From Fastidiosibacter lacustris (GTDB lineage Bacteria; Pseudomonadota; Gammaproteobacteria; Francisellales; Francisellaceae): DNA of 32,000 bases. Of the stretch, positions 1 through 32,000 are shown in pieces; the stretch's first letter is position 1; each line of letters starts with the position of its first letter. Under the pieces are notes generated by a model, which made no database searches, was not told the origin of the DNA, and saw only the letters and a program-made list of their open reading frames with translations. The position numbers were made by a program, and so were the translations under genes. The stretch lies in the NCBI RefSeq assembly GCF_003428155.1, contig NZ_QLIR01000008.1:30001-62000 (forward strand), read 5' to 3'.

Positions 1-644
1 TTATTCATTTCATGCAAGTTAAAACCTATCACGGAGCACTTTATGAAGTGGACCTACGTTTGCGTCCTGATGGTGAAAATGGCTTTGTTGCAACTAGCAT
101 TCAAAGTTATGAACAATATCTCAAAAACTCTGCCTGGACTTGGGAGCATCAAGCTTTGACACGTGCTCGTTTTATTTGTGGTGACATCGTCATCCAAAAA
201 AAATTTGACATAATACGCACACAAACTATCTGTCAAAAACGCAACATTCAAAAACTCAAACAAGATATTATCAATATGCGCCATAAAATGCGTAAACACT
301 TGTTGAAAGTTTCTGATAATCAATTTGACTTAAAACAAAGCACTGGTGGTATGATCGATATTGAATTTATTGCACAATTCTATGCACTTGCTTACAGTCA
401 CAAAATACCTCCTATTTGTTATTACAGTGATAGCATCCGCATTATTCAAACTATGGAAAGTGCACACATGATTTCATGGACAACTGCACAGACTTTAATT
501 AATCACTATTGTTATTATCGCGATTTAGGATTTAAGTGCTATCTCAATAAAACCGATCCAATTGTTACAATTAAGTCTTGTCAAATACAGGCAAAGCAAA
601 TACACGCCATCTGGGATGAACTATTTATAACAGAAGCACTTTAA
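1..644 (+). CDS. glnE: Glutamine synthetase adenylyltransferase GlnE, C-terminal part (5' end outside window)
   Basis: Reading frame is open to the window edge. YEVDLRLRPDGENGF...WTWEHQALTRARFICGD...GGMIDIEFIAQF parallels E. coli GlnE C-terminal domain (EVDLRLRPSG...WTWEHQALVRAR...GGITDIEFITQY). Confidence 0.9.
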   Translation, partial: IHFMQVKTYHGALYEVDLRLRPDGENGFVATSIQSYEQYLKNSAWTWEHQALTRARFICGDIVIQKKFDIIRTQTICQKRNIQKLKQDIINMRHKMRKHLLKVSDNQFDLKQSTGGMIDIEFIAQFYALAYSHKIPPICYYSDSIRIIQTMESAHMISWTTAQTLINHYCYYRDLGFKCYLNKTDPIVTIKSCQIQAKQIHAIWDELFITEAL

Positions 645-662
645 TAAAGAAATCAATTTGCT

Positions 663-700
663 TTGATCAAAAGATCAATTTTTAAGCTGTTACGACAGCT
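663..700. terminator. Two adjacent hairpins between convergent glnE and bioD (candidate bidirectional terminator region)
   Basis: TTGATC-aaaa-GATCAA (663-678) is followed by TTTTT (679-683). AGCTGT-tacg-ACAGCT lies at 685-700. Stems are short and AT-rich, so support is moderate. Confidence 0.4.
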
Positions 701-702
701 CC

Positions 703-1359
703 TTATTTTATGTGAAAATCAACCGTAAGAATTTTGGGCACACTTAGCATATAGGTTAAAGTGGCAATGTTCTCTTGTAACCTTGGCATATCCGCTTGAA
801 TACAATTAGCAACCCAGCCAATGCAATGAATTTCATTTTGGCGTAAATAATAGTCAGTTAATAAAGCATGATTTATACATCCAAGCTTCATTCCTACGAC
901 TAGTATTACAGGAATATTTAAAGCTTTTAAATAATCTGCCCAGGTTTGATTTAAGTTCAACGGTGTCAATAAACCGCCCACCCCTTCAATCAATAATAGG
1001 TCAGCATCAATTTGTCCAAATGCGTCGTAACTCTGCATCATCAATTTCTCAACACTAAGTTCATCGCTCACATCCTTGGCTGCAATATGTGGAGCAATTG
1101 GCGGCTTATACAAATTTGGATTAACTAATTCATAGTCATAAGATTTGGATGCTGTCTGTTGTAACAAAAGCGCATCCCCATTAACCCATTTTCCATCCTG
1201 CAAGAAAGCACCAGATGCGATAGGTTTTAATCCAGCAACATTTTTCCCCATCTGCTTTATTTGTGTCATTAAATGTATACTAACATAGGTCTTCCCCACC
1301 TCTGTATCTGTACCAATAACACCAATTTTGTTATAGGTTAGCAAAAGCTCTAAACTCAT
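703..1359 (-). CDS. bioD: Dethiobiotin synthetase
   Basis: IGVIGTDTEVGKTYVS P-loop is typical of BioD. Start placed at ATG 1359 (MSLELL...), which forms an ATGA overlap with the bioC stop (1356-1358). The track start at 1413 is probably an upstream extension. Confidence 0.9.
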   Translation of the reverse strand: MSLELLLTYNKIGVIGTDTEVGKTYVSIHLMTQIKQMGKNVAGLKPIASGAFLQDGKWVNGDALLLQQTASKSYDYELVNPNLYKPPIAPHIAAKDVSDELSVEKLMMQSYDAFGQIDADLLLIEGVGGLLTPLNLNQTWADYLKALNIPVILVVGMKLGCINHALLTDYYLRQNEIHCIGWVANCIQADMPRLQENIATLTYMLSVPKILTVDFHIK

Positions 1360-2138
1360 ATTGTTCTCTTTTTCAATATATATAATCCCGTTAGATAAGT
1401 TAGCTGTGCACATTCATCTTGCTGTAAATAACATCGTAACTTAAGTGTTTCCACTTTAGAGTCTCCTAAATAACAATTCACACCTGTATACTTCAAATGC
1501 CTTAGTTGAGAAATACGATCATCAAAAGCAACAACGAATTTTTCACATTTTGCTGTTATTACAACCAAACCATTTTTTTGTAACATTTTAAGTACTTGTA
1601 TATGGTTATAAAAATGATTAATGCGTACCACCTGTTCAAGCTCGTTAAATGTCCCTTTTAACGGAATAGAAAAGCAAAAATAACCATTGTCTTCCAACGT
1701 TTGTTGGATGCGATACAGCAGCAACGAGAACGCACATGACCATTGCAATGCCATATTACTATAAATTAAATGATATTTCTTGCCTGCTAGTTTCATCCAC
1801 ATCTCATCTAAATCAAAATTTGTGCAATAGAAGTTTAATCTATCAAAATTACGAGCATCCAACTTACTGATACACTTTGCCTCTGTAATTAGTTCAACTG
1901 CACAATCAATAGCATCGTAACGTTTACTATTTAGTATTTTGAAAAGCTTAAAACTATCTATGCCATTACCACAACCAAGCTCAAGCACAGAATGCGCATA
2001 TTTCATATAATTGTACATCAGTTGCTGTAGTGTAAGTGTAACTTGTCTTTGCACGTTATCATGTTGTGGATAGCTTGATTTTGCAAGATTAAAACAATGA
2101 CTTATTTCTTTATACAATGTAACGATCTCCACACACAT
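1356..2138 (-). CDS. bioC: Malonyl-ACP O-methyltransferase
   Basis: SAM motif I VLELGCGNGIDS. N-terminus FNLAKSSYPQHDNVQRQ parallels E. coli BioC FGRAAAHYEQHADLQRQ. Sits in the bio operon. Start is uncertain (ATG 2138, GTG 2132 or ATG 2165); all overlap the bioH 3' end. Confidence 0.85.
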   Translation of the reverse strand: MCVEIVTLYKEISHCFNLAKSSYPQHDNVQRQVTLTLQQLMYNYMKYAHSVLELGCGNGIDSFKLFKILNSKRYDAIDCAVELITEAKCISKLDARNFDRLNFYCTNFDLDEMWMKLAGKKYHLIYSNMALQWSCAFSLLLYRIQQTLEDNGYFCFSIPLKGTFNELEQVVRINHFYNHIQVLKMLQKNGLVVITAKCEKFVVAFDDRISQLRHLKYTGVNCYLGDSKVETLKLRCYLQQDECAQLTYLTGLYILKKRTI

Positions 2139-2775
2139 AATGTAAAAGATCAAGGTGACTTGCACCTTTAATCATTACAACATCTAATTGCATCGCTAAG
2201 GTTTTAGAGTCGATAATAGCGTCTTTCTCAGCTAATAAAATCTTGTGTTGGTATTGTGCTACTATCAGCCGTATTTGCTCGATAGCGAAATCAAAACGAA
2301 ACATCCATCTTAGATAATTAAGGTTACTTTTATAATTATCCTGAGTGAAATCTAAAGGAAAGTCGATCTGTTGTAATAAATTTGGAAAACAAATAAGTTT
2401 AATAAACTTATTTGCTAATGCAGTTTGATTTAACTGATACTGACGTATAAACGCTGCTTTTTTTGCATCCTCATGAAACTGCCAAACCAAGGGTAAGCCA
2501 TAAAAATAAATTTTTTGTGGTTGAATTCTTTTCTTCATTAACAATTTTAATAGCCACAAACCACTATGCGACCACGCATGTATTACATGAGCACCTGCTA
2601 AACTCTCTTCTAATTTTGCTAACACCTCTTTTTCATCTCCCACATCAAAATCAGGCATGTTAATACACTGTGACTGAACTAATGTTGGATAAAAGTATTG
2701 CCATATGCTTGCGCTAAAGCCCCAACCAGGTAAGAAAACGTGTTTTTTATCGTTCATATATTTTTGTTTATCCAA
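2110..2775 (-). CDS. bioH: Pimeloyl-ACP methyl ester carboxylesterase (short, divergent BioH-like alpha/beta hydrolase)
   Basis: VFLPGWGFSASIWQYF parallels E. coli BioH LLHGWGLNAEVW. Nucleophile elbow HAWSHSGLW; C-terminal KGASHLDLL supplies the His. Located between bioF and bioC. The start at 2775 is TTG (AGGAG about 10 nt upstream); the alternative is ATG 2757. Confidence 0.7.
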   Translation of the reverse strand: MDKQKYMNDKKHVFLPGWGFSASIWQYFYPTLVQSQCINMPDFDVGDEKEVLAKLEESLAGAHVIHAWSHSGLWLLKLLMKKRIQPQKIYFYGLPLVWQFHEDAKKAAFIRQYQLNQTALANKFIKLICFPNLLQQIDFPLDFTQDNYKSNLNYLRWMFRFDFAIEQIRLIVAQYQHKILLAEKDAIIDSKTLAMQLDVVMIKGASHLDLLHYVCGDRYIV

Positions 2776-2777
2776 AA

Positions 2778-3929
2778 TTACTTACTCCTACACAAACGCA
2801 AAGCATCTAATAGCCCTTTAATATCGCTTTTATCATGTAGTGCCGTTAATGATATGCGTAACCTTGCCGTTTTTTGCGGCACAGTTGGTGGACGAATACA
2901 AGACACTAAAAATCCACGCTCTTTAAGTGCCCCTTGTAACTGCTGAGTTTGTTCATTATCACCAATAATAATGCTACGAATAGGTGTCGCATCGGTTGAG
3001 TAAACATTCAAATCCAAATACTGTGCATAATGGTTAAAATATTCAATATTTTCAAATAATTTATTACGTAAACCATCTGCTTTTTTAAGTACATACAACG
3101 CCGCATTGAGTGCACCTACAATAGGAACGGCTAACGCTGTACTAAAGATATAACTGCGTGCTGTTTGAATTAATAACGTTATCGTATCTAAATCCGCACA
3201 AACAATTGCTCCCATTGCACCCATCGACTTACCACAAGGAAAAATTGTTAGTGCTATATCTTCATGTGTTAAACCTGCATGATTAATCGATCCTCTACCA
3301 TTTTGTCCCAATACACCAAAGCCGTGCGCATCATCAACGATAAGTGTTTTATCAACTGGTAAAGCTTTTTTTCTAATCGCAGATAAAGGTGAAATATTAC
3401 CATCCATACTAAAAACACCTTCTGTTACACAAAATTGAATGCTTTTATCTTGAGTTAAGATTCTCTGTAACGCTTCGATATCTTGATGTGGATAACGCTT
3501 AAATCTAGTCTGACTTAATAAAATACCATCTAAGATAGAAGCATGAATAAGTTTGTCGGTAACGATTGTTTTTTTTTGCTTTGCCAGTAGATTCATAACT
3601 GCAAGGTTTGCATGATATCCTGAGTTAAACAGTAAAGCACAAGGATAACCAACAAACTCAGCAAAAGCCTCTTCTAATGATTTCGTTAATTGAGTTGTTC
3701 CTGAGACAATTGCAGAAGAAGTACTACCCACGCCATAATCATCTATTGCTTTTTGTGCAGCTTTTTTAACTAATGGATGCTGTGACAAGCCTAAATAATC
3801 ATTGCTACTAAAATCAATTAAGCCTTTATCTTCAAGCAAAATAACTTTTCCCTTTCGCTCTAAAAATAATCGTTGGCGATAAAGCCCATTTAGCTTAATT
3901 TCTTCTATAACATCAATGGCAAGCTTCAT
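2778..3929 (-). CDS. bioF: 8-amino-7-oxononanoate synthase
   Basis: PLP alpha-oxoamine synthase features: [30 protein letters not shown] (PLP lysine). Bio operon position. Confidence 0.9.
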
Positions 3930-4914
3930 TTATTGCTCTTGTTTCATTGATATATTCATAATGTTTATCAGTAGTTTGCTCAATTTCAAAGCCCAACTCT
4001 GTTAATAAAGCCAGATCATGCTCTTCACTTGGATTAGTTGCAGTTAATAACTTATCACCATAAAAAATCGAATTTGCTCCTGCTAAAAATGCTAACGATT
4101 GCATTTCATCACTCATCTGTGAACGTCCAGCCGATAAACGAATTTTTGAAGTTGGGAGCAAAATTCTCGCCACTGCAATTGTACGTACAAAGTCAAACGT
4201 TTTGACTTGTATTTTATTCAGTTTATCACCAAGTGGCGTACCAGGCACAGGAATAAGTTGATTAATAGGGACACTGGCAGGAGGTGTTTTAAGATTTGCC
4301 AAAGTCACTAACATTTGCAATCGATCTTCTATGCTTTCACCCATACCAAGGATCCCACCACAGCAAACTTTCATACCTGCCTCTGCAACCTTTTGCAATG
4401 TATCCAAGCGTGATTGATAATCTCTGGTCGTGATAATGTATTTATAATAGTTTTCTGATGTATCCAAATTATGGTTATAATAATCAAGGCCAGCCTCTGC
4501 TAACATCTGAGCTTGTTCTTTACTCAACATCCCTAAGGTCATACAGGTTTCTAGGCCTTGCTCCTTAACAGCTTGAATGATTTCTATGAGTTTTGGCATC
4601 GCTTTTAGTGGAGGGTTACGCCATGCTGCTCCCATACAAAAACGCTTGGCACCCAATGCTTTTGCTTTTACTACTTGAGGGATAATAAGCTCAACATCCA
4701 TAAGTTTTTCTTTTTTGATGTCAACGTTATAATGTGCGCTTTGTGGGCAATATCTACAATCTTCAGGGCAACTACCTGTTTTAATACTCAGTAATGTGCA
4801 TAATTCCATTTCATCTCTAAAATGCATTCTGTGCACGGTTTGAGCTTCAAACAAAAGTGCATTAAATGGCTTACTATACAAGGTTTTGGCATATTCTAGC
4901 GTTATATTTTGCAT
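3913..4914 (-). CDS. bioB: Biotin synthase (radical SAM)
   Basis: [11 protein letters not shown] radical-SAM cysteine motif, YNHNLDTS, 333 aa. 17-nt overlap with the bioF start. Confidence 0.95.
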
Positions 4915-4970
4915 GGCTTTCCTAATACTGCTTCCTATGCGCCAACAATCTACGTATACTTTTCAACTCA

Positions 4971-4998
4971 GTCAACTTTTATTTTTAAAGAAGTTTAC
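4971..4998. promoter_or_regulatory. Candidate BirA operator in the bioB/bioA divergent region
   Basis: Imperfect inverted repeat GTCAAC-N16-GTTTAC ends 2 nt before the bioA ATG. It resembles the gammaproteobacterial bioO half-site TGTAAAC/GTTTACA. The right half matches well; the left half has a mismatch. Confidence 0.25.
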
Positions 4999-5000
4999 AA

Positions 5001-6290
5001 ATGTACTCAACTCATCTATGGCACCCTTGCTCCCAAATGAAGGACTATGAAAGCTTTAACCCACTTAATATTACCCAAGCAAAAGGAAACTTTGTTTATC
5101 ACAATAATAAACCAATTATCGATGCTATTTCCAGCTGGTGGTGTAAGTCTTTAGGACACAATCATCCACAACTCCAGGCAGCTTTAATCACTCAATTGAA
5201 CTTACTTGAGCATACCATTCTAGCTAATACCACCAATCCAACTATTGAAAAATTTACAAAAAAGCTTTGCACACTTACTCGAACTGATAAAGTCTTGTTT
5301 GCCAGTGATGGTTCTTGTGCAGTGGAAATAGCTCTTAAAATGAGTATTCATGCCAGAATAATACGTGGTCAAACAAAGAAGACTCAATTTGCTGCGTTGC
5401 GGAATAGTTATCACGGTGAAACTTGTGCAACGTTAAGCGTCAGTGACTCAGGTTTATATAAAAAACCATACCAAAGTTTATTATTTGATTGCACTTTTTT
5501 AACTGCTATACCCTACGTTAGTGGTAAAAAAGACATACTTTGGCATGATGCTAAAGAACACTGGTTTCAAACACAGACACAACTAGAAATGATTAAAGAT
5601 AAGCTTAATGCCATCATTATTGAACCTTTAATTCAAGGCGCAGGTGGAATGCTCATCTATAGCAAAGATTATTTATCTTACCTCTCACAGTGGTGCAAAG
5701 AAAATGACGTTTATCTTATTGCTGATGAAATCATGACTGGCATCGGTCGCACAGGCAAAATGTTAGCATGTCAATATGCCAACATAACAGCTGATTTTAT
5801 TTGCTTATCCAAAGGACTCACTTCTGGCATGCTACCATTAAGTGTTTGTCTAACTCATGATTTTATTTATGCATTATTTTATGATGATTATAAAACTCAA
5901 AAAGCTTTTATGCACTCACATACCCATAGTGGAAATACGCTTGCTTGTGCAGTTGCCTTAGCAACCTTAGAAACATTTGAGAATGAACAGATTTTAGATT
6001 ACGTTAATCATACACTTGCACCTACACTTGCTCGTAACTTATATGAAGTGGCCGATAAAACTCAAGCTTTGCACAACATTCACCATTTAGGTGCAGTGGT
6101 TGCTGCTGATATTAAAAACCCATCTCATCCACGCCAAGGTTATCAAGTCTACCAAAAGGCTGTGCAATTAGGAGCATTTCTTCGACCATTGGGCAATACG
6201 ATTTATTGGTTACCGCCTTTAAATACGGATCTTAAAACGCTCAATCAGCTCAAAGACATCACAATACAAGCCTTGTTAACGCTAGATTAA
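5001..6290 (+). CDS. bioA: Adenosylmethionine-8-amino-7-oxononanoate aminotransferase
   Basis: LWHPCSQM N-terminus, class III aminotransferase motifs IADEIMTGIGRTGK and LSKGLTSG (PLP Lys). Divergent from bioB. Confidence 0.9.
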   Translation: MYSTHLWHPCSQMKDYESFNPLNITQAKGNFVYHNNKPIIDAISSWWCKSLGHNHPQLQAALITQLNLLEHTILANTTNPTIEKFTKKLCTLTRTDKVLFASDGSCAVEIALKMSIHARIIRGQTKKTQFAALRNSYHGETCATLSVSDSGLYKKPYQSLLFDCTFLTAIPYVSGKKDILWHDAKEHWFQTQTQLEMIKDKLNAIIIEPLIQGAGGMLIYSKDYLSYLSQWCKENDVYLIADEIMTGIGRTGKMLACQYANITADFICLSKGLTSGMLPLSVCLTHDFIYALFYDDYKTQKAFMHSHTHSGNTLACAVALATLETFENEQILDYVNHTLAPTLARNLYEVADKTQALHNIHHLGAVVAADIKNPSHPRQGYQVYQKAVQLGAFLRPLGNTIYWLPPLNTDLKTLNQLKDITIQALLTLD

Positions 6291-6354
6291 GCGTTATTAA
6301 CAATTATCCTTTTGATCAGCGCTTGACATGCCTAAGCCGCACTCAATTGAACTT

Positions 6355-7527
6355 CTATCGCAATTTAAAAATATAACACTTTAAATAATCATGGTAGTCG
6401 ACTTGCACTGACTGAGTATGACAAGGGGATGAGTAGCCCTTATGGAGTAAAATCATATTAACACCTAACGACTGAATGATTTCAAAAAACAGCTCTTCTG
6501 TTAAGTGGCGACTACAACTACACGCGATAAACAACCCCCCTTTATTGAGACATGCTAAGCTCAACCGATACAGTCGCTGATATGCACGTATCGCCTCTGC
6601 TAAATGCTTTTTAGATTTAGCAAAAGCAGGCGGGTCAGCAACCACAACATCATAGTACCTATTCATGGTAGTCAATGATTTAAGTGCTTCAAACATATCA
6701 CCATGCAATAAAGTAATGACTTTACCACTTGCTGCTTGCTCAATGTTGTGTTTTGCCATATTAAGTGCTTTTTCGCTTTGATCAATCAAGGTAAAAACTT
6801 TTAACTGTTGTGAAGCTGTAACACTCCATGCACCCATATAGCAACAAACATCTAGCATTGATGACAGCTGCTCGGTGAGATAGTCTTGAAAAGCAATTAA
6901 GTTACATCTTTGGTCGATAAATAGACCCGTTTTCTGTCCATGCACTAAATCAAAGCTCAAGTTATTACCAGCAAGTTTAGTTGTTTGTATTGATTCAGCT
7001 TGTAAATACTGCCATTGTACAATACTTTGCAAACCTTCTTGCTCACGTACTTGACCAGTGCTGCGCTCAAAAACAGCAACTGCTGGCATTAACTGACTAA
7101 GTGCTTTAATAACAAAAGGCATTAATAAATCTGCACTTGCAGCGCTAGACTGCACAACGTTGACTGCACCATAGCAGTCAATCGTAATACCAGGTAAACC
7201 ATCATGATCGCCGTGACATAAGCGAAAAGCTTCTTGGCATTGGACAAATTTAAACACTTCTTTCTCTTGATATAGATGCTCGAGAAATTCAATAATAACT
7301 TTTTCTAATCCGTGTATTACAATCTCTTCTATACTTAACGCTGACACTCTCACTGCCATCAATTGATGCTTACTGTATAAGGCAAGTCTTTGTTTACATT
7401 GCACTAAACTACAGCCTTGGGCATTTAATTTTGATTGATCTAAATGCTCAATCTCATTGCTGTAAAAAATGCTACGTACATGATAGTTTTTGATCTTCTT
7501 TACTAAGGTAATTTCAGTTAACTGCAT
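6355..7527 (-). CDS. rlmI: Class I SAM-dependent rRNA (cytosine-C5) methyltransferase, RlmI-like
   Basis: 390 aa. N-terminal PUA-like region plus methyltransferase core with VVADPPAFAKSKK (DPPxF motif typical of RlmI/YwbD-type enzymes). Confidence 0.7.
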   Translation of the reverse strand: MQLTEITLVKKIKNYHVRSIFYSNEIEHLDQSKLNAQGCSLVQCKQRLALYSKHQLMAVRVSALSIEEIVIHGLEKVIIEFLEHLYQEKEVFKFVQCQEAFRLCHGDHDGLPGITIDCYGAVNVVQSSAASADLLMPFVIKALSQLMPAVAVFERSTGQVREQEGLQSIVQWQYLQAESIQTTKLAGNNLSFDLVHGQKTGLFIDQRCNLIAFQDYLTEQLSSMLDVCCYMGAWSVTASQQLKVFTLIDQSEKALNMAKHNIEQAASGKVITLLHGDMFEALKSLTTMNRYYDVVVADPPAFAKSKKHLAEAIRAYQRLYRLSLACLNKGGLFIACSCSRHLTEELFFEIIQSLGVNMILLHKGYSSPCHTQSVQVDYHDYLKCYIFKLR

Positions 7528-7672
7528 ATTGATTTTTATCTTTTTACAAAAAATTGCGTGCTTATTGTATACTCATCACAAACCACTTTACAGCTTTTTT
7601 GACTTTGATCCTCCTTTCCATTTAGCGAAAAAGCCATTAGCATTTATTTTTATTTACTTTAAATATTTCATT

Positions 7673-8491
7673 ATGCCAGAGCTACCCGAAGTTGAAACCA
7701 TCAAAAATGGCTTAAACCAATACTGCATCAATAAAACCATTGTTGAGGCTGGTATCTATTGTCAAAAGTTGCGTTATCCACTTGATCCTACACTCTGTCA
7801 AAAGCTAAAAGGTCAAGTGATTCTTAACTTTGAGCGCCGTGGTAAGCATTTAATTGTCAAGTTAGCTAATTATACGCTTATTATTCATCTGGGGATGTCT
7901 GGCTCATTGCAAATTGTTGATACAGATTGCTATAAGCTTCAAAAACATAACCATATCGTGCTGAAACTTAACGATAATACTACCCTTTTTTATCACGACC
8001 CTAGGAGATTTGGTTATTGGCATATCACAAGCGATGATCCACTTCAGCATAGATGTTTTAATCATTATGGCTTAGAACCACTGAGTGATGTATTTACTCC
8101 AAAGTATCTTGTCAACGCATTAAAATCGCGCAAACAACCGATAAAATCTTCAATTATGGATAATAAAATCGTGGTTGGTATTGGTAATATTTACGCCTGT
8201 GAAAGCTTATTCTTAGCACAGCTTCATCCTCAAAAAGCCAGTAATATACTGACAATAAAAGAGCACCATCAATTGATTAATGCAATAAAAACCACCTTGG
8301 CGGATGCGATCACTCAAGGTGGTACAACCTTAAAGGATTATAAAAATGCAACAGGCAAACCTGGCTATTTTGCACAAAAACTAAAAGTCTATGGTCAAAA
8401 AGACAAACCTTGTGTAATTTGCCACACTGCAATTAAAGCAATAACACTGGCTCAACGTACAACTTTTTATTGTCCAAACTGCCAAAGATAA
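7673..8491 (+). CDS. mutM: Formamidopyrimidine-DNA glycosylase
   Basis: Canonical N-terminus MPELPEVET at ATG 7673. The track start at 7490 is an upstream extension overlapping rlmI. C-terminal zinc finger CVICHTAI...YCPNCQ. Confidence 0.95.
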   Translation: MPELPEVETIKNGLNQYCINKTIVEAGIYCQKLRYPLDPTLCQKLKGQVILNFERRGKHLIVKLANYTLIIHLGMSGSLQIVDTDCYKLQKHNHIVLKLNDNTTLFYHDPRRFGYWHITSDDPLQHRCFNHYGLEPLSDVFTPKYLVNALKSRKQPIKSSIMDNKIVVGIGNIYACESLFLAQLHPQKASNILTIKEHHQLINAIKTTLADAITQGGTTLKDYKNATGKPGYFAQKLKVYGQKDKPCVICHTAIKAITLAQRTTFYCPNCQR

Positions 8492-8513
8492 GTAAACATC
8501 TTGCTTCATTAAC

Positions 8514-8729
8514 GTGAACTTTGCCAATACAGATAATTTAAAAGTAAAACACTTCTCATTTGGAGTTGATAATTATTTTTGCCCAGGCTCAAAAATAACA
8601 AATAAGTTGGGTGAAAATTTTATTGACTTTATAAAAAATAATAAGGCTTTGACGGGAAAGTCTATGTTGGATATAGAATTTGAAGAAAATATTGGTTATC
8701 AGAAAATTAAAAAATTTATGATAGGATAA
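8514..8729 (+). CDS. Hypothetical 71-aa protein (doubtful; possibly a gene remnant)
   Basis: GTG-initiated ORF ending 4 nt before the HAD gene ATG. No family recognised. LTGKSMLDIEFEEN loosely resembles a degenerate SAM-methyltransferase motif I. Very low GC. Confidence 0.2.
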   Translation: MNFANTDNLKVKHFSFGVDNYFCPGSKITNKLGENFIDFIKNNKALTGKSMLDIEFEENIGYQKIKKFMIG

Positions 8730-8733
8730 AGAT

Positions 8734-9504
8734 ATGAATTTTGTGTTTGATATTGATGGCACAATATGTAACAACGGAAGATATATTGATCCTAATATCG
8801 AAAAAGCGATATTGGAATTATCAAAAACAAGAAATGTCATTTTTGCATCTGCCAGACCGATTCGGGATATGTTGCCTTTAATTGATAGCTCATTACATAA
8901 AAGTTTGCTGATCGGCTGCAATGGCGGAATTCATTATAAAGATGGTAGTTTTGGTAAAACTCGTTATTTTAAGAAAGAACAGATAATAAGGGTAATAGAG
9001 TTTATTAAGAACAATGATATGCCCTATGTCCTTGATAGTGATTGGTTCTTTTCTTTATCAGAAAAAAAACATATGTTTCATGATTATATAAGGTCATTAA
9101 GTAATTACGAACTTAGTGAGAAAAAATTGATAAGTAAGGGGGTAACAAAGCTATTAATTTTAGAGAATAAGTTTAAAAACAAATTAATAAAATATCTAAA
9201 TAAACAGAATATATTGTATAGTTTAAATCATCACACTCAAGAGAGTTTTTTTGATATCACCCCAACTAAAAATAACAAGCTGGTCGCTTTAGAAGAGTGC
9301 AATATTGACGTTTCTCGTTCTGTATGTTTCGGTAATGATATGAATGATTTTGAAATGTTAGACAACGCATTTATATCTGTATTTGTGGGCACTAAAAGTT
9401 CTTACAACAAAGCTTCAATTTATACCGATTTTCACCATGTTCATAATGTAATAAAAGACTTATCGTCAAACGCTCTAAGAACAAAATGCTTGTCACAAAT
9501 ATAA
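8734..9504 (+). CDS. HAD-superfamily hydrolase, Cof-type (subfamily IIB) phosphatase
   Basis: Motif I FDIDGTICNNG, motif II FASARP, motif IV FGNDMNDFEML, with an intervening cap-domain-sized insert. AGGA about 9 nt upstream of the ATG. Confidence 0.75.
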   Translation: MNFVFDIDGTICNNGRYIDPNIEKAILELSKTRNVIFASARPIRDMLPLIDSSLHKSLLIGCNGGIHYKDGSFGKTRYFKKEQIIRVIEFIKNNDMPYVLDSDWFFSLSEKKHMFHDYIRSLSNYELSEKKLISKGVTKLLILENKFKNKLIKYLNKQNILYSLNHHTQESFFDITPTKNNKLVALEECNIDVSRSVCFGNDMNDFEMLDNAFISVFVGTKSSYNKASIYTDFHHVHNVIKDLSSNALRTKCLSQI

Positions 9505-9602
9505 GCAGGGTGCTTAGGAAAGTTTTTGGTAATTATGTCATTTCTTCAAACAAAATATCTATGTTGGAATATTAAACTGTTTGTGTTGTTTTTCAGGGAC
9601 AA

Positions 9603-11591
9603 CTATTTAATCGACTGCATTAAGTAACGAATAATAGCATCATCTTCTTTGATCATTGGTGATTGAAAGCTAAGTGGAATCAACTTAGGCTTCATCAAAT
9701 AACCTTCTTGTTGAATTTTCTTTAAGCTATCTAAATGCTTAAGTGAAGTTTTACCCGTAAATAAAAGACTGATATCCACTGTATGATAAGCTTGAATGAC
9801 CTCGCGTAACCCACTTAAATACAAAAAGTCTTTGCTAAAGCCCCCTCCTCGATAGACTCGCGCTACTAGGCAAAAACAAGCATGTGCTTCCAAAGCACAG
9901 ATAGAGCGCATGTAATGATAAGTCTTGGCAAACTCCATATGCTTAATCATATGTTCTACAGCAATCACCCGTAATGCTAATTCATGTAGACGCTTAATGG
10001 TTAAATTTCCAGAAAGGTACTCGCTGAATATTGCCAAGCCTTCCTGAGTGTGAGTATTATTTGGTAGACCCAAGCGCAACAATGATAAAGGTTGAGCTTC
10101 AGAATTAATAGTAGTTAAGGCATGGACTCCTACTTCGTGGTGAATAAGTGCTTGCAACTCTTTGTCAGTAAAATTTGCATTTTTATTAATCACCACTTCA
10201 CGCTTATTATTATCCACCATTGCCTTAGCAATCATTTGATCACTTAATTTAACCGTAAAATCAATACCATATTGATGTATGACTTCTTGAAACAATTGAA
10301 TGATGGAATCACCTGCAAGCGTTGGCTGTTTCGTTTTGTCTTCTATATCAGGGGCATGTAATAAGAAGGTTGCATTGGCAATATCACGATTGCTGGGTTC
10401 GCCATAAATACGCAGGCTGTTATAAAAAAACTCATCCTTACTGATACTCGTTAATAGATCCATATCTAGCGCAAGCGCATCAATTACTTCAGTGTAAAGC
10501 TGCCTTAATGTAGGCGAGCTGACTCGATTAATTGGTAAATGATAAAGCTTTTCCCTAAATTCAAACGGATTAATTTTAAGTTGACGATAACGAAATTTAG
10601 GTTCATAGTTGCCACGCTTTTGAAAAAACTTCTTCTCTTCAGCATGAAAATTAATGGGATTGACATAATTTAATATATCAATTTTACGCGATAACTGAAA
10701 CAAGCAGCGATCAAACTCTAATAATGTTTTATCGACGATGCTTTGCTGTCTTTTAGCTTTAAGTTTTACCTGCTTAAATGTACTTATAAACCTATAAATA
10801 ACGCTTTGCAAACCTTGAGCAATTGCCTCAATCATAAGTGGGGAAGGTTCACCTGTAAGCTCATCCATATAAACTTTTTTAATCTCTAATGGAATCAGTA
10901 AAGTGTCACTAAAATGTTCACGAATAAACTGTGCTTGATAACCACGCCCATAAAACACTAAATCGCACTCAACATTAACATCGATATTATGAATATTCAT
11001 TTCTGAAATAAGCAGCTGATTAAACTGAGTTAAACATTTTTGCCATTTACCCTTATTAATAAAATGCGTACCAATATTAAATACAGGCGAAAGCGTGTCA
11101 CAAATCCGTTGATAATTGTAGCTATGCACATCAAACACACAGCATTTTTTATACTGCTGTTCTAAGGTTTCGACAAGCGCATTTAAAACTTGATAATAGC
11201 TTTGATGTTGTGTTTGAAGTTTAGTGATCACTTTGTTTGTTAATGGTCTTTTCCACACAGCTTTTTCCCAAGCACGCTCATAAATACATGACCCTGGGAT
11301 ACGATTTAAATCATAAGCATAGCGAGAATCATGACCAATCAATGTAATGGGTAAATCGCTAATAAAATAATCTGTAAAAGGGTCTTCCTCGTAGTAGCGC
11401 TCGACTTTAGATAATGCACAATTCTGTTCTAAAGTTTTATCTAAATGCTCTCCTGCATGAATGGCGGTGGCAACGAATGGCACATAATTGCAAATTGCAA
11501 TACTAAACCCACCATGATCAACTTTTGCTTTAAAACATTCATGCGCTTTGATTTTAGCCACAATCTCTTTAGTTGATAGAGTTTGCATCAT
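9603..11591 (-). CDS. Fusion protein: N-formylglutamate amidohydrolase-like domain + DUF1704 / QEGLA-motif (MATCAP-family) metallopeptidase domain
   Basis: N-terminal about 270 aa has IHAGEH and FDVHSY (FGase-like). C-terminal about 350 aa has HHEVGVH (H-E-x3-H) and THTQEGLAIFSEY (QEGLA signature). AAGG SD lies upstream of ATGATG. 23-nt overlap with the upstream ATP-grasp gene. Confidence 0.8.
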   Translation of the reverse strand: MMQTLSTKEIVAKIKAHECFKAKVDHGGFSIAICNYVPFVATAIHAGEHLDKTLEQNCALSKVERYYEEDPFTDYFISDLPITLIGHDSRYAYDLNRIPGSCIYERAWEKAVWKRPLTNKVITKLQTQHQSYYQVLNALVETLEQQYKKCCVFDVHSYNYQRICDTLSPVFNIGTHFINKGKWQKCLTQFNQLLISEMNIHNIDVNVECDLVFYGRGYQAQFIREHFSDTLLIPLEIKKVYMDELTGEPSPLMIEAIAQGLQSVIYRFISTFKQVKLKAKRQQSIVDKTLLEFDRCLFQLSRKIDILNYVNPINFHAEEKKFFQKRGNYEPKFRYRQLKINPFEFREKLYHLPINRVSSPTLRQLYTEVIDALALDMDLLTSISKDEFFYNSLRIYGEPSNRDIANATFLLHAPDIEDKTKQPTLAGDSIIQLFQEVIHQYGIDFTVKLSDQMIAKAMVDNNKREVVINKNANFTDKELQALIHHEVGVHALTTINSEAQPLSLLRLGLPNNTHTQEGLAIFSEYLSGNLTIKRLHELALRVIAVEHMIKHMEFAKTYHYMRSICALEAHACFCLVARVYRGGGFSKDFLYLSGLREVIQAYHTVDISLLFTGKTSLKHLDSLKKIQQEGYLMKPKLIPLSFQSPMIKEDDAIIRYLMQSIK

Positions 11592-12612
11592 CGATTACCT
11601 TAGTTAATAATTTCTTATGCTCAATTAAGTTTCTACGTGTAATAACAATATTTTCTATAAAATCGATCACTTTTTCTTGTAGTTTTACTTTGTTTAACGT
11701 ATTAATCCTTGAAATTCCACCTGGGCTTTGAACATTAACTTCAATAAGCTTACCATTGATGACATCAATACCAACAAAATATAAGCCATCTTCCACAAGC
11801 TTAGGACCAATAAATTTGCATAACGTTTTTTCGTCTTTGCTTAGCACATGCTTTTTAACATAGCCACCTGCATGGACATTAGAGCGAATATCACCTTTTG
11901 CGGGAATACGCCGCATCGCACCAATTGGTTCACCATTTAACATCAAAATACGCACATCACCTTGATCTGCTCCTTCTACATACTCTTGCAAAATAACGTA
12001 ATTGCCTTTTGAATTTTTATTCCCTATATAAAAATCTAACAATGATCTAAAGTTAGATGCTGCTTTTTTCTCAACGATGATCACACCTTCACCACCAAAA
12101 CCATTTAGAGGTTTTAAAATCATTCTATCTCCAGGAGACTCTGCTAAAACACGCTGTAAATACTCACGGTTTTTTGAAGCGTGTGTCACTGGAATAAAAC
12201 GGTTTTCGTGATCGTTGAAGGATGATGTATAAAGCTTGTTATTAGCAATCCTTAAGCCATTTAGGCTATTCATGATAAAAGTATGTGAGTCTACCGAATC
12301 TAAGAAGTTTAAAGCCAAAGTGTCCAGCGGTGGATTATCGCGCATAAAAATCATATCAAACCCTGACAATGGCAATTGGCAGCGCTTAAATTTGGCGTTT
12401 TTATAAAAGGAAACAAAATTATTAGTTACCTTTGTTTCTTTAGTAAAAACGTCAACGTAGGCTTGAGCAACGCTATTACGAATTGTAAGGTTATTTGGAG
12501 TTGTCAATGCAACCATGTGCCCTCTTTTGACACACTCATGAATCAAGCGTAAAGTTGAATCCATTTGAGCCTCAACACGCTCCCAAGGGTACATAATAAA
12601 ACATATTCTCAT
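11569..12612 (-). CDS. Glutathione-synthetase-like ATP-grasp ligase
   Basis: GshB-type N-domain (MRICFIMYPWERV...DSTLRLIHECVKRGH) and ATP-grasp motifs ILKPLNGFGGEGV and FVGIDVINGKLIEVNVQSPGG. Start placed at ATG 12612 (AGGA SD); the track start at 12675 is probably an extension. Confidence 0.8.
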   Translation of the reverse strand: MRICFIMYPWERVEAQMDSTLRLIHECVKRGHMVALTTPNNLTIRNSVAQAYVDVFTKETKVTNNFVSFYKNAKFKRCQLPLSGFDMIFMRDNPPLDTLALNFLDSVDSHTFIMNSLNGLRIANNKLYTSSFNDHENRFIPVTHASKNREYLQRVLAESPGDRMILKPLNGFGGEGVIIVEKKAASNFRSLLDFYIGNKNSKGNYVILQEYVEGADQGDVRILMLNGEPIGAMRRIPAKGDIRSNVHAGGYVKKHVLSKDEKTLCKFIGPKLVEDGLYFVGIDVINGKLIEVNVQSPGGISRINTLNKVKLQEKVIDFIENIVITRRNLIEHKKLLTKVIDDANSIN

Positions 12613-12800
12613 TTTTAGTGTCCTGATTTTTATTCTTTTTCGCTCATGATTTCTATTAACCACTGATCTAAACAATCAAACATAAAATCTGTCATTAGTC
12701 CTTTATCATTAAGTTGGTAAAGCGTAAGCATCAATTGATTAAACTTCGATTTCCATTTTGGCAGGTAGATTAATACTCTATTCTCTGGTCACCTAACTTA

Positions 12801-12844
12801 TATCTGTAAACTGTAATGCATATATCTGTAAACTGTAATGCATA
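12801..12844. repeat. Perfect 22-bp tandem duplication (2 copies)
   Basis: TATCTGTAAACTGTAATGCATA occurs at 12801-12822 and again at 12823-12844. Each unit contains CTGTAA twice. The site lies between the rnhB stop and the ATP-grasp operon start. Confidence 0.9.
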
Positions 12845-12851
12845 TCATAGA

Positions 12852-13424
12852 TCAATTACTTTGACCTATCATTAGCTTTGCTACAGGAGAGAAGCTTTTA
12901 CGATGTTCAGAAAGCACACCATACTTTTGGAGCATTTCCATATGTAACTTGGTTGGATATCCCTTATGCTTAGCAAATTGATACATAGGATAATGTTGAT
13001 CAAGCGCAATCATTTGTTGGTCACGATAAACCTTAGCCAAAATTGATGCAGCACTGATTGCTTGAATTTTACTATCTCCTTTGACAATCGCCTCTGACTC
13101 AAACGACCAAATGGGTAAATGATTGCCATCCACTAGTACTCTATGAAAATCTGTTTCGATTTTTGCTACCGCACGATGCATCGCCAATAAACTTGCTTGT
13201 AAGATATTAAGCTTATCTATCTCGCTGGCGGTACACTCAGCAATAGCATAGGCTTTTGCATTTGTCATGATTTCTTCATATAAAGCTTTACGCTTTTTTT
13301 CTGTTAATTGCTTAGAATCTGTCAAACCAAGAATAGGTCTTTTTTCATCTAATATTACAGCAGCTGCCACCACCGAACCAACTAATGGACCTCGACCTGC
13401 TTCATCCACACCAACGATGATCAT
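12852..13424 (-). CDS. rnhB: Ribonuclease HII
   Basis: [23 protein letters not shown] (DEAGRG active-site motif), 190 aa. 4-nt overlap with the trmJ stop. Confidence 0.95.
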
Positions 13425-14152
13425 TTTTTTCCCCCTTTAATTTGACTCAAGAACCCACGTAATATTTTGATTTCTTGTGACTCTAACTGCGCACGTTGAA
13501 ATAAGCGCTTTAACCTATCAACAACTTGTCCTGGTTTGTCTGGATTTAAAAATCCCACTTCAATCAGCTTTTGCTCCAACTGGGTATAAAATGCTTGTAC
13601 GTCTTTTATGGAAGCTTTATCTTGAATGTGACTTTGCTTTGGTAAAAGTTGTGCCTCATCCTGTTCTTTAAACTGTTTATGCAATTCATAACAAATAATT
13701 TGTACTGCTTGAGCCAGGTTAAGCGAAGTATAGTGTTCATTACTGGGAATATAGGCATGCAAATGACACATCAATAATTCATTATTAAAAAGTCCTGTGC
13801 GTTCTCGCCCAAATAAAATTGCTACATTTAATCCTTTTTTGGCATAGCTGAGTGCTTCTTTGCTGGCATCTTGTGCGCTTAACATTGGCAGATCCATACG
13901 TCTTGTCCTGGCACTGGTACCAATTACTAAATCCACTCCATCTAATGCTTCGATAAGTGTTGATACAATTTTGGCATTGTTAACCACATCCATTGCGTGT
14001 GCTGCACTTGCCAATGCCTGTTCATCTGGCAAATATTTTGGCTTAACTAAATAAAGTTCATTAATTTGCATATTCAACATTGCTCGCGCACTACTACCAA
14101 TATTGCCAGTATGTGAGGTCTCAATTAATACAATCCGTATTTTATTCAACAT
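13421..14152 (-). CDS. trmJ: tRNA (cytidine/uridine-2'-O)-methyltransferase TrmJ (SpoU/TrmH family)
   Basis: [25 protein letters not shown] parallels E. coli TrmJ [25 protein letters not shown]. Start set at ATG 14152. Divergent from suhB, as in E. coli. Confidence 0.9.
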
Positions 14153-14242
14153 CTTTAAAATTGAACCTATCACCTTATTCATAAATAAGCTATTATACAC
14201 AACTAATTTTTTATGAGAGCAAAAAACCAAAAGGTATTGCCA

Positions 14243-15052
14243 ATGCATCCAATGATGAATGTTGCAGTAAAAGCTGCGCGCAAAGCAGGTCGCATGATTC
14301 TAAATGCCAGTGAAAATATGCAAAATGTTCAAATACAAACTAAATCACATAACAACTATGTTACTAATGTCGACGTTGAAGTAGAAAAAGCCATTGTTGA
14401 TATTTTGCAAAGAGCTTTTCCTGATCAATATTACATTACTGAAGAATCAGGAGAATTTGGGAAAAAAAACAGCGATCACACGTGGATTATTGACCCAATT
14501 GATGGCACCAACAACTTTATACATCGGATCCCACACCATTGCGTATCAATCGCCATGCAGTTTCGTGGCAAAACTGAGCTTGCAGTTGTTTACAATCCTT
14601 ATTTGGATCAACTGTTTACTGCAACAAAAGGCTCTGGCGCACAATTAAACGGTCAGCGTATCCGAGTTGCTAATCGTAAAGACTTCACTGGTTGCTTGTT
14701 CTCAGGTGCATTGAAGTTTAGTAAAAAAGTGTTCGCACCTAGCTATCCTGAGGCAGTATTAGATTTACATAAAGAAATTTCAGGACTTCGTTATTCTGGC
14801 TCTCTTGCCCTTGACATGTGCTATGTTGCAGCTGGCTACTTAGATGCCGTTTGGACTTCACGTGATGCCAAGATCTGGGATACAGCAGGTGCAGCTTTAA
14901 TTATCAAAGAAGCAGGTGGAATGCTTTGTGGTTTAGATGGTGGGGTAAACTTCTTAGATGATGGTCGCTTAATTGCAGGAAATCCACGAATTGTCTCCAA
15001 ATTGACAAAATTCTTAGCGCCACATTTAATGCCTGCTAATAGCGAAGCCTAA
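14243..15052 (+). CDS. suhB: Inositol-1-monophosphatase family protein SuhB
   Basis: MHPMMNVAVKAARKAG parallels E. coli SuhB MHPMLNIAVRAARKAG. WIIDPIDGTNNF metal-binding motif. Start set at ATG 14243. Confidence 0.9.
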   Translation: MHPMMNVAVKAARKAGRMILNASENMQNVQIQTKSHNNYVTNVDVEVEKAIVDILQRAFPDQYYITEESGEFGKKNSDHTWIIDPIDGTNNFIHRIPHHCVSIAMQFRGKTELAVVYNPYLDQLFTATKGSGAQLNGQRIRVANRKDFTGCLFSGALKFSKKVFAPSYPEAVLDLHKEISGLRYSGSLALDMCYVAAGYLDAVWTSRDAKIWDTAGAALIIKEAGGMLCGLDGGVNFLDDGRLIAGNPRIVSKLTKFLAPHLMPANSEA

Positions 15053-15066
15053 AGACATTCACTCAT

Positions 15067-16350
15067 ATGTTAGCCCTTAACAATCCGCGTGCTATTGCCT
15101 GTCATATTATTCACCAAATCGTACAACATAAAGAATCACTTATTCATCTTGATCAACTGCTTAAAGCTTACAATCTAGACCGACAAAATACACGCTTAGT
15201 TTATGTTTTATGCTATGGCGTTTTTCGTCATTTCTTTTACCTAGATGCTTGTGTTGATCGATTAGCAAAAAGTAAAACAAAAGCTAAAATACGCTTAATT
15301 AGCATGGTCGGCTTATATCAACTTTTGTTTATGAATAAAGCCAAACATGCACTTATTCATGAGACGGTTGAGGCTTGCCAAGAATTAAATCTTGAAAACG
15401 CTAAAGGCTTTATCAATGCTCTTTTACGTAAGGTTGCACTTGATTCAACAGTTCTACCACCTATGATAGGTTTTCCTGAGATCCCTGATTGGTTATATGG
15501 GAAACTTAAAAAACACTACCCTTATGATATAAAATGTCTTATTGACGAGAGTAATAAGCAAGCACCTATGTTTTTACGTCTAAATCAACAAAAAAACCAA
15601 ACAGAATTATTAACCACATTGAAACAACAAGGCATTGAATATCATATCACCGATCTACCTTATTGTATTTATCTACAACAAGCCTGTAATATAGACGAAT
15701 TACCGTTATTTGATGAAGGGTTTTATACCGTTCAAGATTTATCAGCACAATATGCCGCACATATCCTACAACCCAAACCAAATGAAAAAGTATTGGATGC
15801 TTGTGCAGCTCCTGGCGGGAAAAGCACTCATCTACTTGAATATTGTCCAGATATCCAACTGACCATTATGGATAATAATCAAAAGCGCTTTCCACGTATA
15901 AAAGAAAATATTAAACGCTTGCAACAGCTGAAGTTAAATATCACCTTTCTACTACATAATGCAACACAAGCCCTCCCTCAAAACTCGCAATTTGATAAGA
16001 TACTTATTGACGCACCATGCAGTGCCACAGGTGTTATTCGTCGCCATCCTGATATTAAGGTTTTACGTACACCAGAAGAAGTCAAAAGCATCGTTGAAAC
16101 ACAAAAAGCGATTTTAAATAACCTATGGCAATACTTAAAACCCAATGGGCTTATGCTTTATGCAACCTGCTCTATTTTACCTGAAGAAAATGATAAACAA
16201 ATCAATAGCTTTTTACAAAATCATTTAGATGCCTATATATTAGATATTCCAATTTTAAATTTTAAGGCAAAGCAACAACATGGTTATCAACTCTTCCCAA
16301 AAACACGAGCGGGAGATGGATTTTATTATTGTTTAATACAAAAAAAGTGA
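15067..16350 (+). CDS. rsmB: 16S rRNA (cytosine967-C5)-methyltransferase
   Basis: NusB-like N-domain plus VLDACAAPGGKSTH (SAM motif), IDAPCSATGVIRRHPDIK and LMLYATCSI (catalytic Cys motifs). Confidence 0.9.
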   Translation: MLALNNPRAIACHIIHQIVQHKESLIHLDQLLKAYNLDRQNTRLVYVLCYGVFRHFFYLDACVDRLAKSKTKAKIRLISMVGLYQLLFMNKAKHALIHETVEACQELNLENAKGFINALLRKVALDSTVLPPMIGFPEIPDWLYGKLKKHYPYDIKCLIDESNKQAPMFLRLNQQKNQTELLTTLKQQGIEYHITDLPYCIYLQQACNIDELPLFDEGFYTVQDLSAQYAAHILQPKPNEKVLDACAAPGGKSTHLLEYCPDIQLTIMDNNQKRFPRIKENIKRLQQLKLNITFLLHNATQALPQNSQFDKILIDAPCSATGVIRRHPDIKVLRTPEEVKSIVETQKAILNNLWQYLKPNGLMLYATCSILPEENDKQINSFLQNHLDAYILDIPILNFKAKQQHGYQLFPKTRAGDGFYYCLIQKK

Positions 16351-16368
16351 AAGCTAACGTCTTGTCCC

Positions 16369-17223
16369 CTATTGATAAAAAGTACAAGCACACCTACTAT
16401 CATGATAGGCGTACAGCGTTTGTGCAACTGAAGTTGAGCCTGTTGCAAAATTCCCTTTATTATCCAGTGCAATTAATCCAACATAATCATCAAGTGCATC
16501 ACTTTCCTTAATGCTTTTATCGACTGCCTGTTGCAAGCTCATCCCATCTCTTACACGGGTATGTACTTTAGCAGCAACCGCTTCATTGATGATTTGCTCA
16601 CCAATCCCTGTACAAGATATGCCCATTATTTTTGAAGCATAATTACCTGCTATCGTTGGGCTATCACCAACACGCCCTGGAACTTCAAAACCAGCCCCTC
16701 CTGTGGAAGTTAAGGCAACAATATTATTCGAATGATCAAGCACCACCACACCAATCGTGCCAGTTAATCCTTTTTTAAGCTCAAGATATTCTTGGTAACG
16801 ATGCTCAGTAATTGGATTATACTTGGGCATTTTTAAACGATGGCGTGCATAATATGTTGCTTCATTTGCTGCTAGAATACTATGCTGATGAGTCAAAAGT
16901 GATGCTGCTACTTCACTTGGATATTGAATATCTTGAATATTGATGACTGCTGCAAATTTGCCTAAGCAGCTATCCATAATCGAAGCTGACATGCGCACTT
17001 GACCATCTTGCTGTAACCTTGAACCAGTTCCTGCATTGAAAATGGGAACATCTTCTAAACACTTTGCTGTAAATACCGCAGTTTTTAATGCATCATCACT
17101 TTTTTGTAAAAATGAATAGGCTTGTTTGATAATTGTTAATAAATGATTGTGGTAATCTTGAAACCTTGTGTTGTAATCTTCTCTTGCGCCACAGCCTCCA
17201 TGAATAATGATTCTTTGCATCAT
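16369..17223 (-). CDS. iaaA: Isoaspartyl peptidase / plant-type L-asparaginase (Ntn hydrolase)
   Basis: Autoprocessing/nucleophile site LTG|TIGVVVLD, HGGCGA N-terminus, GAGFEVPGRVGDSP. ATGA overlap with the cphB stop. Confidence 0.85.
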   Translation of the reverse strand: MMQRIIIHGGCGAREDYNTRFQDYHNHLLTIIKQAYSFLQKSDDALKTAVFTAKCLEDVPIFNAGTGSRLQQDGQVRMSASIMDSCLGKFAAVINIQDIQYPSEVAASLLTHQHSILAANEATYYARHRLKMPKYNPITEHRYQEYLELKKGLTGTIGVVVLDHSNNIVALTSTGGAGFEVPGRVGDSPTIAGNYASKIMGISCTGIGEQIINEAVAAKVHTRVRDGMSLQQAVDKSIKESDALDDYVGLIALDNKGNFATGSTSVAQTLYAYHDSRCACTFYQ

Positions 17224-18038
17224 ATCACCCTTACTTCATGTACGTTGGCATCATACTTACTGCCTTCTAATAGTAAGTGCATGCGGATGCCAACTAAACT
17301 AATTGGATCATTATCACGTGCATCTGGCATAGAAGAGTGTTCAATATGGGACATATCAATAATGGTCAATGCCCCACTACCAACAACTTCAATCACACCA
17401 TCATGTGCCAAAAACGCACCTGTATCCTCATCGATGCCAACACCGGTCACAAATGGATTATAGGAAAGCGCTGTTAATAAACGCCCTAACCGATCACGTT
17501 GTGAGAAGTGTTGATCTACTAAAATCTTATTGGTCAATCCTAGCCCTGGTGCCATATTAACCATATTATAACGTGGCATAAATCCATTTGCCCCTCCTAC
17601 AATCATATGCTCAGAAATAAACGCCGCTCCTGCTGAGGTGCCTGCAACATGAACTCCTTTGGCATTACATCGACGAATCAATTGCGCCACTTTAGTCCCA
17701 CCCAAAATCGTAGATAACAAGAGCTGATTACCACCTGTCATAAAAATGCCTGTTGCTTTTTCAAAATGAGCCAAATACGCTTCTTTATAAGTATCTGCAC
17801 GATTTTGAATTTCTAAACTGATTGCATTTTTAACCCCAAGGTTATTAAAAATTTTAACGTATTCACTCCCAGTATCTAGTAACTTAGATGCTGTTGGGAT
17901 AATCACAATATACGCATCTTCACCACCACTTAACTCAATAAACCTTGTCAGCACTTTAGAAGAAGTAAATTTATCTTCTCGACCACCAATTGGAATAATA
18001 TAACCTCTATGAATACCTGAAACTGTCGGTGCTGGCAC
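17220..18038 (-). CDS. cphB: Cyanophycinase (S51 peptidase)
   Basis: IIPIGGRED, MTGGNQ, AGTSAGAA (catalytic Ser). Start best placed at GTG 18038, which lies 7 nt downstream of GGAGG (18046-18050, minus strand). The track start at 18074 is a TTG overlapping the upstream gene. Confidence 0.9.
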   Translation of the reverse strand: MPAPTVSGIHRGYIIPIGGREDKFTSSKVLTRFIELSGGEDAYIVIIPTASKLLDTGSEYVKIFNNLGVKNAISLEIQNRADTYKEAYLAHFEKATGIFMTGGNQLLLSTILGGTKVAQLIRRCNAKGVHVAGTSAGAAFISEHMIVGGANGFMPRYNMVNMAPGLGLTNKILVDQHFSQRDRLGRLLTALSYNPFVTGVGIDEDTGAFLAHDGVIEVVGSGALTIIDMSHIEHSSMPDARDNDPISLVGIRMHLLLEGSKYDANVHEVRVI

Positions 18039-18067
18039 CTTTATACCTCCTATTTGCTTAGGGTTTA

Positions 18068-19768
18068 TTAGCAAAATGTTTTTACCAAATCTGTTACTGG
18101 TGTGATCTGATCATGACAGCAAAGCACACATACATCATCTGATTGTAAATTTTGTAATGCTTGTTTTGCACCAGATAGCTCATCTTCAACAAAAAAGATT
18201 GTATCTTGTTTTATGCCAAAATGAGCTAAGGATACTGCTACTTTTTGAGGAATTTCTCCTAACTTTGCACCACGTAAATATTTTTTGAGCTCTTTAATAA
18301 AAATCTGGCTTGGTTGATATTGCACAACTACCCTTGAACAATCATCAATTAAGTTAATCCTATCTCCTGTTGTACCAAGCATTAATGAAAGCCTTGAGTC
18401 TTTGTTACAGTAGTGACGTGCAAGAGATAAAATTGCATCTAAACCTGCTGGGTTATGAGCAAAATCAACAATAACCGTTGCTCCAGATTGAAGCTCATAG
18501 ATATTTGCTCTGCCTTGATTTTGATTTATATCGTTCTTATAAGTTGTAAGCGCATGTCCAATATCATCTAAAGATATACCCAGTGCATAAGCTAAAGCAA
18601 TCGCATGCAATGTATTCTCAATGTTGTGTTTAGCCGCACCATTAATGGTCAGTGGAACATCTGTTAGCTTAACAAGTATATGCTCTTTATAGTTTTCCCA
18701 CCAAATAAATACGTTATTTTTAACGTAACAAGCTTTATCCTTATCCGATAAAGTACCTAATTGGGATACTTCAATTGGGTTTTTACTAATCAGAATTTTA
18801 TTAGGTTTTTTAATCACATTGACTAAACTTGCTAAATGAACGTCATCCAGATTGATCACAGCATATGCGTTTTCACCTGCTAATCCTCGATAAACGATAC
18901 ATTTTGCTTCAATAAGGTCCTGAAGTGTTTCAACACCATCTTCACCCATATGATCAGGTGATACATTCGTAATCGTAGCAGCTTTAACTTGAGTTTCAAT
19001 AAGTCCACGCTTTAATAGACCACCTCGTGCTGATTCTAACACGGCTATCTCCACTTGAGGATTGGTTAAAACAAATTGATGTCCTGTTGGTCCTGAATAA
19101 TCACCTTTACCTATGATCTGATCATTAATCACTACCCAATCTGTTGAAGCATAACCTGTTAACTTTCCTGCTTGTTGGCAAATGTAATAGGTTAACCTCA
19201 CCGTTGTTGTTTTGCCATTTGTTCCAGTGACAATCACTGCTGGCACATCATATACATCTTGCCAAGGAATAGATAAATAATCATCCGTTAATAAAGATAC
19301 TTTATATCTACCGACGCCAGAGCCAACATAAGCTTCATCACCATCTCGAAAAACATTCACTCCATGTGTTTTAGCTTTGGCATAAAGTACGCGATAGGCT
19401 GGATTTTGTTCTGCTTTGATCATTTTTTGCAAAACATCCTTAGCCTCTTTGCAAACAACGAATTCCTGTTTATGCAAAAATCTATAACAAGCTTCTTTCC
19501 AGGTATAATCAATCACATCGCAGGCAGCTAAAAGAATATCGACAGGTGCGGTAAATGCTAGGCGTAAACCACCATTATAGATTTTATAAGCAAGCTTATA
19601 CTCTCCCCAATTAAGTTCAGTTAAAACACGCTTACACACATTCTGCCAGATGTTAACCAACTCTTGCTGATGTGACTTTAATGGAATATCTAACACCGTC
19701 CCTGTTTCGCTGAAAAAAAGGTTTGGTCCCACTAAGCGACGAGAATACCCTTCTGGTAGATCAATCAT
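18068..19768 (-). CDS. Cyanophycin-synthetase paralogue with N-domain-like region + Mur-ligase-like M domain, lacking the ATP-grasp G domain
   Basis: VTGTNGKTTTVRL, LESARGGLLKRGL, NVSPDHMGEDGVETLQDL and DFAHNPAG mirror the M domain of the adjacent CphA. N-terminus RRLVGPNLFF mirrors CphA NVYIGPNLYA. No ATP-grasp segment. AAGGG SD. Starts 14 nt after the cphA stop. Confidence 0.7.
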   Translation of the reverse strand: MIDLPEGYSRRLVGPNLFFSETGTVLDIPLKSHQQELVNIWQNVCKRVLTELNWGEYKLAYKIYNGGLRLAFTAPVDILLAACDVIDYTWKEACYRFLHKQEFVVCKEAKDVLQKMIKAEQNPAYRVLYAKAKTHGVNVFRDGDEAYVGSGVGRYKVSLLTDDYLSIPWQDVYDVPAVIVTGTNGKTTTVRLTYYICQQAGKLTGYASTDWVVINDQIIGKGDYSGPTGHQFVLTNPQVEIAVLESARGGLLKRGLIETQVKAATITNVSPDHMGEDGVETLQDLIEAKCIVYRGLAGENAYAVINLDDVHLASLVNVIKKPNKILISKNPIEVSQLGTLSDKDKACYVKNNVFIWWENYKEHILVKLTDVPLTINGAAKHNIENTLHAIALAYALGISLDDIGHALTTYKNDINQNQGRANIYELQSGATVIVDFAHNPAGLDAILSLARHYCNKDSRLSLMLGTTGDRINLIDDCSRVVVQYQPSQIFIKELKKYLRGAKLGEIPQKVAVSLAHFGIKQDTIFFVEDELSGAKQALQNLQSDDVCVLCCHDQITPVTDLVKTFC

Positions 19769-19782
19769 AACATTTACCCTTT

Positions 19783-22596
19783 TTAGTCTGCATCTTCATC
19801 AGCATGCACAGCAATTCGCACACCGCGCTCATCGGCAATAATCCCTGCTTGCATCATTTCAACGATCTCTTTTGCCAACCCATGACTTTGAGATAACGTA
19901 ATGGCATGCTTGTTTACTTGTTGTGGGATCTCCCCTAATGCTGACTCTAGCTTATTAAAGTGAATGATCTGTTTCCAGGTTTTTTTAATGTCATCGGCAA
20001 AAATCACAACTAGATCATCTGCTTTGGCATGATTAAGTGCCGTATCAACTGCTTGAGCTTCTTCTTCAATAATTTCTATATTTTGACTTGCTACACCTGC
20101 TTCTAACAATCCTTGCTTTAATAAACACGGAATTTCACCATACTCTCGCCCTCTTAATCCATTATCTTGCTTACAAATAAAACGATCAAAATAAGTTGCT
20201 GCTGCTTTTGCCAGATTCAACACATCCTGGTCTCGCCTATCTCCAGGTGCCGCAATTACACAAGTTTTAAAACCTTTTACCTCAATTTTCTCAACTAATT
20301 TACCTATTGCTTCAACTGCTACAGGATTGTGTGCATAATCCAACAATACTTTAAATGGATGCTCATCAAACCAATTCATTCTGCCTGGTGCTTGGTAAAA
20401 TGAAGTAGTGAATGTGCGTAAGCCATTTTTAATGTCATCTAAGCCCATATTCATGCTATAAGCAATTGCTACTGCAAACATCGCGTTTTGTACGTTATGA
20501 ATAGCACGACCTTCCATTGTTGCTGGAATCAAATGTGTCCATAATACAGGCATATGAATGTGATTATCAAAAATTGTAATCATATCACCATTGACACCTT
20601 TCTCTATGACAACCGCTTTCCCACCTGTGCGAATATGTTCTTTCACTAAACCATGCTCTGGATTCATCGTTACATACATGATGTGCTGTGCATTTGTATA
20701 AGCAGATAATCGTAAACAATGTGGGTCATCTGCATTAAATACAGCTACATCATGAGCAGCATCGGTAACGATTCGCTTGACATCAGCAAGCTCCTCTAGT
20801 GTATTAACGCCCTTTAACCCCATATGATCTTCAGAAATATTGATACAAGCACCAACGTTACAATAATCATATCCTAAGCCACTTCTTAATAAGCCACCAC
20901 GCGCGGTTTCAAACACTGCAACCTCTACGGCAGGATCCCTTAATATCATTTGTGCTGATCTAGGCCCTGTCATATCACCTGCAACTGTTTGCTTGCCATT
21001 AACGTAAACTCCATCTGTTGTTGTAAAGCCAACAGATTTGCCTGCAATTTTCCACATGTGTGCTACCATACGCGTTGTTGTTGTTTTACCATTGGTACCT
21101 GTAATTGCAGCAATTGGAATTCGTGCACATTCTGTATTAGGAAACAGCATATCCATCACAGCACCAGCAACATCTCTAGATTGACCTTCACTTGGAGAAA
21201 CATGCATTCTAAAACCAGGAGCAGCATTAACTTCACAAATTGCTCCACCTACTTCTTGATAAGATTGAGTAATATCAGGTGATAAAAAGTCAACGCCACC
21301 AACATCCAAACCAATAGCAGTAACTGCACGCTCAGCCATTTCACGGTTGTCTGGATGCACAACATCCGTCATATCAATTGCTGTACCACCTGTTGATAGA
21401 TTTGCCGTTTTACGTAAATAGAAAGTCTCCCCTTCTGCTAAAACACTCTCTACATTTAAGCCTGCTTTTTCAAGTAGCATCAATGCTTGATGATCAAGTT
21501 CTAAACGTGTTAATACTTTTTCATGTCCCACACCACGTCTTGGGTCTTCATTTACAATATCCACAAGCTCAGTAATGCTATGCTTACCATCACCAACAAT
21601 ATGTCCTGGTACACGTTTTGCCACGGCTACAAGCTTACCATTAACAACTAACATCCTATGGTCAAAACCCTCAACATACTGCTCCACAATTACCCAACGA
21701 CCATGCTCTTTAGCAACGGCGTAAGCTTTTTTCAAAGTTTCTTCATCCTGAATATTAATTGTAATTCCTCTCCCATGATTACCATCCAATGGCTTAACCA
21801 CAAGTGGGTAACCTAAATGTTTTGCCACTGAAATGGTATCGCTTTCATAACGTATAGTTCTTTGCTTGGGCACGGGTAACCCCAAACCATTTAAGATAGT
21901 ATTGGTTTGCGCTTTATCACATGAAATCTCAACCGCAATATGCTTAGTTTCGCTTGTAATTGTTGCTTGAATACGTTTTTGGTACTTACCATGCCCAAAC
22001 TGCACCAATGAGTGTTCATTTAGGCGTATGTAAGGAATATCACGCTTTGTTGCAGCTTCCACTAACGACCCTGTACTTGGACCAAACTCCTTACTTTGCG
22101 CAAACTTAATGAAGCCCACTTTTTGCTCTTCAAAATCAAAAGTCTCCAAATTGACATTGAGCTCTTGTTGTAAGTGTTTAGGTAATAAGGATAATAGTAA
22201 ATCACGCCCAAGATAGCTTGCCTGTAAACCAACATCTTTTTGCTTGTATTCAAACACCATATTATATTGCCCAGGCAGTCCCGTACTTCTTGTTTTACCA
22301 AAACTTACTTGGCTACCTGCAATATCTTGAAGTTCAATGGCCACATGTTCCCAAATATGTCCCATCCAAGTCCCTTTACCTTCTTTCATACGACGAATAA
22401 AACCACCTGGCTCTCGGTATGAACAACCATGCTCTTTTAACCCTGATAAGGCTTCCACCAACTTATCAATAAACTCATCACCTAATTTTGCAGATGGCCA
22501 ATGCTCTAAAATACCCAAATCAATTACGTGTCGGATCACTGGGAAATTGGCATATAAATTAGGACCAATATAGACATTACTTGAAATAATTTGCAT
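19783..22596 (-). CDS. cphA: Cyanophycin synthetase (N, ATP-grasp G and Mur-ligase-like M domains)
   Basis: MQIISSNVYIGPNLY N-domain; G domain PLVVKPLDGNHGRGITI; M domain ITGTNGKTTTTRM, NISEDHMG, DYAHNP. Start placed at ATG 22596 with AAGGGAG SD; the track start at 22707 is an extension. Confidence 0.9.
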   Translation of the reverse strand: MQIISSNVYIGPNLYANFPVIRHVIDLGILEHWPSAKLGDEFIDKLVEALSGLKEHGCSYREPGGFIRRMKEGKGTWMGHIWEHVAIELQDIAGSQVSFGKTRSTGLPGQYNMVFEYKQKDVGLQASYLGRDLLLSLLPKHLQQELNVNLETFDFEEQKVGFIKFAQSKEFGPSTGSLVEAATKRDIPYIRLNEHSLVQFGHGKYQKRIQATITSETKHIAVEISCDKAQTNTILNGLGLPVPKQRTIRYESDTISVAKHLGYPLVVKPLDGNHGRGITINIQDEETLKKAYAVAKEHGRWVIVEQYVEGFDHRMLVVNGKLVAVAKRVPGHIVGDGKHSITELVDIVNEDPRRGVGHEKVLTRLELDHQALMLLEKAGLNVESVLAEGETFYLRKTANLSTGGTAIDMTDVVHPDNREMAERAVTAIGLDVGGVDFLSPDITQSYQEVGGAICEVNAAPGFRMHVSPSEGQSRDVAGAVMDMLFPNTECARIPIAAITGTNGKTTTTRMVAHMWKIAGKSVGFTTTDGVYVNGKQTVAGDMTGPRSAQMILRDPAVEVAVFETARGGLLRSGLGYDYCNVGACINISEDHMGLKGVNTLEELADVKRIVTDAAHDVAVFNADDPHCLRLSAYTNAQHIMYVTMNPEHGLVKEHIRTGGKAVVIEKGVNGDMITIFDNHIHMPVLWTHLIPATMEGRAIHNVQNAMFAVAIAYSMNMGLDDIKNGLRTFTTSFYQAPGRMNWFDEHPFKVLLDYAHNPVAVEAIGKLVEKIEVKGFKTCVIAAPGDRRDQDVLNLAKAAATYFDRFICKQDNGLRGREYGEIPCLLKQGLLEAGVASQNIEIIEEEAQAVDTALNHAKADDLVVIFADDIKKTWKQIIHFNKLESALGEIPQQVNKHAITLSQSHGLAKEIVEMMQAGIIADERGVRIAVHADEDAD

Positions 22597-22754
22597 AAAG
22601 CGCTCCCTTGTATTTTTTCCCAAAAATAGTCTATTTAGAATAATCAAACCAAATGCTATTGTATAGCAAACTTTAATGCTTTTTACATTGAAGGTAGATA
22701 AAAACATAAGTTGATCAATAATCGCTCTCTAATAAACTTTGAGCTCAACTTCCT

Positions 22755-22840
22755 ATCTCCGCCACAAGTAAGTCGGGGCTCACTGCAACCTCCCGCTGAT
22801 CGCAGCACGCTAAAGGAAATATATCCTCATGGAGGTTTAA
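22755..22840. other. GC-rich foldable element in the cphA/lepB divergent intergenic region (candidate structured RNA or protein-binding site; strand unknown)
   Basis: About 62% GC over 22755-22810 by hand count, against about 35-40% in the surroundings. Nested pairings: AACCTCC (22787-22793)/GGAGGTT (22831-22837) enclose GCTG-atcg-CAGC (22795-22806) and AGGA-aatata-TCCT (22814-22827). Confidence 0.3.
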
Positions 22841-22948
22841 CTTCATTTGCCTTCTTTAATTGCTTTGAAGTAGGAAAAAAGCATGGCGATTTTTTGCTTA
22901 CAACGTATAATAACGAACGTAGAATAGTTAAGGATAGTAAATATTATT

Positions 22949-23782
22949 ATGAATATAGATTTTAGCTTTTGGTTGTTGGTGTTAACCATAGCCTCTGGGA
23001 TTATCGCCATAATTGATAAATTTAAGTTTGAACCTAAGCGTTTAGCGCCTGTTATCGACCAACTAAAAGGCATGAGCAAAAAAGAACGCCATAAGTTTAT
23101 CCAAAAAAACAAAGCGTTAAAAGCACCTTTTTTAGCCGATTATGCGCGCTCGCTTTTTAGTGTGTTTTTGATTGTATTCATTCTACGCGGTTTTTTAATT
23201 GGGAACTTTCTCATTCCCTCTGCATCAATGACACCAACGCTTCCTGTTGGTAACTTTATCCTTGTCAACAAAACAGCTTATGGCATTCGAAATCCAATCA
23301 CCAACGCTATCTGGATTAAAACAGGTGACCCTCAACGTGGCGATATCGTTGTGTTTCATTTTCCGGTTAATCCTAATGTCGATTTTATTAAGCGTGTTGT
23401 TGGCGTACCAGGAGATGTCATTTCTTACCAAAATAAAAAGCTCACAATTAATGGCAAGTCTATTGAATACAGCAATTGTAAATACGATCAAATTAATAGC
23501 TACAATGGCAATGGTGCAAACACGATTTGTATGGAGCACCTTGGTAATACACCACACGAGATTGATATGATTGCAAATACCCCTTCAGCAGATTTTACCA
23601 ATCTTGTTGTACCACAAGGGATGTATTTTGTAATGGGGGATAACCGAGACAACAGTGAGGATAGCCGCTATTGGGGATTCGTATCAGAGAAAGACTTGGT
23701 TGGTAAAGCACGCTTTGTCTGGTTTAGTTGGAACAGTTTAAACAACTCTATTCGCTGGAACCAAATAGCGCGAGTATTGTAG
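22949..23782 (+). CDS. lepB: Signal peptidase I
   Basis: N-terminal TM segment. Catalytic Ser box IPSASMTPTL, Lys box IKRVVGVPGD, GDNRDNSEDSRYWGF. Confidence 0.95.
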   Translation: MNIDFSFWLLVLTIASGIIAIIDKFKFEPKRLAPVIDQLKGMSKKERHKFIQKNKALKAPFLADYARSLFSVFLIVFILRGFLIGNFLIPSASMTPTLPVGNFILVNKTAYGIRNPITNAIWIKTGDPQRGDIVVFHFPVNPNVDFIKRVVGVPGDVISYQNKKLTINGKSIEYSNCKYDQINSYNGNGANTICMEHLGNTPHEIDMIANTPSADFTNLVVPQGMYFVMGDNRDNSEDSRYWGFVSEKDLVGKARFVWFSWNSLNNSIRWNQIARVL

Positions 23783-23783
23783 T

Positions 23784-24467
23784 ATGAGAGTTGATTATTC
23801 TTCTTTATATCGTCGTATTGGCTATCATTTTAAAAATGAAGCATTGGTTCAACAAGCGCTTACACATCGAAGCAAGCAAAAAGAACATAATGAGCGTTTA
23901 GAGTTCTTGGGCGACTCCATTCTTGGGTTTGTAATGGCTGAAGCACTTTACCAAAGGTTTCCTCACGAAGATGAAGGCAATTTGTCTCTTCTGCGCATGT
24001 ATTTAGTCCGAGGCAAAATGCTAACTGATATAGCCAAGCGTTTCGATCTAGGTGAATACATGTCCTTTGGTGTTGGAGAACTCAAATCTGGCGGATATAA
24101 GCGTGCTCGTTTATTAGAAGATGCTTTTGAGGCAATTATAGGTGCAATTTATCTTGATAGTGATATGAACACTGTTAAAGAACAAATCTTAAGCTGGTAT
24201 GACGATGCACTTAGAACACTCAATATAGAAGAACACACTAAAGATCCAAAATCACGTCTACAAGAATATTTACAGGCTAAGATCCAAACTCATCCTATTT
24301 ATACTGTTATTGCTACTGAAGGCTTGGATCATGACCAAACCTTTACTGTTGAAGTATCTTTAGGTAGCCTTGAGAAGACTTACTGTGCTAAAGGGAAGTC
24401 ACGCAAACAGGCTGAACATGCCGCAGCCAAAATCGCATTAAATGCAATCAATATAAAAGAAGACTAA
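23784..24467 (+). CDS. rnc: Ribonuclease III
   Basis: ERLEFLGDSILG signature and C-terminal dsRBD (KSRLQEY...GKSRKQAEHAAA). 1-nt gap after lepB. Confidence 0.95.
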   Translation: MRVDYSSLYRRIGYHFKNEALVQQALTHRSKQKEHNERLEFLGDSILGFVMAEALYQRFPHEDEGNLSLLRMYLVRGKMLTDIAKRFDLGEYMSFGVGELKSGGYKRARLLEDAFEAIIGAIYLDSDMNTVKEQILSWYDDALRTLNIEEHTKDPKSRLQEYLQAKIQTHPIYTVIATEGLDHDQTFTVEVSLGSLEKTYCAKGKSRKQAEHAAAKIALNAINIKED

Positions 24468-24468
24468 A

Positions 24469-25401
24469 ATGGCACGCAAAAGAAAGGGGATCGCTTTAAA
24501 TGGTATTATCATTATTAATAAGCCTTATGGTCTTTCTTCTAATCAAGCTCTTCAGCGCATTAAAAAGGCGTTTAATGCTCAAAAAGCAGGGCATACAGGA
24601 AGCCTTGATCCATTGGCAACAGGCGTACTCCCAATTTGCTTTGGGCAAGCCACACGCATTTCGCAATATTTATTAGATGCAAATAAAAGCTATGAAGCCA
24701 CCATCCAATTAGGTATTAGCACTGACAGTGGTGATATAGAAGGTCAAGTAATTCGTACAAGTGATATTCCAGTGCTGGATGAAGAGACAATCAACACCAC
24801 ACTTCAGCGCTTTATTGGTCAAATTAAACAAGTACCACCTATGTATTCAGCCCTTAAACATCAAGGTGTGCCATTATATGAGTTTGCGCGTAAAGGTATT
24901 GAAATAGAGCGAAAACCAAGAGTAATAACTATTTTCGCACTTAAACTTATTGACTACGACGCATATAAGCATACGATAAATATTGATGTTCACTGCTCTA
25001 AAGGCACCTATATTCGCACACTTGGCATGGATATCGCTCAAGCACTTGGCACTGATGGTCATTTAACTAAGCTTACACGTACACAATGTGGTCTGCTTAG
25101 CAGTCAAATCATGCTTGAAATTGATAATTTAGAGCAACTAACTATTACCCAACGCCATAGTAGGGTACTTAATACAGAATGTGTATTTACAGATACCCCA
25201 ATTTTTACTATACCTTGCGACGCACATAGTTTATTTTACTCAAAAGGAAAACTACAATTAGAAAGGAACTTTAGTGGAATTGCAAGAATTTATGATCAAG
25301 GGCACTTTGTTGCAATCGGCTATTTTGAACAAGGTAACTTGATTAAAAAACAACTCTTTTTACAAGGCATCATCAATAATGGGCACGAAATACACAATTA
25401 A
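24469..25401 (+). CDS. truB: tRNA pseudouridine(55) synthase
   Basis: KAGHTGSLDPLATGVLPICFG (catalytic Asp motif), QVPPMYSALK. 1-nt gap after rnc. Confidence 0.95.
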   Translation: MARKRKGIALNGIIIINKPYGLSSNQALQRIKKAFNAQKAGHTGSLDPLATGVLPICFGQATRISQYLLDANKSYEATIQLGISTDSGDIEGQVIRTSDIPVLDEETINTTLQRFIGQIKQVPPMYSALKHQGVPLYEFARKGIEIERKPRVITIFALKLIDYDAYKHTINIDVHCSKGTYIRTLGMDIAQALGTDGHLTKLTRTQCGLLSSQIMLEIDNLEQLTITQRHSRVLNTECVFTDTPIFTIPCDAHSLFYSKGKLQLERNFSGIARIYDQGHFVAIGYFEQGNLIKKQLFLQGIINNGHEIHN

Positions 25402-27808
25402 AAATGATCCCAACAGGGAAAATGAAGCACAGAAATATGATGATCCAATTCCAAGTCGTGATGTGATTTTGGCTTATCTTAAAGATTTAAATCAACCTAC
25501 AGTTTTTGAAAACATTGCCGAAGCGTTGTCACTTAAACGCAATCGACAACTTGATGCGCTTGCTAATCGCTTAGGGGCAATGACTCGAGATGAACAACTT
25601 GAACAAGATGGACAATATTTTAGATTGTTTAAACAAAAGCAACATATTGTTACGGGTATAGTACGCGTTGAAAATGATGGTAATGCCATTGTTACCACAG
25701 AAGATAAAATGTACAGTGCTTTCTTACCACAACACCAAGCAAAACTGGTGTTCAATGGTGATAAGGTCTGTGCTGTTATCCTTGGTTTAAATCGCAAACA
25801 CAAATTAGAAGCCAGAATTGACAGTATTATTCAACGCAATACAACGGAAATCATTGGTCGTTACAGCCAGCAGCTAGACAGCCATTTAATCCAGCCCGTT
25901 AGCAAAACTATGTCACGCCATATTTTATTACTACCTCCCAAAAAAGCGCTAGAACCTGATGCCCTGATTAAGGCTAAAGTGATTATTTACCCTTCACCCA
26001 TATCTCCAGCAGTAGCTGAATTTACTGAATTGCTTGAAGAACAATCCCCTATTCTCACTGCTATTTCGATTGCAAGTAGAAAGCACAATCTAATTGAAGC
26101 ATGGTCTAAAAAAACCGAAAAATTTGTTACTACGCTACCACAACAGGTGCTGCCTGATGAAATCATTGAGCGTGTTGATTTACGCCACTTGCCGTTTGTC
26201 ACAATAGACGGTGAAGATGCAAAAGACTTTGATGACGCGGTTTATGCACATAAAAGCTCAACTGATGGTTGGAAATTATACGTTGCGATTGCAGATGTCT
26301 CTTACTATGTTCGAGCTGATTCTACCTTAGATAAAGATGCTCAAAGTCGGTCAACTTCTGTATATTTTCCTGGCTATGTTATTCCGATGTTGCCAGAAAA
26401 GATTTCTAACGAACTTTGTTCTTTAAAGCCTAACGTTGATCGTTTAGCATTGATCTGTGAAATGAACATCAGTCAAAGTGCTCGCCTGTCACGTTATAAA
26501 TTTTATTCTGGAGTGATTAACTCTAAGGCACGCCTAACTTATACTGAAGTTAGCAAACTTTTAAATCATAAAGAGTCACATATTTACTACCAACAACCTG
26601 AACTTGTCCCAAACCTTTTTGACTTATATGACTTATATCAAATACTTGCCAAGGCACGAAAAATAAGAGGTGCGATTGATTTTGATAAGGTTGAAACTCA
26701 AATTATTCTTAATGAACATAACCATATCGAGGCTATTGTTCCACGTCAACGCAATCAAGCTCATAAAGTAATTGAAGAATGTATGTTGATGGCTAACGTC
26801 GCAACAGCCAAATTTATTGAAAAACACAAAGCACATGCACCATTTCGTGTACATGGCGCACCTCCGAGTGGCAAAATTGAGGATCTGAGAGCCTATTTAC
26901 ACTCCTTAGGGATTAGTTTTAAACCTAACAAGAAAGGAGTTACTTCTGCTGACTATAGCCACATGCTCGAACAAGCTAAAGATCGAGAAGACTTTGCCAA
27001 TATCCAATTGATGACCTTAAAAAGCATGAATCAGGCAATTTACACACCTGACAATCAAGGGCATTTTGGTTTAGCCTACCCTGCTTATACTCATTTCACA
27101 TCACCTATTCGTCGCTATCCTGACTTATTGACTCATCGCACTATTAAATCGATTATTAGTGAGAAAAAATTTGGTGCTAAAAGTTATACCCATACTCAAT
27201 TAAATGAGCTTTGCTCTCATGCTTCAAACCAAGAACGCAATGCAGATTCTGCATCCACGGATGTTGAAAAATGGCTAAAATGTCACTTTCTTCACAACCG
27301 TATTGGTGAACTGTTTGCTGGCAAAATTGTTCATGTCACTGGATTCGGAATGTATGTTGAATTGATAGACAACTACATCGAAGGGCTTGTGCATATCTCT
27401 ACTATGCATAGTGATTATTATATCTTTGACGAAGCACAACATCGTCTTATTGGTCAACGTACTAAAGTTAGCTATAGCATAGGACAAAAAGTACAAGTGC
27501 AACTCGTTCGTGTTAACTTAGATGAAATGCAAATTGATTTTGAACTCACATTAAATGGCAAAGGTCGAAGCAACATTCATGAACAAAATCACAATCCACA
27601 CCTAAAACGTAAGGCACGCATCAAATCGAGTGAAATTAAAGCCGCAGCTAAGTGCGCACGTAAAAAACTAGCAACCAATAGAAAGGTTGAACCTATAAAA
27701 TTAATTGATTTAAAATCATCCAATTCTCAAAAAACTAAAAAGAAAAAGACTAACATTGGCAAGAACATCCGTAAAAAGCCCAATTCAAAACCAACAATAA
27801 TTGATTAA
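25379..27808 (+). CDS. rnr: Ribonuclease R
   Basis: N-terminus EAQKYDDPIPSRDVIL parallels E. coli RNase R EAEKYANPIPSREFIL. RNB domain (TIDGEDAKDFDDAV, HFGL..YTHFTSPIRRYPDL), S1 domain, Lys-rich tail. 23-nt overlap with truB. Confidence 0.95.
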   Translation: MGTKYTIKNDPNRENEAQKYDDPIPSRDVILAYLKDLNQPTVFENIAEALSLKRNRQLDALANRLGAMTRDEQLEQDGQYFRLFKQKQHIVTGIVRVENDGNAIVTTEDKMYSAFLPQHQAKLVFNGDKVCAVILGLNRKHKLEARIDSIIQRNTTEIIGRYSQQLDSHLIQPVSKTMSRHILLLPPKKALEPDALIKAKVIIYPSPISPAVAEFTELLEEQSPILTAISIASRKHNLIEAWSKKTEKFVTTLPQQVLPDEIIERVDLRHLPFVTIDGEDAKDFDDAVYAHKSSTDGWKLYVAIADVSYYVRADSTLDKDAQSRSTSVYFPGYVIPMLPEKISNELCSLKPNVDRLALICEMNISQSARLSRYKFYSGVINSKARLTYTEVSKLLNHKESHIYYQQPELVPNLFDLYDLYQILAKARKIRGAIDFDKVETQIILNEHNHIEAIVPRQRNQAHKVIEECMLMANVATAKFIEKHKAHAPFRVHGAPPSGKIEDLRAYLHSLGISFKPNKKGVTSADYSHMLEQAKDREDFANIQLMTLKSMNQAIYTPDNQGHFGLAYPAYTHFTSPIRRYPDLLTHRTIKSIISEKKFGAKSYTHTQLNELCSHASNQERNADSASTDVEKWLKCHFLHNRIGELFAGKIVHVTGFGMYVELIDNYIEGLVHISTMHSDYYIFDEAQHRLIGQRTKVSYSIGQKVQVQLVRVNLDEMQIDFELTLNGKGRSNIHEQNHNPHLKRKARIKSSEIKAAAKCARKKLATNRKVEPIKLIDLKSSNSQKTKKKKTNIGKNIRKKPNSKPTIID

Positions 27809-27884
27809 TTAAGGTTTTTTGTATATTTACACGCGCTTTAAAATAACACACAATGAGAGTCTATTAATCATAGAGAATAAAAAT

Positions 27885-28541
27885 ATGACGATGAAACTCT
27901 ATCTTTATCAACACTGTCCCTTTTGTATTCGCCCACGTATTGTAGCAGGCTTTAAAAAAATTCCACTTGAGCTTATTTTTCTTGCTAATGATGATGAGAA
28001 AGCACATCTGGATTTAATTGGGAAAAAACAAGTTCCCTTTTTGCAAAAAGAAAATGGTAATTTTTTAATCGAAAGTCTGGATATTTGCCAATATCTGAAT
28101 AACTTTGATAGAAAGCCAATATTGAGCCAAGAAATAGTCACTACAGACACACTTATCAAACTTATCAGCGATATAAACAATGCCAGTAAGTCAGTTGTTT
28201 ATCCACGCTTTATTAACCATCCACAAAATCACCAAGATTTTCCAACGCAAAGTGCCAAAGACTATTTTGAACATAAAAAAGAAAAATATATTGGTTGTTT
28301 CAAAGCAAATTTGCGCTTTCCACAAGCGTCTATCGATAAAACAACTCCATTGCTAGATGTACTCAACACATTCCTTACTCATCCATTTGCCAGCGGTGAT
28401 CAACTGTCTTGGGATGATATTATGCTCTTTCCAGTCTTACGCAACTTAACCATTATTCAGGATTTAATTACCATACCTAGTAAAGTCAAGCATTACATCA
28501 AGAACATTTGCCAATTAACGGGTATTCAACCCTATCAATGA
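27885..28541 (+). CDS. grxB: Glutaredoxin 2
   Basis: MKLYLYQHCPFCIRPRIVAG...GKKQVPFLQK...LFPVLRNLT parallels E. coli Grx2 MKLYIYDHCPYCLKARMIFG...GQKQVPILQK...LFPLLRNLT. Start at ATG 27885 or 27891. Confidence 0.9.
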   Translation: MTMKLYLYQHCPFCIRPRIVAGFKKIPLELIFLANDDEKAHLDLIGKKQVPFLQKENGNFLIESLDICQYLNNFDRKPILSQEIVTTDTLIKLISDINNASKSVVYPRFINHPQNHQDFPTQSAKDYFEHKKEKYIGCFKANLRFPQASIDKTTPLLDVLNTFLTHPFASGDQLSWDDIMLFPVLRNLTIIQDLITIPSKVKHYIKNICQLTGIQPYQ

Positions 28542-28544
28542 AAG

Positions 28545-29009
28545 CTATCCAATATCCTGTCGTAAGTTGTTGCAAGTCTGCACTGCAAGGTCCAATCCAT
28601 AACCTTGACGCAATAAATATTGAATACGCTTTTGTTTATCTTTTAAATCAGTGATGGGTTGATCATGATATTTTTCCCGATAACATAGTCTAGCTTCTTT
28701 AACCCAATCGATTTCAAGTAAAGATAATACCTTGCCTAACGTCGCAGGATCCACACCTTTTTCATATATAAGTTTTTGTTGAATCCGTAGCAATCCATAA
28801 TGCTTATTAAGACAGCTTGATACAACCATATGAGCATAGCGCAAATCAGACTGCCAACCGTTTTGAATAAACTCATCTAGTAAAGACTCTATTTGCTCTA
28901 ATGATAAATTTCCTCGAAGCTTAAGCTTTTGCTTAAGTTGTGCATACGAATAATCTTGCTTTGCTAAAAGATAAAGAAGATAAACTCGCTCAGAGTTGGT
29001 CTTTTGCAT
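28545..29009 (-). CDS. recX: RecA regulator RecX
   Basis: 154 aa, immediately downstream of and overlapping recA by 20 nt. Helical-repeat-like sequence ([17 protein letters not shown]...). Canonical recA-recX arrangement. Confidence 0.85.
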
Positions 29010-30024
29010 CGTTAACGACAGATTGGTTTTTAGTTACGTTTGGCAATAGTTGTTCCAAGATGGTTTTATGTAAGCTCTCTTTTATTGTCAGATTTTCTTT
29101 TAAATATGCCCGCACATTATCCTTGCCTTGACCAATACGCTCTCCATTATAGCTATACCAAGCACCTGCTTTATCTATAATATTATACTTAACACCTAAA
29201 TCAATAAGCTCGCCTTCAAGCGAAGTTCCTTCACCATACAAAATATCAAAATCCGCTTGCTTAAATGGTGGAGAAACCTTATTTTTAACGACTTTCACCT
29301 TAGTCTCATTACCTAAAATTTCCTCCCCTTTTTTAATGGGACTACCACGTTTTATTTCTAAACGAACAGAAGCATAAAACTTAAGTGCATTACCCCCTGT
29401 CGTTGTTTCAGGATTACCAAACATTACACCAATTTTCATTCGAATTTGGTTAATAAACACTACCAGTGTATTAGAACGCTTGATATTGGCCGTAAGCTTA
29501 CGTAAGGCTTGTGACATTAAACGTGCCTGTAATCCCATGTGTGAATCACCCATTTCGCCCTCGATTTCTGCTTTTGGTGTCAACGCAGCAACAGAATCAA
29601 TTACCACGATATCAACTGCACCTGAACGCACCAACATATCAACAATCTCTAACGCCTGCTCTCCTGTATCTGGTTGCGAAACTATGAGATTTTTAAGATC
29701 AACTCCTAATGCTTCGGCATAAACAGGATCAAGTGCATGTTCCGCATCGACAAACGCGGCCGTACCACCATTTTTTTGACATTGTGCAATCGCTTGTAAA
29801 GTTAAAGTTGTTTTACCTGAAGACTCCGAACCATATATTTCAACAACGCGCCCTTTTGGTAAACCGCCAACACCAAGAGCAACGTCTAATCCAATCGAAC
29901 CAGTTGAAATCACTTCAATGTCTTTGACTAAATCTGTGTCCCCCATGCGCATAATGGAGCCTTTCCCAAATTGCCTTTCAATCTGTGTCAATGCGGAATT
30001 TAATGCCTGTTCTTTATTGCTCAT
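28990..30024 (-). CDS. recA: Recombinase A
   Basis: [19 protein letters not shown], Walker [34 protein letters not shown]. Confidence 0.98.
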
Positions 30025-30133
30025 GACTACCCTTAATGTAATGAAACTGACGAGATAAAAATATCGACTTAATGTACCATATTATGCGTGGCGAACAAAA
30101 GAGATATAGAAGAAATCAGTGTGATTTTATATG

Positions 30134-31120
30134 TCATAGCTTTACAGTATTAAAATCGATTAAAATATCGTTGATTAAATCAAAAATGTCAGCGCATCGA
30201 TTAGGGTGATTATTGAAGTCTGATCTCTTAAGACAATCAAGCAGAGATAATAAATTCAATAGGTTTAAAGTTCTACGCCAATTCCCAAGTAATTTAATCC
30301 CACCATCCCTCAATCCATTTAGAAAAGTAGTTTGAAACTCTGATGGCATTTTATGAGCGTATCTAAGCATGTTAGCAACATCCCATAGAACTGATCCTGA
30401 AAAAGCGAATTCCCAATCTAAAATACCAACCACTTTCCAAACACCATTAATTTTGTCTACCAAAATATTTGCTGGATCGAAATCGCCATGAACAAGATTT
30501 TTTTCGCTTTCCCTAGGGAACATATAGCTGTATTGACTAAAAATTTCGTTAATTACTGAAATCATTGCTGGCGTAAGCACAGATAAAATGGTTTCATGCT
30601 TTAAGCAATCTTGAGCAAAACTCAAATAATCATTAGATGATTCATGAGGAATAACTCTTAATTTTTTATCCAAGAATCCTGCTTGTGGAAATTCATAAGA
30701 TGCAATTTTTGAAAGAATTATGCCTACCTTATAGATGATTAGGCTGATCTCATGTGAAGCATCCCTCCTTAACAAAAGATCTCGAAGAGAAATTCCTGGC
30801 ATAAACTCAGTAATTGCAAAACTATACTTTTCAAGTATGCCTGTATAATACGTCAGTGGTACTGGTATATTTTGTTTTAATAATGTTGCTAATTTTTGCT
30901 CACGGTAAACCGCGTCCCTATCGCGCAAATAAAGACGCAAAATTAAAGGTTGTTTTTTATCTTCAAGTAGAAACTTGATGTTAAGGTTAGCACAACCACC
31001 AGCGGTGAACTGAAAAGAATTGAGCTTTTGGTCGGGATAGGCAAGCCGTACCATTTTTTCTATAACACCTTCTGATAATTCATGTGTAATGCTTGTTTTT
31101 TCCCAATTAGCTTTAAACAT
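30134..31120 (-). CDS. Phosphotransferase enzyme family protein (APH / choline-kinase-like small-molecule kinase); substrate unknown
   Basis: Brenner-type catalytic loop LVHGDFDPANILV and metal-binding ILDWEFAFSG. GGAG SD upstream of ATG 31120. Confidence 0.7.
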   Translation of the reverse strand: MFKANWEKTSITHELSEGVIEKMVRLAYPDQKLNSFQFTAGGCANLNIKFLLEDKKQPLILRLYLRDRDAVYREQKLATLLKQNIPVPLTYYTGILEKYSFAITEFMPGISLRDLLLRRDASHEISLIIYKVGIILSKIASYEFPQAGFLDKKLRVIPHESSNDYLSFAQDCLKHETILSVLTPAMISVINEIFSQYSYMFPRESEKNLVHGDFDPANILVDKINGVWKVVGILDWEFAFSGSVLWDVANMLRYAHKMPSEFQTTFLNGLRDGGIKLLGNWRRTLNLLNLLSLLDCLKRSDFNNHPNRCADIFDLINDILIDFNTVKL

Positions 31121-31440
31121 ATTACAGACTCCGTTTTAAACACTAACCTACCCCGCGCATTTGAGACACTTTTGAATTTTCAACTCCATCATATTTTCCA
31201 ACTGTTTTGAAGTCATGTAATTTATTGGTCAGGATAAACGGGTAATATTGTCTTTTAGAAATTATCAAATAAATCACTCATAATTTAACAAATACAAAAA
31301 TCTTATCACTTGTTACCTTTTCTCTACAAATCAATAGATATTTGTCTCATTTACTGCCAAAATAAATTAAAATGATTGAGGTTGCAACTAATCTATAGCC
31401 ATTTACATTCAGCTAGCTATTAGCTTCATACAAACTAAAG

Positions 31441-31830
31441 TTAAACGCGACAAAAAGAAATATTGTAGCTTGTTGCCTGTGGTGTTGGAGCACTAAATGT
31501 TATGGTTTTTTGCAAGTCTCCATACAGTTCAACTGGCGTCCATGGTTGTAACTGCCCCACATTAAATCCATTTTTATCTAGCCATTGCACCTGGTATTGA
31601 AATTGCTGGTTGGACGATTTTTTATTCTCTACGATCACTTGCCCTTGCAGCGTATCACCAGCAGAAGTTCTTGTACTTAACTGAATAGCCTTTAACTGAC
31701 CAAAACCTGAGCCAAAGCTCTGTGATGTATTGGCATTTGCAGGCATGGTAATACAGCGACTTGCACATCCTGTTAATACCATTACCATCACTCCCACAAA
31801 ACCCACATTCTTCAAACTTCTGACATTCAT
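31441..31830 (-). CDS. YcfL-like (DUF1425) lipoprotein
   Basis: Start placed at ATG 31830, 7 nt after AGGAG. Signal peptide with lipobox VLTGC. Beta-rich C-terminal region (QYQVQWLDKNGFNV) reminiscent of YcfL-family periplasmic lipoproteins. Confidence 0.55.
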   Translation of the reverse strand: MNVRSLKNVGFVGVMVMVLTGCASRCITMPANANTSQSFGSGFGQLKAIQLSTRTSAGDTLQGQVIVENKKSSNQQFQYQVQWLDKNGFNVGQLQPWTPVELYGDLQKTITFSAPTPQATSYNISFCRV

Positions 31831-31860
31831 GCTAGTCTCCTGTTTTATTGACATCTTTTA

Positions 31861-32000
31861 CTACTCAGACAAGAAACTCTTTAGCGTTTCTGAACGTGAT
31901 GGATGTCTAAGTTTACGTAACGCCTTAGCTTCAATCTGACGAATACGCTCGCGTGTCACGTCAAACTGCTTACCTACTTCCTCTAAAGTGTGATCGGTAT
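31861..32000 (-). CDS. rpoD: RNA polymerase sigma-70, C-terminal region 4.2 (5' part outside window)
   Basis: My reverse-strand translation is [45 protein letters not shown]. It is nearly identical to the E. coli RpoD C-terminus (...RHPSRSEVLRSFLDD). This ORF is not in the track because the fragment is under 60 aa. Confidence 0.9.

What the first reader, a model, noticed from the sequence alone, without database searches (positions are those of the whole stretch)
9603..12612. GshB-type ATP-grasp ligase translationally coupled to a fused FGase + DUF1704/MATCAP-type peptidase: candidate ligate-and-trim system
Seen: two minus-strand genes overlap by 23 nt. The first has a prokaryotic glutathione-synthetase N-domain plus ATP-grasp motifs (ILKPLNGFGGEGV; VGIDVINGKLIEVNVQSPGG). 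The second (662 aa) fuses an N-formylglutamate-amidohydrolase-like domain (IHAGEH, FDVHSY) to a DUF1704 domain carrying HHEVGVH (H-E-x3-H spacing) and THTQEGLA. Established, from memory: DUF1704 is the family of the eukaryotic tubulin-detyrosinating carboxypeptidase MATCAP/KIAA0895L. Tubulin tyrosine ligase is an ATP-grasp enzyme whose fold was first related to glutathione synthetase. Comparative-genomic surveys of amidoligases predicted that ATP-grasp plus peptidase/amidohydrolase neighbourhoods make and trim peptide tags or small peptides. I know of no defined substrate for this architecture. Inference: the operon pairs the same two folds as the tyrosination/detyrosination cycle. It may add an amino acid to a carboxylate (a protein C-terminus or a small metabolite) and remove it again. 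The FGase-like domain would supply a second amide-hydrolysing activity.
Basis: partly seen in the sequence, partly recalled or inferred. Interest (0 to 1): 0.75.

Follow-up and report, generated by a model that had tools for sequence, protein, structure and literature searches.

The report
Conserved ligase plus two-headed peptidase operon
Two overlapping genes in Fastidiosibacter lacustris, a glutathione-synthetase-like ligase and a two-domain hydrolase related to the human tubulin-trimming enzyme MATCAP, travel together in hundreds of bacteria and probably add and remove an amino acid on a still unknown substrate.

Summary
Window 11569-12612(-) encodes a 347-aa GshB-fold ATP-grasp ligase. It overlaps by 23 nt a 662-aa fusion of an FGase domain and a MATCAP/DUF1704 (TIGR02421 'QEGLA') domain.

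Both hydrolase domains keep invariant catalytic-type residues. Their models match solved FGase and human MATCAP structures.

The ligase is not a canonical glutathione synthetase. It belongs to the NF009110/PRK12458 paralogue subfamily, and it replaces residues that canonical GshB conserves.

The linkage is very strong:
- 77 of 80 genomes chosen by the fusion have the ligase overlapping upstream.
- 69 of 75 metagenome contigs chosen by the ligase have the fusion downstream.
- Rhizobia carry the same three modules unfused and in another gene order.

No third gene, riboswitch or defence signature is conserved. In Photobacterium damselae the pair is induced 27-38-fold at low salinity.

Best reading: a self-contained module that extends a carboxylate by one residue and removes it again, on a non-glutathione and probably glutamate-containing substrate. 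A small peptide is slightly favoured over a protein tail.

The substrate and the antagonism are untested, and the TTL analogy holds only at superfamily level. I rate it a new variant of a known kind, of moderate to high interest.

The parts
11569..12612 (-). ATP-grasp amide ligase, 347 aa. GshB fold, NF009110/PRK12458 paralogue subfamily. It has an extra C-terminal helix (res 311-345).
   Evidence: Pfam GSH-S_N plus GSH-S_ATP. NF009110 scores 447 bits (cutoff 408), while TIGR01380 scores 237, below its cutoff of 299. The AF2 model has pLDDT 85 and best matches 1GSA at TM 0.89. 52-81% identical orthologues lie upstream of the fusion in 77 of 80 loci.
9603..11591 (-). Two-domain hydrolase, 662 aa: FGase-like domain, flexible linker, MATCAP/QEGLA metallopeptidase domain.
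   Evidence: The AF2 model has pLDDT 91. Foldseek matches human MATCAP 7Z5G (E 1e-11, TM 0.71) and FGase 2Q7S (E 4e-10, TM 0.73).
10908..11480 (-). FGase-like domain (res 38-228 by Pfam; the structural domain is about res 1-275). Invariant residues include H45, G47, E69, D70, S89, R90, D94, N96, R97, D154, H156, N159.
   Evidence: It is 35% identical to the stand-alone FGase of the S. meliloti cassette.
10740..10766 (-). Inter-domain linker (res 276-284).
   Evidence: The only segment of the model with pLDDT below 50. The alignment is variable and gapped here.
9657..10634 (-). MATCAP/DUF1704 domain (res 320-645).
   Evidence: PF08014 at 322 bits. phmmer against human KIAA0895L gives 2.5e-11. 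Fold match.
10122..10139 (-). HExxxH motif (H485-E486-V-G-V-H490).
   Evidence: It aligns with RHEIGTH of human MATCAP. In the E281Q cryo-EM construct that stretch reads RHQIGTH. H485, E486 and H490 are invariant in 50 sequences.
10032..10046 (-). QEGLA motif (Q516-A520). E517 is the presumed third metal ligand.
   Evidence: It aligns with EEGLA of human MATCAP. Q516, E517, G518 and A520 are invariant.
11569..11591 (-). 23-nt coding overlap between the ligase 3' end and the fusion 5' end, with an internal AAGG Shine-Dalgarno-like site.
   Evidence: Overlaps of 17-23 nt occur in 62 of 76 related loci.
12613..12851 (.). Upstream spacer between rnhB and the ligase. It contains a perfect 22-bp tandem repeat (12799-12845), a possible regulatory site.
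   Evidence: There is no Rfam match. The promoter scan is not above chance.

Best explanation
The two genes form one self-contained enzymatic module.

The ligase works like GshB or RimK. It activates the terminal carboxylate of its substrate as an acyl-phosphate, using ATP, and joins an amino acid to it.

The co-translated partner carries two different metal-dependent hydrolase heads, and both families release a residue that bears a free alpha-carboxylate. The MATCAP-type head would remove the C-terminal residue of the extended product. The FGase-type head would hydrolyse the remaining N-acyl-amino-acid bond. Together they would make and dismantle, and so set the level of, a short amide-linked compound that is not glutathione.

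My preferred version is a small acidic peptide or pseudopeptide, probably containing glutamate, with two chemically different amide bonds, and not a protein tail.

Shown: the identity, fold and intact catalytic residues of the three modules; the ligase's separation from canonical GshB; the obligate genomic linkage; co-induction of the pair.

Inferred: that the hydrolase acts on the ligase's product; the order of the two hydrolytic steps; the glutamate content; the small size of the substrate.
For: Module identity and intact sites.

Linkage:
- 77 of 80 loci chosen by the fusion have the ligase, across Gammaproteobacteria, Chlamydiales, Scalindua, Trueperaceae, Bacteroidota and Sulfurimonadaceae.
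- 69 of 75 loci chosen by the ligase have the fusion.
- Relatives only 43-47% identical to the ligase are still paired, with a fusion or with a MATCAP-only gene.
- Rhizobial plasmids carry FGase, then X::MATCAP, then a PRK12458 ligase as three genes in another order, in 4 genera with unrelated flanks.
- No other gene is conserved with the pair.

Not glutathione synthetase:
- The canonical equivalog TIGR01380 scores below its cutoff.
- D9, D88, E124 and T288 of canonical GshB are replaced.
- The S. meliloti 2011 chromosomal gshB mutant lacks GSH, although pSymB carries intact cassette ORFs.
- The pair is strain-variable in V. vulnificus.

Small-molecule preference:
- The best fold match is GshB including its N-domain (TM 0.89, against 0.80-0.85 for RimK).
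- 51 of 59 jointly conserved columns are identical to canonical GshB, including the N-domain motifs and both lid loops.
- FGase, the family's named enzyme, acts on the small substrate N-formylglutamate (family definition).
- Two different hydrolase heads fit two different amide bonds.

Co-regulation: in P. damselae 'GshB' RS17020 rises 38-fold and QEGLA RS17025 27.5-fold at 1% versus 3% NaCl.
Against: - No substrate or product is known for any member. Nothing shows that the hydrolase reverses the ligase.
- Making and destroying the same compound from one operon looks futile unless the two activities are regulated.
- The only characterised MATCAP-family enzymes act on protein tails.
- The ligase's large loop motif (GDxRSNxHxGG) resembles RimK more than GshB.
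- rimK is co-induced with the pair in P. damselae. One lone fusion gene sits near rimK and a rimB-like gene.
- A few lineages keep only the ligase or only the fusion.
- The module contains no gene for making a gamma-glutamyl or acyl precursor.
Confidence: 0.38

Rival explanations
1. Protein-tail tagging. The ligase adds one or more residues, such as Glu, to the acidic C-terminus of a conserved cellular protein, as RimK does on ribosomal protein S6. The MATCAP head trims alpha-linked residues. The FGase/M14-like head removes the last or an atypically linked residue. This would be a bacterial counterpart of the tubulin tail cycle.
For: - MATCAP/TMCP enzymes are carboxypeptidases of acidic protein tails.
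- RimK is the ligase's second-best structural neighbour, and the ligase shares RimK's RSNxHxGG loop motif.
- Three acidic residues conserved in canonical GshB (D9, D88, E124) are neutral in this clade, which would tolerate an acidic tail.
- rimK rises 52-fold with the pair at low salt.
- A lone fusion gene lies next to rimK and a rimB-like gene in Desulfocapsa.
- The ligase is unusually conserved: 62-69% identical across phyla, against 41-45% for the hydrolase.
- After FGases, the nearest fold neighbours of the N-domain are metallocarboxypeptidases 4A37, 4B6Z and 3L2N. From memory, these are bacterial CCP-type M14 enzymes.
Against: - No candidate target gene is linked in 160 loci.
- The GshB-type N-domain and closing lids are retained.
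- The named FGase enzyme acts on a small molecule.
- RimK equivalog models score far below cutoff (55 bits against 331; 82 against 143).
Confidence: 0.25
2. Sequential salvage or remodelling, not antagonism. The two hydrolase heads first strip residues or an acyl group from an imported or endogenous peptide. The ligase then re-extends the exposed carboxylate with a different amino acid, so the operon converts one peptide into another.
For: - The strict three-module linkage fits a pathway as well as it fits a cycle.
- This avoids the futile-cycle problem.
- More distant GshB-like ligases sit next to Opp-type peptide transporters.
Against: - No transporter or other pathway gene is conserved with the pair.
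- Both hydrolase families and the ligase family act on the same end of a molecule, the C-terminal residue, which is the geometry expected for opposing reactions.
Confidence: 0.15
3. The ligase is a genuine second glutathione (or homoglutathione-type) synthetase, and the fusion degrades glutathione-like gamma-glutamyl tripeptides. The module would be a condition-specific GSH turnover system.
For: - Public annotation is 'glutathione synthase'.
- NF003573 scores 277 bits, just above its 272 cutoff.
- The catalytic residues and many N-domain residues of GshB are conserved.
- A carboxypeptidase plus an N-acyl-amino-acid amidase could dismantle a gamma-Glu-X-Y tripeptide.
Against: - TIGR01380 scores below its cutoff. 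In the S. meliloti orthologue both canonical models fail (211 against 272; 205 against 299).
- Residues conserved in canonical GshB are replaced.
- The S. meliloti gshB mutant has no GSH despite carrying the paralogue.
- The pair occurs in Chlamydiales, Trueperaceae and Bacteroidota. From general knowledge, glutathione synthesis is not expected in these groups. This was not tested here.
Confidence: 0.1
4. The adjacency is selectively neutral hitch-hiking of unrelated genes on a mobile segment.
For: - The phyletic distribution is patchy and suggests horizontal transfer.
- The pair is strain-variable in V. vulnificus.
Against: - The overlap is conserved and the flanks differ between genomes.
- The same three modules recur when fissioned and reordered.
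- The two genes are co-induced.
Confidence: 0.02

Closest known systems
RimK-RimB(-RimA) of Pseudomonas: ribosomal protein S6 (RpsF) glutamylation and trimming
   Same: A co-transcribed ATP-grasp ligase extends a C-terminus, and a hydrolase removes the added residues (PMC7343187; PMC11957791). RimK is the ligase's second-closest structure. rimK is co-induced with the pair in P. damselae.
   Different: The ligase here has the GshB N-domain and fails the RimK models. The hydrolase is a metallo FGase::MATCAP fusion, not a retropepsin-like aspartic protease. There is no RimA-type regulator. The substrate is unknown.
Eukaryotic tubulin tail cycle: TTL/TTLL ligases with MATCAP/TMCP1, TMCP2 and CCP carboxypeptidases
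   Same: An ATP-grasp ligase is paired with a MATCAP-family metallocarboxypeptidase. The HExxxH...E site is shared with human MATCAP. The second hydrolase head belongs to the same broad fold group as M14 carboxypeptidases.
   Different: The ligase is GshB/RimK-like, not TTL-like. There is no tubulin or microtubule-binding context. Identity to human MATCAP is only 22%. The genes are operonic and fused in bacteria.
Canonical bacterial glutathione synthetase GshB (E. coli, PDB 1GSA)
   Same: Same fold (TM 0.89, 29% identity). The ATP, Mg and phosphate residues and both flexible loops are conserved.
   Different: It falls in a separate HMM subfamily (NF009110) and fails TIGR01380. D9, D88, E124 and T288 are replaced. 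It has an extra C-terminal helix. It is obligately linked to a peptidase. A family member does not replace gshB in S. meliloti.
N-formylglutamate amidohydrolase HutG and FGase-family structures 2Q7S and 2ODF
   Same: Same fold (TM 0.71-0.74) and a Pfam FGase match.
   Different: The HutG equivalog model scores 19 bits against a cutoff of 279. There is no histidine-utilisation context. The domain is fused to a peptidase.
Small-molecule ligase/hydrolase pairs (from memory, not tested here): glutathionylspermidine synthetase/amidase; RIMKLA/B (NAAG and beta-citrylglutamate synthetases) with glutamate carboxypeptidase II/III; cyanophycin synthetase with cyanophycinase
   Same: An ATP-grasp-type ligase makes an amide-linked small or polymeric compound, and a dedicated hydrolase takes it apart. 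A cyanophycin cluster of this kind lies 4 kb away in the window.
   Different: The enzyme families of the hydrolases differ. None uses an FGase::MATCAP fusion. Their products are known, and here the product is unknown.

Membership tests
Canonical glutathione synthetase GshB (EC 6.3.2.3) | Scores above the trusted cutoff of the equivalog HMMs. | tested here: inconclusive
   TIGR01380 scores 237 bits, below its 299 cutoff (fails). NF003573 scores 277, just above 272. The best model is the subfamily NF009110 at 447 bits. The S. meliloti cassette ligase fails both equivalogs.
Canonical glutathione synthetase GshB (EC 6.3.2.3) | ATP-grasp catalytic, Mg and phosphate residues (E. coli K125, K160, G166/G167, R210, R225, R233, N235, D273, E281, N283). 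| tested here: met
   All are conserved in the window clade.
Canonical glutathione synthetase GshB (EC 6.3.2.3) | Residues conserved throughout canonical GshB outside the ATP site (D9, D88, E124, T288). | tested here: not met
   They are Y, N, N and G in the window clade. N/S/T at position 124 and G at 288 occur in all QEGLA-linked ligases examined. Their roles in substrate binding are not known to me.
Canonical glutathione synthetase GshB (EC 6.3.2.3) | Makes glutathione in vivo. | not testable with these tools
   Indirect evidence only. The S. meliloti 2011 gshB (SMc00419) mutant lacks GSH by HPLC (PMC7063052), while pSymB of that strain carries intact cassette ORFs.
NF009110 / PRK12458 GshB-paralogue subfamily | Whole-protein score above the curated cutoff. 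| tested here: met
   447 bits against 408. The S. meliloti cassette ligase scores 499.6 bits.
MATCAP / DUF1704 (PF08014; TIGR02421 QEGLA) | HMM scores above the curated cutoffs. | tested here: met
   PF08014 scores 322 bits against 27. TIGR02421 scores 371.5 against 338.65.
MATCAP / DUF1704 (PF08014; TIGR02421 QEGLA) | HExxxH plus downstream Glu (E-E/Q-G-L-A) catalytic and metal site. | tested here: met
   H485, E486, H490 and E517 are present. They align with human RHEIGTH and EEGLA. They are invariant in 50 homologues. Human E281A is catalytically dead (PMC10499314).
MATCAP / DUF1704 (PF08014; TIGR02421 QEGLA) | Fold of solved MATCAP. | tested here: met
   Foldseek against 7Z5G gives E 1.2e-11 and target-normalised TM 0.71, from a model with pLDDT 91.
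MATCAP / DUF1704 (PF08014; TIGR02421 QEGLA) | Carboxypeptidase activity on a C-terminal residue. | not testable with these tools
   An enzyme assay is needed.
FGase (PF05013) | Pfam score above the gathering threshold, and the FGase fold. | tested here: met
   60.4 bits against 28.9. 2Q7S gives E 4e-10 and TM 0.73; 2ODF gives TM about 0.71-0.74.
HutG N-formylglutamate deformylase (TIGR02017 equivalog) | Equivalog score above the cutoff. | tested here: not met
   19.2 bits against 278.75. This is a family member but not HutG.
RimK (S6--L-glutamate ligase) | Equivalog or subfamily HMM above the cutoff. | tested here: not met
   NF007764 scores 55 bits against 331. TIGR00768 scores 82 against 143. 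Structural similarity is second to GshB.
Tubulin tyrosine ligase (TTL/TTLL) | A TTL family HMM or fold match closer than to other ATP-grasp families. | tested here: not met
   No TTL family appears among Pfam hits at E up to 0.01. TTL is absent from the top 50 Foldseek PDB hits.

The most novel reading that the evidence does not exclude
The module is a bacterial 'C-terminal tail code'. The PRK12458 ligase would add residues to the acidic C-terminus of a conserved protein. The FGase::MATCAP fusion would erase them in response to osmotic or ionic conditions. This operon would also be the prokaryotic source of the MATCAP/TMCP enzymes that eukaryotes recruited for tubulin detyrosination and deglutamylation.
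Probability: 0.2. Interest if true: 0.85.

Novelty: new variant of a known kind. Interest (0 to 1): 0.6.

Why it matters
MATCAP/TMCP enzymes were recognised only in 2022-2023, as tubulin tail carboxypeptidases. Their large bacterial sister family (DUF1704, 'QEGLA') has no known substrate.

In bacteria this peptidase is almost always welded to an ATP-grasp ligase and an FGase-type amidase. That gives a concrete, testable biochemical context: three purifiable enzymes, a strong inducing condition, and several genetically tractable hosts (Photobacterium, Vibrio vulnificus, Sinorhizobium meliloti).

The finding also corrects a widespread annotation error. Hundreds of genes named 'glutathione synthase' are probably not that, and an RNA-seq study has already interpreted one as GshB.

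If the substrate is a protein tail, the module would be a second bacterial reversible C-terminal modification system and a likely evolutionary precursor of part of the tubulin code. If the substrate is a small peptide, it would define a new regulated metabolite, possibly linked to salinity adaptation.

Tried and rejected
- Third conserved gene or linked substrate gene. Clustering all ORFs of 80 loci found only an HdfR-type LysR regulator and a DUF413 protein, in 38 loci of related marine orders. This looks like lineage synteny and is absent from the window. A 70-aa ORF upstream of the S. meliloti cassette has no acidic tail and was not seen in the other rhizobial loci. A 70-aa ORF upstream of a Legionella stand-alone QEGLA gene is a lipoprotein.
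- Riboswitch or other RNA clue to the ligand. There is no Rfam match in the window or in six diverse loci.
- Defence system. There is no PADLOC hit.
- Promoter and terminator scan. Nothing is above chance.
- Literature. 'DUF1704', 'QEGLA', 'COG3930', 'flavohemoglobin expression-modulating' and 'MATCAP + bacteria' gave no functional study. The Iyer et al. 2009 amidoligase survey is not held.
- Sequence search of the FGase domain alone against PDB. No hit; only the fold search links it.
- Extending the linked clade further. Ligase relatives at 35-41% identity (P0250, P0252, P0255) are not next to a MATCAP gene, so the linkage is clade-specific.
- A second gshB or a gshA in the F. lacustris genome.


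Full report
**Observation.** The two minus-strand ORFs exist as described. The downstream ORF, 9603-11591, encodes 662 aa. The upstream ORF runs to a TTG at 12675, but every homologue starts at the ATG at 12612 (MRICF..., 347 aa). The coding sequences overlap at 11569-11591, which is 23 nt. The overlap would be 20 nt if the second ATG is used, since homologues begin MQT. An AAGG lies 7-8 nt upstream of the start. All quoted motifs are present. A 100% identical ligase is recorded for Fastidiosibacter lacustris.

**What the proteins are: the ligase.**
- It matches GSH-S_N (1.5e-22) and GSH-S_ATP (5e-54).
- Its AlphaFold model (pLDDT 85) superposes best on E. coli GshB 1GSA (E 4e-26, TM 0.89, 29% identity).
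- RimK comes next (TM 0.80-0.85), followed by DcsG, LysX/ArgX and graspetide cyclases. TTL is not in the top 50.
- The model adds a 35-residue C-terminal helix that E. coli GshB lacks.

**What the proteins are: the fusion.**
- It matches FGase (res 38-228, 3.6e-16) and MATCAP/DUF1704 (res 320-645, 5e-96). It passes the TIGR02421 'QEGLA' cutoff.
- Its model (pLDDT 91, with one disordered linker at res 276-284) matches human MATCAP 7Z5G (E 1e-11, TM 0.71) with the C-domain.
- The N-domain matches FGase structures 2Q7S and 2ODF (E 4e-10 to 1e-6, TM about 0.71-0.74). More weakly (E about 1e-3) it matches the metallocarboxypeptidases 4A37, 4B6Z and 3L2N.
- HHEVGVH aligns with RHEIGTH of human MATCAP, and TQEGLA with TEEGLA. 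Human E281A is catalytically dead (PMC10499314).
- In 50 homologues H485, E486, H490 and E517 are invariant. So is a His/Asp/Glu/Arg set in the FGase domain: H45, E69, D70, R90, N96, R97, D154, H156.
- Both hydrolase heads therefore look active.

**The ligase is not an ordinary glutathione synthetase.**
- Its best NCBIfam model is the subfamily NF009110/PRK12458 (447 bits, cutoff 408). The canonical equivalog TIGR01380 fails (237 against 299), and NF003573 is borderline (277 against 272).
- I compared 36 clade members with 14 canonical-type representatives. Of 59 columns conserved in both groups, 51 are identical, covering all ATP, Mg and phosphate residues, the N-domain motifs and both lid loops.
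- Eight columns differ. They include three acidic residues of canonical GshB that become neutral (D9 to Y, D88 to N, E124 to N), and T288 to G.
- N/S/T at position 124 and G at 288 are shared by every peptidase-linked ligase I looked at. The large loop reads GDxRSNxHxGG, as in RimK.
- A neighbour-joining tree of 138 sequences places the window clade apart from E. coli GshB, though the internal branches are short.
- Literature gives independent support. A single mutation of chromosomal gshB (SMc00419) in S. meliloti 2011 abolishes GSH (PMC7063052), although pSymB of that strain carries intact ORFs of the homologous cassette.
- In V. vulnificus the COG3930 gene and its 'glutathione synthetase' neighbour (VV2_1203/1204) are listed as clade-specific accessory genes (PMC3091676).

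**Linkage.**
- The FGase::MATCAP architecture is common. There were 506 hits, and the best 120 are all about 660 aa with both domains.
- A scan of one genome per species found 596 relatives. The best 80 come from Gammaproteobacteria (Photobacterium, Colwellia, Pseudoalteromonas, Shewanella, Thalassotalea, Fangia), Chlamydiales, Scalinduaceae, Trueperaceae, Bacteroidota, Sulfurimonadaceae and others, mostly from marine or saline sources.
- In 77 of these 80 the ligase lies immediately upstream on the same strand. The overlap is usually 17-23 nt.
- The ligase is more conserved (52-81% identity) than the fusion (41-55%).
- The converse also holds. Of 75 metagenome contigs picked with the ligase that had room downstream, 69 carry the fusion at the ligase's end.
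- Five of the six exceptions are one Shewanella-like lineage with a lone ligase.
- Ligase relatives at 43-47% identity are still paired, once with a fusion and once with a MATCAP-only gene. Relatives at 35-41% are not paired.
- The rhizobial loci are the most telling. Plasmids and chromids of Sinorhizobium, Mesorhizobium, Shinella and Aminobacter carry the same three modules as separate genes in another order, inside unrelated flanks. The order there is:
  - a stand-alone FGase, 35% identical to the window's N-domain;
  - a 617-628-aa protein with an unassigned N-terminal region plus MATCAP;
  - a PRK12458 ligase (499 bits).
- Fusion in one lineage and fission with reordering in another is classical evidence of a shared function.
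- Stand-alone QEGLA proteins of about 426 aa (26-31% identity) in Pseudoalteromonas and Legionella have no ligase nearby. The linkage is therefore a property of this subfamily, not of all bacterial MATCAP homologues.

**What else was looked for.**
- No further gene is conserved with the pair. The exception is an HdfR-type regulator and a DUF413 protein in Vibrionales, Alteromonadales and Neptuniibacter, which are absent from the window.
- There is no Rfam element, no defence-system hit, and no promoter or terminator signal above chance.
- The 240-nt spacer upstream of the ligase holds a perfect 22-bp tandem repeat.

**Expression.** In P. damselae RM-71, adjacent loci annotated 'GshB' (RS17020) and 'QEGLA motif protein' (RS17025) on chromosome II rise 38-fold and 27.5-fold at 1% versus 3% NaCl. 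That places them among the strongest responses, together with rimK at 52-fold. The authors read the ligase as glutathione synthetase (PMC10308900). I infer from tag adjacency and from locus L047 that these two genes are this pair.

**Mechanism.** GshB and RimK both activate a terminal alpha-carboxylate as an acyl-phosphate and add one amino acid. MATCAP removes a C-terminal residue. FGase hydrolyses an N-acyl-amino acid and releases the residue with the free carboxylate. The three modules therefore act on the same kind of bond at the same end of a molecule, which is the geometry of an add/remove cycle. Two different hydrolase heads suggest two different amide bonds. Glutamate recurs in the chemistry of all three families.
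- I favour a small acidic peptide or pseudopeptide as the substrate. The reasons are the GshB-type N-domain and lids, the small-molecule precedent of FGase, and the absence of a linked target gene.
- A protein-tail substrate remains a serious rival. The reasons are MATCAP precedent, the RimK-like loop, the loss of acidic pocket residues, co-induction with rimK, and a lone fusion gene beside rimK and a rimB-like gene in Desulfocapsa.
- A sequential remodelling pathway and a true glutathione role are less likely.
- None of these readings is demonstrated.

**Comparison and novelty.** The closest characterised bacterial analogue is RimK-RimB (PMC7343187). The closest eukaryotic analogue is TTL/TTLL with MATCAP/TMCP and CCPs. 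The window's system shares the logic of these systems but belongs to neither. It fails the RimK and TTL membership tests, and it uses a hydrolase architecture not described in the searchable literature. The families themselves are catalogued (TIGR02421, PRK12458), and comparative-genomic surveys that I could not read may have noted the neighbourhood. I therefore rate it a new variant of a known kind.

**Limits.** No biochemical data exist for any member. I could not inspect model coordinates, so no pocket analysis was possible. I could not test for gshA or gshB elsewhere in the genome. The tree is a distance tree without support values.

Noticed in passing
window 16369-22707 (-): A complete cyanophycin cluster: CphA (974 aa), a CphA-like protein lacking the ATP-grasp part (566 aa, Mur-ligase M and C domains), a Peptidase_S51 cyanophycinase, and an Asparaginase_2 isoaspartyl dipeptidase. 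This is a second ATP-grasp-ligase-plus-peptidase system 4 kb from the finding. It is not conserved beside the pair in other genomes.
   Followed up: partly
window 12799-12845: A perfect 22-bp tandem repeat (TATATCTGTAAACTGTAATGCA, 2.1 copies) in the spacer between rnhB and the ligase start. It could be an operator or a promoter element. It has no Rfam match.
   Followed up: partly
L001 (GCA_024208055.1, same species) 8720-11920: This other assembly differs from the window by one inserted A and two substitutions in 3.2 kb. That splits the fusion gene into ORFs of 77, 422 and 156 aa. The HAD hydrolase and bioF genes are also split there, so sequencing error is more likely than pseudogenisation.
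   Followed up: partly
L011 7496-8848 and 37 other loci (Vibrionales, Alteromonadales, Neptuniibacter): An HdfR-type LysR regulator (NF002946, 261 bits) and a DUF413/PRK11027-like small protein lie just upstream of the pair. Their orientation varies, and Neptuniibacter has two DUF413 copies flanking the pair. They may be a lineage-specific regulator.
   Followed up: partly
L032 6934-11992 (Desulfocapsa MAG): An FGase::MATCAP gene without the GshB-like ligase. A bona fide rimK (464 bits) and a RimB-like retropepsin gene lie 2 kb upstream on the opposite strand.
   Followed up: partly
L133, L137, L140, L144, L165: One Shewanella-like lineage keeps the ligase alone, between rnhA/dnaQ and fabB, with no fusion gene within 4 kb.
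   Followed up: no
L167 472-2985 (TARA metagenome): A variant operon: a 118-aa predicted membrane protein, then a ligase 47% identical to the window's, then a MATCAP-only protein (379 aa) without an FGase domain.
   Followed up: no
L172 1-5681: Two tandem GshB-like ATP-grasp ligases (40% identical to the window ligase) followed by an Opp-type peptide ABC transporter. No MATCAP gene is present.
   Followed up: no
L082 4254-6140 (S. meliloti pSymB) and rhizobial orthologues: The rhizobial QEGLA proteins carry an N-terminal region of about 250 aa with no Pfam match and no BLAST similarity to the FGase domain. Its nature is unknown.
   Followed up: no
window 14213-15052 (+): A suhB-type inositol monophosphatase lies two genes from the pair. 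An inositol monophosphatase is also among the top low-salt-induced genes in P. damselae (26.9-fold). This is probably coincidence.
   Followed up: no
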